Source: Gammaproteobacteria bacterium (GTDB taxonomy: Bacteria; Pseudomonadota; Gammaproteobacteria; Magnimaribacterales; D2472). From it: DNA of 64,000 nt. The notes under the pieces were generated by a model. The model saw only the letters and a list, made by a program, of their open reading frames with translations, did not search any database and had not been told where the DNA came from. The stretch is from the NCBI GenBank assembly GCA_045564015.1, contig JBJLIB010000014.1:20466-84465 (forward strand). Direction: 5' to 3'. This document shows, in pieces, positions 1-64,000 of the stretch. Both the position numbers and the translations under genes were made by a program. How positions within the stretch are numbered: position 1 is the first letter of the stretch; each line of letters begins with the position of its first letter.

Positions 1-1031
1 TCTCCATGAGAGGCATAGGCACAAGACAAGATATCTGATTGCTGAGTTCGTGTTGGCATGCCGGTGGATGGGCCTCCCCTTTGAATATTAAAAATAACTA
101 CTGGGATTTCTGCAAAATAGGCTAGGCCAACAAATTCTGTCATGAGTGAAATTCCTGGTCCACTTGTTGCTGTAAATGCTCTTGCTCCATTCCAATTTGC
201 ACCAATTGCCATGCCAATAGATGACAACTCATCTTCAGCTTGCACAAAGGCAAATTTATTTTTACCTGTTTTATCATCAACCCTAAATTGGTCACAGTAT
301 TTTTTATATGATTCAGCCAAAGATGTTGACGGGGTGATAGGGTACCAAGCGCAAACCGTTGCTCCACCATAGACGCAACCCAGCCCTCCGGCATTGTTTC
401 CGTTCGTAAGGATCATCCCATCTGTAAGATTTTTTTGATTTACTTTTATATTACAAACATCAGTTAGATGTTTTTTTGCATAGTTAAAGCCCATTTCCAG
501 CGCCTGCACATTGGGCGCAATAAGTTTTTCTTTGCCTTTGAATTGCTCCTCAATGAGCTCAATAAAAATATCTTTGTTCATGCTCATCAAATATGACAAA
601 GCTCCTACATACACAAGGTTTTTAAATAAAAGCCTTGTTTTGGGGTTTTGAAATTCATCAACACATAATGAAGTTAGCGGTACCTCAATAATATTTATGT
701 CATCTCTATGAAATTCTCTTTTCCACGATGAATCATACAAAAGATATCCACCTGGATTAATTTCAGCAACGTCTTGAGAATAGGATTGTGGGTTCATTGC
801 AACCATGAAATCAATACCAGCTTTTCTTCCTAGATATCCTTTTTCACTAGCCCTTATTTCAAACCATGTTGGAAGGCCCTGAATGTTAGATGGAAAAATA
901 TTTTTTGGGCTGACGGGTATGCCTGATCTAAAAATGCCTTTTGCAAACATTTGATTAGCGCTTGCTGAGCCTGAGCCATTAACATTAGCAAATTTAATAA
1001 CAAATTCATTAATTGAGGTAATTTTACTCAT
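1..1031 (-). CDS. 2-oxoacid:acceptor (ferredoxin) oxidoreductase alpha subunit (fused gamma-alpha type). Only the N-terminal ~343 codons are present; the 3' end lies beyond the window.
   Basis: This ORF is absent from the ORF track because it runs off the window edge. My own translation from ATG 1031-1029 reads MSKITSINEFVIKFANVNGSGSASANQMFAKGIFRSGIPVSPKNIFPSNIQGLPTWFEIRASEKGY...GGATVCAWYPITPSTSLAE...TSGPGISLMTEFVGLAYFAEIPVVIFNIQRGGPSTGMPTRTQQSD. That is typical of KorA/PorA-type enzymes. The start overlaps the upstream stop (ATGA at 1028-1031). Confidence 0.85.
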   Translation of the reverse strand, partial: MSKITSINEFVIKFANVNGSGSASANQMFAKGIFRSGIPVSPKNIFPSNIQGLPTWFEIRASEKGYLGRKAGIDFMVAMNPQSYSQDVAEINPGGYLLYDSSWKREFHRDDINIIEVPLTSLCVDEFQNPKTRLLFKNLVYVGALSYLMSMNKDIFIELIEEQFKGKEKLIAPNVQALEMGFNYAKKHLTDVCNIKVNQKNLTDGMILTNGNNAGGLGCVYGGATVCAWYPITPSTSLAESYKKYCDQFRVDDKTGKNKFAFVQAEDELSSIGMAIGANWNGARAFTATSGPGISLMTEFVGLAYFAEIPVVIFNIQRGGPSTGMPTRTQQSDILSCAYASHG

Positions 1032-3031
1032 GAGTAGACCTTAGCTTCTTCATAAAGAAATGTTTGCATGTCCCAAGCACCAGTCGGGCATCTTTCTGCA
1101 CACAAACCACAATGCAGGCAAACATCTTCATCTTTAAACATCGTTCTTTTAGTTGGTAAGATTTTAGAAACCAATAAATCTTGTTCAATGTTTAAGGCAG
1201 GAATTCTGGTATTTTGTCTAACCTCATCTTCAGGCGCATTAAACATGAAATTAATACAATCTGTGGGGCAAATATCTACGCAAGCATCACACTCAATACA
1301 TAAGCTTTCAGAAAAGACGGTTTGCACATCGCAGTTTAAGCATCTTTGAGCTTCTTCCATGGCCAGATCTGCATCAAAGCCTTTTTCAACTTCAATTTTT
1401 AAGCTTTTCAGTGCTGTATCTTGATCTGCTTTAGGTACTAGAAATCTTTTGGCTTGAGAAATATCATTGTCATAGGACCATTCATGCAGCCCCATTTTTT
1501 GACTTACTAGATTCGTTCCAGGAGACGGCCTTTCATTGATATCTTCATTTTGACAGAATTTATGAATGGAAATTGCAGCTTGGTGTCCGTGAGCAGCAGC
1601 CCAGATTATATTTTCAGGTCCCCATGCAGCATCTCCACCAAAAAAGATTTTTGGATGAGTTGATTGAAATGTTACAGGATCAACAACGGGCATATCCCAT
1701 TCTCCAAACTCTAAACCTATGTCTCGCTCTATCCATTCAAATGAATTATCTTGGCCAATGGCCACTAATACATCATCACACTCAAGGATGACTGGCTTTT
1801 CATCTGTTGGTACCAGCGATCGATTTCCTTTTTCATCAAAAACAGCTTCGACTTTCTGAAATTCCATTCCAGTTAGCCTGCCAGATTCATGAATAAACTT
1901 TTTAGGAACGTGATTTTCAAGAATTGGAATATTTTCTTCCATCGCATCCTCTATCTCCCATTCAGAAGCTTTCATTTGAGAGAAAGGGCTTCTAACAACA
2001 ACCTTTACATCTTCAGCACCCAATCTTAAGGAAGATCGACAGCAATCCATTGCTGTGTTTCCACCCCCCAGTACAATTACCCTTTTTCCTATAGAGTCAA
2101 TATGCTCAAAGGCAATACTTGTTAAAAAATCTATGCCTATATGAATGTTAGCCTCAGCATCTTTACGACCTTCAATATTTAAATCTTTACCTTTTGGAGC
2201 CCCAGTTCCAATAAAAACAGCATCAAAATCTTCTTTTAAGAAATCTTTCAGGCTAGTGATCTCAGAATTAAATTTTGTTTTTAATCCCATATTAAGAATT
2301 TGATCAACCTCAGCATCCAAGACCTCTTCTGGAAGTCTGAATGATGGGATATTGGTTCTCATTAATCCACCAGCTTGAGGGTCTTTTTCAAAAAGCGTGC
2401 ACTCATATCCCATTACGATAAGATCTCTAGCAACAGTTAAGGATGCAGGCCCACCACCTATAAGAGCAATTTTTTTCCCATTGCATTTTTTAGGAGCTTT
2501 CGGCAATAGATCTGAAACATCATCTTTAAAATCAGCCGCAACTCTTTTTAGCCTGCATATAGCTACAGGTTTTTCATGAGTTCTAGTTCTTCGGCAAGCT
2601 GGTTCACAAGGCCTATCGCATGTCCTGCCTAGAATTCCAGGAAATACATTAGACTCCCAATTAATCATATAGGCTTCTGTGTATTCATTTTGAGATATTT
2701 TTCTAATGTATTCTGGAACAGGTGTATGAGCTGGGCATGCATATTGGCAATCTACAACTTTATGATAATACTGAGGGTCAGAGGTATCAGTGACTGGCAT
2801 AAAAGTTTTTACAGGATTTTTTCCATTTGACTGTCTGAGGTTTTCTTTGGCAGCAAATATTTGAGATTTAAAATCTTCTACCACCGCTTCTCTTAATTTT
2901 TGAGCCTCAGATAATTCGTGGGTATGCAAGGAGGTTCTCAGATCAAAACCTAGCTCCTTACGAAGATCTTTTGGAACAGCAACTTTTACCCAATAGGTAT
3001 TATGTCTTTTAAATAAGTATTTTGTATCCAT
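1028..3031 (-). CDS. GltD/NfnB-like NAD(P)H-dependent FAD oxidoreductase fused to a C-terminal 2x[4Fe-4S] ferredoxin domain, with an atypical ~75-aa N-terminal extension
   Basis: 667-aa ORF. It has an N-terminal Fe-S region (CQYACPAHTP...CDRPCEPAC) and two dinucleotide folds (GGGPASL, GGGNTAMD). The C-terminus carries CIECDACVDICP and CLHCGLCAERCP. A strong SD (GGAGGGGAG, forward 3041-3049) ends 9 nt upstream of ATG 3031. The gene is translationally coupled to the oxidoreductase alpha subunit downstream. Confidence 0.85.
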   Translation of the reverse strand: MDTKYLFKRHNTYWVKVAVPKDLRKELGFDLRTSLHTHELSEAQKLREAVVEDFKSQIFAAKENLRQSNGKNPVKTFMPVTDTSDPQYYHKVVDCQYACPAHTPVPEYIRKISQNEYTEAYMINWESNVFPGILGRTCDRPCEPACRRTRTHEKPVAICRLKRVAADFKDDVSDLLPKAPKKCNGKKIALIGGGPASLTVARDLIVMGYECTLFEKDPQAGGLMRTNIPSFRLPEEVLDAEVDQILNMGLKTKFNSEITSLKDFLKEDFDAVFIGTGAPKGKDLNIEGRKDAEANIHIGIDFLTSIAFEHIDSIGKRVIVLGGGNTAMDCCRSSLRLGAEDVKVVVRSPFSQMKASEWEIEDAMEENIPILENHVPKKFIHESGRLTGMEFQKVEAVFDEKGNRSLVPTDEKPVILECDDVLVAIGQDNSFEWIERDIGLEFGEWDMPVVDPVTFQSTHPKIFFGGDAAWGPENIIWAAAHGHQAAISIHKFCQNEDINERPSPGTNLVSQKMGLHEWSYDNDISQAKRFLVPKADQDTALKSLKIEVEKGFDADLAMEEAQRCLNCDVQTVFSESLCIECDACVDICPTDCINFMFNAPEDEVRQNTRIPALNIEQDLLVSKILPTKRTMFKDEDVCLHCGLCAERCPTGAWDMQTFLYEEAKVYS

Positions 3032-3211
3032 ATAATTTGGCTCCCCTCCAAATTAGCTATAAGGTACAGGAAAAAACCTTATCTTATAGGAATCACTAAG
3101 TTCACAATAAACATATAACAAATAATATGCAACTTAATATCTGAGTGTTTTTTTTACCTTTAAGTAAGAAATTTTTTATGCTATAAATTATATATCTTAC
3201 GTTTAAATCAA

Positions 3212-3526
3212 ATGCAGTTTTCCATTATTATCAAGGCTTGTAGTTTCCTTGTTTTAATAATTTTAAGTGGTTGCCAAACAGACGAACTTACCCCATACGA
3301 AAAAGCAAAAAATCCATATGGTCATTTGGGTGTAGAAGGTTATATGGGCGCAGCAATGACAACATGTTTAGGAATGGCTCCTCCGGGTCCACCTATACGC
3401 AGAGAGAAAGATGGTGCTTCTGTTGTCGCTGACAGTCACTATCCCGAGCAACCTGGTTATTTTGATTGTATAGATAAAGAAATCTATAAAGTTGAGCAAA
3501 AGCGGGAAGAAAAAGACTCTGATTGA
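3212..3526 (+). CDS. small hypothetical lipoprotein
   Basis: 104-aa ORF with a signal peptide ending in the lipobox LSGC. I recognise no family. Confidence 0.5.
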   Translation: MQFSIIIKACSFLVLIILSGCQTDELTPYEKAKNPYGHLGVEGYMGAAMTTCLGMAPPGPPIRREKDGASVVADSHYPEQPGYFDCIDKEIYKVEQKREEKDSD

Positions 3527-3591
3527 GGCATAAGATTTTTTAGCCAACTAAATCTTGAAAATTATCTTAAATTTCAGATGAAGTGTTCTTA

Positions 3592-4752
3592 TTATAATTT
3601 TTTTAATCCAGCACTAATAGCATCTATAAGGTCGTCAGTATTTTCCAGACCAGCAGATATTCTTATTAAACCCTCTGAAATCCCAATTTTTTCTTTTTCT
3701 TCAGGAGTTAACTGAGCATGTGACATTGTGTAGGGATGAGCAGTCAAACTTTCAAACCCACCAAGCGATTCGGCAAATGACAAGATTTCAAGCTCATGTA
3801 CAAATTTTTTTGCTGACTCAACTCCACCTTTAATTTCAAAACTTAGCATGCCTCCAAAACCTTTTTGTTGTTTTTTTGCAATTGCATGAGAAGGGTGATT
3901 TAAAAGACCTGGATAATAGACAGTCTTTATCTTGTCACTGTTGGATAGCAACTCAACTATTGCTGCTGCATTTTTTTCATGCTTTTCCATTCTAATAGAT
4001 AGTGTTCTTAAACCTCGAAGGGTGAGGTAACTATCAAAAGGAGCACCAGTAATGCCTAGATTGTTTGCCCAGAATTTTAAATCTGTAAGGATTTCTTCAT
4101 TGTTTGTTATTACCGCACCGCCAACAATGTCAGAGTGACCATTGATATATTTTGTTGAGGAGTGCATCACTATGTCTGCCCCCAGAAGCAATGGGTTTTG
4201 CAGGACAGGAGATAAAAAAGTATTGTCAACAACGACTAATGAGTGATGAAGTTTAGCTTTTTGTGCAATCTGCTCAATATCTACTACTTGTAAAAGAGGG
4301 TTAGATGGGGTTTCAATCCAAACTAAATCTGGATTAATTTCCTCAAAAGTTTTTTCAAGTGCTATGAGATCACTCTGATCAGTGAAATACACATCAAGAA
4401 CTCCCTTCTCTTTAAGGGATGTGAATAATCTTATAGTGCCTCCATAACAATCATGCGGGAGAATCACTTTGCTATTAAGCCTGAGGGTATTTGCAATTAA
4501 AGTAACTGCTGCCATTCCTGAGCTTGTTACTTCTCCACCTATGCCACTTTCAAGGTCACTAAGTGCGTTCGTTAAATGATCTCTTGTAGGATTGCCATCT
4601 CTTGTATATTCATATGCTTGCTCTTTTCCCAGCTCATCAAAGACAAAATTTGTTGATAAATACAATGGAGGGACTACTGATCCATGCTGCTCATCGCTTT
4701 TAATACCAGCCCTCGATGTAATTGTTTCTTTGTTTAATTTCTTTTTCATCAT
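3592..4752 (-). CDS. Cys/Met-metabolism PLP-dependent enzyme (cystathionine gamma-synthase / beta-lyase / O-succinylhomoserine sulfhydrylase family)
   Basis: The PLP-lysine motif SSTKYINGHSD is present and the protein looks like the trans-sulfuration family across its full length. The ORF track starts at a TTG (4767); I prefer the ATGATG at 4752. Confidence 0.85.
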   Translation of the reverse strand: MMKKKLNKETITSRAGIKSDEQHGSVVPPLYLSTNFVFDELGKEQAYEYTRDGNPTRDHLTNALSDLESGIGGEVTSSGMAAVTLIANTLRLNSKVILPHDCYGGTIRLFTSLKEKGVLDVYFTDQSDLIALEKTFEEINPDLVWIETPSNPLLQVVDIEQIAQKAKLHHSLVVVDNTFLSPVLQNPLLLGADIVMHSSTKYINGHSDIVGGAVITNNEEILTDLKFWANNLGITGAPFDSYLTLRGLRTLSIRMEKHEKNAAAIVELLSNSDKIKTVYYPGLLNHPSHAIAKKQQKGFGGMLSFEIKGGVESAKKFVHELEILSFAESLGGFESLTAHPYTMSHAQLTPEEKEKIGISEGLIRISAGLENTDDLIDAISAGLKKL

Positions 4753-4784
4753 AATCTCACTATGCAATTTTAAAATGGGAAGGC

Positions 4785-4815
4785 AAAAAAAAACCCATCA
4801 GCCTAGCTAGATAGG
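4785..4815 (-). terminator. intrinsic terminator inside the 5' leader of the PLP-enzyme gene (attenuator)
   Basis: Read on the minus strand: stem CCUAUC/GAUGGG (6 bp including one G-U), a 10-nt loop, then U9 (the forward A-run at 4785-4793). It lies ~35 nt upstream of the start codon, and no gene ends here on either strand. Confidence 0.6.
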
Positions 4816-4825
4816 TTTCTTAGGT

Positions 4826-4880
4826 TCTATTTAGCTGAATTTATAAAGCACCCGCAAGCTGAATTCAAATCAGTGCTTAA
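4826..4880 (-). promoter_or_regulatory. structured leader element (candidate riboswitch aptamer, class unassigned)
   Basis: On the minus strand there is a 6-bp stem AAGCAC/GUGCUU (4878-4873 / 4851-4846) enclosing a 21-nt loop, UGAUUUGAAUUCAGCUUGCGG. The 3' tail UAUAAAUUCAGCUAAAUAG repeats the 9-mer AAUUCAGCU found in the loop. The attenuator terminator follows directly. Confidence 0.4.
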
Positions 4881-4962
4881 ATTATTTTAGACATAAAATT
4901 TTTTCACGCAAGCTTATTATAATTTTAGCTGCTTATATTATTAATTATGTTAAAGTCAAAAA

Positions 4963-5553
4963 ATGCCATTAGTGGAACCATTAACTGATATTTCAGATCC
5001 AGAAGTTAAGGAGCTGGTTAATTTTTTTAATGAAACATTGGGATTTTGCCCTAACTCAGTTCTTACAATGCAAAGAAGGCCCAGCATCGCAAAGGCATTT
5101 GTCCAGCTTAATATGGCTGTTATGGAAAATCATGGAAAGCTTACTTCGGAATTCAAGAGATTGATTGCTTTTGTGAGCAGTAATACTGCTGGGTGTAGAT
5201 ACTGCCAGGCCCACACCATCAGAGCTGCTGAGCGCTATGGTTCTTCATTAGAGAGATTAGAAAATGTTTGGGATTTTGAAAATCAAAATTGTTTTAGTGA
5301 TGCCGAAAAATCTGCCTTAAGGTTTGCACAAGAAGCTAGTATGGTTCCTGTGAATGTTGCTGAAAGCACAGAAACGCAATTACATGCTTACTGGTCAAAT
5401 GAAGATATTATTGAAATTATGGGCGTAGTCGCATTATTTGGTTATTTAAATCGATGGAATGATGTTATGGCTACTACTCTAGAAGATGGCGCAAATCTCT
5501 CGGGCAGTGATTTACTGAAAGGAACTTCGTGGGTTCCTGGTAAGCATGCCTAA
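4963..5553 (+). CDS. carboxymuconolactone decarboxylase / AhpD-like peroxidase-related protein
   Basis: 196-aa ORF with the CxxC-x-H motif (CRYCQAH) typical of the AhpD/CMD fold. Confidence 0.65.
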   Translation: MPLVEPLTDISDPEVKELVNFFNETLGFCPNSVLTMQRRPSIAKAFVQLNMAVMENHGKLTSEFKRLIAFVSSNTAGCRYCQAHTIRAAERYGSSLERLENVWDFENQNCFSDAEKSALRFAQEASMVPVNVAESTETQLHAYWSNEDIIEIMGVVALFGYLNRWNDVMATTLEDGANLSGSDLLKGTSWVPGKHA

Positions 5554-6872
5554 GTGCCTTTGCCTTTTTTCCAGCGAGTTTTAGCCTTAGATCCTCTCTT
5601 TTTATTTTGACTAGGCTTTTTCTTTGACCCAGTAGTGGATTTTTTAAAATCTGCTTTACCTTTTTTTGCAGCCTGCCTCTTTTGAAATCCAAATTTTTTG
5701 CCTTTGGATCTTTTTTGTCCTGAGCTATTTTCTGGTTTATTCGATGGTTTAAAACCTTCTTCTATTTTTTGAGGTATCTTGCTATCAATTAACTCCTCAA
5801 TTCCTCTCAGGAATTTTTGTTCATCTATGCTTAAAAAAGATATCGCGGTGCCTTCTCTGCCTGCTCGACCAGTTCTTCCTATTCTATGAATATAATCATT
5901 GGGGTATGTAGGCATATCAAAATTAACAACATAAGGTAAATTACTTATATCAATCCCTCGTGCGGCAACATCAGTTGCAACCAAAACCCTTACATCCTTT
6001 TCCTTAAACTCTCTAAGCGCACGTGTTCTCGCACCTTGAGTTTTATCACCATGAATGGTTGCAGTTTGTATATCAGCATCATTGAGTTTTTTAGCAATTT
6101 TTTCAGAGCCATGTTTTGTTCTTGAAAAAACTAATGCCTGAGGCCATTGCTCCGAATGAATGAGATGGCTTAACAAATCAGATTTTTGGCTTTTATTTAC
6201 TTTATAAACAATTTGTTTAATTGCACTCACAGTGCTGTTGGGTGAGTCAGCAGCAATTTCTACTAGGTCTGTCCCTAGTGACTGCGCAAGCTTTTTAATC
6301 TCCGGAGAAAAAGTTGCTGAAAAGAGAAGGTTTTGTCTGTTTGGAGGGGTTAGAGAAATAATTTTTTTGATATCATGAATAAATCCCATATCAAGCATAT
6401 GATCAGCCTCATCTAAAACAAGGATTTGTATTTGGTTCAATTTTACTGATTTTTGATTATGCAAATCCAACAATCTACCTGGAGTAGCAACAAGAATATC
6501 TAATCCCTTTTTGAGTTTAGATTTTTGTGGAAAAATTTTAGCTCCACCAAATATTGCTGCAGACGTGATAGAGGTAAATTTTCCATAAGTGTAAACATTC
6601 TCTCTAACTTGCGCGGCTAATTCGCGAGTAGGGGTTAAAACCAATGCATGCACATGTTTGCGATATGGTTTTGCTTGATTTTGCAAAAGCTCAATCATCG
6701 GTAAAACAAAGCTGCCTGTTTTACCAGTTCCAGTTTGTGCTGCTGCCATTAGATTTTTCCCTGATAAGACGATAGGAATTGCCTGTTTTTGAATTTCTGA
6801 GGGTTCAGAATGCTTAAGGTCTTCTAGAGATCTTAAAATAGGATCGGATAATCCGAGTTCTTTAAATGACAT
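5550..6872 (-). CDS. rhlE: ATP-dependent DEAD-box RNA helicase
   Basis: Helicase motifs are present: AQTGTGKT (I), VLDEADHMLD (II, DEAD), SAT (III) and HRIGRTGRAG (VI). The C-terminal tail is lysine-rich. Confidence 0.9.
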   Translation of the reverse strand: MSFKELGLSDPILRSLEDLKHSEPSEIQKQAIPIVLSGKNLMAAAQTGTGKTGSFVLPMIELLQNQAKPYRKHVHALVLTPTRELAAQVRENVYTYGKFTSITSAAIFGGAKIFPQKSKLKKGLDILVATPGRLLDLHNQKSVKLNQIQILVLDEADHMLDMGFIHDIKKIISLTPPNRQNLLFSATFSPEIKKLAQSLGTDLVEIAADSPNSTVSAIKQIVYKVNKSQKSDLLSHLIHSEQWPQALVFSRTKHGSEKIAKKLNDADIQTATIHGDKTQGARTRALREFKEKDVRVLVATDVAARGIDISNLPYVVNFDMPTYPNDYIHRIGRTGRAGREGTAISFLSIDEQKFLRGIEELIDSKIPQKIEEGFKPSNKPENSSGQKRSKGKKFGFQKRQAAKKGKADFKKSTTGSKKKPSQNKKRGSKAKTRWKKGKGT

Positions 6873-7034
6873 TTTGGTTTAAATAAGTCTGTCTGATATC
6901 AACCAGATGACTGCAGAGTATAGACTTACTGAGCTAGGGTCAATGAAGCAGTAAATATATATTTAATATTAGTCGTTATGTGGGGTATTTCTTTTTTATT
7001 ATTCTCGTATAATCCCCCTCAATAATTACCCATC

Positions 7035-8819
7035 ATGAATAAAGAAAATCTAAGAAACATAGCAATCATTGCCCATGTCGATCATGGCAAAACAACTTTA
7101 GTTGATAAGTTGTTGCAACAATCCGGAACGTTAGATCGAAAAAATATGGCAACTGAAAGGATCATGGATTCCAATGATCAGGAAAGGGAAAGAGGGATTA
7201 CTATTCTGGCTAAAAATACTGCTATTAATTGGAAAGATCATAGGATTAACATAGTTGATACTCCAGGACACGCTGATTTTGGTGGAGAGGTTGAAAGAGT
7301 TCTATCTATGGTCGATTCAGTATTATTACTTGTTGATGCTGTAGATGGACCCATGCCCCAAACAAGATTTGTTACGCAAAAGGCGTTTGAAAAAGGGCTG
7401 AATCCAATTTTGGTGATCAATAAGGTTGATCGTCCAGAAGCAAGACCTCATTGGGTGCTGGATCAAGTATTTGAATTATTCGATAACCTTGGAGCAACTG
7501 ACGAGCAGCTAGATTTCACTGTAATTTATGCTTCTGCTATTAATGGGCTAGCAGGGCATGAGCCTGATGAGCTTGCTGATGACATGACTCCGCTGCTGGA
7601 TATGATCACCGAGAAGGTTGATGCGCCAGATGTTGATCAAAATGCCCCATTTAGAATGCAGATTTCAGCTTTGGACAGCAATAGCTATGTGGGAGTCATT
7701 GGTATCGGTAGAATCACTGGCGGAAGCGTTAAGCCAAACGATCGTGTTGTAGTGGTAGATAAAGATGGAGTTGAGCGAAAAGCTAAAGTTCTCCAAGTGC
7801 TAGGGCATCATGGGCTCGAAAGAGTCGAAACGCAGGAAGCCAAAGCAGGTGATATCGTTTGTATTACTGGGGTGGAAGCATTAAATATTTCTGATACATT
7901 GTGTCATCCTGAGCACATCAATCCTCTGCCAGCATTATCCGTTGATGAGCCCACAGTTAGCATGGTTTTTCAAGTCAACGACTCTCCTTTTTGCGGAAAA
8001 GAGGGTAAATATGTGACTTCAAGAAATATCAAAGATCGATTAGACCAAGAGCTAATTCACAATGTCGCTTTGAGGGTTGAAGAAGGCGAAAGTCCAGATC
8101 AATTTAAGGTTTCAGGACGAGGCGAATTACACCTTTCAGTATTAATTGAAACTATGCGAAGGGAAAATTATGAATTGGCTGTATCTAAACCTCAAGTTAT
8201 CCAAAAAGTGGTTGGAGAAGAAATTCATGAACCATTTGAAGTTGTTGTAATTGACATCCAAGAGGAGCATCAAGGTGCAATCATGGAAGAGATGGGTAAT
8301 AGAAAAGCAGACTTACAGTCACTGGTAATAACAGAAAATGGCCGTATGCGGCTTGAATTTATGGCTCCATCAAGAGGGCTAATCGGGTTTAGATCACAAT
8401 TTCTTACTCTCACAAGCGGAAGCGGGATTTTAACGAGTGTCTTTGATCATTATGGGCTTGCTAAAAAGGGTGACATAGCCACTCGTCAAAATGGTGTAAT
8501 GGTCTCAATGATTACTGGAAAAACCCTAGCCTATGCATTATTTAATCTGCAAAATAGAGGTCGTATGTTTGTTGGTCATGGGCTTGAGATATACAAAGGT
8601 CAAATAGTTGGGCTGCATTCTAGAGACAATGATTTGCCTGTTAATCCAACTAAAGCTAAACAATTAACCAATATAAGAGCAGCTGGAACAGATGAGAATC
8701 TGATACTAACTCCTCACATTCAGCATACACTAGAGCAAGCACTTGAGTTTATTGAAGATGATGAGTTGGTAGAAGTTACCCCTGCAAGCATAAGACTTAG
8801 AAAAAAAATTATTCGTTAA
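7035..8819 (+). CDS. typA: translational GTPase TypA/BipA
   Basis: 594 aa. The G-domain motifs [14 protein letters not shown] and NKVD are present, and the overall TypA length and architecture fit. Confidence 0.95.
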
Positions 8820-8908
8820 AATAATTCTAGCCATCAAATACTGTTTCTTTAGCTCAATTACCCTTAATATTAGAATCTAATCATTTAATAAGCTGTGGGG
8901 TATCTTAA

Positions 8909-9817
8909 TTGCTTTATTTTATATTTGCATTTCTTGTTTTAGCTTGTGTCTATATAGGTAACGCAGCCTTATCGATATTTGCTGGGATTCTTTTTGCCTA
9001 CTTTTTAAAGCCACCAACAACATTTATTACGCGGCGTGTAGGGACTATGCCATTGCAGATTGGTATTGTCTTATTAGGAGCAACCATTAGTTTGCCATAT
9101 GCACTTGCTGTTAGCTCAGTATATTTACCTTGGATTGCACTCTTTGTAATTGTTTCATTTGTTGCAGGGCTGATGCTTGGCAAACTTCTTGGAATTCATC
9201 ATCGATTAGCTTTTTTATTATCGTCAGGAGCAGCCATTTGTGGAGGAACTGCTATGGCAGCTGTTGCACCAATCATAAAGGCAAAACCCCAAGAGCTGCT
9301 AATCGCTATGACCATTATTTTTTTGCTTAACGCTGTTGCAATTATTGTATTTCCTCTTGTTGGTAATTATTTAGAAATGAATAATTTTGAGTTTGGCGCA
9401 TGGGCTGCGCTTGCCATTCATGATACAGGCTCAGTGATTGGCTCAGCTCTAACTTTCAGCAATGAATCTGCTGAAGTTGCAGCCACATTAAAATTAGGTA
9501 GAACTATATGGTTAATACCATTAATACTCCTTGCAAATTGGATGTTTAATAAGAAGGCTCAAGCAACGAAATTTCCTAGATTTATACTATTTTTTATTTT
9601 AGCTATTGCTGCTAATACTGTATTTACTTTTAATGAACAGGTAATCAATATTCTCCAAATATCTAGCCAGGCCTTTCTATTAATTGGTTTATTTTGTATT
9701 GGCAGTCAATTTGATCCTAATGAGCTAAATTCAATAAGTGGTAAACCATTAGTTTTAGCCTTGACGCTATGGGCTCTTGTTATCCCTTCAGCATATTTTT
9801 TAGTTAAATATTTTTGA
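8909..9817 (+). CDS. YeiH/UPF0324-family membrane protein (putative sulfate exporter family)
   Basis: Polytopic membrane ORF containing GAAICGGTAMAAVAP, which resembles the conserved G-x-AICG-x-SA-x-AA segment of YeiH proteins. It has a TTG start and is somewhat short for the family. Confidence 0.55.
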   Translation: MLYFIFAFLVLACVYIGNAALSIFAGILFAYFLKPPTTFITRRVGTMPLQIGIVLLGATISLPYALAVSSVYLPWIALFVIVSFVAGLMLGKLLGIHHRLAFLLSSGAAICGGTAMAAVAPIIKAKPQELLIAMTIIFLLNAVAIIVFPLVGNYLEMNNFEFGAWAALAIHDTGSVIGSALTFSNESAEVAATLKLGRTIWLIPLILLANWMFNKKAQATKFPRFILFFILAIAANTVFTFNEQVINILQISSQAFLLIGLFCIGSQFDPNELNSISGKPLVLALTLWALVIPSAYFLVKYF

Positions 9818-9869
9818 TTGCATTTAAGTTAATATAATCTTTGATTATGAATTTTAATCTGGGAGATGA

Positions 9870-10715
9870 ATGAAAAATTTTGAAAACAAAGTAGCTGTAA
9901 TAACCGGCGCGGGTAGTGGCATAGGTCGGGGTATTGCCGAAATTTCAGCCACCCATAAAATGCGTTTAGTGCTAGCAGATGTAGATGAAGCTGGGTTAAA
10001 TGAAACTCTTGAGTTGGTGAAAAGTAAAGGTGTTGAAGCGATAGCTAGAGTAACGGATGTCAGCAACATTGATGAAGTGGAGAATCTCGCGAGTCAAACT
10101 TTTGAAACTTTTCAAAATTGCCATCTTCTTTTTAATAATGCTGGAGTTCTGGGTCCAGCACCTTTGAGTCAAGTCAATCGTGATATGTATGATTGGCTTA
10201 TCAATATTAATTTAGGTGGTTGTTTTAATGGAGTGCATGCTTTTTTGCCAAAAATGCAATCGTCCAAAGAGGAAAGTCATATCATTGCAACTTGCTCAAC
10301 CTCAGGCTTTATAGCTTACCCAATGTTAGGTCTTTATTCGGCTTCTAAATTTGGCATTAGGGGGCTAATGACATCGCTAAGGGCTGAATTAATTGGTTCA
10401 AATGTTGATGTAAGCATTGTTTGCCCAGGAGAGGTAACAACAAATATTGTAAATAGCACATTTAAAAGTACGTCAAAGCAAAAGACGGAGCCTAGAACAG
10501 AGGATTTAGATGAAGATCCAAAAGCTATGCTTGAGGTTGCGGCTGAGGATGCACAAAATACTTTTCCAATTTCACCCGTTGAGGCTGCGCAAGCTATTTT
10601 TGCTGGAATTGAAAATAAAGATTTTTATATATTCACTCATAAGGGTTACAAACGTCAATTAGAAGAGATTTCAAATGAATATCTTCAGGCCTTTGAGCAA
10701 TCAATGTTCCAGTAG
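9870..10715 (+). CDS. short-chain dehydrogenase/reductase (SDR) family oxidoreductase
   Basis: The cofactor motif TGAGSGIGRG and the catalytic YSASK are both present. Confidence 0.85.
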   Translation: MKNFENKVAVITGAGSGIGRGIAEISATHKMRLVLADVDEAGLNETLELVKSKGVEAIARVTDVSNIDEVENLASQTFETFQNCHLLFNNAGVLGPAPLSQVNRDMYDWLININLGGCFNGVHAFLPKMQSSKEESHIIATCSTSGFIAYPMLGLYSASKFGIRGLMTSLRAELIGSNVDVSIVCPGEVTTNIVNSTFKSTSKQKTEPRTEDLDEDPKAMLEVAAEDAQNTFPISPVEAAQAIFAGIENKDFYIFTHKGYKRQLEEISNEYLQAFEQSMFQ

Positions 10716-10722
10716 GAGATCC

Positions 10723-11928
10723 ATGATGCTGAATAAAATTTTAATTGGAATCTTTGTAGCTGTTTTTTTTGCTGCCGTTATATACATCCCCAAAGCCATA
10801 AGGGTTTACAATGTCGTTCACTTATTTGATGAAGATAAGATTGTGAAAAATTTTATAAACATGAATAAGGTTTTTCCAACCACACCTATAAAGTCCTCAG
10901 GAAAACCTCATCTATTTCAAACTAAGGCCTTTGAGCTTCCCTCATCTTATGCAATGGATGGCAAGGATCATGATTTTGCTGATGCTTTGGATTACTTTAA
11001 AACAGATGGTTTGATAGTTTTGCATGAAGGGACCTTGCTTTATGAAAATTATTGGCAAGGCAATTCAAAAGATCAACCCCATATTTCTTGGTCTGTTGCC
11101 AAGTCATTTCTCTCAGCCTTAATTGGAATTGCTTATCATGACGGTCTTATCGATGACCTCAATGATCCCATTACAAAGTATCTAAAAGATTTTAATGGAA
11201 CGGGGTATGCGAATGTGCCGATAAAAGACATTTTACAAATGTCATCTGGAATTATATTTAATGAGGATTATGCTGATTACAACTCAGACATAAATAAATT
11301 TGCTCGAGCTTTAGCGCAAGGTACTTCCATGAGAGATTTTGCTAAAAATTTAAAAAATGGAAAACAGCCAGGTACTTTTAATCACTATGTAAGCATTGAT
11401 ACTCAAATGCTAGCAATGCTGCTTGAGGAAGTTACTGGCGAGACTGTTGCAAAAAATCTTGAAGATAAAATTTGGACAAAAATAGGTATGGAGCATGATG
11501 CCTACTATATGGTAGATGATACAGGGGTAGCTTGGGCTCTTGGTGGTTTAAATGCAACTTTACGTGATTATGCAAAATTTGGTCAGCTCTACCTAAATAA
11601 TGGTACATGGAATAACGAACAGATTGTGCCAGCAGATTGGGTCCATGCATCTCATAAGCTAGATGAACCTCATCTTCAACCCGGTGAAAATGATTTATCT
11701 TCAAGTACTTGGGGTTATGGCTATCAATGGTGGGTTCCTGGCTTTCCAGCCTCTGACTATTTGGCAGCTGGGATTTATAATCAGTACATATATATTGATC
11801 CAATTACCAATGTTGTGATTGCCAAAACTTCATCAAACTATAAATTTAATCAAGAGCGACAATACTCTAAAGATGCTCATGTAGCTATGTTTCGAGCAAT
11901 TGCTAAAAAAGTAGCCGCAACGCTTTAA
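10723..11928 (+). CDS. serine hydrolase of the beta-lactamase / PBP (class C-like) family, membrane-anchored or secreted
   Basis: An SxxK motif (SVAK) follows an N-terminal hydrophobic anchor. I prefer the start at ATG 10723 because AGGAG sits at 10714-10718 and the upstream gene ends at 10715. The ORF track starts at 10675. Confidence 0.75.
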   Translation: MMLNKILIGIFVAVFFAAVIYIPKAIRVYNVVHLFDEDKIVKNFINMNKVFPTTPIKSSGKPHLFQTKAFELPSSYAMDGKDHDFADALDYFKTDGLIVLHEGTLLYENYWQGNSKDQPHISWSVAKSFLSALIGIAYHDGLIDDLNDPITKYLKDFNGTGYANVPIKDILQMSSGIIFNEDYADYNSDINKFARALAQGTSMRDFAKNLKNGKQPGTFNHYVSIDTQMLAMLLEEVTGETVAKNLEDKIWTKIGMEHDAYYMVDDTGVAWALGGLNATLRDYAKFGQLYLNNGTWNNEQIVPADWVHASHKLDEPHLQPGENDLSSSTWGYGYQWWVPGFPASDYLAAGIYNQYIYIDPITNVVIAKTSSNYKFNQERQYSKDAHVAMFRAIAKKVAATL

Positions 11929-11930
11929 GC

Positions 11931-12725
11931 ATGATTAAAAACCTTTCTTTAGCGCTGTTGATTGTTTTTTCATTTAATGTGGATGCATGGTGGGACAAGG
12001 CTCATAGCATGGTGTGTGATGAGGCCTATAAGTTATTAACAGCGCCAACAAAGAAATTTTTAGATCCTCTCATTAAAGAACACGGATCATTTGGCACTGC
12101 ATGCCTTTGGGCTGATTGGATTAAAAATGATGACAGAAAAGATACAAGGTCTTGGCATTACATTAATCTTCCTGATTCAGAACAAGACACATACAAAACT
12201 TCATGTCCAGAAAATGGATGTTTGATTGCTGCTTTCCATGAGCAAATGAAAATTTTAAACAATAGCTCTGAATCATTTCTTTTAAGGGCCGAGGCTCTTT
12301 GGTTTATAGGTCATTTTGTTGGCGATATCCACCAACCGATGCATGTAGGTTACCCAGAAGACAGAGGGGGGAATGATCACAAACTTGAATTTTCTGATGG
12401 CAGCTTAACCAATATGCATAGTGTATGGGATGGGCAAATTATCGAACATATGGACTCCTTGTTTGGCGAAGGGTATCTATTGATGAATGTTTCTAAAAAA
12501 ATAAATAAACTTTTGCACAACTCCCATCCTGAAGAATTTGAAGCATGGGCTCAAGAAAGTCGAGATATTGCAATGCTGCCATCAGTTGGTTATCGCAATA
12601 ATGAATTAAAAGTTGTTACGAATGAATACATGGAAAGTCATTTTGAAATTGTTCAAGAGAGGATTGCTCTTGGGGCAATTAGACTAAGTCAAACTTTAAA
12701 TAGGATGCATCTAGGGAGTAATTGA
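11931..12725 (+). CDS. secreted S1/P1-family zinc nuclease
   Basis: After the signal peptide, the mature protein starts at Trp (VDA|WWDKAH). Zinc-ligand motifs are present: HFVGDIHQPMH, GGN and HSVWD. Confidence 0.85.
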   Translation: MIKNLSLALLIVFSFNVDAWWDKAHSMVCDEAYKLLTAPTKKFLDPLIKEHGSFGTACLWADWIKNDDRKDTRSWHYINLPDSEQDTYKTSCPENGCLIAAFHEQMKILNNSSESFLLRAEALWFIGHFVGDIHQPMHVGYPEDRGGNDHKLEFSDGSLTNMHSVWDGQIIEHMDSLFGEGYLLMNVSKKINKLLHNSHPEEFEAWAQESRDIAMLPSVGYRNNELKVVTNEYMESHFEIVQERIALGAIRLSQTLNRMHLGSN

Positions 12726-12728
12726 TCA

Positions 12729-13658
12729 TTGGATATTCGTCGTTTTTTTAAATATCTCACTCCCTCCAAAAAAACAAAGCTGGTTTTATCCTTCGATGGA
12801 GGAGGAGTAAGGGCAATTGCTGCAGTGGTTTTTCTTAAACAATTAGAAATTGCTTCAGGAAAAAAAATTTTTGATATTTTTGATTTTTTTATTGGTACCA
12901 GCGCTGGCGGAATAAATGCTTTGAATATTGCAGGGTTGGAGGCCAGTTGTTTTGAATTAGAAAACTTTTGGTCAAAAGAAAATCTAGCCAAAACCATGTC
13001 TAAATCATTCTGGGATAACGCTTCTTTTTTACAAACAAAGCCAAAATATGATGGTAAGGGCAAGCGAGAATTACTATTAGAATATTTTAAAGATCAATCT
13101 CTTGGTGAGGCCAAAAAACCTGTTGCAGTTTTAGCCTATGATGTTGAAAATAGAAAACCTCGTTTACTAAGTTCATATAGTTCACCTGGAATAAAAATGG
13201 TTAGTGCAGCAAGCGCAACCAGTGCTGCGCCTATTTATTATTCCACTCAAGAAATTGATGACGGAACTTGGCTGATAGATGGCGGTATTGTTGCTAACAA
13301 TCCATCTTTGCTTGGATATTCAGAGGCTAAGAAAATTTTTCCAGGATGTGACATAAAAGTTTTTAGTATTGGAGCCGGTATTAATAGAAGAAAAATCAAT
13401 GGCTATAACTCTTCTAAGTGGGGAGCTTTGAATTGGTTTCGTCATGATATTTTAGGCATTATGCTCGAATCAAGTATGTTTGATGAAATAGCAGGCGATT
13501 TAATGGGTGAAAACTATCTAAGGGTTAATTCACCAACAGGCTTGGTTAATAGAAGAATGGATGATACTTCGGATGTAAACCTGGAGCGCATTCATCTGAT
13601 GGGGATGGAGTGGTGGTCTGAGTTTGGACAAGAAACTGCTGAGTTCTTAAATGTTTAA
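12729..13658 (+). CDS. patatin-like phospholipase
   Basis: It carries the oxyanion motif DGGGVRA, the nucleophile elbow GTSAGG and the Asp of the catalytic dyad in IDGG. TTG start; no signal peptide. Confidence 0.85.
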   Translation: MDIRRFFKYLTPSKKTKLVLSFDGGGVRAIAAVVFLKQLEIASGKKIFDIFDFFIGTSAGGINALNIAGLEASCFELENFWSKENLAKTMSKSFWDNASFLQTKPKYDGKGKRELLLEYFKDQSLGEAKKPVAVLAYDVENRKPRLLSSYSSPGIKMVSAASATSAAPIYYSTQEIDDGTWLIDGGIVANNPSLLGYSEAKKIFPGCDIKVFSIGAGINRRKINGYNSSKWGALNWFRHDILGIMLESSMFDEIAGDLMGENYLRVNSPTGLVNRRMDDTSDVNLERIHLMGMEWWSEFGQETAEFLNV

Positions 13659-13725
13659 TATATTAAGTTTTATCTAGAAAAATGCTGTACACTTCGTTTT
13701 TTGTTTTTCATTAAGAAGGAATTTT

Positions 13726-13965
13726 ATGAATATTTATGTTGGAAATCTCCCTTGGAGTATTGATGATGCAAGTCTTGAGCAAGTTTTTGCTGAGCACGGC
13801 ACAGTTACCTCAGCCAAAGTCATCACTGATCGTCAAACTAATCGCTCCCGTGGGTTCGGTTTTGTTGAAATGTCTGATGGCGGTGAAAATGCCATTCAAG
13901 CATTAAATGATGCTGAAGTTGAGGGCAGAAAATTAGTCGTCAACGAGTCTCGTCCTAGAGATTAA
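13726..13965 (+). CDS. RRM-type RNA-binding protein
   Basis: 79 aa with RNP-2 (IYVGNL) and RNP-1 (RGFGFVEM) motifs. Confidence 0.9.
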
Positions 13966-13968
13966 TCT

Positions 13969-14244
13969 ATGAGTTACCTGGGGCTGGTTGGATTATTCGG
14001 TCTTATCGGTTTAACAGGTCTTCTTAATAAAGTTCATCCAAGTCAATCTGGCGGCCCAATTAGATTATTGGGCCTGCTAGGTTTTTTAGGCTTGGTTGGA
14101 TTTTGGATTCCACCTCTTGGAGCTTGCGGAGCTTTTGGTGCTCTCGGAGTTTGGAATCATCAAAATACTTCTATTGCACGATTGTCTTATGTTGGCTGGC
14201 TAGGATTGATCGGGGTTGTTCAAACTATTAGTTTTTATCTTTAG
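13969..14244 (+). CDS. small Gly/Leu-repeat membrane protein (hypothetical)
   Basis: 91 aa with three copies of a GL-x-GL-x-GL type segment: YLGLVGLFGLIGLTGL, LLGLLGFLGLVGF and YVGWLGLIGV. It starts 4 nt after the RRM gene stop. Confidence 0.4.
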   Translation: MSYLGLVGLFGLIGLTGLLNKVHPSQSGGPIRLLGLLGFLGLVGFWIPPLGACGAFGALGVWNHQNTSIARLSYVGWLGLIGVVQTISFYL

Positions 14245-14617
14245 TTGCCAGCACCAGTAAGCCTGCAGCAATAGCCAAGTTTTTCACAAAATTTTGTATT
14301 TCATGTGCTTGCGATGGATCGCCATTGAGTGCCCAAAAATTGTGGATAAAGATATTTATAAAAATGGTTAAACCAAATAGCATGAACGCTGTCAATCTTA
14401 AGTTTTTTCCTAGAATTAGAAAAATACCACCAAGCAACTGAATGGCAATGGTTAAAGGTAGAAGAAATAAGCTGAATGGAACACCTTTCATTCTCATTAA
14501 TGCAAGCGTAGATGCAAAATCAAAAACTTTGCTCAATCCCGGGCCTATAAAATATAATCCAAGCAGGGATCTCCCCGTAATAAAAAATAAATTGTCTAGT
14601 TTTTTTAACCATTCCAT
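14228..14617 (-). CDS. DoxX-family membrane protein
   Basis: Four hydrophobic segments with DoxX-like sequence (LLGLYFIGPGLSKV...). I prefer ATG 14617 because the longer ORF (to 14680) would overlap the divergent gene's start. Confidence 0.6.
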   Translation of the reverse strand: MEWLKKLDNLFFITGRSLLGLYFIGPGLSKVFDFASTLALMRMKGVPFSLFLLPLTIAIQLLGGIFLILGKNLRLTAFMLFGLTIFINIFIHNFWALNGDPSQAHEIQNFVKNLAIAAGLLVLATKDKN

Positions 14618-14678
14618 TTGATGTCCTGTTATTAGTTTTAATACTAGACTAACATTAATATAAAAATAGGAGATTGAC

Positions 14679-15485
14679 ATGAAAAATATTTATCACACTT
14701 TAGGCCTGCTAATTTTTGTTGTTAGTTTTATAGGAAATATAGAAGCCGCTCATCACGAAGATGCTTTACTTGATGCAGTAAATAATTCTGATAGAAATTC
14801 TAAATACTCTGCAAGAGATGATTATAGAAATCCTTACGAGACACTTTCATTTTTTCAAATCAAACCCACGATGCATGTATTAGAATTATCTGCTGGAGGA
14901 GGTTGGTACACTGAGATATTAGCTCCATATCTACAACCTGCAGGCAAGCTCTCTGTTACGCACCATAATCCTGAGGCAGGAGGTTATTATAAGCGTTCAA
15001 GAAATTCTTATGATGAGAAGGTTAAGTCCAATCCTTTATTTATGGGAGTGGAGGTAATTACTGCTGATGTTCCTCCAACGAAGCCATTTACCAAGCCCGC
15101 AACGCAAGACTTGGTTGTTACATTTAGAAATCTACATAATTGGTTAGGCCAAGATGCCATGAAGGCCATAATGCAAGAAGCATTCAATTCTTTAAAAGAG
15201 GGCGGGCATTTTGGAGTCGTGGAGCATAGGGCGCCGGAGGGTTCAGACTTAGAATTCATGAAAAAGAGCGGTTATGTTACACAATCACTTGCGATTCAAA
15301 CAGCGCAGGAAGTTGGATTTAAGCTCGTTGCTTCATCTGAGATTAATGCCAATCCAAAGGATACCGCAGATCATCCTAGAGGGGTTTGGACGCTCCCACC
15401 TTCTTTTCGTTTGAAGGACCAAGATAGAGAAAAATATGCTGCAATAGGTGAATCAGACAGAATGACCTTGCTATTCGAGAAATAA
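14679..15485 (+). CDS. secreted class I SAM-methyltransferase-fold protein (COG4798-like)
   Basis: A signal peptide is followed by AHHE, then the glycine-rich motif VLELSAGGGWYTE. The C-terminal half (HRAPEG...HPRGVWTLPP) is typical of this predicted methyltransferase group, as far as I remember it. Confidence 0.55.
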   Translation: MKNIYHTLGLLIFVVSFIGNIEAAHHEDALLDAVNNSDRNSKYSARDDYRNPYETLSFFQIKPTMHVLELSAGGGWYTEILAPYLQPAGKLSVTHHNPEAGGYYKRSRNSYDEKVKSNPLFMGVEVITADVPPTKPFTKPATQDLVVTFRNLHNWLGQDAMKAIMQEAFNSLKEGGHFGVVEHRAPEGSDLEFMKKSGYVTQSLAIQTAQEVGFKLVASSEINANPKDTADHPRGVWTLPPSFRLKDQDREKYAAIGESDRMTLLFEK

Positions 15486-15554
15486 GAATTTTATTTATTA
15501 ACTAGAATGTGCGAGTATTAGATATAAACACACATTCATCTCAAGGGGAATTTA

Positions 15555-16250
15555 ATGAAAAATCTATTTTTAATTCTAACATTAGGACTAAGTTTAAGCT
15601 TGTATGCAGGACATCATGAAGAGGGTGAAAAAGATTCATCCATGCATGAAAATAACTTTGTCTATATTTCAACTTATACCCAACCAGCTGGAGGTAATCC
15701 TGAAAGACTAAAGAAATCGCTTCTTGCTAATCTTGATACTCTTGAGAAAAATGGTTACAACTCCTGTGGAATGCTTCGTCATCAATTTGGTGGTGGAAGA
15801 TCATTCCTAACCTATTGTTATTTTGACAGTTGGGAGCAATTTGCAGCAATCAATGACTCCAATGATCCAATTGCAGGTGGAAACCAAAGACAGCTGTTTG
15901 GTGATCATACAGATAAACTTGCAGCAGTTGTAGTAAGAAATTTAACAAAGCCCACGCCATACGTTTTGGAGGCAAAATATTCTTTTGGACCATATTTAAC
16001 TGACAATGAAAGACGAGTGAATGCAAGAAAATTATTTGATGCTTATGACAAAGCTTTTGGCGGTTGCAACATGGCCGAGCACATGTGGGGCCCTGAGCTC
16101 ACTTGGAATTTTTATTGCGGATACGATAGTTATGCCGATTGGGGTAAAAAAGTAGAAGTGCTTTCTGCTATTCACGAAAAAGAGCTTGCTGATATGAAAT
16201 TAGATGTTATGGATCACTCTGATCATTTAATGACGAGGGTTCAAAGGTAG
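15555..16250 (+). CDS. hypothetical secreted protein with an internal two-fold repeat
   Basis: The signal peptide ends YA|GHHE. There are two ~90-aa repeats, each carrying C-x-M-x2-H-x10-YC-x-(F/Y)-DS. Confidence 0.6.
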   Translation: MKNLFLILTLGLSLSLYAGHHEEGEKDSSMHENNFVYISTYTQPAGGNPERLKKSLLANLDTLEKNGYNSCGMLRHQFGGGRSFLTYCYFDSWEQFAAINDSNDPIAGGNQRQLFGDHTDKLAAVVVRNLTKPTPYVLEAKYSFGPYLTDNERRVNARKLFDAYDKAFGGCNMAEHMWGPELTWNFYCGYDSYADWGKKVEVLSAIHEKELADMKLDVMDHSDHLMTRVQR

Positions 16251-16276
16251 TTTTTTCTATCTAATACCATACAGGA

Positions 16277-16300
16277 GAGGGGCTTTAAGCCCCTCCTTTT
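16277..16300 (+). terminator. intrinsic terminator
   Basis: A GC-rich 7-bp stem (GAGGGGC/GCCCCUC) with loop UUUAA, followed by CUUUU. Confidence 0.7.
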
Positions 16301-16373
16301 ATAGCGTACGCTGCATCTCACATAGTAAATTTGGCCAGATCCATTGACGGCATAGAGGAGTTTTTTCTAAGGC

Positions 16374-16401
16374 TTGACAACCTTGTCAATTTATTGATAA
16401 T
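16374..16401 (+). promoter_or_regulatory. sigma70-type promoter of the TBDR gene, with a palindrome over the -35
   Basis: TTGACA (16374-16379), a 16-nt spacer, then GATAAT (16396-16401). TTGACAAccTTGTCAA (16374-16389) is a perfect inverted repeat. Confidence 0.55.
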
Positions 16402-16436
16402 CCTAAAGTGTATACATCTAATTATTGGGGAAAATA

Positions 16437-19367
16437 ATGAAACTTATTAAACTATCCTTTTTGGTATTGCCACTTATGGTAATGGCAGATAATCCTATTG
16501 TTCCTATGGACGCTGATTCTGCTGACCAAAAACCATCATCTAATAACTCTGCTCAGGTTCAGGAAAGATCTGTTGAGGTGGCTGAATATGAAACATCAAG
16601 CTCATACTCTGATTCTCAAGGAATTGAAGATGTCATAGTCACAGCTACTAGACGTGAAACCAGCATTATGGAAACTCCATTAGCTATTTCAGCCGTAACT
16701 CAAGAAGAGTTAACACGTTTTGGTATTACTAATATTAAAGACCTTAGCTACTCTCTTCCAGGTCTTGCAATACAAAACTCTGATACAAATGCTCCAATAA
16801 TTACTTTAAGAGGCATTAGATCAAATAATGTTACTGAGGTTGGTGATCCTGCAGTAGGCGTTCATGTTGATGGATTGTATCAATCAAGACCTCAAGGTGC
16901 CCAAGCGCTAATGTTTGACCTCGAGAGAGCTGAACTTGCTAGAGGCCCACAAGGAACTTTGTTTGGAAGAAACTCTATTGCTGGCTCTCTAAATATTATT
17001 ACTGCAAAGCCTAATCTTGAAGTTCAAGGCGGCTCTATTACAGTAAATGCTGGGCGTTTTGAAGAAAGAGGTGTGCAAGGCCATTACAACCTTCCATTAA
17101 CAGAAAATTTTGCTATTCGTTTAGCTTTTTCAGATCAATCAAAGGATTCATATTTAGATGGTTACTATGATCCTAACGGTATTGATCATAGATGGTTGCC
17201 TGATAATGTTTTAAGTCAAGCTTCAGCAGTTGATACTTGCGGACAAAGACGCGGTAACTCTGCATATGCTTGGTTTTTGGGATGTAACAACCCTGAGCGA
17301 GCAGACGATGCTGCACCTGGATTTGATCCAGGATACCAGTATGCATCTGCATACAAGGCCATTCCTGCTGATCCATCAACTTTTTATAACAATGTAGATA
17401 ATCATGCATACAGAATTAGTGCATTATTAGTTATCGACGATACTAGCGATCTGAACATTCAATATGAAGTCTTCCAAGATGATGGCGCAGGTTGGATGAA
17501 TGGATTTGATTGCGACATGATAAAAAATAGAACTGGTAGAACTTTTGGTGGCGCTCCATCAAAACCAGCCAATACTTGTGCAGATATTCTAGGTGCAGGC
17601 AGCAGTGAATATACTGCTTTTGTTAATGTTCCTGGTGTTAATGATCTAAGTATTGAGTCTATCAGAGCTATCTACAATAAAGACTTTGGAAACTATCAAA
17701 TGGTTGCTAAGCTTGGAATACAAGCACTAGAGCAATACTCTCAATTTGATATCGATGGCGGAAGAAATGAATGGCAAATGGCCATGGTGCTCAATGATTA
17801 TAAGGCTGACTCAACAACTCTTGATGTTCAGTTTACTGGTGCAACAGATACCATGTCATGGGTTGTTGGCGCCTTCTACTTAGAAGAAGAGAATGATATG
17901 GAAGCATTTTTCCATGCAACTTTTAATGGCGATAACATCTTTATCCAGCCAGATAGAACTATCGAATCAAAAGCTTTATTTGGTCAGGCGACTATGAAGC
18001 TTCAAGATGATTTATACCTAACACTTGGTATTAGACATTCTGAAGATGAAAAATCTGATGTTGGCGGAAAGAATTGGGAATGTAGCGTTTGGAATTCTTG
18101 CTATCCATCTACTGAAATTTGGGGCAATAGACAATTATTCATTCCTAACTTAGCTGCATTAGCTCCAGACTTTCATGTAGCTGGTGGTTTGTATAATGGT
18201 GTTAACTGTACTGCCCAAGGCGGTCCATATGGCGGCGGTCCATATTTTGGTGGAACAGGTTGTATGGTACAAACAGCTAATAATGCGACTTCGCAGTCAT
18301 ATGATTCAACTGACTGGAGAATAGGCCTAGATTGGGATGTTTCAGATAATGCATTTTTATATGCTTATGTTGCAACAGGATTTAAAGCAGGCAGTATCGC
18401 TGATGAAGCTGTTAGGGCTGCAAACACCATCCATCCTGAGGGGCCAGGCTCATCTGTGAATACTTCATACGGACCAGAAGAAGCTACAACATTTGAACTA
18501 GGTTATAAAGGTAAATTTTTAGAGAACAGGCTTTCATTATCAGCTAATTACTACCACACAGTTTATGATGGTAAGCAATTTACTGGTAATGTTCCATTTG
18601 ATGTTATTGCTACCACTGAATACAACATTGATACCGGTCAATTAGATCCAGTTAACCAAGTTGTAACTTTCTGGGGCACGCAAAACTTTGGTGAACAGGA
18701 GATGAAGGGTCTTGAAATTGAGTTTGACTACCTTCCATATGAAGGTGGACGTGTAAGTGGTTGGATTACTACCATGGATACAGAAGTAACCGAGGATTTC
18801 AATACTCAATGGTATTACGGCCAGGATGCATATCTAGGTAGAAGTGGATATGATGCCTCAGTAGCAAATGTGCCAGAGAATTATGTCAACTTAAAAGGTA
18901 ACGAAGCACCTTATTCACCTAACTTAGCTTTTACAATCAAGTACGAGCATACATTTAACTTAGGTACTATGGGCCAATTAATTCCATCTATTAATTATCA
19001 TTGGCAAGCAGAGGATTATCTAACAATTTGGAATGCAGATAAGCATATCAATGATGCTGGTGGTTATGGTACTTATGGTTGTACAAATTTTGGTGCTGCT
19101 GATGGGTGCGCATATGGCTTCATTGATCTTCCAGGATACTTTAATGAAAGCACAGATGTTTTTGGCGATCAAAGAAGCAGCTGGAGCATGGTTGATCTAA
19201 TTGTTACTTATAAGCCTTCTGGTGATGCTCCCTGGTATGCCCAAGCTTTTGCATATAATGTAACTGACGAGGTTATTTCTTACTGGAGAGGAGTTGAGGC
19301 AGGTGTTCCTAGTGGAGCTTTCTCAGCGCCAACACAGTACGGAATTAGAGTTGGATATTATTGGTAA
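16437..19367 (+). CDS. TonB-dependent receptor (TBDR1)
   Basis: It has a signal peptide, a TonB-box-like DVIVTATRR, the plug motif RGPQGTLFGRNSIAGS, a long beta-barrel and a terminal aromatic residue (GYYW). I prefer ATG 16437 over the TTG at 16425. Confidence 0.9.
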   Translation: MKLIKLSFLVLPLMVMADNPIVPMDADSADQKPSSNNSAQVQERSVEVAEYETSSSYSDSQGIEDVIVTATRRETSIMETPLAISAVTQEELTRFGITNIKDLSYSLPGLAIQNSDTNAPIITLRGIRSNNVTEVGDPAVGVHVDGLYQSRPQGAQALMFDLERAELARGPQGTLFGRNSIAGSLNIITAKPNLEVQGGSITVNAGRFEERGVQGHYNLPLTENFAIRLAFSDQSKDSYLDGYYDPNGIDHRWLPDNVLSQASAVDTCGQRRGNSAYAWFLGCNNPERADDAAPGFDPGYQYASAYKAIPADPSTFYNNVDNHAYRISALLVIDDTSDLNIQYEVFQDDGAGWMNGFDCDMIKNRTGRTFGGAPSKPANTCADILGAGSSEYTAFVNVPGVNDLSIESIRAIYNKDFGNYQMVAKLGIQALEQYSQFDIDGGRNEWQMAMVLNDYKADSTTLDVQFTGATDTMSWVVGAFYLEEENDMEAFFHATFNGDNIFIQPDRTIESKALFGQATMKLQDDLYLTLGIRHSEDEKSDVGGKNWECSVWNSCYPSTEIWGNRQLFIPNLAALAPDFHVAGGLYNGVNCTAQGGPYGGGPYFGGTGCMVQTANNATSQSYDSTDWRIGLDWDVSDNAFLYAYVATGFKAGSIADEAVRAANTIHPEGPGSSVNTSYGPEEATTFELGYKGKFLENRLSLSANYYHTVYDGKQFTGNVPFDVIATTEYNIDTGQLDPVNQVVTFWGTQNFGEQEMKGLEIEFDYLPYEGGRVSGWITTMDTEVTEDFNTQWYYGQDAYLGRSGYDASVANVPENYVNLKGNEAPYSPNLAFTIKYEHTFNLGTMGQLIPSINYHWQAEDYLTIWNADKHINDAGGYGTYGCTNFGAADGCAYGFIDLPGYFNESTDVFGDQRSSWSMVDLIVTYKPSGDAPWYAQAFAYNVTDEVISYWRGVEAGVPSGAFSAPTQYGIRVGYYW

Positions 19368-19385
19368 AAGATAATAAAAATTTAA

Positions 19386-19410
19386 AGAGGGCGTAAGCCC
19401 TCTTTTTTTT
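19386..19410 (+). terminator. intrinsic terminator
   Basis: Stem AGAGGGC/GCCCUCU with loop GUAA, followed by a U-run. Confidence 0.8.
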
Positions 19411-19421
19411 GTTAAAATTAA

Positions 19422-20417
19422 ATGATGAAATTTAATCAAATTTTGCTTCTTTCATTCGCTCTTTTTGGTTGCACTCAGACGGCTGAGGTTAAGCCAACTT
19501 ACTTGACTGAAAAGATTGAATATCCCTCTAAAAATATACTTGGCTTTGAAAATTTATTTGGTGATGGTTTGGATTCCCAGAAAAATGTAGAAATATTTGG
19601 AGTTTTGCATTTTCCTGATAATTACGATTCGTTGAAAAAATATCCTGCTGTTGTAGCCTCGCATGGTTCATCAAATTGGAGAGCACACCATCTAAAATAC
19701 ATAGAGCAAATCCGTCAAGCAGGCTTTATTGTGTTAGCTATGCATCCTTTTGATTCAAGGGGTGTTGATAGCACAGTTGGCAATCAGATAAATGTAACTA
19801 GCGAAACCGTAATTTATGACATGGCTATGAGCCTTAATTTATTATGGGATGACTCCAGAATTAACAATAAAAAGATTTATGCAGCAGGTTGGAGCCTTGG
19901 CGGCACCGCAACTTTATTCAATGGATGGCTGCCACTTCAAGACTCACTTAATAAAAGTGGCGCTTCATATGCCGGTTATCTTATGTGGTATCCAGGTTGC
20001 TTAGCATTACCTGATTTGAATCAATGGGATCAAGATCTTATGCAAATATATATTGGCGAAGAGGATAACTGGACTCCACCTCAACCATGCAAGGAATTGG
20101 TTGCAGTTATTAATGCCCAGGGGGGCAACGCATTTATTGAGCTTTATCCTAACTCATTTCACTCGTTTGACGGTCCTCAACCTCTGAGACTTATACCGGA
20201 TGCTTATAGTTGGGCTGAGTGTAAATTAAAACTCAATGCCAATACTAAAAAAGTCTACGACCCTCAAAATAAATCCTTAGATTTTTCTGATCCCAAGCTA
20301 AGAAGAGCTGCTTATGAAAGCTGTGCTGTGAAAGGGGAGGTTATGGCTGGAGCTAGTCCAGAATATAAAAATGCGGCTTATGAGCACCTCAGTGGTCTGT
20401 TACCTAAATTGGATTAA
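19422..20417 (+). CDS. alpha/beta hydrolase lipoprotein (dienelactone-hydrolase-like)
   Basis: The lipobox LFGC and the nucleophile elbow GWSLGG are present, with a C-terminal His region (NSFHSFD). Confidence 0.6.
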   Translation: MMKFNQILLLSFALFGCTQTAEVKPTYLTEKIEYPSKNILGFENLFGDGLDSQKNVEIFGVLHFPDNYDSLKKYPAVVASHGSSNWRAHHLKYIEQIRQAGFIVLAMHPFDSRGVDSTVGNQINVTSETVIYDMAMSLNLLWDDSRINNKKIYAAGWSLGGTATLFNGWLPLQDSLNKSGASYAGYLMWYPGCLALPDLNQWDQDLMQIYIGEEDNWTPPQPCKELVAVINAQGGNAFIELYPNSFHSFDGPQPLRLIPDAYSWAECKLKLNANTKKVYDPQNKSLDFSDPKLRRAAYESCAVKGEVMAGASPEYKNAAYEHLSGLLPKLD

Positions 20418-20815
20418 CTAGAAAACTCTTTCCAGCCCCTGTAACCACCTTCAAGGTTCTGGACATTTTTAAATCCAAGCTCCATTAATGTCTTGCCAGC
20501 AAGGGAAGCTCTGCTTCCTCCGCCACAGTATACGATAATGGGTGTATTTGCATTTAAACCTTTGTCATCATTGGTTGGCGCAAGTTTCATTTCAATCAAA
20601 CCTCTGGGGATATTTACAGCATTAGCAATACTTCCAGTTTCAAGAATTTCAGTCCCCTCCCGAACGTCTATCACAAAGTATTTCTCTGAGTTTTCTAGAA
20701 AACTTTGACAAGAAATTTTAGGAACTACGGTGTGAGCCTGTGCAATTAAATCCTTGAGTGTCATTAAATTATTATCTTTTGAATTCACTTTTCGTGCAAT
20801 CCATTTATTTGGCAC
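20414..20815 (-). CDS. rhodanese-domain sulfurtransferase
   Basis: The active-site loop is CGGGSRAS. The 20815 start is a GTG; the alternative ATG at 20764 would give 116 aa. Confidence 0.75.
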   Translation of the reverse strand: MPNKWIARKVNSKDNNLMTLKDLIAQAHTVVPKISCQSFLENSEKYFVIDVREGTEILETGSIANAVNIPRGLIEMKLAPTNDDKGLNANTPIIVYCGGGSRASLAGKTLMELGFKNVQNLEGGYRGWKEFSS

Positions 20816-20869
20816 AGTAATTGCATTTTACAAGATATTAAATTCACATAATTGTTGCAATGTTAGCGC

Positions 20870-20915
20870 TGTAAACATACTATGATGAATGTTTAATGTT
20901 TACAGTGTAAACATT
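20870..20915. promoter_or_regulatory. composite operator-like palindrome array (TGTAAACA units)
   Basis: AATGTTTACAgTGTAAACATT (20895-20915) is a perfect 21-bp palindrome. Two further half-sites, TGTAAACAT (20870-20878) and ATGTTTA (20889-20895), form a second inverted pair. Confidence 0.5.
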
Positions 20916-20962
20916 ATAAAAAATATGTATAAATAAAATTCATAATATAAAGGAGACTTATA

Positions 20963-21235
20963 ATGAAGAGACTTTTACTAGCATTAACAGTAATTACATT
21001 GCCCTCAATAGCGAGTGCTCAAATTGCTATTCAAGATGACTATGCAATTCAAGGCAAAATATTTGCTGTTAAAACAGCAAAGAAATATTCTTCAGTGGAA
21101 GGCTGTTCAAAAATCGCTCTTTCAAAGACCAAGGTCGAAGGATTTACTTTTGAATCTAAATCTCAAAAATGTACCTTATTTAAAAAGGTGCGTAATCTCA
21201 AAGAAAAAAAAGGCTTTGTTTCAGGTACAAAGTAA
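20963..21235 (+). CDS. small secreted protein (hypothetical, 2 Cys)
   Basis: 90 aa with the signal peptide MKRLLLALTVITLPSIASA. An SD (AAGGAG) lies 8 nt upstream. Confidence 0.5.
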   Translation: MKRLLLALTVITLPSIASAQIAIQDDYAIQGKIFAVKTAKKYSSVEGCSKIALSKTKVEGFTFESKSQKCTLFKKVRNLKEKKGFVSGTK

Positions 21236-21255
21236 AATATTGTCTTAATATATAG

Positions 21256-21280
21256 AAGGGAGTTTTATGCTCCCTTTTTT
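21256..21280 (+). terminator. intrinsic terminator
   Basis: Stem AAGGGAG/CUCCCUU with a 7-nt loop, followed by a U-run. Confidence 0.75.
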
Positions 21281-21333
21281 GTTTTTAGAGCGTTTTATCT
21301 GTAATATCACAGCTGAAAAACAGCTTTAATATT

Positions 21334-22536
21334 ATGTTAGATAATAAACAATCAAATTTGTTGCTTTGCATTACAGGCAGTATAGCTGCTTATAAATCTG
21401 TGGATCTTGCTCGTTTATTTATAAAAAATAATTTTGATGTTCGGGTAATTATGACGGAGGCGTCAAAAGAATTTATAACACCCCTTACCCTGCAAGCTGT
21501 TAGCGGTCATCAGGTACATGAAAATCTTCTTGATACGGAAGCAGAAAGGGCCATGGGCCACATTGAGTTAGCTAAATGGGCTGATTTAATAGTGATTGCG
21601 CCTTGTAGCGCTGAAACTATTTCTCGATTGGCTCAAGGAAGAGCTGATGATCTTCTTGGTGCTGTTATCTTAGCCTCTAAAGCCCAAAATTTTATAGCTC
21701 CTGCTATGAATATGAATATGTGGTCAAATCAAACGACTCAGCAAAATGTAGAATATCTATCATCTATTGGTATGGATTTTGTTGGTCCGTCGAAAGGAGA
21801 GCAAGCATGTGGTGATAACGGCTATGGAAGAATGTCTGAGCCTGAAGAAATATATGAGACGATTATGTTGACTCAAAACAAACCTTTGGCAGGTAAGAAG
21901 ATAATTATTACAGCTGGCCCCACCCGAGAGCAAATTGATCCAGTAAGGTTTATTTCAAATAATAGTTCAGGAAAAATGGGCTTCGCAATGGCTGAAGCTG
22001 CTGCAAGGTCTGGTGCTGAAGTAATTTTAATTTCTGGACCTGTTTCACTTTCTTGTTCACCCCAAATCCAAAGACTGGATGTCCAAACAGCAGATGAGAT
22101 GTATAAGGAAGCTCAATCATCAATGTCAGACGCTGATATTTTTATAGGCTGTGCTGCCGTTGCTGATTTCAAACCAGCACATCAAAATATACAAAAAATA
22201 AAAAAAACAGATGAGGATCGACTCAATATAGAGCTGAAAAAAAACATTGATATTATTTCATCCTTAGCTATGGAGTTTACTGATAAAAGATTTATGGGCT
22301 TCTGTGCAGAAACTGAAAGAATTGAAGAGCATGCAAAATCAAAATTAATCAAGAAAGGTTTGGACTTTATTGTTGCTAATGATGTATCTAAGTCAGATAT
22401 TGGGTTTGATTCTGATTATAATGAAGTTAGCGTTTTTACAGATAAGTCACATCAATTTTTTCAAAAAGCATCAAAAAGGCTTCTAGCTATTCAATTGATT
22501 AATTTGCTGAGTCAGGACACTCAATCACTTCACTAA
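21334..22536 (+). CDS. coaBC: bifunctional phosphopantothenoylcysteine decarboxylase / phosphopantothenate-cysteine ligase
   Basis: 400 aa with an N-terminal flavoprotein domain (LLCITGSIAAYK) and a C-terminal CoaB domain (ITAGPTREQIDPVRFISNNSSGKMG). Confidence 0.95.
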   Translation: MLDNKQSNLLLCITGSIAAYKSVDLARLFIKNNFDVRVIMTEASKEFITPLTLQAVSGHQVHENLLDTEAERAMGHIELAKWADLIVIAPCSAETISRLAQGRADDLLGAVILASKAQNFIAPAMNMNMWSNQTTQQNVEYLSSIGMDFVGPSKGEQACGDNGYGRMSEPEEIYETIMLTQNKPLAGKKIIITAGPTREQIDPVRFISNNSSGKMGFAMAEAAARSGAEVILISGPVSLSCSPQIQRLDVQTADEMYKEAQSSMSDADIFIGCAAVADFKPAHQNIQKIKKTDEDRLNIELKKNIDIISSLAMEFTDKRFMGFCAETERIEEHAKSKLIKKGLDFIVANDVSKSDIGFDSDYNEVSVFTDKSHQFFQKASKRLLAIQLINLLSQDTQSLH

Positions 22537-22538
22537 TT

Positions 22539-23354
22539 ATGTCAGCTCATCAATCTCAACCATTGGTTACTATCAATACTTTGCAAAGCTTAAAGGCAAA
22601 GGGAGAAAAATTTACATGTTTGACCGCTTATGAATCTACTCTTGCAAATATCATCAGCCAGGCTGGTGTTGAGGTTATCTTAGTTGGCGATAGTTTGGGG
22701 ATGGTTATTCAGGGACATGAGAGCACACTTCCAGTAACTATGGATAACTTAATCTATCATTTAAAAAATGTTTCTAGAGGTAACGTGAACTCTCATCTGA
22801 TGGCAGATATGCCTTTTATGAGCTATGCAACCAAAGATGCTGCTTTATCAAATGCAGGCCTTTTGATGCAAAATGGAGCTCACTCTATCAAACTTGAAGG
22901 CGGTCATTGGATTTGTGATTTAACCAATACATTAGCTGAAAGAGGAATACCAGTTTGCGCTCACATGGGTCTCACACCTCAATCTATTAATAGGATTGGT
23001 GGATATTTTGTTCAGGGTAGAGATACAGATAAGAGGGATGAGATGATTTCTGAGGCGAAGGCTTTAGAGTCTGCAGGAGCCTCGCTTTTGTTACTAGAGT
23101 GTGTTCCAGAAGACTTAGCCAAGGAAATTACTCAATCTTTATCAATCCCAGTTATTGGAATAGGTGCTGGAGTTTATACAGATGCTCAGGTTATGGTAAT
23201 CCATGACTTATTAGGAATTTCCTGCTTGGATAAATCACCTAAGTTTGTTAAAAACTTTCTTGCTGAAAATGATTCTATTCAAAGCTCTGTAAATGCTTAT
23301 GTTAAAGCAGTCAAAGAGAAACAATTTCCTGCAAAAGAACATACTTTTTTTTAA
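22539..23354 (+). CDS. panB: 3-methyl-2-oxobutanoate hydroxymethyltransferase
   Basis: Looks like PanB across its full length (LVGDSLGMV..., KLEGG...). It sits within the pan gene context. Confidence 0.9.
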   Translation: MSAHQSQPLVTINTLQSLKAKGEKFTCLTAYESTLANIISQAGVEVILVGDSLGMVIQGHESTLPVTMDNLIYHLKNVSRGNVNSHLMADMPFMSYATKDAALSNAGLLMQNGAHSIKLEGGHWICDLTNTLAERGIPVCAHMGLTPQSINRIGGYFVQGRDTDKRDEMISEAKALESAGASLLLLECVPEDLAKEITQSLSIPVIGIGAGVYTDAQVMVIHDLLGISCLDKSPKFVKNFLAENDSIQSSVNAYVKAVKEKQFPAKEHTFF

Positions 23355-23356
23355 AC

Positions 23357-24172
23357 TTGAAAGTTCTTAATTCACTTAATGATTTAGATCAATTTCTTAA
23401 CTCTTGTGGAGAGGTAAATTTTGTTCCAACTATGGGTAATCTTCATGATGGCCATCTTAAATTAGTGACTGAGGCTAATAAGTTTGAAGGAGTTACCTTA
23501 GCTTCTATTTATGTTAACCCACTTCAATTTGGTCCTAATGAAGATTTGGATGTTTATCCAAGAACGCTGGATCAAGACCTAAAGCATCTTGAAACAATTT
23601 CATGCGATGCTGTGTTTTGCCCAGCGCCTGATTTTGCAAAAAATGCGATCAAAATAAGTGCGAATTCAATGCTTTCAAAAAAACTATGCGGAATCTCAAG
23701 GCCACATTTTTTTGATGGAGTAATTACAATTCTTAATCATTTTTTTCAATTGGTTAGGCCTAATAATGTATTTTTTGGGCTCAAAGATTACCAACAATAT
23801 TTGATAGTTAAAGATTTTTTAGTCAATTCAAATCTCAACATAGACATTTATGGGGTTCAAACTCAAAGAGAGGAGGATGGATTAGCAATGTCTTCAAGAA
23901 ATAACTTGATGTCTTCTCAGCAAAGAGCAAATGCAAAACATCTGCCAATTATTTTAAAAGAAATTGCACAAAGATCTAAGCATGAAAACTTAGCAAATTT
24001 AAAAATAGAAGGTATTCAGAGATTGGAAGAGTTAAATTTTAACGTAGATTATTTTTTATTTTGTAATTCAACTACCCTTGAAGAACTATTTGAGTTTGAA
24101 CCAAATACTTTAGTGGCTGTCGCTGCAAAGCTAGGGAATGTAAGGCTGATAGACAATTTTATTATTCAATAA
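23357..24172 (+). CDS. panC: pantoate--beta-alanine ligase
   Basis: The motif PTMGNLHDGH is present. TTG start, 2 nt after panB. Confidence 0.9.
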   Translation: MKVLNSLNDLDQFLNSCGEVNFVPTMGNLHDGHLKLVTEANKFEGVTLASIYVNPLQFGPNEDLDVYPRTLDQDLKHLETISCDAVFCPAPDFAKNAIKISANSMLSKKLCGISRPHFFDGVITILNHFFQLVRPNNVFFGLKDYQQYLIVKDFLVNSNLNIDIYGVQTQREEDGLAMSSRNNLMSSQQRANAKHLPIILKEIAQRSKHENLANLKIEGIQRLEELNFNVDYFLFCNSTTLEELFEFEPNTLVAVAAKLGNVRLIDNFIIQ

Positions 24173-24212
24173 TATTGGATTTTAGGCGTTTTTCTTGCAT
24201 ACTTCTCAACCT

Positions 24213-24602
24213 ATGAAAAGAGTGCTACTAAATTCAAAGCTGCATCGTCTTCACGTAACTCAGGTTGAGATTGATTACGAAGGTTCGTGCGCCTTGGATA
24301 CAGACTTCATGGCAGCGGCCAAGATGACTGAATATGAAAAAGTTGAAATATACAACGTTACGAATGGAGAGCGTTTCTCAACATATTTAATTGCTGCAGA
24401 AGCTGGTTCAAAAACGGTTTCAATCAATGGAGCAGCTGCACATAAAGCGTCGCCAGAAGATATTATTATTATTTGTTCATACGTATCAATGTCTGAAAAT
24501 CAAATCTCTAATCATGCTCCTACGTTAGTTTATTTTAACGAATCGAATGAAATTGTAGATACTAAATCTTCAATTCCAACACAAAGACTTAGATCTCTTT
24601 AA
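24213..24602 (+). CDS. panD: aspartate 1-decarboxylase
   Basis: MKRVLLNSKLHRLHVTQVEIDYEGSCALD contains the Gly-Ser self-processing site. I prefer ATG 24213 over the longer ORF that starts at 24195. Confidence 0.9.
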   Translation: MKRVLLNSKLHRLHVTQVEIDYEGSCALDTDFMAAAKMTEYEKVEIYNVTNGERFSTYLIAAEAGSKTVSINGAAAHKASPEDIIIICSYVSMSENQISNHAPTLVYFNESNEIVDTKSSIPTQRLRSL

Positions 24603-24628
24603 TAATCACCAGCAATGGTGTAACTTCA

Positions 24629-25630
24629 ATGTCTATCATGAAAAATTTTATTACTACGCAAAATTGGTCTCGCTCAGAGCTTCAGGATATTCTTGATTTT
24701 GCCATTGAGCTTAAAAATAAACCACACCAACCTCTTTTAAAAAATAAGTCAATTGCAATGTTGTTTTTTAACCCTTCGCTCAGAACAAAAACTAGTTTTG
24801 AAGTTGGAATTAGTGAGCTTTCAGGTACGGCAGTTATCTTGCAACCAGGTAAAGATGCTTGGCCAATTGAATTTGAAGAAAATGTTGTCATGGATGGAAG
24901 CTCAGAAGAGCATGTGAAAGAAGTTGCACAAGTTTTATCGTCTTATTGTGATTGCATTGCGATTAGAGCGTTCCCTCAGTTTATGGACTGGGATCACGAT
25001 AGAGCAGATTCAGTTATTAACAGCTTTGCAAAATATGCTTCTGTGCCTGTGGTGAACATGGAGACAATTGAGCATCCATGCCAAGAACTTGCCCATATCT
25101 TAACTTTGCAAGAACATTATGGCGACCTTCAGGGCAAAGATTATCTGCTAACTTGGACGTATCATCCCAAGCCTTTGAATACTGCTGTTGCTAATTCTAG
25201 TCTCTTGATAGCGAGTAAGTTTGGTATGAATGTTAAATTATTATGTCCCTCTGAGGATTATCATCTAGATGATAGATATCTTAAAGCTGCGGAAAAGAAT
25301 TGTGAATCTGAAGGAGCTTCGTTTGATGTGTCCTATGATATTGATAGCGCTTATTCAAATGTAGATATTGTCTACGCAAAAAGCTGGGGTTGTCTTAGTC
25401 ACTATGGAAAAATAGATGATCAAATTGCCAATAACGATCAAAATAAGCACTTTATTGTTGATGAATCAAAGATGAACCTTACAAATAATGCTGTTTTTAG
25501 TCATTGTCTTCCTTTAAGAAGAAATGTGAAAGCAACCGATGGGGTCATGGATTCTGATTATTGCATAGCGGTTAAAGAAGCGGCGAATAGAAAGCATGTT
25601 CAAAAATCCATGCTTAGTAAAATTTTATAG
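24629..25630 (+). CDS. argF': N-acetylornithine carbamoyltransferase (AOTCase-type transcarbamylase)
   Basis: FFNPSLRTKTSFE, HPCQELAH, LTWTYHPKPLNTAVANS and SHCLPLRRNVKATD match my recollection of the Xanthomonas-type AOTCase rather than a classical OTCase. The cluster context (argE, fused argA/B) agrees. Confidence 0.8.
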   Translation: MSIMKNFITTQNWSRSELQDILDFAIELKNKPHQPLLKNKSIAMLFFNPSLRTKTSFEVGISELSGTAVILQPGKDAWPIEFEENVVMDGSSEEHVKEVAQVLSSYCDCIAIRAFPQFMDWDHDRADSVINSFAKYASVPVVNMETIEHPCQELAHILTLQEHYGDLQGKDYLLTWTYHPKPLNTAVANSSLLIASKFGMNVKLLCPSEDYHLDDRYLKAAEKNCESEGASFDVSYDIDSAYSNVDIVYAKSWGCLSHYGKIDDQIANNDQNKHFIVDESKMNLTNNAVFSHCLPLRRNVKATDGVMDSDYCIAVKEAANRKHVQKSMLSKIL

Positions 25631-25639
25631 GTATTAATA

Positions 25640-26836
25640 ATGAATAAAAAAGTAGTATTAGCATTTTCTGGAGGTCTTGACACAAGCTTCTGCATCCCAT
25701 ATTTAATTGATCAAGGTTATGAAGTTCATACTTTATTTGTAAACACTGGCGGCATTTCATCAAAAGAAGAGAGTGCAATTACAAAAAGAGCCAATGAATT
25801 GGGTGCAAAAAAACATATCAATATCAATGTTGAAAAAAGTTTATGGTCTGAGATTTTAGTTCCATTGGTGCAATCCGGGGCTCTTTATCAAAATAAGTAT
25901 CCCGCACTTTGTTCTGATAGGTACTTGATCGTCAAAGAATCAATTAAATTATGTAAAAAATTAAATACCAAAGATATTGCTCACGGTTGCACAGGCATGG
26001 GAAATGATCAGATTAGATTTGATCTTTCTATTAGAGCTCATGGAAATTACAACATCATCACTCCAATCAGAGAGATTCAAAATATTACAAAGAATGTAAG
26101 AGCCTATGAAGAGGATTATTTGCAAGATAAAGGATTTAAGGTCTCTTCATTGCATAAAAAATACAGCATAAATGAAAATCTCATGGGAGCGACGATCTCA
26201 GGCAGTGAAATTGATGAATGGGAAGAACCATCAAGCGAAAGTTTTGTGCTTTGCAAATTACCTCATCAATACCCTAAAAAACCAAAAACACTAATAATAA
26301 AATTCCTCAAAGGAAAAGTTGTTGCTATTAATAATAAGAAAATGCAGGGCGCTGATTTTCTTAGAACTCTCAATATACTCGGAGGTTCTTTCGGCATAGG
26401 GCGCTCAGTTTTTTCAAGCGATACAATAATTGGGCTGAAGGGTAGATTTGTCTTTGAAGCTCCTGGTATTGCAATTTTGATGTCAGCTCACAGAGCTTTA
26501 GAGGAAGCTGTTTTAACTGATAAACAAAATTTTGTGAAAGCTCAAGTGGGTCAAGAATGGGTTAATTTAGTTTATAGAGGGTTTTATTTTGAGCCTTTAA
26601 GAGAAAATCTAGAGGCATTTTTGCTTGATTCTCAAAAAACTGTTTCTGGGGAGGTTACTTTGAAGCTTACTCCTGGGCGTGTTGATGCAGTGGCTGTAAA
26701 GTCAAAAAATATTCTTAAGAGTCCAGAGGGCTCTTATGCTCAGTCTGCAACATGGTCAGAAGCAGAATCAAAAGGATTTATTAAGCTAATAGGTCAAAGC
26801 ACCTCAACTTGGTCTTCCATCCATAAGAAAAAATGA
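25640..26836 (+). CDS. argG: argininosuccinate synthase
   Basis: The N-terminal ATP-PPase motif AFSGGLDTS is present, and the 398-aa length fits. Confidence 0.9.
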   Translation: MNKKVVLAFSGGLDTSFCIPYLIDQGYEVHTLFVNTGGISSKEESAITKRANELGAKKHININVEKSLWSEILVPLVQSGALYQNKYPALCSDRYLIVKESIKLCKKLNTKDIAHGCTGMGNDQIRFDLSIRAHGNYNIITPIREIQNITKNVRAYEEDYLQDKGFKVSSLHKKYSINENLMGATISGSEIDEWEEPSSESFVLCKLPHQYPKKPKTLIIKFLKGKVVAINNKKMQGADFLRTLNILGGSFGIGRSVFSSDTIIGLKGRFVFEAPGIAILMSAHRALEEAVLTDKQNFVKAQVGQEWVNLVYRGFYFEPLRENLEAFLLDSQKTVSGEVTLKLTPGRVDAVAVKSKNILKSPEGSYAQSATWSEAESKGFIKLIGQSTSTWSSIHKKK

Positions 26837-27900
26837 ATACTGACTTAGAGCTGACCTTAAAACATCTGAAAGCTTTAGTTGCATGCGATACATCAAACCC
26901 TCCTCGAAAGATAGAGCAATCAGGGTTGATAAGCTATTTAAACTCTTTGGATTTTATTTCTCCTCAAGTCACAGACTTGGGAGAGGGTTCTTTTAATATC
27001 CTTCTTGCCAAGGGCTCACCAAAATATTTGGTAAATGTTCATTTAGATACAGTGCCAGCTGGAGATGCTTGGAAATCTGATCCACATGATTTAATCATTG
27101 AGAATGGAAAAGCTATTGGGCTTGGTGCTTGCGACATTAAAGGCGCTGCAGCATGTCTATTAACTCTATTAGAGAGAGGAATGAGTGACTATGCAATCTT
27201 ATTTTCTACGGATGAAGAGGCTGGCCAAAGCACTTGTGTTAAAGAATATATAAAAACAAAACCAGTGTTTGAAGGTATTATTGTTGCAGAGCCTACGCAA
27301 AATATGGCGGTAACATGTCATAGAGGGATTCTTACTGGCACCCAAGAATTTTTTGGTCTTGCTGGCCATAGTTCTGAACAAAGAGCCTTGAATGATAACG
27401 CGATTCATAAATTAACACGTTGGTCAGATGCGGCATTGAAAGTTGCTGAATCATATAAGGGAACTTCATTTCAAGATCTGCAAGGCATTGCTTTTAATTT
27501 AGGATTAGTTGAAGGGGGAATTAAGCCAAATATCATTGCTGATCATGCTCAAGTTAAGTTTGGTATGAGGCCTTTGCCTGGCCAATCTTTCGATGAGTTA
27601 TTGAAAGAATTCTCCACTGAATCAATTGAAAATCATTCAAAATTTACATCTGGATTTATTGCTCCCGCATTACCTGCATCGGGAAACATTAAAGATTTAG
27701 AATTATTTGCAGATGAATTGGGTTTAAATTTATCTGCACCAGTAAATTTCTGGACCGAAGCCTCCTTGTTTAGTGAGGCTGGATACCGAGCCATAGTTTA
27801 CGGTCCAGGTGATATTGCTAATGCTCATCAACCCAATGAATCAGTAGATCTTGAGCAGCTAAATCAAGCCTTAACTGATTTTAAACAAATAATTCAATGA
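26833..27900 (+). CDS. argE: M20-family acetylornithine/acetylcitrulline deacetylase
   Basis: M20 metal-ligand regions are present (HLDTV, DIKG, TDEE). There is a 4-nt overlap with each neighbouring gene. Confidence 0.8.
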   Translation: MNTDLELTLKHLKALVACDTSNPPRKIEQSGLISYLNSLDFISPQVTDLGEGSFNILLAKGSPKYLVNVHLDTVPAGDAWKSDPHDLIIENGKAIGLGACDIKGAAACLLTLLERGMSDYAILFSTDEEAGQSTCVKEYIKTKPVFEGIIVAEPTQNMAVTCHRGILTGTQEFFGLAGHSSEQRALNDNAIHKLTRWSDAALKVAESYKGTSFQDLQGIAFNLGLVEGGIKPNIIADHAQVKFGMRPLPGQSFDELLKEFSTESIENHSKFTSGFIAPALPASGNIKDLELFADELGLNLSAPVNFWTEASLFSEAGYRAIVYGPGDIANAHQPNESVDLEQLNQALTDFKQIIQ

Positions 27901-29207
27901 CCAAGTCATCCAATCAGTTTATTAAAAATACTATTTTAAAGCTTTTGGGTGCTATCGGTTCTGAAAAAGAAATAAATAAGTATATTGAAAAATTTTCTTC
28001 TCCTGAGCAACGCTTTGCAGTTATTAAGGTAGGTGGTTCTGTAGTTGAGAATGATCTTGAGAATCTTATTTCGTCCCTAGTATTTTTAAATCAAGTTGGT
28101 CTTAAGCCTGTAATACTGCATGGAGCAGGTCCAATGCTTTCTGCAGCCTTAGAGGAAAAGAGAATTGATTTTTCATTTATCAATGGGCAGAGAGTTACTT
28201 CCCCAGAGGTTAGGGATGTTGCTCATGAAGTCTTCAAGGAAACTAATCAGAAGATTGTAGAGGCTTTGGAAGCTCAAGGAGCCCATGCAAAAGGTCTTGT
28301 ATCTAATGTCTTCCAATGCACCAAAGATGATCCTGATTTGGGTTATGTTGGATCAATTCAATCCGTTAATATTGACCTTGTTAATGAAGTGTTGGAATCA
28401 GATTCTATACCTGTAATTGCGCCTATGGGATTTCAAAGCAGTGAAATGCTCAATATTAATGCTGATATTGCTACTGTTGAATTAGTGAAGGCTATTAATC
28501 CTTATAAAGCTATTTTCTTATCAGAGACCGGAGGAATTTTTAATAAAACTGGTCAATTAATTCCGAATATTAATTTAGCCCTTGAGTATGAGGAGCTGAT
28601 GCAAGAAGAATGGTTACATTCTGGGATGAAGTTAAAACTTCAGCAAATCAAAGCTTTATTAGATCATCTCCCAAGGACAGCTTCTGTCTCCATCACTGAG
28701 CCAATCAATCTTCCAAAAGAGCTATTTACAGATTCTGGATCCGGCACCCTCATAAAACATGGTTATAGTGTTGCTCAACATAAAGTCCCAGATCAAGAGA
28801 CTCAAGAGCATTTTAAAAAAATTATAGAGGCATCATTCAGTGGTAATTTGGTAGATGGTTTTTTTGATGATCCTGGTACTTTAAATATTTTTATGACTTC
28901 ATGTAAGCGAGCCACAATAGCTATTTCAAATGACTTTAGTGTTCCTTATATGGATAAGTTTGGAGTTATTCCTGAGGCAAAAGGCGAGGGCTTGGGAGCA
29001 GGTATCTGGCATGAAATGCGTAAAGTGTATCCGCAGGTTTTTTGGCGTTCACGCCCAAATAACCCTATAAATAATTTTTACACATCAATTTGTGAGGGCT
29101 GTCAAAAACAAGATGAGTGGCATATTTTCTGGATTGGTATATCTGATTATGGCGCTCTAAAAGATTGCATTGAGTACGCTATTAATAAACCAAAAAGTGT
29201 GATTTAA
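27897..29207 (+). CDS. argA/B: bifunctional N-acetylglutamate synthase/kinase (amino-acid kinase domain plus C-terminal N-acetyltransferase domain)
   Basis: 436 aa. The N-terminal AAK fold (VIKVGGS..., HGAGP) is joined to a ~150-aa C-terminal domain. This architecture is described for Xanthomonas/Maricaulis NAGS/K. Confidence 0.75.
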   Translation: MTKSSNQFIKNTILKLLGAIGSEKEINKYIEKFSSPEQRFAVIKVGGSVVENDLENLISSLVFLNQVGLKPVILHGAGPMLSAALEEKRIDFSFINGQRVTSPEVRDVAHEVFKETNQKIVEALEAQGAHAKGLVSNVFQCTKDDPDLGYVGSIQSVNIDLVNEVLESDSIPVIAPMGFQSSEMLNINADIATVELVKAINPYKAIFLSETGGIFNKTGQLIPNINLALEYEELMQEEWLHSGMKLKLQQIKALLDHLPRTASVSITEPINLPKELFTDSGSGTLIKHGYSVAQHKVPDQETQEHFKKIIEASFSGNLVDGFFDDPGTLNIFMTSCKRATIAISNDFSVPYMDKFGVIPEAKGEGLGAGIWHEMRKVYPQVFWRSRPNNPINNFYTSICEGCQKQDEWHIFWIGISDYGALKDCIEYAINKPKSVI

Positions 29208-30143
29208 ATGGATGCTAAAAAAATAGGTTTATTAGGTGGGCGAGGGTACGTAGGTCAAGAAATTGTAGAACTGCTGGCTCACCACAAGCATTTAAATATT
29301 ACTTCGGTTTTTTCTTCATCTAAAGCAGGTGAGCCAGTGGATCTGAATACTGGCAATGACTTGTTATATCAAGATTTAAGTATAGATAAAATTGATTTGT
29401 CTGATGAGGATGCTTTTATATTGGCATTGCCAAATAATGAATCTCAAGATTACATTGATCTAATTCATCGGCACAATCCTAAAGCTATTATTATTGATCT
29501 GAGTTCAGACCATCGTTTTGATGATGCATGGGAATACAGAGTTCCTGAGCTATGTGAAAAGGTTCAATCAAGTAAAATTAGCAATCCTGGATGTTATGCT
29601 TCAGCAATGCAATTTATGCTTGCTCCTCTAAAGAATATTTTAGTTGGTCCAGCGAATTTATATGGGATCTCTGGATATAGTGGTGCAGGAGCTACTCCAA
29701 ACGCCAGAAATGATCAGGAGGCTCTCAAAGACAGCGTCCTTCCATATTCACTCGTCTCGCATCTTCATGAGAAAGAAGTAAAAGCTCATAGTTATCCAAA
29801 AATATTATTTACACCCCATGTTGGCAATTTTTTTAGAGGAATCATGATGACTGGTAATTTTATTCTTTCAGAACCAATGTCATCTGATGAAATTTATAAC
29901 TTGTTCGCTGAGTATTACGATTCAAAGCAGTTAATTTGCATTCAGCAAGAGCTTCCAAAGCTGCAAGATGTTCAAAACACTTCTAATGTAATAATAGGTG
30001 GCTTTGCTGTGGATCAAGAAATTCAGAGGCTGACTTTTTGTTGCGCCCTTGATAACCTTAAAAAAGGTGCAGCAACTCAGACCGTTCAAAACTTAAACTC
30101 TGCCTTTGGATGGGAAGATAATTTAGGAATCATTCAATCATGA
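29208..30143 (+). CDS. argC: N-acetyl-gamma-glutamyl-phosphate reductase
   Basis: The active-site motif NPGCYAS is present. The gene starts immediately after the argA/B stop. Confidence 0.9.
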   Translation: MDAKKIGLLGGRGYVGQEIVELLAHHKHLNITSVFSSSKAGEPVDLNTGNDLLYQDLSIDKIDLSDEDAFILALPNNESQDYIDLIHRHNPKAIIIDLSSDHRFDDAWEYRVPELCEKVQSSKISNPGCYASAMQFMLAPLKNILVGPANLYGISGYSGAGATPNARNDQEALKDSVLPYSLVSHLHEKEVKAHSYPKILFTPHVGNFFRGIMMTGNFILSEPMSSDEIYNLFAEYYDSKQLICIQQELPKLQDVQNTSNVIIGGFAVDQEIQRLTFCCALDNLKKGAATQTVQNLNSAFGWEDNLGIIQS

Positions 30144-31429
30144 AAATTTGGAATCAAAGTTCAAAGGATAAAAACTCTGCAATAGATGATTTTTTATCTA
30201 GTGAAGATATAGTTTTAGATCAAGAATTATTTTTATATGATATTGAAGCATCCATGGCTCATGCTCATGAATTAGAAAATATTAATATCTTAACTAAATC
30301 TGAAACCAAGAAAGTTATCGTTTCCTTAAAGAAGCTTGCAAAGTTATTTTTAGCAAAGAAATTTAAGCTAACGTCTAAATATGAGGACTGCCATTCTGCA
30401 ATTGAGGATTACTTAACAAAAGAGCTAGGTTCGGTCGGCAAGAAAATTCACACTGGTCGAAGTCGTAATGATCAGGTTATGGTTGCTATGCGTCTTTATG
30501 CAAGAGCAAAATTAGATGAAATTCAATCAATGAATCTTAAAATAGCCCAATCATTCTTTGATAAAGCTGAAAAACATTCTTCTGATCCTATGCCAGGTTA
30601 CACCCACTTGCAAAGAGCCATGCCCTCAACTTGGGGTTTATGGTTTGGAGCTTATGCCGAGTCTTTTCTTGATAATGCTGACTTACTATCCAGCACACAA
30701 ACCTGGATGAATATAAATCCATTAGGATCAGCGGCTGGCTATGGGGTTAATCTTCCTATTAAGCGGGATATTTCAACAAAAGAGCTAAACTTTAAGAGAA
30801 AACAATTAAATGCTCTATATGTCCAAAATAGCCGAGGTAAGTTTGAGTTAGAGTTAATTGGTTCTTTAAAGCAACCCATGTTAGATGTGAGAAAATTTTC
30901 ATGGGATATGAGTATTTTCTTAGCCCAGGAATTTAGTTTGTTAAGTATCGCATCCAAGTATTCAACTGGATCTTCTATTATGCCCAACAAGTCTAATCCT
31001 GATGTTATAGAGATCATGAGAGCCAATTATGCGGTGATGGCAGGGCATTATTCTGAATTAGAAAATTTAATATCTTTACCAAGTGGCTATCATCGAGATT
31101 TACAACTTACTAAGCGTTCTCTTATTCATTCTATTCATTGTGCTACAAAGACTTTAGGCTTACTGCCTGATTTGATTAAATCCATTAAAGTGGATACCCA
31201 AAGGTCAAATGAATTTATTGATCAGGATATGTTGATGACCGACCAGGCCTATGAGTTAGTTCAATCAGGACTACCTTTTAGGGAAGCCTATATCAAAGTT
31301 AAGTCTCAGCAAGAGGCAAGCTTTGTTTCTAAAACCCTTTCTAGAAAACACTCTTCATCTGGCTCAGCCTATAACTTGGATTTAAAAATTCTTAAAGCAA
31401 GACTTAAAAAGCTCAATCAGTCAAAATAA
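30140..31429 (+). CDS. argH: argininosuccinate lyase
   Basis: It has a fumarate-lyase signature region (GSSIMPNKSNPD) and TGRSRNDQV. Confidence 0.9.
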   Translation: MKIWNQSSKDKNSAIDDFLSSEDIVLDQELFLYDIEASMAHAHELENINILTKSETKKVIVSLKKLAKLFLAKKFKLTSKYEDCHSAIEDYLTKELGSVGKKIHTGRSRNDQVMVAMRLYARAKLDEIQSMNLKIAQSFFDKAEKHSSDPMPGYTHLQRAMPSTWGLWFGAYAESFLDNADLLSSTQTWMNINPLGSAAGYGVNLPIKRDISTKELNFKRKQLNALYVQNSRGKFELELIGSLKQPMLDVRKFSWDMSIFLAQEFSLLSIASKYSTGSSIMPNKSNPDVIEIMRANYAVMAGHYSELENLISLPSGYHRDLQLTKRSLIHSIHCATKTLGLLPDLIKSIKVDTQRSNEFIDQDMLMTDQAYELVQSGLPFREAYIKVKSQQEASFVSKTLSRKHSSSGSAYNLDLKILKARLKKLNQSK

Positions 31430-31475
31430 CTTACTTTTTGCTTTTCCTTTTTCTTTATGAGAATATTTAAGAAGA

Positions 31476-31604
31476 ATGAATAAAGCTATCAGAATTCAAA
31501 AATCTGAAGCAGCTAGAGATAGACGCCATCGAAGACGTGATTTAGCAGAAAAGAAGTTACAAAATGAATATGCTCGTCTTCGTAAGCTAAGAAGAAAAAA
31601 ATAG
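31476..31604 (+). CDS. possible 42-aa highly basic small protein (below the ORF-track cutoff)
   Basis: My own translation is MNKAIRIQKSEAARDRRHRRRDLAEKKLQNEYARLRKLRRKK. It lies in a 277-bp gap, has only a weak SD, and I recognise no homology. Confidence 0.25.
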   Translation: MNKAIRIQKSEAARDRRHRRRDLAEKKLQNEYARLRKLRRKK

Positions 31605-31706
31605 ACTTTTAGCCGCTTTTTAAATTTTTAACAATTCAGTTGCAGGGGCTTCTTTTATCCTAAAAGACTGCTTGCATCCTCCTCATCAACAGTTTCTAAT
31701 ACTCAA

Positions 31707-32105
31707 ATGAATAAAACACACTCATATTTAAAAAAGTGGCATGAAGGTTTAATATCCAATGACCCAAAATTATTAGATGAAATTCTTGATGAATCTTGTG
31801 TCTTCACATCACCAATAGTTTTCAAACCTATTGAAGGAAAAGCAATGTCAAAACTTTATTTAATGGGTGCCGGTCAAACTTTTGACATGGATAGATTTAA
31901 ATATGTTCGTGAGCTTGTCGATGGTCTTGATAGCGTCCTAGAATTTGAAACTTACATCGATGATATTTCTGTCAATGGAGTTGATATTATTCGCTGGAAT
32001 GATGAAGGTAAAATTATTGACTTTAAAGTGATGATTCGACCCCTGCAGGCCATAGGAGCTCTACAGAAAAAGATGTCAGAAGCCCTGGATAAGTTGGGTC
32101 AATAA
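31707..32105 (+). CDS. NTF2/SnoaL-like fold protein
   Basis: 132 aa. The pattern KKWHEGLISNDPKLLDEILDESCVFTSP... is typical of SnoaL-like domains. Confidence 0.5.
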   Translation: MNKTHSYLKKWHEGLISNDPKLLDEILDESCVFTSPIVFKPIEGKAMSKLYLMGAGQTFDMDRFKYVRELVDGLDSVLEFETYIDDISVNGVDIIRWNDEGKIIDFKVMIRPLQAIGALQKKMSEALDKLGQ

Positions 32106-32114
32106 CTGTTAAAC

Positions 32115-32140
32115 AAAAAAAAGGAGCTCTTTCGAGCTCC
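32115..32140. terminator. bidirectional terminator hairpin between convergent genes
   Basis: Stem GGAGCUC/GAGCUCC with loop UUUC. An A8 run precedes it, which reads as U8 for the minus-strand TBDR transcript; UUCC follows on the plus strand. Confidence 0.7.
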
Positions 32141-32184
32141 TTCCATTACTAATCTAAATAACCACAACTAAGGGGGAAATGATC

Positions 32185-34617
32185 TTAGAAAGAGTAATTA
32201 ACTGTGACTCCATAAGTTTTTGGTGCATTTGGATATCCCTCAAAGGATGTCCTAAATGGATCACCTACAGAAGAAAAAGCAGTATGAAGATACTTGTCAT
32301 CATTTATGTTGTTACCAAAGATTACTATATCTAAATTACCTCTAGTGATTCCTGCGCTAAAGTTGAGCGTATCTTTCGTTTTCTCACAAGTACCTGCTGC
32401 ACACATTGCAACATTTTCTGAAGGAATAATCCTGATCAATGTTGGCCCAGAATAGAGATGATTTAATCTGACATAACCTTCAGTCATACCACGCGACCAG
32501 TTCCAAGTAATTGAACTTGTTAGAGAATCATCATGGACATTTTCAGGCTTAGTACCACTCACGTCACCTGCAGCAGAGCCGGTAAAAGAATCATATTTTG
32601 AATCCATGATTAGTCCACCTAAAGTAATATCAATACTAGGCACAGGGGAGAAAAGCAAATCAAACTCAAATCCTTCTGATGATTGCAACCCTGCATTAGC
32701 TAAAATAAAACCGGAGCTAACAAATGTATTGGATTGAAAGTCTTTAATCTCCTGGCTAAATGCAGTTAAATTAAAATATCCTGTTGATAGTCTCATCTTC
32801 ATACCAAGCTCAAAAACTTCTGCTTCTTCAGGTGATGCATACCTTTGACCAATAGCAGTATTTTCTGCAACTGGTGTTCCAGCTGCTGCTAATGCAGCTC
32901 TTTCAGCTAGATCGGGCAAAGAATTTGTTGATAGGTTCCATGCAGAGGATTTAAATCCAGTTGAAACTCCTCCGTAAAAGCTTACATCATCATTAAGCAT
33001 GTACGTCAGTTTTGCTGTGTAATCAATGTTGTCATCGGATGATTGACCACTTTGACCAGCATTTGGGAACTGCTGCATTTCAGGAATAAACTGAAGGGCT
33101 TGAAATCCAAGCAATGCATTTGTCTGGGGATTTGCAGCTAATGCTGCTGCAGTAGCAGGATCAAAACCAGCTCCAATGAAAGCCATAGTTCCAACACCTA
33201 CAAAACCAATCTGTGAAAACACATCAGTATTTACATCAATTCCTGTTGCTGATTTTTCGTCTTCAATATAACTTACACCTAGGATAGCGCCTAACTTATC
33301 ACTTAGATTTATGTCTACTTGTCCAAAAAGAGTGGTTGTTTCGGTCTCTTGTGTGAAGTAACCAACACTTCCTGTACCCTCCTGAAAAAATAGTGACGGA
33401 GGCAAGCTTAGAAGACCCCCAACTGTGGGAAGAGCTCCGCCTGACGCAATATTTGCAAATGTATTAAATGTTGGTCCCCAAATAACACTACTATCATTTT
33501 TCAGATCTTCTTCATAAAAATATGCTCCTACCAACCAATTGACCTTTGCATCACCATTAGATGCAAGTCTAAACTCTTGAGATTTTGAAGATAGATTCAC
33601 ATTTGTTGTATTTGGGTTAAGTATTCTAGAGCTATCAAAATCAATATCTTGACTTTCAAGGCTGTCTGAATCCCTTGATGAAGTAATACTTGTGAAAGTC
33701 ATATTTTCCATTTCTTTAACAATGTTTACTGAAATTCCGGAATTTTCACCTTTTGCAAAAGAGTCGAAATTGAAATGCACCTGATCGGTGAATGGATTAT
33801 TTGGAGCAGCTTGAGCACCAAGAGCATAAGCAAGTTCTTTCGCAGGACCTGCAGAAACATTACCTACTTGGCAACAAAACTCATCGTATTCATCGTAATC
33901 AGCAGTGATCCTAATTTCTAAATCGTCTGCAGTTTCGATTAATAAATCTGCTCTTAAAGAATATCTATCTCTGTTGTTGGTATCATTGCCTGTCACTGTA
34001 TTTTTAGCATGACCATCAGCTTGGTTAGTATTAGCATTCAAACTAAAAGCCATAGTCTCACTAAGTGGTGCCGTGTAATAAGCTTTTACTATTCTTGAAT
34101 TGTAATTACCAATTGATGTTGAAATCTTTCCAAATTTCTCGAAGGAAGGCTTTTTTGTAATTATATTAATAACACCGGCAGTTGCATTTTTACCAAACAA
34201 AGTACTTTGGGGTCCACGAAGAACCTCAACTCTTTCAACCATTGGCAAGTCGTTAATTCTACTTTGCATTTTTGATCGATACACTCCGTCAACAAATAAA
34301 GCTACAGAGGGCTCAACACCGTTATTATTAGAGCCATTTCCGAAGCCTCTGATAAAGAAAGCAGCATTTTTTGAAGATTGATATTGTCTTGTGTCCAAAG
34401 AAGCCACAACTTGCATTAAATCAAAAGCATCGACCACATTTGCTTTGTCTATTTCGTCAGCACTAATTACTGATACAGCAACAGGGACCTCTTGGAGAGT
34501 CTTTTCTGTTTTAGTAGCAGTTGTGATGATTTCTTCGATTTCACCTGATTGCGCGAATGAATTTAGCGAAAAGATGAAAATAAAACATAAAGATAAAATA
34601 TATCTGTATTTGTACAT
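32185..34617 (-). CDS. TonB-dependent receptor (TBDR2)
   Basis: It has a signal peptide, a TonB-box-like EEIITTATK, the plug motif RGPQSTLFGKNATAGV and a C-terminal NYSF. Confidence 0.9.
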   Translation of the reverse strand: MYKYRYILSLCFIFIFSLNSFAQSGEIEEIITTATKTEKTLQEVPVAVSVISADEIDKANVVDAFDLMQVVASLDTRQYQSSKNAAFFIRGFGNGSNNNGVEPSVALFVDGVYRSKMQSRINDLPMVERVEVLRGPQSTLFGKNATAGVINIITKKPSFEKFGKISTSIGNYNSRIVKAYYTAPLSETMAFSLNANTNQADGHAKNTVTGNDTNNRDRYSLRADLLIETADDLEIRITADYDEYDEFCCQVGNVSAGPAKELAYALGAQAAPNNPFTDQVHFNFDSFAKGENSGISVNIVKEMENMTFTSITSSRDSDSLESQDIDFDSSRILNPNTTNVNLSSKSQEFRLASNGDAKVNWLVGAYFYEEDLKNDSSVIWGPTFNTFANIASGGALPTVGGLLSLPPSLFFQEGTGSVGYFTQETETTTLFGQVDINLSDKLGAILGVSYIEDEKSATGIDVNTDVFSQIGFVGVGTMAFIGAGFDPATAAALAANPQTNALLGFQALQFIPEMQQFPNAGQSGQSSDDNIDYTAKLTYMLNDDVSFYGGVSTGFKSSAWNLSTNSLPDLAERAALAAAGTPVAENTAIGQRYASPEEAEVFELGMKMRLSTGYFNLTAFSQEIKDFQSNTFVSSGFILANAGLQSSEGFEFDLLFSPVPSIDITLGGLIMDSKYDSFTGSAAGDVSGTKPENVHDDSLTSSITWNWSRGMTEGYVRLNHLYSGPTLIRIIPSENVAMCAAGTCEKTKDTLNFSAGITRGNLDIVIFGNNINDDKYLHTAFSSVGDPFRTSFEGYPNAPKTYGVTVNYSF

Positions 34618-34863
34618 TGAAATTCCCCTATGAATTTAATATTAAAAGATGACTTTATACTATATTTTGCAAAATAAAAGGTACATATTTTTCATGAATA
34701 ATACTTTAATTTATTATACAAATTACTTATATGTGAGTTTAATTTAAACATAATTTATTAATATAGAAGGTACACATAACTATATAAATTATTTATACAT
34801 CTGCTTGGTATTGAAATGATTGAATCATATGATGAAAGTTATGAATTTAATGAGACAAATTTA

Positions 34864-36006
34864 ATGACTACCAATAAGCCACTTCAAGGGATAAAAATTC
34901 TAGAACTATCGAGCATAGTGACAGCATCATTAGCCACAATGATTCTTTGCGACCAGGGCGCTGAGGTAATTAAAGTTGAGCCAACTGGATCAGGAGACTC
35001 GATGAGATATCTTGGTACGCAAAAAGGGGGTTTTTCTGCTATTTTTGCAAACTGTAATCGAGGCAAGCAATCACTTAATCTAGATCTTAAAGATAAAGAA
35101 GAAGTAAAAATTTTACTCGAGTTAGTCAAAGAGGCTGATGTATTTATCAGCAACTATCGACCAGGTGTTAATGAGAGATTGGGCCTTGGGTTGGATGTCT
35201 TGAGAGATATCAATCCTCATATCATCTATGTATCTATTTCAGGCTTTGGAGAATCAGGACCTTTGTCAACAGCTCCTGCCTATGATCACGTTATTCAAGG
35301 AATGTCTGGTGCTACCAGCATCCAGTCAAATGGGGATGAGCCAGCTTATATGAAAACCTTAATCTGTGACAAAATTACTGGTTACACAGCATGCCAAGCT
35401 TTAACCGCTGCCTTATTTAAAAGAGAGAGAACAGGCGAAACAAGCCACATCACATTGTCGATGCTTGATTCAGCAATCTTTTTTTTATGGCCTGATGGCA
35501 TGATGAATCACACTTTGCTTGATGAGGATGTGAAGACAGCTCCTCCTTTGTCATCTACATACACCAGTCTCATTCCTGCAAAGGACGGTTTCTTTACTAT
35601 CGCCGCTATGACAGACGGTCAATGGTTTGGTATTTTTAATGCAATCGGAAAACCAGAATTTAAAACAGACCCTCGATTTGAAAATGCTTCAGCTAGAAGT
35701 CAGAACATGACTGAACTTCTGCAAGAATCCCTTTTTAGATTTCACGATTACACCGTTGATGAGGCAATAAATGCATTAAGAGATAATGATGTACCTTGCT
35801 CTCCATACGTTCCTCGTGATGAGGTAATTAACCAACCACAAGTTATAGCTAGTAACACTATTTTTCAGATGGATAGCCCGCATCAAGGAAAAATGAATGC
35901 TGTTTCACATCCAGCAATATTCGATGGCAATAGAATGGAAGTAACTAAAACAGCTCCAGCTTTAGGAGAGCACAGAGATCAAATTATTAAAAAAATAAGC
36001 AATTAA
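34864..36006 (+). CDS. family III CoA-transferase (CaiB/BaiF type)
   Basis: The N-terminus KPLQGIKILELSS, followed by VIKVEP, is typical of the family. The ORF track starts at 34816; family N-termini favour ATG 34864. Confidence 0.8.
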   Translation: MTTNKPLQGIKILELSSIVTASLATMILCDQGAEVIKVEPTGSGDSMRYLGTQKGGFSAIFANCNRGKQSLNLDLKDKEEVKILLELVKEADVFISNYRPGVNERLGLGLDVLRDINPHIIYVSISGFGESGPLSTAPAYDHVIQGMSGATSIQSNGDEPAYMKTLICDKITGYTACQALTAALFKRERTGETSHITLSMLDSAIFFLWPDGMMNHTLLDEDVKTAPPLSSTYTSLIPAKDGFFTIAAMTDGQWFGIFNAIGKPEFKTDPRFENASARSQNMTELLQESLFRFHDYTVDEAINALRDNDVPCSPYVPRDEVINQPQVIASNTIFQMDSPHQGKMNAVSHPAIFDGNRMEVTKTAPALGEHRDQIIKKISN

Positions 36007-36055
36007 TAATCTCTTGAATGCAACATCTCTTGGATGTATATTAACCAACTCAAAA

Positions 36056-36131
36056 GCGGGAATAGCTCAGTTGGTAGAGCGCAACCTTGCCAAGGTTGAG
36101 GTCGCCAGTTCGAACCTGGTTTCCCGCTCCA
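36056..36131 (+). tRNA. tRNA-Gly (anticodon GCC)
   Basis: I folded the cloverleaf by hand. The acceptor is GCGGGAA/UUCCCGC, the D arm GCUC-AGUUGGUA-GAGC, the anticodon stem CAACC/GGUUG with loop UUGCCAA, the T arm GCCAG-UUCGAAC-CUGGU, and the 3' end is an encoded CCA. Confidence 0.95.
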
Positions 36132-36198
36132 CTTTTAATTTTCAAAAATTTTCCATAAGCGCCATCAAACTGTTGAAAATTTTTCATTTAATTTACAA

Positions 36199-36975
36199 AT
36201 GAAAAAAATTGAAGTTAAAGCAATTTTCCTTTCAGATATCCATCTAGGATCAAAAGGCTGCCAAGCAGATCTATTGCTTACATTCCTAAAGCAATATAAA
36301 CCAAAAAAACTTTTTCTAGTTGGCGATATTATCGATTGCTGGAGACTTAAATCAAAACTATACTGGCCGCAATCTCATTCTGATGTATTAAGAAAATTCC
36401 TCACTTTCTCTAAAAACGGCACCAAGGTTCATTTTGTTACTGGTAATCATGATGATTTTCTTCGACGGTATCAGCCACTATCACTAGGCAACATTGAACT
36501 TAATGAACGATTTACCTATACCAGCAAGGGTAAAAAATATCTTGTTATTCATGGAGATCAGTTTGATGTGATAACTAGGTATGGAAGATACATCTCTGTG
36601 TTCGGAGACAGATTATATTCACTGCTTTTGGTAATAAATAGGTATTTTAATCAAATTAGATACAAGCTCGGTTATGACTATTGGTCACTCTCCAATTATC
36701 TTAAACAGAGAGTTAAAAAAGCAGTAAATTTTATTTCCGATTTTGAAGATAACGTCGCAGCAGAATGCAAAAAGAAAGGATTTGATGGGGTTATTTGTGG
36801 CCATATTCACAAAGTAGCAATTTCTGAAGTTAATCAAGTCCAATATATGAACTGTGGTGACTGGGTAGAATCTTGTACGGGGATTATTGAACATCTGAAT
36901 GGTGAATTTGAAATCATAGATTTTAGTAATGTAGTGAACTCTCATTTTTTAGAACCCATCAGTAAAGCTTCATAA
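36199..36975 (+). CDS. LpxH/YbbF-family metallophosphoesterase (UDP-2,3-diacylglucosamine diphosphatase-like)
   Basis: Calcineurin-like motifs are present: SDIHLG, GDIID, GNHD, HGD and GHIH. Confidence 0.7.
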   Translation: MKKIEVKAIFLSDIHLGSKGCQADLLLTFLKQYKPKKLFLVGDIIDCWRLKSKLYWPQSHSDVLRKFLTFSKNGTKVHFVTGNHDDFLRRYQPLSLGNIELNERFTYTSKGKKYLVIHGDQFDVITRYGRYISVFGDRLYSLLLVINRYFNQIRYKLGYDYWSLSNYLKQRVKKAVNFISDFEDNVAAECKKKGFDGVICGHIHKVAISEVNQVQYMNCGDWVESCTGIIEHLNGEFEIIDFSNVVNSHFLEPISKAS

Positions 36976-38003
36976 TGAAGTTACTTCTAATAACAGACGC
37001 ATGGCATCCTCAAGTTAATGGTGTTGTAACCACTTATTCAAATATTATTTCGGAACTAAGCAAGCGCAATATTGAGGTTGAGGTACTTCATCCAGGAAAA
37101 TTTTTTTCATTACCCTTGCCTTTTTATAAAGAAATAAAAGCTGCCATTAATCCTTGGAAAGTTATTCTAAAAATCAAAGAAAGTGATGCTGATTGCATTC
37201 ATATAGGCACAGAAGGACCATTGGGAATTGTTAGCAGAATTTATTTATCATATAAAAAGACTCCTTTTACTTCAGCTGTTCACACAAAATTTCCAGAGTA
37301 TCTTAATTTGCATATTAAATTTCCACTATCAATTACATACGCTCTCATGAGGTGGTTTCATAAAAGATCTCATAGTGTTTTAGTTAACACAAAATCTCAC
37401 AAGAAAGAATTAGAGAAGAGAGGGTTTAGAAACCTTAAAATCTGGTCAAGAGGCATAGATTTAAAAAAGTTTAAAGATACTTCAATAAAAATAAATGATA
37501 AAGATTATTTACTTTATGTTGGCAGAGTTTCAAAGGAAAAAAATATCGAAGCGTTCTTGAGTATAGAAACTACTCATGAAAAAGTTGTAGTCGGCGATGG
37601 ACCTTATAGACAGAAGCTGCAAAAAAAATTCCCTACCGTAAAATTTGTTGGATGCAAAACAGGACCTGAGCTTGCAGCTTGGTATCGTAATGCGAGTGTC
37701 TTTGTTTTTCCATCCATGACAGATACGTTTGGAATAGTTGTTATTGAAGCTTTGTCTTGTGGTGTGCCTGTAGCAGCTTATCCAGTTACCGGGCCATTAG
37801 ATATTATTGAAGATGGAATTACAGGATCTTTAGACAATGATTTGAAGACGGCTATCGACAAAGCACTAGAAATCAAAAAAGAAAATTGCACAAGAAGCGC
37901 TAAGAAATATACATGGAGAAATGTTGCTGAACAATTTCTTTCTACATTGATATGCTCTAAGAAAGCGCACCTTGAAGAAGATAATTTAAAAATTTTTTCT
38001 TAA
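36975..38003 (+). CDS. GT4-family glycosyltransferase
   Basis: N-terminal ITDAWHPQVNGV and a C-terminal E-x7-E region (FGIVVIEALSCGVPV). The start overlaps the upstream stop by 1 nt. Confidence 0.8.
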   Translation: MKLLLITDAWHPQVNGVVTTYSNIISELSKRNIEVEVLHPGKFFSLPLPFYKEIKAAINPWKVILKIKESDADCIHIGTEGPLGIVSRIYLSYKKTPFTSAVHTKFPEYLNLHIKFPLSITYALMRWFHKRSHSVLVNTKSHKKELEKRGFRNLKIWSRGIDLKKFKDTSIKINDKDYLLYVGRVSKEKNIEAFLSIETTHEKVVVGDGPYRQKLQKKFPTVKFVGCKTGPELAAWYRNASVFVFPSMTDTFGIVVIEALSCGVPVAAYPVTGPLDIIEDGITGSLDNDLKTAIDKALEIKKENCTRSAKKYTWRNVAEQFLSTLICSKKAHLEEDNLKIFS

Positions 38004-38170
38004 TACAATTCCTAAAGAAGGGCTATAACAAAATAAAGTTTTCAAAGATTTAACTTTTATTCACAAATTTGTAATTCAATTGATTCATGAAAAGTATTAA
38101 ATAATCAACATATGAACTAGATAATCCGTTCTCCCCAAAACTGGTTAATTCTACCCCAAGGTTCATATTA

Positions 38171-38200
38171 AATAAGGGGGCTTTTTTTAGCTCCCTTATT
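38171..38200. terminator. stem-loop between convergent genes (probable bidirectional terminator)
   Basis: AAUAAGGGGGC/GCUCCCUUAUU forms an 11-bp stem with one G-U pair and a U-rich 8-nt loop. There is no canonical U-tail outside the hairpin. Confidence 0.45.
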
Positions 38201-38201
38201 C

Positions 38202-38729
38202 TTATTCAGAAAGCACTTGACGCGAGGCTACTATGATCTCTTTGATTTTACTGTTTTCAATTCGAACATCAAATGATTCTCTTGCAACAACCTCTTTACC
38301 ATCAATGGTATCGGTTACTTTATAAGAGGAGGTTACCCAATGATGAATAGATCCGTCTGCTTGAGGCACATCATTTGCCATAGCATAGACAAATTCCCAT
38401 ACAGGATTAGATGTTTCAAACCAGTTCTTTAGAAAAGCAGCATGCTCTGCAGAACCATTCACAATTACCCCATTAGGAGCCTTGCCAACTAAGTCATCAG
38501 CATTAGTTTTATCAATTGCCTCAAGATCTCGCTGATTGTGTGCTTCCACATAATCAACCCAAATTTTTACAAGAGATAGATCCCCAGCCACAATGTCTAA
38601 CTTTGTGCCATCTTCTGAGATCTCATAACCAATAACAGCCCCTTTTTGCATATGCCCAGATTCGTGATGACCAGCAAATGTAATTTGAGCTATAAATAAC
38701 AAGCCAATTATTGAAAATAGTTTATTCAT
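38202..38729 (-). CDS. secreted SnoaL/NTF2-like protein
   Basis: The signal peptide ends FA|GHHE. The remainder resembles SnoaL-like domains (WVDYVEAHNQRDLEAI...). Confidence 0.5.
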   Translation of the reverse strand: MNKLFSIIGLLFIAQITFAGHHESGHMQKGAVIGYEISEDGTKLDIVAGDLSLVKIWVDYVEAHNQRDLEAIDKTNADDLVGKAPNGVIVNGSAEHAAFLKNWFETSNPVWEFVYAMANDVPQADGSIHHWVTSSYKVTDTIDGKEVVARESFDVRIENSKIKEIIVASRQVLSE

Positions 38730-38795
38730 ATCATCTCCTAAAATATATAAATTTATATCGTAAAACTAATGAGTAATAACCTTATCACAGTTGTT

Positions 38796-40895
38796 TTATT
38801 GTTTGGTCTCAGTTTTATATCTCTCAAACCAAGCAAGAATATGATCAACTTTTGTAATTAGTCGAGAGGGTCTGCTTGCAATTCCATGAGAAGTATCTGG
38901 CAGGCGAACCATTGCACTGTCTACTCCCTTTAATCTAAGGGCTTGATAAAATTGTTCGGTTTCTGAAATAGGCGTCCTTCGATCATTTTCACCTGTCAGC
39001 AACATTGTAGGGGTGGTCACATTCCCCATTAAAGATAACGGCGATCTTTTCCAGTAATGCTCAAGATGTTCCCAAGGAGGGCCTGGGAATTGGTGGTAAA
39101 TTTGACCAACCATAGAGTCAGCAGTCAGCGGTTTGCTTAACCAATTAATGACAGGTTTAGCAGCAACTGCAGCATTAAAACGATCCGTTAACCCAACCGC
39201 ATATGCAGTAGCTATCCCACCAGCACTGCCACCAGCAACAAAAAGGTTTGTATCATCAATAAACCCAAGATCAATCAACGTATCTATGCCTGACATGTGA
39301 TCAGCAAAATCCTCTTCACTAGAATATTTGTATTGCAAAAGAAGGGCAAAATCTTCTCCATACGATAGGCTTCCGCGATAGTTATTATAAAAAACAACAT
39401 ATCCTGCTGCTGCCATGATTTGTAACTCAGCTGAGAAATAGGGGCCATAAGCTAGATGTGGTCCACCATGAATTTCAAGAATTAATGGATATTTTTTTAA
39501 AGGATCAAAATTTGGCGGGGTAATATACCAACCCTGAATTTCCTGATTATCGAAAGAGGATTTGTAAGCAATTTCGTTGACTGTTCCTAATTTGCGGTGG
39601 CTTAAAAGATCATCATTTAAGGCTGTTAAAATTTGCACTTCTTCTTCATTTATAACCGCAACGTTTGCAGGTCGCTCAGAAGTCCCGTGAGTATATGCAA
39701 TAGTATTATTAGCAAGATGAAAACCCCCTGAAAGGTAGGGCCTTCCAAGCGTTGTTCCACCAAGTCCTTTTGTAATCTCTTTAAGTTCACCATTTGTGGT
39801 GACTTGACCGATCTTTCTAATACCACGTTCATCATAAGCAAAGAAAAGTGACTTGCTATCATTGGCCCAATGTAAATTATTCGCATCTCCATCTAGATCC
39901 TCTGTTAGCAAGCGGATGTTATTTCCATTTAGATCCATGATTGCGATCTGATCTGGCGTGTAGGCAAGAGGCCGTCTTTCTTCTTGATTAAATGCAATCA
40001 ACTTCCCATTTGGTGATATGACTGGTGAGCGCTCAGCACCAGATTGGTTGGTGATTTGCTTAATGTCTTTCGTGGCTAAATTTACTGAATAAATATCTGC
40101 TTCATCGCTTACAAGTTCCCAGTCAGCAGAGCGATAAGCTGAAAAGAAAATATCAGTGCTTTCAGGTGACCACGCTAGAGATCCATAATGATTAAAATTA
40201 CCTTCAGTCAGTTGTCGTGCAGAGCCTCCTTCCGCGGGAACAACAAATACATGGCGATATGCTGGTTCAACAATCCCTTGTCCATCATACTGATACTGGG
40301 TTGTTGTTACTGTTATAGGTCCCTTGGCCCAAGTAGCGCCTTCAGGTTTTGTTCGAGTCTCAGCAATGGTCTCAGATGGCGCTTTAACATTCATGGTAAA
40401 AGCAAGCCACTTCCCATCTGGTGACCAGGACAGATTTGACGGCGAAGCTTGTAATTGTGAAATAAGTGCAGTTTCTCCATTATCTAGCCATCTCACATGA
40501 ATTTGTTGCGATCCAGTATCATTAGAAACAAATGCGAGCTTTTTTCCATTTGGAGACCAGCGAGGAGATTTAATGCTGCTTAAGCCTGAATAAAGCGGCC
40601 TATGATCAGTTCCCTCTGCTGAAACCTGCCATAAATTAGACCGCTCACGATCTTTCATAACATCATTGGATTTACGCACATAGACTATAGTTTTGCCATC
40701 AGGTGATACACGAGGATCAGTTGCCCACTCAAGATCAAATACATCCATTGGCTCGAAAACAGCTAGGTTTTGATCTGCATTTGATGCGGGTGAGATTACC
40801 AGCATCAAAAAGAACCCCAAAAGAGATTTTTTAATTAGAATCACAGGATGATTAAATTTAGTATTATTTTTCATTTTTAAAGATTTCCTTGCCAT
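38796..40895 (-). CDS. S9-family serine peptidase (beta-propeller plus prolyl-oligopeptidase/acylaminoacyl-peptidase catalytic domain), secreted
   Basis: N-terminal TolB-like repeats (SPDGK, SPNGK, SPDGKW) are followed by the nucleophile GGSAGG and a C-terminal His region (DTSHGI). The start is uncertain (40895 or 40874). Confidence 0.85.
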   Translation of the reverse strand: MARKSLKMKNNTKFNHPVILIKKSLLGFFLMLVISPASNADQNLAVFEPMDVFDLEWATDPRVSPDGKTIVYVRKSNDVMKDRERSNLWQVSAEGTDHRPLYSGLSSIKSPRWSPNGKKLAFVSNDTGSQQIHVRWLDNGETALISQLQASPSNLSWSPDGKWLAFTMNVKAPSETIAETRTKPEGATWAKGPITVTTTQYQYDGQGIVEPAYRHVFVVPAEGGSARQLTEGNFNHYGSLAWSPESTDIFFSAYRSADWELVSDEADIYSVNLATKDIKQITNQSGAERSPVISPNGKLIAFNQEERRPLAYTPDQIAIMDLNGNNIRLLTEDLDGDANNLHWANDSKSLFFAYDERGIRKIGQVTTNGELKEITKGLGGTTLGRPYLSGGFHLANNTIAYTHGTSERPANVAVINEEEVQILTALNDDLLSHRKLGTVNEIAYKSSFDNQEIQGWYITPPNFDPLKKYPLILEIHGGPHLAYGPYFSAELQIMAAAGYVVFYNNYRGSLSYGEDFALLLQYKYSSEEDFADHMSGIDTLIDLGFIDDTNLFVAGGSAGGIATAYAVGLTDRFNAAVAAKPVINWLSKPLTADSMVGQIYHQFPGPPWEHLEHYWKRSPLSLMGNVTTPTMLLTGENDRRTPISETEQFYQALRLKGVDSAMVRLPDTSHGIASRPSRLITKVDHILAWFERYKTETKQ

Positions 40896-42534
40896 AAGAG
40901 TAAGTGGCCATAATTTTTAATTCTAGCAGTTCATCCACTGGCATGCTTAAAGGATCTTCTGATAAAACAACTAAGTCTGCCAGTTTACCAACCTCAATAC
41001 TGCCTTTGATATCATCCTCAAAATGCTGAAAAGCAGCGTTAATTGTCATTGCCTCCAAAGCTGAATAGGTAGAAATTTTTTGTTCCTCACCCAGAACTTT
41101 TCCAGATCTGGTTTTTCTGTTGGTTGTTGACCACAACAGTCTAATCATATCCGGTGGAACAACAGGAGCATCATTGTGGACAGTGAAAGGCATCTTTCTA
41201 TTGAGAGTGGATTTTGTAGGACTTATACGCATGGCACGATCTTCCCCAAACACTGAATCTCTATGCCAGTCACCCCAGTAGAATGTATGGGTTGAAAAAT
41301 AAGACGGGATGATGCTTAGTTCTTTCATTTGATCCAGCTGATCTTCTCTAACGGTTTGCGCATGAATCATGATGGTTCGATGATCGGAAGTAATGTCTGC
41401 ATCTTTTACAGCCTCAATCAGCATATCAGCTGCAGCGTCACCATTGGCATGGGCCATAATGGGAATGTTGAGGTCAGCATACCGCTTTACCCATTTCGAA
41501 ACTTCTGACTGCGGAATAAGAGGATATCCTTTATATGAATCTGACTCACTGTGAGGCGGCTTGTAATAAGGCTCAGTTAAATAAGCAGTTTTTCCTTGGG
41601 GCGAACCGTCTAAAATTAGTTTAATACCCCCAATTTTTAATCTTCCTTCATAGTTACCAAAATTAATTGAATCTAGATTTTGATCTAATCCATTTTGTCC
41701 TATGGGGTAACTAATAATATCCAGGTTGATCATGCCTTGCGCATCGGCTGCCTGCATTAAACCAATGGTTTCTGGGCTAGAGGCTCCATCTTGAGCTGTG
41801 GTAATTCCATTTCTAGCATAAATATTCATGGCTTGTTTAACACTTCCAATGGGATCTTTATAGGCGCTCATGGCCAGTTGTTGCAGGGGGTATGCTGCTG
41901 TTTCCTCAAACACCCCATTTGGTTCTAATGAGTTTTCATATCTTCGAATCCTCCCTCCCGGCGGATCTTGAGTTTCTGAGTTAATATTTGCCAACGACAA
42001 GCCTAAAGAATTAGCTGCACCAAGATGAGCTGAAACATGAATGAGATATATCGGGTGTTCAGTGCTGACTTCATCAAGGTCATCTTTCGTGGGATGCCTT
42101 TGTTCTTCTAGCAGCGAGTCATCATAACCAAGACCCATTACCCATTCACCAGGTTTTAGATTAGAGTCATTAATAAATTTTCTGAGTTCGGTCTGGAGTT
42201 CCTTAATATTTTTAATAGTGCCTACTGGAGGAGAGGCAATGTTTGCAACCTGAGTGGCAAATGCTAAATAAGAAGCATGACCATGCGCATCAATAAAGCC
42301 TGGAAGAACCGCCTGATTACCAAAATCTATATGCTTGCCTTGAATATGTTTTGCATTCTTGTGAGAGCCTATCCAGATAATTTCTTTATTTTTCACTGCA
42401 ATAGATAAAGGCTGAGCTTGCTCGTTGCCTGTCATTAAAATTACTTTGTTTGAAGTTAGAATTAAGTCAGCTTCATTGATTTTTTGATCAGAGGAACATG
42501 AGCTGATTAGCAGCAAGCAAAATAAATATCGCAT
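40864..42534 (-). CDS. amidohydrolase-family (Amidohydro_3 / YtcJ-like) metal-dependent hydrolase lipoprotein
   Basis: The lipobox LLISSC and the metal motif GFIDAHGH are present. 556 aa. The stop overlaps the start of the S9 peptidase gene. Confidence 0.8.
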   Translation of the reverse strand: MRYLFCLLLISSCSSDQKINEADLILTSNKVILMTGNEQAQPLSIAVKNKEIIWIGSHKNAKHIQGKHIDFGNQAVLPGFIDAHGHASYLAFATQVANIASPPVGTIKNIKELQTELRKFINDSNLKPGEWVMGLGYDDSLLEEQRHPTKDDLDEVSTEHPIYLIHVSAHLGAANSLGLSLANINSETQDPPGGRIRRYENSLEPNGVFEETAAYPLQQLAMSAYKDPIGSVKQAMNIYARNGITTAQDGASSPETIGLMQAADAQGMINLDIISYPIGQNGLDQNLDSINFGNYEGRLKIGGIKLILDGSPQGKTAYLTEPYYKPPHSESDSYKGYPLIPQSEVSKWVKRYADLNIPIMAHANGDAAADMLIEAVKDADITSDHRTIMIHAQTVREDQLDQMKELSIIPSYFSTHTFYWGDWHRDSVFGEDRAMRISPTKSTLNRKMPFTVHNDAPVVPPDMIRLLWSTTNRKTRSGKVLGEEQKISTYSALEAMTINAAFQHFEDDIKGSIEVGKLADLVVLSEDPLSMPVDELLELKIMATYSYGKEIFKNEK

Positions 42535-42615
42535 ATGTTATTAGGTAATAAGTTAAATAAATATTGTATTACTAAATATAGATTTTTTACCCATCAAGTA
42601 TATTTTTAGTTTTTG

Positions 42616-42641
42616 AAATATTTACTAATGAGTAAATATTT
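42616..42641. promoter_or_regulatory. operator-like 11-bp perfect inverted repeat in a divergent promoter region
   Basis: AAATATTTACT-aatg-AGTAAATATTT lies between the amidohydrolase operon and TBDR3. Confidence 0.4.
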
Positions 42642-42757
42642 GTATTTTTTTAATTGCATTCATGAGATTTATTATGTTTACTATAAAATATATTAAATAT
42701 TTATAAATAATCTTTATGATATTTTTATCAATACTTACTTTTAGGGGGAGTTAAGTT

Positions 42758-45655
42758 ATGAAATTTACCACATTCGTTTATGGTCTAAAGGCTGCTGCAC
42801 TTGCAGGTAGTTTTTTGCTTTTAATTAATCCAGCTGCTGCACAAGATGAGGCAGTCAATTCAATTGAGGAGGTCATAGTTACCTCTCAAAGAGTTGAAGA
42901 GAGTTTGCAAGATGTCCCTATTGCTGTGACAGCTCTAACAGCTGACATGCTAGAGGATCAACAAATTCAATCAGGATCAGATTTGCAGCTTATTACGCCA
43001 AGTTTAAATTTCCAAGGAAATGATTCTGGGGGCGGAGCATTTAATATTCGAGGTATTACTAACCTTGCTGTTTCAGCCACAGCGGAGTCAGGTGTAGAAA
43101 TTCATGTGAATGATTTGCCTGTTGGCTCAACAACTATGCAAGATGGTGAATTTTTAGACATGGAGCGTATTGAGGTTCTTAGAGGTCCGCAAGGAACGCT
43201 TTATGGTAAAAATTCTGTAGGAGGAGCCATCAATCTCATCACGGCAAGACCAAGATTTGGCGAGGTTACTCAAAAGGTTTCAGTTGACTTAGGCGATTAT
43301 AATTTAGAAAAACTTAGATACACTGTTAATTATCCTCTGAGCGATACCATGGCCGCAAGATTTGCGCTTATGTCTGTTGAACGCGATGGTGATATTAAAA
43401 ATATATACTCAAAAGCTCCTACCTCTCATATCAATGGCAGAGACTCATCTGCGTATAGATTTTCTTTTGCATGGCAGCTTAGCGATAACACAGATATTCT
43501 ATTTGTACATGATCATTATGAAGAAGATTCTACTCGTCATTATGTAAATAATAGATATTGTAAACGTGACCCCTCAGTAGCTGTTGGTTGTACTCCAGGT
43601 GCCCCCTTAGTTCATGAGTTAACTCATCCAATGGCAACCTTTGTAGAAAATCTAGCAATCTTGACTGGTATCTTAGATTACACCCCGGTCACAGATATGT
43701 CGGGCGCACCAAAGGGTTTTTGGCAGTCTAACAATAGAGGAAATCCAAGATATATTATTGATCAAGACATAACTCAACTAATTATTAATCATTCTATTAA
43801 TGATAATTGGGACATGACTTTATCTCATTCTAGAAAAGATAGGTTGTATGACCGAACAGGAGTTTATGAATCTGAAGAGTATGATCGACTTCGATTTAAA
43901 GACAATCCTTATTTTCCTGGTGGCTATGTTCCTATGACAGGTTATGGTCCAAATTGTAATCTTGAGGATGGAACTTTAGGCTCTTATGGGGGCTGTCTTA
44001 CAGATACTATGAACTTCCCAGAAGGTTTTGATCGTCAGTATAACCCTGAAGGTAAAAATGAAGTTACCGAGATAAGATTTCAATCAAGTTTAGATGGAAA
44101 TTGGAATTATTTATTAGGTGCAATTCATACAGAAGCCTCTGGAAAAAGTGTCTATGATATTGCTGCAAATGGTTTAGACGCTTTGGCTTTATTTCCCCCA
44201 GGAGTTTTAACTGGCGGACTGCCACAAGGGTTTGTTCAGCTATACGCTCCATTATTTAGGAGTTCAACTATTTCAGCCACAAGAAGTTCAGCGATTTTTG
44301 GTGAGATCTACTATCAAGCTAGCGATAGATTGAAATACACTTTAGGCCTAAGAAGAACCGAGGATTATAAAGAGCAGTATGGTCGTTCACCATTCCTCAG
44401 TGTTGTTGGTTTCGGTAGCCAAGGCAATGGTTTTGCTGCATTGCCTGGACAATCCATTCCAGCCTTCGGTCAATCCTGGTATGCATCAGGCACCCCTGGT
44501 GATCCCGAAACTGATTATGCAAATAATACGGGCCGCTTTGTTGTTGATTATGTTTTAAATGATAATACCCTTGTTTATGGCTCAATTTCTAAGGGTTTTA
44601 AGGGTGGTGGGTTCAATCCCCCGTTAGATCCAGCAAAGTATCCTGATACTCCTCAGGTATTTCCATCCACTGAGCTCACTGCATTTGAAGTTGGCTTTAA
44701 AGCTGATTTTCCAGCTCAAGGTATGAGATGGAATGCAGCAGCATATATGTATGATGCTGAGGATTATCAAGTCACTAAAATTCAGAATAAAACTCGTGTC
44801 AACGAAGGAATTGATGTTGACATGATGGGTTTTGAAAGTGAGTTTATATGGGTGCCAATCAATGCTCCCCAATGGCAATTCAATATGGGCATTGCTTGGG
44901 AAGAATCAGAAATTGCTAGTGGCGAAATGGTTATGAACCCAGCGAATGCTGACCTTTGTTTAACATCAGGTTGTGGTAATTGGCATTTAATGAAAAATGC
45001 TGCAGATGGAGAAGTCTTTGTCGTCAGAAAAGATGTTGCAACTGTAATCTGGAACATGTGGCAGGGCGGTTTATGGGGTCCAGCTCAAGCGATTATTGTG
45101 CCGGCAGAATTTCATGGTGACAGAGTCACTGGACAACCAACGCCAGTAAGTTTCTTGCCGAATGTAACTCCTGGGCACTTACCATCATTGACAGCTTCAA
45201 GAGATCTTTATTCATCTGTGATGGTAAATACTGCTTGTGCGATCTTAGGTTGTAATCCGGCTGATGCCATTAAGGATGGATTGCTTTCAGATATAAGTGG
45301 GAATACATTAACGCATCCTGAACTCTCAATGAATCTAGGTGTTCAATACACCATGACTACTGAAAATTACAATGTTAATTTTAGGTTAGATGCTTATAAA
45401 CAAGACGAACGTTATACAACTTTGTTTGATCTGGAATGGGATAAAGTGCCTGCATGGACTGAATACAATGCCATGATTTCTATTACCCCATCTGTTGATG
45501 ATCCAAAATGGCGTGTTGATATTTATGGTCAAAATATAACCGATGAGCAAAATATTATGCACATTGGAGAAGCAACTGCACCCCTAGGATTTAACAAAAG
45601 TATTTGGGCAAGGGAACAAGCAACTTATGGAGTTAGATGGACTTATAATTTCTAG
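42758..45655 (+). CDS. TonB-dependent receptor (TBDR3)
   Basis: It has a signal peptide, a TonB-box-like EEVIVTSQR, the plug motif RGPQGTLYGKNSVGGA and a C-terminal TYNF. Confidence 0.9.
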   Translation: MKFTTFVYGLKAAALAGSFLLLINPAAAQDEAVNSIEEVIVTSQRVEESLQDVPIAVTALTADMLEDQQIQSGSDLQLITPSLNFQGNDSGGGAFNIRGITNLAVSATAESGVEIHVNDLPVGSTTMQDGEFLDMERIEVLRGPQGTLYGKNSVGGAINLITARPRFGEVTQKVSVDLGDYNLEKLRYTVNYPLSDTMAARFALMSVERDGDIKNIYSKAPTSHINGRDSSAYRFSFAWQLSDNTDILFVHDHYEEDSTRHYVNNRYCKRDPSVAVGCTPGAPLVHELTHPMATFVENLAILTGILDYTPVTDMSGAPKGFWQSNNRGNPRYIIDQDITQLIINHSINDNWDMTLSHSRKDRLYDRTGVYESEEYDRLRFKDNPYFPGGYVPMTGYGPNCNLEDGTLGSYGGCLTDTMNFPEGFDRQYNPEGKNEVTEIRFQSSLDGNWNYLLGAIHTEASGKSVYDIAANGLDALALFPPGVLTGGLPQGFVQLYAPLFRSSTISATRSSAIFGEIYYQASDRLKYTLGLRRTEDYKEQYGRSPFLSVVGFGSQGNGFAALPGQSIPAFGQSWYASGTPGDPETDYANNTGRFVVDYVLNDNTLVYGSISKGFKGGGFNPPLDPAKYPDTPQVFPSTELTAFEVGFKADFPAQGMRWNAAAYMYDAEDYQVTKIQNKTRVNEGIDVDMMGFESEFIWVPINAPQWQFNMGIAWEESEIASGEMVMNPANADLCLTSGCGNWHLMKNAADGEVFVVRKDVATVIWNMWQGGLWGPAQAIIVPAEFHGDRVTGQPTPVSFLPNVTPGHLPSLTASRDLYSSVMVNTACAILGCNPADAIKDGLLSDISGNTLTHPELSMNLGVQYTMTTENYNVNFRLDAYKQDERYTTLFDLEWDKVPAWTEYNAMISITPSVDDPKWRVDIYGQNITDEQNIMHIGEATAPLGFNKSIWAREQATYGVRWTYNF

Positions 45656-45677
45656 AGTATTTTCCCCAATTTAAAAA

Positions 45678-45703
45678 GCCTTGAATCTTCAAGGCTTTTT
45701 TTT
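45678..45703 (+). terminator. intrinsic terminator
   Basis: Stem GCCUUGA/UCAAGGC followed by U8. Confidence 0.8.
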
Positions 45704-45788
45704 GCACAATTGACACATAAAACCATATATTTTTTACACATATATTGCATACTAATATTTCATAAATTTTTTAATTTCGGAGAAAAAA

Positions 45789-46526
45789 ATGAAAAAATTA
45801 TTTTTAATTACTTTGTTGTTTTCAGCAAGTTTTATTCAATCACAGGAAGTTCCCGATCCTATCAGAGCAGAATACTTAATGTGTAACCTTAATGACGGAA
45901 AAAGTTTTGATGATTTTATGAAATGGTCTAAGTCATGGAACAAAGTCATGGATGCAACTGATGAAGCTGGTTATGATGCAGCTGTTATGGTTCCTAGATA
46001 TCGGACTCCATTGAATGATTTTGATATGTTCTGGGTCGGCCACACTGATACAGCCACCAATATGGGAAAGGCTTTGGATAATTGGTTTGGTGATGAATTT
46101 AAGAAAGTAAGAGACTCAATTCCTGTAACATGTGTGCAAGCTTTCAATGCGGTTCAATGGGTTTTAGAATCAAATTTTGATCCAGAAGAACTATCAAGTG
46201 CCTATCCAGTTTCTTATCGTTATTGTAATTTAAAAGAAGGTAAGACTCTTGCTGATGCTTACATCAATCTAAGCAATCAAATGAAAATTTCTCATGAAGC
46301 AGGCATAAAAAATGGTGCCCGTTTAATCAGACCTAGCAATGGAGCTCCAGCTCAACTTGCTGAGTATGATTTTGTATTATCTTATGGCTCGCCTGATTGG
46401 GAGGAATGGGGTAAAGCAATTGATCATTACTGGTCAAATGTTAATAATACAGATGAGAATAAAGCGGTCAGAGAAACATATTCTTGTGAAAATTCAAGGA
46501 TGTATTCTGGGACTTTAATTAGATAA
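45789..46526 (+). CDS. hypothetical secreted protein, two copies of a ~100-aa module
   Basis: A signal peptide is followed by two related modules; compare YLMCNLNDGKSFDDF with YRYCNLKEGKTLADA. Confidence 0.6.
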   Translation: MKKLFLITLLFSASFIQSQEVPDPIRAEYLMCNLNDGKSFDDFMKWSKSWNKVMDATDEAGYDAAVMVPRYRTPLNDFDMFWVGHTDTATNMGKALDNWFGDEFKKVRDSIPVTCVQAFNAVQWVLESNFDPEELSSAYPVSYRYCNLKEGKTLADAYINLSNQMKISHEAGIKNGARLIRPSNGAPAQLAEYDFVLSYGSPDWEEWGKAIDHYWSNVNNTDENKAVRETYSCENSRMYSGTLIR

Positions 46527-46545
46527 AAATATATAAGGAAAAATT

Positions 46546-46986
46546 ATGAAAAAGTTATTACTTTTACCTCTGTTATTTACCATGTTTGCATCAGCAGAAA
46601 TCTATGAAGATTTCACTCCTTCGCAAGAGCCAATGGAGTTAACTGTTGTTGCAGTTCAGCCAAACTATGTAGATACATATCTTACAAATCTCAATAGAAC
46701 TTGGGTTAGAGCTATGAATGTTCAAAAGAAATTAGGCTATGTCGAGGATTTTAATGTTTGGACATCTCTAAGCGTTGCCGATACTCCAAATGTTTGGATT
46801 ACAGTTCAATACAAAGACTTAGCTTCAATGCAGCAGACTGAAGAAAAAAGTAAAGCTGTAGAAGAAGAATTAGAGAAAATGTATGGAGATAATGAGGTTG
46901 AGTTAGAGGAAATATCAAAAGGCTATGAAGAGATTCGCGAGATGATTGATCATGCAATTATCTACAGAGTTGATTTTAAAGATTAA
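46546..46986 (+). CDS. hypothetical secreted protein, one copy of the same module type
   Basis: It has a signal peptide, and its strand-helix-strand pattern parallels the modules of the upstream ORF. Confidence 0.55.
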   Translation: MKKLLLLPLLFTMFASAEIYEDFTPSQEPMELTVVAVQPNYVDTYLTNLNRTWVRAMNVQKKLGYVEDFNVWTSLSVADTPNVWITVQYKDLASMQQTEEKSKAVEEELEKMYGDNEVELEEISKGYEEIREMIDHAIIYRVDFKD

Positions 46987-47006
46987 ACTGTCTAATTAAT
47001 TGAATA

Positions 47007-47035
47007 AGAGGGGATTGCAAAATCCCCTTTTTTTA
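47007..47035 (+). terminator. intrinsic terminator
   Basis: Stem AAGAGGGGAUU/AAUCCCCUUU with loop GCAA, followed by a U-run. Confidence 0.8.
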
Positions 47036-48037
47036 TTGTATGACACCATTTATGTCATACTTTGAAAAGAAGTCCCAGATTCTTTGGCTCGAATCAGGAT
47101 CATTGATCCTTGAGTATATAGAACCAGGCCAGATGTGCCCAGCTCCCTGAACATAAAGATGAATATTTTGCGTCCCATTTAAGCAGTTATCAAATATGTA
47201 GGTCTCTGTCCAAGAGCTTGTCCCGGGTAGGATTCCTGGAACGGCTAGCATGTAATCGTCACATGAATTATTTATCTTCCAGTACTCCATTACCTCCATA
47301 ACAGGCTTCATAACAGTATCTATTCCAGAATAAGGAACAACTGTATCAATCGATCCATGAATTTGCATGATTGGTGTTGGCTTTCTTGCATTGCAGCTGT
47401 TAAAAGTATCGTAGGACATTGACCCAGTAACTGAAGCAATGGCTGCAAAACTAGTATTTAAATTACAAGCTAGATGAAAGCTAAAAAAGCCACCATTTGA
47501 CATACCGGTCGAATAAATTCTTTCGGCATTAACAGAATATTTATCCATCAAGAGGTTGATTAAGTTATCTATAAACTCCAAATCATCATGAACACTAATT
47601 GACCAGCCCCCCATATTCCAATAACTTGTTCCTGCAATATCATCCAAACCTTCAGGATGAACCAAGATAAAACCATTGGCATCTGCTTGTGAGCGAAGAT
47701 CCCCATAATTCATTTGTTCATTGGCATTGCTACCATACCCATGAAAGTTAAATACAAGTGGTTGCTTTGCAGAGCTTTCATAGCTTGAAGGAACATATAA
47801 AATAAACTTTCTATCAATCTCTTTATAGCTCATCTCACCATTAATTGTTCCTTTAGCCTGAGCAATAAGATTGCTTGTAACTGAAGTTGGAGAGGGTGTG
47901 GGAGCTGGAGCTGGAGCTGGAGTAGGAGTTGTTGAGTTTTGTTGGGGAGCTTCAGCTGGTGACCCTCCGCCTCCACCTCCACATGAGCTTATTACAAAGA
48001 TAAATAAGCTTAAAAATAATATTTTATTTTGATGCAT
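47033..48037 (-). CDS. secreted esterase lipoprotein (PHB-depolymerase / feruloyl-esterase LpqC-like alpha/beta hydrolase)
   Basis: The lipobox ISSC is followed by a G6 and PAPAPAPTPSPT linker. HGYGSN and the nucleophile GMSNGG are present. I prefer ATG 48037 over the longer ORF that extends to 48073. Confidence 0.7.
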   Translation of the reverse strand: MHQNKILFLSLFIFVISSCGGGGGGSPAEAPQQNSTTPTPAPAPAPTPSPTSVTSNLIAQAKGTINGEMSYKEIDRKFILYVPSSYESSAKQPLVFNFHGYGSNANEQMNYGDLRSQADANGFILVHPEGLDDIAGTSYWNMGGWSISVHDDLEFIDNLINLLMDKYSVNAERIYSTGMSNGGFFSFHLACNLNTSFAAIASVTGSMSYDTFNSCNARKPTPIMQIHGSIDTVVPYSGIDTVMKPVMEVMEYWKINNSCDDYMLAVPGILPGTSSWTETYIFDNCLNGTQNIHLYVQGAGHIWPGSIYSRINDPDSSQRIWDFFSKYDINGVIQ

Positions 48038-48163
48038 TTTTATGAATTCTAATCTGTTATGAAGTAGTGTCAAAATTATTTATTTAATTACAATAATTTC
48101 CTCTAGCCCTTCATTTTTATTTGTTAGACTATATCTTTATTTTTATTATACAAGCGAGCAAAA

Positions 48164-50332
48164 GTGGCAGACCAATATATAAAAAAAGGATCCTTATCAG
48201 TTTCAACAGATCTTGAATCATTTCTTAGATCAGAAGTGTTACCAGGATTAGATTTATCTGAAGAGCATTTTTGGATAAGTTTAGAGAAAATCATTAATGA
48301 ATTTAGCCCCAAAAATAAAACATTGCTTGGTGTAAGAGAATCAATGCAGGAGCAAATAGATGCTTGGCATTTAGCTAATCCAGGACAAGAAAAAAACTTA
48401 GATATTTATAAAAATTTTTTAAAAGAAATTGGATATCTTTTAGAAGAAGGCGGAGATTTTAAAATTACAACTGAGAATGTAGATCCAGAAATTGCATCTA
48501 TTGCTGGACCTCAGTTGGTTGTTCCAGTCATGAATGCAAGATTTGCTTTAAATGCTGCTAATGCAAGATGGGGAAGTCTTTATGACGCCCTGTATGGCAC
48601 AGATATGATTTCAGAGGAAAATGGTGCTTCAAGAGCTGGCGCCTACAATCCTGTGCGTGGAGATAAAGTTATTGAGTTTGCAAAGAAATTTTTAGATAAG
48701 AATTTTGCGATTAATAATGCAAGCTATACAGATGTTAATTCCTTTAATGTTAAAAATGGCCTTTTAGAAATTAGCCTTTTAAACGGAGAGACTACAAATC
48801 TATTGGATAGTGATCAGTTTCAAGGTTATCAAGGCTCAGCAGAACAACCTTCTGGAGTTTTATTAAAAAACAATGGTCTCCATGCTGAGATTCAGATTGA
48901 TCCTGATCATTCTGTGGGAGCCACAGATCCTGCAGGCATAAAAGATGTATTGCTGGAGTCCGCAATCACCACTATTCAAGATTGTGAAGACTCAGTTGCA
49001 GCTGTTGATGGAGAGGATAAGGTCGCTGTATACAGAAATTGGCTTGGCCTAATGAAAGGTGATTTAAAGGAAACTTTTATTAAAGGGGGAGCTGAGATGA
49101 CTAGATCCCTTAACCCAGATAGAAATTATATTGCACCAGATGGATCTAATCTTCAGCTTTCAGGAAGAAGTCTGATGTTAGTTAGGAATGTTGGACATTT
49201 GATGACTAACCCTGCAATCCTTGATCAAAATGGTGACGAAGTTCCAGAGGGTATCTTGGATGCAATGTTCACTATCTGCATTGCTATGCATGATTTAAAC
49301 GGTAACAGTGAAGTTCAAAACTCTGAGGCTGGGAGTATCTACATAGTTAAGCCAAAAATGCATGGTCCAGACGAGGTCCAATTTACTTGTGATTTGTTTT
49401 CAGCAGTAGAAAAATCTTTAAATCTAAATCAGTTAACCGCAAAAATTGGAATAATGGATGAAGAAAGAAGAACCACTGTAAATCTCAAAGAATGCATTCG
49501 TGTAGCTAAGGATAGAGTGATTTTTATTAATACTGGATTTTTAGATAGAACCGGAGATGAGATTCATACAAGCATGGAGGCAGGTCCTATGATTCCTAAA
49601 GCTGAAATGAAACAGCAGCCTTGGATTCTTGCCTATGAGGACTGGAATGTTGACTCTGGTCTTGAGACTGGATTTAAAGGTAATGCGCAGATAGGCAAAG
49701 GCATGTGGCCTATGCCTGACGAGATGCTGAATATGTATGAAACTAAAACCATGCATCCAGAATCTGGAGCAAACTGTGCTTGGGTCCCTTCACCAACAGG
49801 CGCGACTCTGCACGCAATGCACTACCATCAAATATTGGTATCAGAGCGACAAGAAAAATTACTGGAACGCCCTAAAGCAAGTCTTGATGATATTTTAACA
49901 ATCCCCGTGATGTCGGATGCTAAATCTTTGTCCTTAGAAGATGTGCAAAAGGAGCTAGATAATAATGCTCAAGGTATTCTAGGTTATGTAGTTCGATGGG
50001 TAGATCAAGGTGTTGGATGCTCAAAGGTTCCTGATATTAATAACATAGGACTAATGGAGGATAGAGCTACCTGCAGAATATCCAGTCAACATATAGCCAA
50101 CTGGTTGCATCATTCCGTTTGCTCTGAGGATCAAGTCATGGAAACCATGAAACGCATGGCTATAATTGTAGATCAACAAAACTCTGGTGATCCAACCTAT
50201 CAACCCATGGCACCATCCTATGATGGCATTGCATTTCAGGCTGCTTGCAATTTAGCAATACAAGGAAGAGCACAGCCAAGCGGCTACACTGAGCCAATCT
50301 TGCATGCCATGCGATTAAAATATAAAGCATAA
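48164..50332 (+). CDS. glcB: malate synthase G
   Basis: 722 aa and it looks like MSG across its full length (e.g. [30 protein letters not shown]). GTG start. Confidence 0.9.
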
Positions 50333-50619
50333 TGAAAGCTTACTGGATTACTAGATGTCATGTTCATAACTCGGACGAATATGATGAATATATTAAGTTA
50401 GCCGGGCCAGCAATTAATAAACATGGGGGCATTTTTTTGGTTAGAGGTGGAGATCAAATTGAGTTAGAAGGTGGTCCATATGAAAGAACTGTTTTGGTTG
50501 AATTTAATTCTATGGATGAAGCCAAGCTTTGCTATGAGTCACATGAATATCAAGAGGCCCTAAAATACTCTTTAAACTCATCTAGTCGACATGTAGTTTT
50601 GGTTGAAGGAATAAATTAA
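50332..50619 (+). CDS. DUF1330-family protein
   Basis: 95 aa. The sequence [33 protein letters not shown] resembles DUF1330. TAATG overlap junctions occur on both sides. Confidence 0.6.
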   Translation: MKAYWITRCHVHNSDEYDEYIKLAGPAINKHGGIFLVRGGDQIELEGGPYERTVLVEFNSMDEAKLCYESHEYQEALKYSLNSSSRHVVLVEGIN

Positions 50620-51980
50620 TGTTAATAAAAAAAATATTTTTAAGTTTTCTTTTCCTCTTTAATATTTCAATTTCTGCTGAATCTCTTGATCCAATTGAGC
50701 TACTCTCAGAGTTTGTGAGCATTGATACCATTAACCCACCTGGGAATGAATCTAGAGCTGTAGATTTTTATGCAAAAATCTTTGAAAGAGAGGGTATTGA
50801 ATATTTTACTGGTGAAAGTGCACCTGGTAGAGGAAATATTTGGGCAAGAATCAAGGGTGGTGATCTTCCTGCATTAATTCTTCTGCAGCATACCGATGTT
50901 GTCCCAGCATCTAAAGATTATTGGGAGACTGATCCAATGGTTGCCGAGATTAGAGATGGGTACCTTTATGGCAGAGGTGTTATAGATATGAAGGGAGCTG
51001 GTATTTCTCATCTCATATCTTTTATTAGAATGCACAGAGAAAATAAAAAATTAAAAAGAGATTTAGTTTTTCTTGCAACCGCAGATGAGGAGGCTGGCGG
51101 TCTGTATGGCGCAGGCTGGATGATAGAAAACCATCCTGAGGTTTTTGAAGGGGCGGGGTACCTTATTAATGAAGGTGGCAGCGGTCTAAAGATAGATACT
51201 GAAACTGTCTTTTCGATCGAAGTAACTCAAAAAGTGCCAGTATGGCTAAGACTAATTGCTACTGATGAGCCTGGGCATGGATCTTCGCCAAGAGCCACAA
51301 GTTCAGTTTCTCGTATTGTTCATGCTTTGAATTTAGTCAGAGAAAACCCATTTCCAGCTAGAATTATCCCGGCAGTAGATACATATTTTAAGAGTCTTTC
51401 TTTAAATATGACTGGTGAAAATGCTCAGGCCTTTGCAGATATTAAAACTGCAATTAAGCAAGATGATTTTCTTGCTAAGCTACAAGAGTTCTCTCCTTCG
51501 TATCATGCCTTAACAAGAGATACATGCTCCTTAACAATGCTAAAAGGCTCACAAAAAATTAATGTTGTTCCACCTGTTGCTGAAGCAGAGGTTGATTGTA
51601 GAATGCTGCCTGATAGAAGCTCAGATGAGTTTATTCAGGATTTTAAGAATTTAGTTGAGCCAGCAGGCGTTCAGGTTGAGCTTGTGCTTGCTTTTGCTCC
51701 TGCAGTTTCCTCAACTGAGTCTGAGTTCTTCAAACATATTAAATCTATAACAGCTTCAATGCATCCAGGTTCAAGAGTTGCGCCAGCTGTAAGCACTGGA
51801 TTTACTGATAGTCATTTTACTCGTGAGCTTGGCATCGATAGCTATGGCTTTAATCCAATCATATTTGATCCAAATGATTTTTCTGGTGTGCATGGAAACA
51901 ATGAGAGAGTAAAGGTTTCTAGCTATTTGCAAGGCACAGAAGATCTTCATCAAATAGTCCGTCAATTCGTCCTTGATTAA
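50619..51980 (+). CDS. secreted M20-family metallopeptidase
   Basis: It has a signal peptide and the M20 motifs HTDVVP, DMKG and ADEE. Confidence 0.8.
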   Translation: MLIKKIFLSFLFLFNISISAESLDPIELLSEFVSIDTINPPGNESRAVDFYAKIFEREGIEYFTGESAPGRGNIWARIKGGDLPALILLQHTDVVPASKDYWETDPMVAEIRDGYLYGRGVIDMKGAGISHLISFIRMHRENKKLKRDLVFLATADEEAGGLYGAGWMIENHPEVFEGAGYLINEGGSGLKIDTETVFSIEVTQKVPVWLRLIATDEPGHGSSPRATSSVSRIVHALNLVRENPFPARIIPAVDTYFKSLSLNMTGENAQAFADIKTAIKQDDFLAKLQEFSPSYHALTRDTCSLTMLKGSQKINVVPPVAEAEVDCRMLPDRSSDEFIQDFKNLVEPAGVQVELVLAFAPAVSSTESEFFKHIKSITASMHPGSRVAPAVSTGFTDSHFTRELGIDSYGFNPIIFDPNDFSGVHGNNERVKVSSYLQGTEDLHQIVRQFVLD

Positions 51981-54006
51981 TTCTATTCTAAATATAATTC
52001 CAAGAACTCTTTTCAGTTTTTTAATATTTTTTGCATTTAATCTGCAGTCTGAAGATCAATCTGATGCAGATAGTTTTTTTGAAAGAGAGGCGCCAGTCTA
52101 CCCAACTCCAGATAATTTAATGGGATGGATAGATTCAAGACAGATCTTAACCTTGAATGGCGAATGGAGCTACATCGTTGATCCCATGAATAATGGTTTG
52201 CCTGAGTCATCTTTTTTTGGCGGGTTTCCAAAAAACAAAACTCAAAAAACAGGTATGGAGTTAATTGAATACAACTTTGAGACTGCAGCAAAAATTCAAA
52301 TTCCTGGAGCCTGGAATGCTGCAGATGAAAAACTTTTTTTCTATAGAGGGCCAGTCTGGCTCTATAAAAAATTTCAATATTCGCCCAATAAAGAATCTTT
52401 AACTCACCTTTATATAGAGGGCAGTAACTTCACGACAAAAGTATTCATCAATGGGTCTATTGTTGGAGAGTTTGAAGGCGGCTATGTCCCATTCAACTTT
52501 GAAATATCTGATCACTTAAAAGATGGTGACAATATATTATTGGTGCAAACCGACAACACTCTCAATAAGTCTTCTGTTCCCACTCAAAAAACTGATTGGT
52601 GGCCATGGGGAGGCATTGTTGGTGATGTATATATTGTCGAGACTCCGAAGCAATTTATTAGAAATGCCTATCTGCAACTAAATCCAGAAAATTTTTCTCA
52701 AGCTTATTTTAGCCTTGAAATGAATGATAAATTTGCAGGAAAAGAGATTAGCCTTGAAATACCGGAGCTTCAATATTCGAATAAATTCATAACTAACTCT
52801 TTAGGAGCAATCACAGAGAATATAAAAATCACCCCTCAGCTTTGGTCACCAGCAAACCCAAAACTCTATGAGGTCATCATATCCTCTAAAGATGAATCAA
52901 TTAATGATGAGATAGGTTTTCGCTCCATCAAAACACAAGGCCAGAAAATATATTTGAATAATAGCGAGATCAGATTTAAGGGAATTGCTATGCATTCAGA
53001 GCCTATTGGGATAGATGGACCGGCTTTTTCACAGGAGCATTTTAAAAAATTACTATCAACAGCTAAGGAGCTTAATATTAATTTTGTAAGAGCTGCACAT
53101 TATCCTTACACTCGCCATCTAGCCAAGATCGCGGACCAATTTGGGCTCATGCTTTGGGAGGAGGTTCCTGTTTACTGGAACATTGATTGGTCTAACGCTG
53201 AAACATTAACAATAGCTAAGAACCAAATCAGCAGACTGGTTCAAAGAGATCAAAATAGGGCATCTGTTGTAGTTTGGTCAGTGGCAAATGAAACACCTCT
53301 ATCTTCATCAAGAATGCAATTCTTAAATGCATTGCTTTCTGAAATAGAGGTGACAGACACATCGCGATTAACAACAGCGGCTCTTCTATCAGGGAGTGAA
53401 GAACAATTTAGGTCATTAGTTTTAGTTTTAGCCTTACAGGGAGCAAAATCTAAATGGGTTGATCCAAAAGAAAAAGCTATTTTTAAATCAATCCTAGATC
53501 GAGCAAATGTATCGATAGATCATGAATTAAATTTCTCCCTTTCGATTGAAGACCCCTTGGGTGATAGTGTAGATTTAATTTCTTATAATGAGTACTTTGG
53601 GTGGTACTACGTGACATTTTTTACAGACCAAATGATGATTTCTGAAGGTACTCTTAGACAGTTAATGTTTGAGGTTATGCCAAAGATAAAAATTAGCTCT
53701 ATATTTGATAAACCTATTCATATATCTGAATTTGGTGCAGGTGCAAAGTATGGCAATCATACGAATAAAATTTGGTCTGAAGGGTATCAAGCTAAGCTTT
53801 ACAAGCATCAATTAGAAATGCTCTCTAACAATCCACAAATCCAAGGAATCAGCCCTTGGGTTTTCAAAGATTTTAGAGCCATGCTGAGACCCCTGCCTGG
53901 AATACAAGATTTTTACAACAGAAAAGGTTTAATTGATGAGAACGGAAATAAAAAAGAAGCCTTTGAAGTTTTAGCTGATTTTTATGAAAATAAATGGCAT
54001 AAATAA
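51973..54006 (+). CDS. glycoside hydrolase family 2 protein (beta-glucuronidase/beta-galactosidase-like), secreted
   Basis: An N-terminal sugar-binding domain is followed by a TIM barrel with the acid/base motif WSVANE and a nucleophile region ISEFG. TTG start overlapping the upstream gene. Confidence 0.75.
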   Translation: MINSILNIIPRTLFSFLIFFAFNLQSEDQSDADSFFEREAPVYPTPDNLMGWIDSRQILTLNGEWSYIVDPMNNGLPESSFFGGFPKNKTQKTGMELIEYNFETAAKIQIPGAWNAADEKLFFYRGPVWLYKKFQYSPNKESLTHLYIEGSNFTTKVFINGSIVGEFEGGYVPFNFEISDHLKDGDNILLVQTDNTLNKSSVPTQKTDWWPWGGIVGDVYIVETPKQFIRNAYLQLNPENFSQAYFSLEMNDKFAGKEISLEIPELQYSNKFITNSLGAITENIKITPQLWSPANPKLYEVIISSKDESINDEIGFRSIKTQGQKIYLNNSEIRFKGIAMHSEPIGIDGPAFSQEHFKKLLSTAKELNINFVRAAHYPYTRHLAKIADQFGLMLWEEVPVYWNIDWSNAETLTIAKNQISRLVQRDQNRASVVVWSVANETPLSSSRMQFLNALLSEIEVTDTSRLTTAALLSGSEEQFRSLVLVLALQGAKSKWVDPKEKAIFKSILDRANVSIDHELNFSLSIEDPLGDSVDLISYNEYFGWYYVTFFTDQMMISEGTLRQLMFEVMPKIKISSIFDKPIHISEFGAGAKYGNHTNKIWSEGYQAKLYKHQLEMLSNNPQIQGISPWVFKDFRAMLRPLPGIQDFYNRKGLIDENGNKKEAFEVLADFYENKWHK

Positions 54007-54044
54007 ATTTCTTTAAATTAATTATATTTTTTTTAAAAAAAGTG

Positions 54045-54072
54045 TTGACACTATTTCCTAAAGGCGTATATT
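54045..54072 (+). promoter_or_regulatory. sigma70-type promoter of the candidate ncRNA
   Basis: TTGACA (54045-54050), a 16-nt spacer, then TATATT (54067-54072). Confidence 0.6.
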
Positions 54073-54078
54073 TAATAG

Positions 54079-54297
54079 ACCAACTCGGACCGACTTACAA
54101 TCAACTGCAGACGGGAGTAAGAGAGAAAGAGAAGGAAGAGACGAAGGGCGAAAGCGTTACTAAGAGTCGACGATAAAAAAGAGCTTAGTGACCCACCAAG
54201 AAGGAAAGAGAAAGCCTTCAAGGAGCTAAAGAGATTCTCACTTTAGACCCCTTCCAATCTCGAACTGAAAAGACAGAGCCTAGCTCTGTTTTTTTTT
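54079..54297 (+). ncRNA. candidate ~220-nt non-coding RNA (purine-rich, GGA-motif-bearing; family unknown)
   Basis: The promoter lies upstream, and the unit ends in an intrinsic terminator (ACAGAGC-CUA-GCUCUGU at 54273-54289, then U-run). There is no ATG and no ORF. Several hairpins are possible, and the base composition differs sharply from the flanking DNA. Confidence 0.55.
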
Positions 54298-54377
54298 GCC
54301 TTTAATTTATAGATTCTCTTACATTTCCTTTTAATTAAACGATAATACCTATTACATGATTTTAGGGGATTCCGTTA

Positions 54378-55943
54378 ATGCTATTTAGTAATTTAGATAT
54401 ATTTATTGTTATTTTTTATTGCATTGGGATTATATTTCTAGCTCAATATGTTTCTCGATCTCAATTGGGCCAAGAGAAAACTGCTGAAGATTATTTTCTA
54501 GCTGGAAGATCATTGCCTTGGTGGGCTATTGGAGCATCTCTTATTGCTGCAAACATTTCTGCTGAACAAATAATTGGAATGTCCGGACAAGGCTTTGTAG
54601 TTGGTATGGCAATTGCAACCTATGAATTGACTGCAGCCATTGCTTTAATAGTAATGGCAAAATATTTCTTACCTCTTTTTTTAGAAAAGCAAATCTATAC
54701 TATGCCTCAATTTCTTGAACAGAGGTTTGATAAAAGGGTAAGTCTTGTACTCTCATTTTTTTGGCTGGCTGTTTATGTATTTATAAATCTTACAAGCGTT
54801 TTGTGGCTTGGATCGTTGGCAATAAATTCACTCACTGGGCTAGATCTATTTACCGGCTTATTGCTGTTAGCTCTCCTATCTTTAGCATACTCACTTTGGG
54901 GTGGGCTAAAAGCAGTCGCCATGACAGACATTATTCAGGTTGTTTTATTAATCTTTGGGGGACTTTCTGTATCTTATATTGCTTTAAATCAAATATCGGA
55001 CGGTACAGGAATATTCAATGGTTTGAACAAAGTTTATCAATTACTTCCTGAAAAATTTGACATGATTTTATCTACTGATAATCCTGCATATAAAGATCTT
55101 CCAGGAGTCTGGGTTTTGATTGGCGGCCTATGGATTGCTCACTTTGCTTATTGGGGCTTCAATCAATATATTACTCAAAGAGCACTTGGAGCAAAATCAC
55201 TGCCTGAAGCACAGAAGGGAGTAATGTTTGCAGCATACCTTAAGCTTTTAATGCCATTTGTTGTAGTTCTTCCTGGAATATGCGCCGCAGTTATATATCC
55301 TGAGCTAGATAAATCTGATCAAGCATACCCAATGATGATGTCCTTATTGCCAAACGGTATTTTGGGTCTTACTTTTGCTGCTTTAATTGCTGCCATAGTT
55401 TCCTCATTAGCCTCTATGACAAATAGTATTAGTACGATTTTTACCATGGATATTTATAGAAATTTTACTTCTTTAAAACCATCAGAAACAAAACTAGTGT
55501 CAGTCGGCAGGAATGTTGCTGTGATAGCATTAGTGATTGCTGTTTTGTGCGCACAACCATTACTTGGAAGCATGGAGTCAGCATTTCAGTACATTCAAAA
55601 CTTTACTGGATTTTTTACTCCTGGCATTCTGGTAATATTTTTAGTTGCTCTATTTTGGAATAAAGCTACTACTTTGAGCGTTTTAGTGGCTGCAATAATG
55701 TCATTGATCTTATCTTTGCTTATTTTCTTAATCTTTCCAGAGTATCCATTTATTCATAGGATGGGGGTTGTATTTTTGACTTCTGGATTAGGATGTTTTT
55801 TAACTGCATGGATTCAAGGCTACACCAATCAAGAAAAAGCGATTGAACTATCAGGAATTAATTTTAAAACAGAGCTTTCATTTAATATAAATACCCTGAT
55901 TATCTTTGGAATCTTAATAGTTACTTACCTTTTGCTATGGTAA
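54378..55943 (+). CDS. sodium:solute symporter (SSS/SGLT family, sugar-type)
   Basis: 521-aa polytopic protein. The N-terminal region (DYFLAGRSLPWWAIGASLIAANISAEQIIGMSG) is typical of SGLT-type transporters. Confidence 0.85.
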   Translation: MLFSNLDIFIVIFYCIGIIFLAQYVSRSQLGQEKTAEDYFLAGRSLPWWAIGASLIAANISAEQIIGMSGQGFVVGMAIATYELTAAIALIVMAKYFLPLFLEKQIYTMPQFLEQRFDKRVSLVLSFFWLAVYVFINLTSVLWLGSLAINSLTGLDLFTGLLLLALLSLAYSLWGGLKAVAMTDIIQVVLLIFGGLSVSYIALNQISDGTGIFNGLNKVYQLLPEKFDMILSTDNPAYKDLPGVWVLIGGLWIAHFAYWGFNQYITQRALGAKSLPEAQKGVMFAAYLKLLMPFVVVLPGICAAVIYPELDKSDQAYPMMMSLLPNGILGLTFAALIAAIVSSLASMTNSISTIFTMDIYRNFTSLKPSETKLVSVGRNVAVIALVIAVLCAQPLLGSMESAFQYIQNFTGFFTPGILVIFLVALFWNKATTLSVLVAAIMSLILSLLIFLIFPEYPFIHRMGVVFLTSGLGCFLTAWIQGYTNQEKAIELSGINFKTELSFNINTLIIFGILIVTYLLLW

Positions 55944-56887
55944 TAAAATCCAAAGTTTCTACTTTAGAAAAGAAAGTTTTACTTGTGGATATTGGCGGGA
56001 CTAATATCCGAACAGCAACAGCTGAAATTGGCTCTTTTGAGTTACAAAACGCTCATAAGCGGAATCTAGATTGTCTTGATTCATTTGATGAGATAATTGA
56101 GAATCTGCTCAATGAAGATATGGACATCAAACATATAGTATTTTCTATTGCTGGCCCCAAGCTCCATCAATCCATTTCAATGACTAATAGAAAGTTTGAG
56201 ATAGACGAATCAGATATTCTTAATAAGTTCGAAATTGACTCATGCCATATCCTTAATGATTGGGAATCAATTGGTCATGGGCTATCACTTTTTGATAGGA
56301 ATGAAATGATTTTTATTAATGAGGGCAATTCATTTAATAATACTGCTTTAGTTTTAGGTCCAGGCACTGGCTTAGGAGTAGCTCAGGTGATAAATAATAA
56401 TATTGTTCTTCCTACCGAAATTGGTAATAGCTTACTAAGCATGCCTAAATTATTTAAAGAATTAAATCTCTCAAATCCAGAAGATTTTATTGTTATTGAA
56501 GATTTGCTCTCTGGTGGTGGTTTAAAGAAAATTTATAAATGTATCTCATCTGATGAACAATCTCCTGAAGAGATTGTTGCAAGTTATGCCAAAAATGAAT
56601 TATCTCAAAAAAGTGTACAATTTTTTTTGATATCTCTTTCACAAATATTATCTGAGCTTGCATTAGCGTATATGCCTGGAAGTGGAATCTACATTGCAGG
56701 GGGCTTGATGCGTTCTTTGCAACAATTCCTTGATATTGATAGATTCATGAAGGAGTTCTTAGTTAACAGAAAATCAATACATGCAGATGTGCTTAAACAA
56801 ATACCACTTGCAATTATTAATCAAGAAATGACTTGTTTGCATGGAAGTCTAAATTTTATTAATAAATTTAGCTTAAATCTTAAATAG
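55937..56887 (+). CDS. glk: glucokinase
   Basis: VDIGGTNIR ATP-binding N-terminus, 316 aa. It overlaps the symporter stop by 7 nt. Confidence 0.8.
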   Translation: MVIKSKVSTLEKKVLLVDIGGTNIRTATAEIGSFELQNAHKRNLDCLDSFDEIIENLLNEDMDIKHIVFSIAGPKLHQSISMTNRKFEIDESDILNKFEIDSCHILNDWESIGHGLSLFDRNEMIFINEGNSFNNTALVLGPGTGLGVAQVINNNIVLPTEIGNSLLSMPKLFKELNLSNPEDFIVIEDLLSGGGLKKIYKCISSDEQSPEEIVASYAKNELSQKSVQFFLISLSQILSELALAYMPGSGIYIAGGLMRSLQQFLDIDRFMKEFLVNRKSIHADVLKQIPLAIINQEMTCLHGSLNFINKFSLNLK

Positions 56888-56939
56888 AAAAAAACTAAGA
56901 TTGAATTTTTAGACATAGACTTTTAATAGGAAAAAAATT

Positions 56940-59372
56940 ATGCGAAGCCTTTATATAATAATTTTGATTTTTACCAGTTCCAATCTTTTGGCGCAAGCTG
57001 ACTGGACAAGAAAAAATACATGTGAGTATACTGATTTTGACAATACTGACCTTATTGAAAAGCTAATTAAGGGAATGAGCATTGAAGAAAAGGTAGGGCA
57101 AGTAATTCAGGGAGACTTAGACTTTATTTCGCCTGCAGATGTTCGGAAATATAAGATTGGCTCTGTACTAAACGGAGGAAATACTGCTCCAAATAAAGAT
57201 AAATACAGCTCAGCGGAGGATTGGAAGACATTAAGCAAAGAGTTTTATGAAGCCTCTCCTTCATATCAGGGTGTTAAGGTCCCAGTATTATGGGGCACTG
57301 ATGCGGTTCATGGACACAATAACGTAATTGGCGCAACCCTTTTTCCGCATAATATAGGTTTGGGCGCAACTAGAAATGAAGCTTTGGTTAGAAACATTGG
57401 TGAAGCGATTGCTCTGGAAGTTCTTTCAACTGGGGTAGCTTGGACATTTGCCCCAACAATTGCTGTCCCTCAAGATGATCGCTGGGGTAGAACATATGAG
57501 GGATTTTCTGAGGATCCAATTTTGGTATCTAAACTTGGTAAAGCATTAGTTCTTGGACTTCAGGGTCAGGGCGATACATTTCTAGACAACAACCATGTAA
57601 TTGCAACCGCAAAACATTTTATGGGCGATGGGGGAACATTTGAAGGAATTGATCAAGGGAATACAAGAATCTCTGAAGCAGGCCTAAGAGAACTGCATGG
57701 GTTTCCATATTTTGATGCTCTTGATGCCTGTGCTCAAACTGTTATGGCAAGTTTTAATTCGTGGAATGGTGAAAAGATTCACGGTTACCAAAAGCTTTTA
57801 ACTGATATTTTAAAAATAGATATGCAATTTGATGGTTTTGTAGTTGGTGATTGGAATGGTCACGGACAGGTTAAGGGCTGCTCTAATTCTAAATGTGCTC
57901 AATCTTTTAATGCTGGGGTAGATATGTTTATGGTTCCAGAAAATTGGAAAGATCTTCTCAGAAATACAATTAGGCAAGTTAAATCAGGCGCAATATCTGA
58001 ATCAAGGCTTGATGATGCCGTTAGAAGTATCTTAAATGTAAAATCAAGGCTGGGACTTTTCAATAATAGAAAACCTCACGAATTTAAGGAAAATTATCTC
58101 GGCCATCCAGATCATATTGCGTTGGCTCGTCAAGCTGTAAGAGAATCGATAGTCTTACTAAAAAATAATAATAGATTATTACCCCTTGATCCTTCAAAAC
58201 ACATAGTTGTATTTGGCGATGCAGCAAATAAAATATCTTCTCAAACAGGTGGCTGGACAATTACTTGGCAGGGAAGAGAGAACTCAAACAATGACTTCGT
58301 AAATGTTAGTTCTATCTTCGAAGCTTTAAAAGCAGTCATTAACTCTTCTGGAGGAACAATTGAGTTCTCTTCAGATGGTAAATTTAATAAAAAACCAGAT
58401 GTTGCCATTGGGGTGTTTGGTGAAGAGCCATACGCGGAAATGCTTGGAGATATAGATGATGTTTCATTTGCGGCAACTGATCCTAAGTTTCTGTCTTCAC
58501 TAAAGCTCATAAGTGCTAAGGGCATTCCTACAGTTAGTATTTTTTTATCTGGAAGACCTTTAGTGGTGAATGAGCATATAAATGCTTCTAATGCTTTTGT
58601 TGCTGCCTGGCTTCCTGGCTCAGCAGTAGAAGGAATAGCAGATGTGCTTTTTCAAAAAAATAATACAATTAATTATGACTTTAAAGGCAAACTTTCATAT
58701 TCTTGGCCTAAATCTAAAGATCAAGCAGTCTTAAATTTTACTGACAGCATATATGATCCTTTATTTCCTTATGGTTATGGCCTCACTTATCAATCAGATA
58801 CAAATCTTACAAGTATTCAAACTCAGAATACTTTTTCCAAACTTGATTCTGTGAATGTATTCCTGGGCGCTGCTTCAATTCCAGGCAAAGAGTTTGTGGT
58901 AACTAAATCTGGACCTGAATTTGTATTAAAGGATGATTTTATAAGCGCTAATAACAAAATTAAAATCACAAGATTTGATTATCAGAGGCAAGATGATGCT
59001 AAAAATATCATCTTTGTTGCAGATGAATCTTTGCAAGCGTTTGGTATTTCAACTCAATCAGCAATTAATTTATCTACTATGAAATCTCCTTTTTATGAAA
59101 TAGTTATGAGAGTCAACACACTTACAAACCCTTCGCTTTATTTTAGCGTCGGCTGTGGTAATAATTGTAGAGGCTCAGTCATATTACCATCTAAGTCGAT
59201 GACAAGCTGGTCAAAGATAAATATCCCACTTTCTTGTCTTGAAGCCTCAGGTTTGGATCTATCTAAAATTCAGGTCAGGAGCTTGTTTTTGAGTCAAGAT
59301 AGCATCAGCTTTGATCTTAATTCAATCACCATAAGAGATGGCAAAAGAACTGGTGAGCAGATTAGCTGTTAA
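56940..59372 (+). CDS. periplasmic GH3 beta-glucosidase / exo-beta-glucanase
   Basis: Signal peptide and GH3 motifs are present (WGTDAVHGHNN, KHFMGDGGT, nucleophile region FVVGDWNG). An extra C-terminal domain is present. Confidence 0.85.
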   Translation: MRSLYIIILIFTSSNLLAQADWTRKNTCEYTDFDNTDLIEKLIKGMSIEEKVGQVIQGDLDFISPADVRKYKIGSVLNGGNTAPNKDKYSSAEDWKTLSKEFYEASPSYQGVKVPVLWGTDAVHGHNNVIGATLFPHNIGLGATRNEALVRNIGEAIALEVLSTGVAWTFAPTIAVPQDDRWGRTYEGFSEDPILVSKLGKALVLGLQGQGDTFLDNNHVIATAKHFMGDGGTFEGIDQGNTRISEAGLRELHGFPYFDALDACAQTVMASFNSWNGEKIHGYQKLLTDILKIDMQFDGFVVGDWNGHGQVKGCSNSKCAQSFNAGVDMFMVPENWKDLLRNTIRQVKSGAISESRLDDAVRSILNVKSRLGLFNNRKPHEFKENYLGHPDHIALARQAVRESIVLLKNNNRLLPLDPSKHIVVFGDAANKISSQTGGWTITWQGRENSNNDFVNVSSIFEALKAVINSSGGTIEFSSDGKFNKKPDVAIGVFGEEPYAEMLGDIDDVSFAATDPKFLSSLKLISAKGIPTVSIFLSGRPLVVNEHINASNAFVAAWLPGSAVEGIADVLFQKNNTINYDFKGKLSYSWPKSKDQAVLNFTDSIYDPLFPYGYGLTYQSDTNLTSIQTQNTFSKLDSVNVFLGAASIPGKEFVVTKSGPEFVLKDDFISANNKIKITRFDYQRQDDAKNIIFVADESLQAFGISTQSAINLSTMKSPFYEIVMRVNTLTNPSLYFSVGCGNNCRGSVILPSKSMTSWSKINIPLSCLEASGLDLSKIQVRSLFLSQDSISFDLNSITIRDGKRTGEQISC

Positions 59373-59377
59373 CTTAG

Positions 59378-61549
59378 TCAATCATTCGGATTATAAAAAT
59401 ACTGAAATTTAGCGTAAATCTGAGATGTCTCTAATCTTATATTATCGCTAAATGGGTTGGGCTCTTCATAGAATTGTGTACCACCAATGTAAAAGATAGT
59501 AAAAGGGTTGGGTTTCCACTGAAATAAAGCCTCAAGGAAATAATCGTCACTAAAATCATTTTTTTCAATAATTGTTCTTGTAGATAATGCATTATCAAAT
59601 TGGTAGTCAATTTCAAATCTATTAATTTCACCTGCATAGAATTCTTCGTGAGTAATTTTATTTTTTAACTCAGAGTATCTATGCCCAAGAGAAATCTTGA
59701 AATTGTCTGAAAATCTAAATACGGTGAACAAATTATACTGGGTAGAGTCTCCAATTTCCGGCTGGTCAATTCTGTAAGCAATGGCTTCTCCCTTTTCATA
59801 TTTAAAGCTAGTAAAGAAACTTTCTGCAGGATGATATTCGCCACTTATTTCATATTCTTTTTGTTCACCAAATTGAATGCCCGCAAACTTTTCGCTTGAT
59901 TTAAGTTCAAACTCAATTCCACCAGAAAAGTTAAAATTTGTTTCAAGATTTATTCTAAATCCATAGAATTCTCGAGTTTTCTGATTTCGAAAATTTAATC
60001 TGTTTCTATTGTTCAAATTGAAATTAATCTTTCTTATAACACCCTGAGATCTGTATGTTCTTCCGTACCAATAGTTCCGATTTTTATAATCATTTCGTCC
60101 AACAAAACCAACATGTGCTCTGTAAGTTGGAGATACATCTTTAAATCTTATGCCCCAATTTGATCCATTAACAACTCTTCTTAATCGAAAATTTTTAGCT
60201 GAACCAGAGAAAGATTCTCCATCCATTGCATAAGTTCTTCCTGCAAAAGTATCATCAGTCTCAATATAATTTATGTAACCTTCCTGCGTATCACTTCTTG
60301 CATAATTTAAATCCAAAATATAATCATCAAGGAAGTTTATTAACCCATCAAATTCAACAAGTGATCCAGAACCACCTGATTGATAATCTCTATTGGTTGC
60401 TATTAATCCTAGGTGTGAATTATTTCCGAGGTTTCTTTTAAATCTGCCAACGGTCACCTTACTTTTTCCGGCATTTCCTCGATATGATCTTTCCTGTCCT
60501 GCTGCTAAATAGGGAGAATCACTATCAGTAGCATGCATAATATATGTTGAGCTATCTTTGCCCTGATTGACGTATTTAAGTGCACCAAGAGGACTTGTTA
60601 CAGATCTTGTATAGACCGTATTTAAATCTGATTTTAGAAGTTCTGAGCCTTCTAAAAAAAATGTTCTTTTTTCTGGATATGATATAGCAAAGGTTTCATT
60701 TGCCATGATCATTGGGACGTCTGATTCAACCTGAGAAAAATCAGGGTTAATGGTATATTCAATTGATGATGATTTGCTTAAATCATATAAGCCAGTAATA
60801 CCAATTTCATAATCGGGATTTTGCAATTTAAATTTATTTACTGGTCTATTTCCAATTTGATTTACAAAGATATATGGATAAACATAATTTCTATAAATTT
60901 CTTCAGGTGAACCCAAGATAACCTCTTCATCAACTTGACATGCGTAACATGTTTCTCTAGGAAGATTTTTAAATGATCCAAAGACTGTTTGAACGCCTGC
61001 TTCATATGATTTTCTTATGAATCCTATATTCCATTTCTGTACCTCTGTATCAGGCAACTGAAGCTCAGAAAACGGAATGATCATTTCAGCGGAATATCCA
61101 TCGTCTTGAAAAGCAGTGGCTGATTGAAACAAAATTCCCCAAGAGTCATCATTACCATTGCTAGTAAATTTTTCATCCAATTGGACGCCTAAAGCATTTA
61201 CACCCACTAAAATGCCATATCTTCCATCTCTAAATGGATCAGCCATCATGGCGAGATAGTCCTCATTGAAAGTTTCATCTCTATTTTTTAATGTCGCTCT
61301 TATTTTCTTAGGATCACCATATGCTTTTATGCCAATATAAATATTTTTTTTATCATATTTTAAATAAGCAGTAGTTTTTAGTGCAGCAGGACTATTTCTG
61401 GAGGGCATCAATTCATATTCCAGATCATAGGAGTTTGCTTGATCCCATTCGCTTGGAGATAGGACACCATCAAGCAAGAAGCTTTCCCCTGAAATATTAT
61501 AAGAAGCAGTTAGACAAAAAATAATAGATGCCAATTTTTTATAAGGCAT
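59378..61549 (-). CDS. CBM9-like / DUF5916-type outer-membrane protein
   Basis: The N-terminal region (DGVLSPSEWDQA...YLKYDKKNIYIGIKAY) resembles CBM9-like domains. The C-terminal region is long, beta-rich and ends in an aromatic-rich sequence. I prefer ATG 61549 because a signal peptide follows it; the ORF track starts at 61588. Confidence 0.5.
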   Translation of the reverse strand: MPYKKLASIIFCLTASYNISGESFLLDGVLSPSEWDQANSYDLEYELMPSRNSPAALKTTAYLKYDKKNIYIGIKAYGDPKKIRATLKNRDETFNEDYLAMMADPFRDGRYGILVGVNALGVQLDEKFTSNGNDDSWGILFQSATAFQDDGYSAEMIIPFSELQLPDTEVQKWNIGFIRKSYEAGVQTVFGSFKNLPRETCYACQVDEEVILGSPEEIYRNYVYPYIFVNQIGNRPVNKFKLQNPDYEIGITGLYDLSKSSSIEYTINPDFSQVESDVPMIMANETFAISYPEKRTFFLEGSELLKSDLNTVYTRSVTSPLGALKYVNQGKDSSTYIMHATDSDSPYLAAGQERSYRGNAGKSKVTVGRFKRNLGNNSHLGLIATNRDYQSGGSGSLVEFDGLINFLDDYILDLNYARSDTQEGYINYIETDDTFAGRTYAMDGESFSGSAKNFRLRRVVNGSNWGIRFKDVSPTYRAHVGFVGRNDYKNRNYWYGRTYRSQGVIRKINFNLNNRNRLNFRNQKTREFYGFRINLETNFNFSGGIEFELKSSEKFAGIQFGEQKEYEISGEYHPAESFFTSFKYEKGEAIAYRIDQPEIGDSTQYNLFTVFRFSDNFKISLGHRYSELKNKITHEEFYAGEINRFEIDYQFDNALSTRTIIEKNDFSDDYFLEALFQWKPNPFTIFYIGGTQFYEEPNPFSDNIRLETSQIYAKFQYFYNPND

Positions 61550-61704
61550 TTCAGTTTTTTTCTTTATTAAAAATAATTTTTTAAACATGGTTGTTTTAAG
61601 GGCACTGTATTTTAGGCTAATAAGAAGGCTCAGAATATAGATATTTAATAAGATTTCCCTTTTTTTATGTTCAATTGCATTGATTTGGGTATAATCATCG
61701 CATT

Positions 61705-61908
61705 ATGGCAGATAGCAAAAAAAAACAGACGAAGGTTTACTTGATCCCAGAAAGTGAATCAAGAGATAGTCATACATATCATTACCTTGCAGTTAAAACT
61801 AAGAAATTAGTCATTGAAAATCAGAAGCTTAGATTAAAAAAGTTTAATCCTGCTAAGCAAATCCATGAATGGTTTGTTGAGGCTAAATTGCCCCCTCACA
61901 GTAAATAA
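61705..61908 (+). CDS. divergent ribosomal protein L33-like protein
   Basis: 67 aa. YHYLAVKTKKLVIENQKLRLKKFNPAKQIHEWFVEAKL aligns with L33 ([37 protein letters not shown], E. coli sequence from memory). A TATAAT at 61690-61695 lies only 9 nt before the ATG. Confidence 0.45.
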   Translation: MADSKKKQTKVYLIPESESRDSHTYHYLAVKTKKLVIENQKLRLKKFNPAKQIHEWFVEAKLPPHSK

Positions 61909-61910
61909 AT

Positions 61911-63014
61911 CTACTCCCCCACTTTTCTAATGATAGACGATGAAATATCGTCTCTAAATATATCCTCACCAAAACCAGTAAATCTATTTTTAATATGCTC
62001 AGGTATCGAAACTGAGTCTAAGCCTATAAAATTCTTTTTAATCTTGCGTCCAAAAACTAAGAAATTAATGTTATGACTGTTAAATAAATCGAGTTCATCA
62101 AGCATGTCTTTTCTATTCAAATAAAACTTCTCATCTAACATTCTTGTTAATGTATCTGCCCCAATAATAAAAACTGAATTAGGAAATAATTGAGCCTTAT
62201 CGGTAAATTTACCAGCCTTAGTTAAGACCCATTCATAGGTTTGACTGAATTGTAATAATGTTCTCTTGATCTCATGATACGAAAGAGGGGGCTTATCAGC
62301 ATTTTGAATACAAATTTCATATGCAGGACTCAATCCGGTTCTTTTTTCTGCAAGTGCACTCATTTCGCTATGGCCAGAATGAAATGGATTAAATGAGCCA
62401 GGAAAGATTAATTCCGGTGTTCGATTTGATGATGAAATAAAATCAATTTTATTATTTACTAATTTGATCCAAGACTTTTCTGCTTGAGTTTTCTCAATGA
62501 TAAGGTTTGGTGACTTTTCTGGAAATTTGCTGACATCGCAAGCTTCAGACAAAGCATAAATTATATGTTGAGTGACAATTTCTTCTTCCTCGTCTCTTGA
62601 AAGCTCGCCTTTTATAAAAGAATAAGAAAAGCTTAAAGAATACTTATGTGTTTGGATGGCTATAAAAAATTTATGATCACCTTTTTTTGAATAATTAGTA
62701 GCTAATGATGCTGTTACAGCAATACCTAATAATTTTTTTGGATGAGTCTTTGGATCTATTTTTTTTGCTGCACTATAGGCTTTTGCTGCCATGCTAAGGG
62801 TGGTATCTAGACTGCAATAATGATCCGGTTGCCTTAAAAGATAATGATCTAAAGATTCTTTTGCATATGGAACATATGCCTCTAAAACAGAGTTGCTAGC
62901 ACCAGGCACTTTTAAAATTTCTGAAATTGCATTCGTTCCGCCTCCGCTAGAAACAATGACAAAACGATAAGACGAATTATGAATTTTTTTAATAGTTTCT
63001 AAATATTGAGACAT
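61911..63014 (-). CDS. fusion protein: CinA-C/PncC-like domain plus NadD/NMNAT-like nucleotidyltransferase domain
   Basis: The N-terminal half has VSSGGGT...PGASNSVLEAYVPYAKESL, compared with TAESCTGG...GSSAWFERGFVTYSNEAK in PncC. The C-terminal half has GSFNPFHSGH (the HxGH motif) and ISSSIIR (ISST-x-IR-like). Confidence 0.6.
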   Translation of the reverse strand: MSQYLETIKKIHNSSYRFVIVSSGGGTNAISEILKVPGASNSVLEAYVPYAKESLDHYLLRQPDHYCSLDTTLSMAAKAYSAAKKIDPKTHPKKLLGIAVTASLATNYSKKGDHKFFIAIQTHKYSLSFSYSFIKGELSRDEEEEIVTQHIIYALSEACDVSKFPEKSPNLIIEKTQAEKSWIKLVNNKIDFISSSNRTPELIFPGSFNPFHSGHSEMSALAEKRTGLSPAYEICIQNADKPPLSYHEIKRTLLQFSQTYEWVLTKAGKFTDKAQLFPNSVFIIGADTLTRMLDEKFYLNRKDMLDELDLFNSHNINFLVFGRKIKKNFIGLDSVSIPEHIKNRFTGFGEDIFRDDISSSIIRKVGE

Positions 63015-63064
63015 TTTTTATATAAGGCTTTAGATCGCAATGTTATTGAGTGCATAATTAAAGT

Positions 63065-64000
63065 ATGGTGAATGTTAACAAACAAACTCTTATAAATGCA
63101 CTCGATTCAGCAAGTTTTCCAGTCATTGCTGCATTGATGGTTCATTTTACAGGAGACATATCTGTACTAGATAGACTGCCTAGGCCAAAGCAATCAATGC
63201 TGGGCGAAATACAAGGTTTTTTAACAGCTGAAGAAAAAACTATCATTAAAAAATTTGCATTTGATGAAATTACAGCTTTTTATAACAAGCCTGATCAAAA
63301 GTCTATATATATTCCTTCAGATGAAGAGTTGCATCAGATGATGAATTATATTGTTGGAGAGAATATTTCTTCAGCATATGTTTCCATGATGCTGAAGGAT
63401 ATCAATATCAATAATGAAATTAAGCCAAATGTAAAATCTAATCTTGATAATATTTCTGACTTTGAAGTATTAATTATTGGTGGCGGTATGTCAGGAATAT
63501 TGGCAGCAATCAAATTAGCAGATATGGGTCTTAAATTTAAGATTTATGAAAAAAATAATAGTCCAGGAGGGACTTGGTATGCAAATAAATATCCTGGCTC
63601 CCGGGTGGATATAGCAAATCACTTTTATTCATACTCTTTCGAAGAAAATCATTTATGGTCAGAACATTTTTCTCAGCAACCAGAATTATTAGATTATTTT
63701 AATAAATGCTTCGTAAAATATGATATTGAAAAACATACACGCTTTGAAACCGAGGTTATTAAACTGAATTTTGATGAGTATGATCAATCTTGGTCTGTTG
63801 AATCAATCCAAGAAGCTCAAACAATCAGTGAAAAAGTAAACATAGTTATTTCTTGTGTTGGTCAACTCAATCAACCAAAATTTCCCAAGATCTCTGGAAT
63901 TGAAAGCTTTCAAGGAAATATGTTTCACTCTTCAGGATGGCCGAAGGAAGATGTGATCAGCGGCAAAAAGGTTGCAGTGGTTGGAAGTGGCGCCAGCGCC
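63065..64000 (+). CDS. Baeyer-Villiger (type I flavin) monooxygenase, first 312 codons; continues beyond the window
   Basis: This is my own translation, since the ORF is open-ended and absent from the track. It has GGGMSG (FAD binding), the BVMO fingerprint FQGNMFHSSGWP, and a second fold VAVVGSGASA at the window edge. A ~140-aa N-terminal extension precedes the FAD motif. Confidence 0.8.
   Translation, partial: MVNVNKQTLINALDSASFPVIAALMVHFTGDISVLDRLPRPKQSMLGEIQGFLTAEEKTIIKKFAFDEITAFYNKPDQKSIYIPSDEELHQMMNYIVGENISSAYVSMMLKDININNEIKPNVKSNLDNISDFEVLIIGGGMSGILAAIKLADMGLKFKIYEKNNSPGGTWYANKYPGSRVDIANHFYSYSFEENHLWSEHFSQQPELLDYFNKCFVKYDIEKHTRFETEVIKLNFDEYDQSWSVESIQEAQTISEKVNIVISCVGQLNQPKFPKISGIESFQGNMFHSSGWPKEDVISGKKVAVVGSGASA

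Follow-up and report, generated by a model that had tools for sequence, protein, structure and literature searches.

Positions 54045-54297 of the window, by which we mean the whole 64-kb stretch of DNA that was analyzed, very probably constitute a complete, independently transcribed IMES-1 RNA gene of a SAR86-clade gammaproteobacterium. Comparison of its sequence with other copies suggests that the likeliest working form of IMES-1 is a structured RNA that acts in trans and would pair with a second IMES-1 molecule through the loop of one of its hairpins, P3. The original prediction had taken this region for a separate gene for a structured non-coding RNA, bounded by a promoter and a terminator of its own. 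That description held, and the anatomy of the unit had been read largely correctly, but the suggestions that the RNA is novel, a leader of the downstream genes or a CsrB-type sponge did not stand.

We scanned the whole window with Rfam 15. The body of the element, 54084-54273 on the plus strand, matched IMES-1 (RF02034) over model positions 1-191 of 191, with a score of 202.5 bits, well above the gathering score of 81 (E = 4e-46), and near-perfect posterior probabilities along the alignment. Divergent IMES-1 copies score 184-202 bits against the same model. When 53900-54500 was scanned permissively (E ≤ 1), the only match besides IMES-1 was a sub-threshold one to AgrB on the terminator hairpin. 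The IMES-1 junction and loop sequences GGGNGAAAGC, CCACCAAG, AAGAGAAAG, CAAGGAGC, UCUCAC, and GACCCCU, which are invariant or nearly so in 59 copies, are all found in the window copy. The element shares with the family its helices, its invariant junction and loop sequences and its marine source, and nothing in it differs. An Rfam scan had been proposed along with the claim of a novel small RNA; the confident match leaves the element real but not novel, a full-length member of an already known family rather than the founder of a new one.

Weinberg and colleagues reportedly described the IMES-1 motif from marine environmental sequences in Nature in 2009, and Shi and colleagues are said to have found it, in the same journal and year, among the psRNAs of marine metatranscriptomes. 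By these 2009 reports, IMES-1 is said to be exceptionally abundant in ocean metatranscriptomes. To our knowledge, it has been an orphan since then, with no cultivated host and no known function. A search of a collection of open-access papers that does not include the 2009 descriptions found no mention of IMES-1, and our literature search found no paper tying SAR86 to it. What we add to the family is its SAR86 host, a conserved promoter, a multi-copy organization and, in the P3 loop, a hexamer that covaries and is self-complementary. The RNA may also extend four or five nucleotides further 5′ than the model, with a possible pairing of 54080-81 with 54134-35.

To describe the unit, we measured its conservation on 61 copies aligned with their flanks. 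Conservation takes in the promoter and the terminator, which belong to the unit, and is lost in the sequence and genes on either side. The promoter is the one picked out in the original prediction. It matches the consensus at 11 of 12 positions, is the best promoter-like site between 53000 and 55500 and is conserved across copies (Table 1). The A/T tract directly 5′ of the −35 box probably acts as an UP element. A promoter of this kind, conserved, close to consensus and preceded by an UP-like tract, would fit the high abundance that is reported for IMES-1. The predicted start at A54079 lies four or five nucleotides upstream of the start of the Rfam model. In the folds of many variants, CC at 54080-81 pairs with GG at 54134-35, with CG opposite CG in some, and we tentatively regard this terminal pairing as consistent with a start at 54079. 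The predicted terminator is likewise kept across copies, with a majority fraction of 0.92 that falls to 0.58 just past the T-run, and every IMES-1 copy has a U tail of 8-9. The transcript would therefore run from about 54079 to 54297, or approximately 219 nt, from what appears to be a strong sigma-70 promoter with an UP-like tract.

Table 1. Features of the IMES-1 gene in the window
Feature	Position	Strand	Support
A/T tract (T-run then A-run), UP-like	54027-54044	+	consensus TTTTTt.....aaagTG, mean majority fraction 0.82
−35 box TTGACA, inside invariant GTGTTGACA	54045-54050	+	majority fraction 0.96, 56 copies
−10 box TATATT, 16-nt spacer	54067-54072	+	GTA..T core conserved at fixed distance
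Predicted transcription start (A), 7 nt past the −10 box	54079	+	promoter geometry
P1 hairpin: outer helix CUC 54084-86/GAG 54129-31, inner helix CUUAC 54094-98/GUAAG 54117-21	54084-54131	+	covariation
P1-loop palindrome CUGCAG	54105-54110	+	invariant, 100/100 distinct full-length copies
P2, junction-closing helix GAAGGG 54143-48/CCCUUC 54249-54	54143-54254	+	Rfam structure, RNAalifold
P3 hairpin GUUACUAAG 54156-64/CUUAGUGAC 54184-92, 19-nt loop	54156-54192	+	covariation
P3-loop self-complementary hexamer GUCGAC, proposed kissing-loop dimerization site	54166-54171	+	covariation
P3/P4 junction CCACCAA	54193-54199	+	invariant in 59-copy alignment
P4 hairpin GAAGG/CCUUC, invariant loop AAAGAGAAAG	54200-54219	+	4/5 pairs change on both sides; 100% paired
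P4/P5 junction AAGGAG	54220-54225	+	GGA in 55/59 copies
P5 hairpin CUAAAG/CUUUAG, loop AGAUUCUCA	54226-54246	+	two pairs change on both sides; 98% paired
Intrinsic terminator ACAGAGC-CUA-GCUCUGU (54273-54289) and U-run to 54297	54273-54297	+	stem invariant, 49 distinct sequences

The composition given in the original prediction (T-poor, rich in G and A, higher in GC than its flanks, without an ATG and with five GGA motifs) agrees with our counts. The body (54084-54273) has 40% A and 15% T; its purine content of 65% is in the top 0.4% of 190-nt windows, and its GC content is 45%, compared with 37% for the window. No ATG occurs in 54073-54297. The accompanying statement that the unit contains no ORF is correct only in part: two mechanical ORFs, of 44 and 49 amino acids, overlap it, but neither is conserved, and the homologues carry frame-breaking indels that leave a longest sense ORF of 0-52 amino acids. 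The 371-nt gap in which the unit lies is, as had been claimed, the largest true intergenic gap in the window. The sole larger ORF-free stretch in a crude gene call, an apparent 633-nt gap at 395-1027, proved to be coding, as it is covered by a long minus-strand ORF that runs off the end of the window. Another purine-rich stretch, near 46832, is also coding.

The IMES-1 fold consists of a 5′ hairpin, P1, followed by a junction that is closed by P2 and holds P3, P4, and P5. When a structure of the Rfam type was imposed on an alignment of 59 copies, 94.8% of the cells were paired, compared with 25-52% in slid controls. Fourteen pairs change on both sides, and the covariation score was 0.291 versus 0.116 in shuffles, with none of 500 shuffles reaching the observed value. 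Covariation, one of the checks suggested with the original prediction, supports the family fold. RNAalifold, run on the 59 copies without the Rfam reference, recovered P3, P4, P5, the core of P2, and the terminator, and the minimum-free-energy fold of the window RNA is the family structure (z = −2.4).

The helices differ in how they vary. In P3, five pairs change on both sides and 96.8-97.5% of cells are paired, whereas the AGGG/CCCU core of P2 is invariant and its outer pairs covary or mismatch. P1 was misaligned by MAFFT because of indels. When 38 distinct P1 domains were each folded singly, both the outer and the inner helix covaried, with examples such as UUGAUU/AAUCAA, CAGC/GCUG, UGGC/GCCA, and CUAAC/GUUAG. 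Since covariation and RNAalifold support them, P3, P4, P5, and the long-range GAAGGG/CCCUUC helix had been read correctly from the single sequence, in agreement with the Rfam structure. Two other proposed elements were replaced. The 5′ hairpin built from ACUC/GAGU and CCG/CGG is not conserved, the true one consisting of CUC/GAG and CUUAC/GUAAG, and the stretch 54148-54155, proposed as a GAAA tetraloop hairpin, is instead an invariant junction that shows no covariation. We also considered a pairing of GGGUG in J2/3 with CCACC in J3/4 and rejected it, as U-to-C and U-to-A changes there are uncompensated.

To identify the host, we searched species-representative bacterial and archaeal genomes for an exact pattern made of the invariant junction and loop bases. 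The pattern occurred at 55 loci, almost all of them in single-cell or metagenome-assembled genomes labeled SAR86 cluster or in known SAR86 single cells. IMES-1 copies in genomes labeled Pseudohongiella and Neomarinimicrobiota score 189-192 bits, and the Neomarinimicrobiota-labeled copy (L017) hardly differs from SAR86 copies, L042 for example; we read both labels as labeling or binning errors. The window RNA is 97-98% identical to copies of a group that includes SAR86E. In a viral collection there were only three matches, all at contig ends and one of them a 5′-truncated IMES-1. We rejected a viral origin and read these matches as misfiled SAR86 fragments.

Using nhmmer, we collected 62 genome-derived IMES-1 copies. 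A search of related genomes had been among the checks suggested at the outset, and it showed the promoter-to-terminator unit to be kept in about 60 other copies, nearly all from the SAR86 clade. Four genomes carry tandem IMES-1 pairs and several others, including a complete 1.30-Mb chromosome, carry two separated copies, while the window holds one. The gene, often present in two or more copies, breaks assemblies.

The loop of P3 contains, directly 3′ of an invariant GA, a hexamer that is GUCGAC in the window. In the genome set, it reads GUCGAC, GUCGAU, GUCGGC, or GUGCAU, all of which are self-complementary if G-U pairs are allowed. We scanned metagenomes for copies with a base other than C at hexamer position 3, leaving positions 4-6 unconstrained. 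All 75 copies obtained had a compensating base at position 4 (GUUGAC, 28; GUGCAU, 18; GUUAAC, 11; GUAUAC, 11; GUGCGC, 7) and none was uncompensated. The converse, an uncompensated change at position 4 with C at position 3, was absent from the 62 genome-derived copies, the only ones sampled for it. The hexamer was readable in 139 of 148 nhmmer matches and was self-complementary in 139 of 139.

This complementarity has persisted through repeated change. On a neighbor-joining tree of 100 distinct full-length copies, made with the hexamer masked, eight hexamer states are related by at least 16 state changes, and GUGCAU arises at least three times. In 56 distinct P3 regions, self-pairing of the hexamer is 100%, with CG (30), GC (13), UG (7), AU (3), and UA (3) as the central adjacent pair. 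By mutual information, position 3 is tied most closely to position 4 (1.19 bits), and the next best column reaches 0.78. We found no intramolecular partner for the hexamer, as no other variable column can pair with position 3 or 4 in more than 78% of sequences. Pairing with the 3′ tail CUCGAA is broken in the GUGCAU variants, and pairing of position 3 with the variable base 54181 is inconsistent across variants; both were rejected. Self-duplexes of the observed hexamers have predicted energies of −5.4 to −10.3 kcal/mol, compared with −1.5 and −2.2 kcal/mol for GUGGAC and GUAGAC, which were never observed. In two-copy genomes or contigs, both copies carry the same hexamer (13 of 13).

Because neighboring bases cannot pair with each other in cis, covariation between positions 3 and 4 points to a symmetric duplex of two molecules. 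We propose that two IMES-1 molecules would pair through the exposed P3-loop hexamers to form a kissing-loop homodimer, and that this dimer, not the monomer, would be the working form. The dimer would probably serve as a scaffold or binding partner rather than as an antisense regulator. One observation counts against dimerization: the folding model places U54167 and C54168 of the hexamer in a weak 2-bp local pairing. RNAcofold gave −127.7 kcal/mol for two full molecules versus 2 × −55.9 kcal/mol for separate ones; we give this value little weight, since strand-swapped duplexes are favored for any hairpin-rich RNA. On balance, the pattern of compensated changes tips us toward self-association of IMES-1 as a homodimer through the P3-loop hexamer. 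The Rfam structure line marks the hexamer as plain loop, and its covariation is apparently a new observation.

One other explanation for the palindrome is that IMES-1 works as a monomer and keeps the hexamer for another purpose, for example as the site of a symmetric protein dimer on RNA or DNA. Palindromes are classic sites for dimeric proteins, and the P1 loop carries a further palindrome, CUGCAG, that does not vary between copies, as would be expected of a protein site. However, a protein site in the P3 loop should keep its bases, and there only complementarity has been kept through the changes on the tree. Moreover, the wobble variants GUCGAU, GUCGGC, and GUUGAC fit RNA pairing and not a DNA palindrome. 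We consider a monomeric role unlikely.

The P1-loop palindrome has a different history from the P3 hexamer. CUGCAG is the same even where the P1 stems differ wholly and, as it never varies, it yields no evidence from covariation. Such invariance would be odd for just another kissing loop, and CUGCAG may either provide an additional contact or serve some other purpose. As a speculative extension of homodimerization, the P3 and P1 loops together might link IMES-1 molecules in SAR86 cells into closed dimers or into longer assemblies made of RNA only, which we regard as doubtful.

We also weighed whether IMES-1 might be a classical Hfq-dependent small RNA that base pairs with targets through a short seed. 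Its own promoter and intrinsic terminator with a tail of several U residues would suit such an RNA, as would its A/G-rich single-stranded stretches, which in the window copy include an (A-R-N)6 run at 54124-54141. In most copies, though, that run has n = 4, against a shuffle expectation of 3.35. Conservation, rather than being concentrated in a seed, is spread over junctions and loops, with 110 invariant columns of about 214 in copies whose identity falls as low as 68%; this distribution is typical of RNAs with a tertiary fold and not of seed-type small RNAs. A role of this kind is therefore quite improbable.

The original prediction had pointed to GGA motifs and suggested a sponge of the CsrB/RsmY/RsmZ type that sequesters CsrA/RsmA. 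IMES-1 does resemble those RNAs in being stand-alone, purine-rich, and reportedly abundant, as a sponge should be, and in having GGA motifs and its own terminator. The window copy contains exactly five GGA motifs. Its neighbors in various genomes are often central-carbon genes, such as those for pyruvate kinase, pyruvate dehydrogenase (PDH) E1, oxaloacetate decarboxylase, KDPG aldolase, and glucokinase. This neighborhood carries little weight with us because it looks like variation on one ancestral region rather than an independent association.

IMES-1 differs from the sponges in several respects. No Csr/Rsm family scores at E ≤ 1 in the Rfam scan. The number of GGA motifs ranges from three to seven per copy, and only two are near-universal, at the 3′ edge of the P1 loop (57 of 59 copies) and in the P4/P5 junction (55 of 59); neither lies in a short hairpin loop. 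Four copies (L014, L024, L048, and L052) have lost GGA at both the P1/P2 and the P4/P5 junctions, the latter reading GGC. Among 55 upstream regions, we found no conserved GacA/UvrY box (TGTAAG-N6-CTTACA) with three mismatches allowed. A tblastn search for csrA, hfq, and proQ in about 460 kb of SAR86 DNA returned none, which is uninformative as this is a fraction of a genome. On this evidence, we think it very unlikely that IMES-1 is a sponge of this type.

Finally, we examined the genes next to IMES-1. A downstream gene was called for 56 copies. It is not the same gene throughout, and in 21 of these copies its orientation is convergent. The downstream classes include pyruvate kinase (15), oxaloacetate decarboxylase beta (11, convergent), PDH E1 (6), and a symporter (4, including the window), with glucokinase, KDPG aldolase (convergent), patatin, and others among the remainder. 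Upstream, an indoleamine-dioxygenase-like gene in divergent orientation is the class in 23 cases and GH2 in 7, the window among them; patatin, DUF1330, isochorismatase, and others also occur. Even within the window's own clade, where the RNAs are 97-98% identical, the downstream gene may be the symporter, pyruvate kinase, glucokinase, patatin, or KDPG aldolase. A promoter-like site, CTTACA-17-GATAAT, is present at 54318-54346, between the terminator and the gene that starts at 54378, and the spacer before pyruvate kinase likewise contains a conserved promoter-like CTTGCAAAA...TAATAT.

These data bear on the suggestion that the element is a cis-acting attenuator or riboswitch whose terminator controls read-through into the symporter (SGLT)-glucokinase (glk)-GH3 genes. 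Although the genes share the strand of the RNA, their start codon lies 80 nt past the terminator, a symporter is also downstream in three other genomes and some read-through is possible, a leader role is extremely improbable given a downstream gene that differs even between close relatives and is often convergent, the existence of tandem copies, the separate promoter-like site, and an invariant terminator stem with no covarying alternative pairing seen (the one antiterminator candidate, AGAGC of P3 against GCUCU of the terminator, showed no covariation when the alignment was inspected by eye). We infer that IMES-1 acts in trans and not on the adjoining genes.

A trans-acting RNA that would pair with itself has parallels among known RNAs. 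Like IMES-1, the dimerization initiation site (DIS) of HIV-1 presents a six-nucleotide self-complementary sequence in a hairpin loop, flanked by purines. In DIS variants such as GCGCGC or GUGCAC, the sequence differs and the palindrome is kept, as is the case for the eight IMES-1 variants. The two differ in setting: the DIS loop has 9 nt and belongs to a viral genome packaged in dimeric form, whereas the P3 loop has 19 nt and belongs to a bacterial small RNA whose dimerization is inferred from covariation.

A second parallel lies with GOLLD, ROOL, and OLE, large RNAs of bacteria that assemble into homo-oligomers made of RNA only (PMC12286853). Like IMES-1, they are orphans: ornate non-coding RNAs of bacteria that were discovered through comparative genomics. 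Their self-association is intrinsic to their architecture. They measure approximately 600 nt or more, and their multimeric structures have been solved, while IMES-1 is about 200 nt and its dimer contact comes from covariation. The SAR86 clade is one of the most abundant groups of marine heterotrophs. With a SAR86 host, a self-contained gene with an apparently strong promoter, and a loop whose covariation is that of a kissing dimer, the old question of IMES-1 is now testable, and the P3 loop links this RNA to the several orphan bacterial RNAs recently found to be RNA-only homo-oligomers (PMC12286853).

Copies of the IMES-1 small RNA (Rfam RF02034) that are 97-98% identical to the copy in the window have shuffled flanks. 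We compared window positions 54007-54377 with the corresponding regions of nine other IMES-1-bearing loci (L004, L019, L025, L031, L032, L035, L036, L038, and L063). In this near-identical set, the upstream neighbor is GH2, isochorismatase, or patatin, while the downstream neighbor is symporter, pyruvate kinase, glucokinase, KDPG aldolase, or patatin. In L063, for example, the order is isochorismatase, IMES-1, symporter, and the symporter is 100% identical to that of the window. The shuffling reflects either recombination between IMES-1 copies or chimeric assembly at the repeat.

Sequence ends fall within IMES-1 very frequently. Among the 148 nhmmer matches, 31 are cut by a sequence end, and contigs start or end inside IMES-1 in L059-L062, L064, and many of L065-L138. 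L005 and L028 are the two ends of one 279-kb contig, both located at IMES-1. Such breaks are the behavior of a multi-copy repeat that disrupts assembly. Three contigs filed as viral (L056-L058) also carry IMES-1 fragments at their extreme ends; these are most likely SAR86 genomic fragments rather than phage-borne copies.

Other features lie beside IMES-1 copies and near the left end of the window (see table).

Features near IMES-1 copies and at the left end of the window
Feature	Location	Strand	Remark
Symporter-glucokinase-GH3-CBM9 block	window 54378-61588		between IMES-1 and cytidylyltransferase-like gene
Cytidylyltransferase-like gene	window 61911-63014	-	
tRNA gene	L005 311-383		~65 nt past IMES-1 terminator
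Serine recombinase gene	L005 322-1881		next after tRNA gene
Long open frame	window 140-1033	-	extends past left window end
Cys/Met-metabolism PLP enzyme gene	window 3592-4767	-	directly downstream of SAM_alpha match
SAM_alpha (SAM-II) riboswitch candidate	window 4810-4886	-	36.6 bits vs gathering score 36, borderline

In two other loci, L027 and L054, the cytidylyltransferase-like gene is directly convergent to IMES-1. The sugar-use block of the window looks like an insertion adjoining the IMES-1 gene. The arrangement in L005 resembles an element integrated at this tRNA gene, and it is probably unrelated to IMES-1.

In L007, L020, L021, L023, L046, and L050, the spacer that separates the IMES-1 terminator from pyruvate kinase contains a conserved promoter-like element, CTTGCAAAA...TAATAT, that abuts the T-run. 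Since the start codon lies only ~7-12 nt past the -10 box in these loci, the sequence suggests that the pyruvate kinase mRNA may be leaderless or nearly so.

At the left edge of the window, the long open frame is missing from the ORF list because it runs off the end; by eye, its product resembles a 2-oxoacid:ferredoxin oxidoreductase subunit. As for the SAM_alpha match, its position upstream of the PLP enzyme gene is where a genuine SAM riboswitch would sensibly lie in the genome of a SAR86 bacterium.
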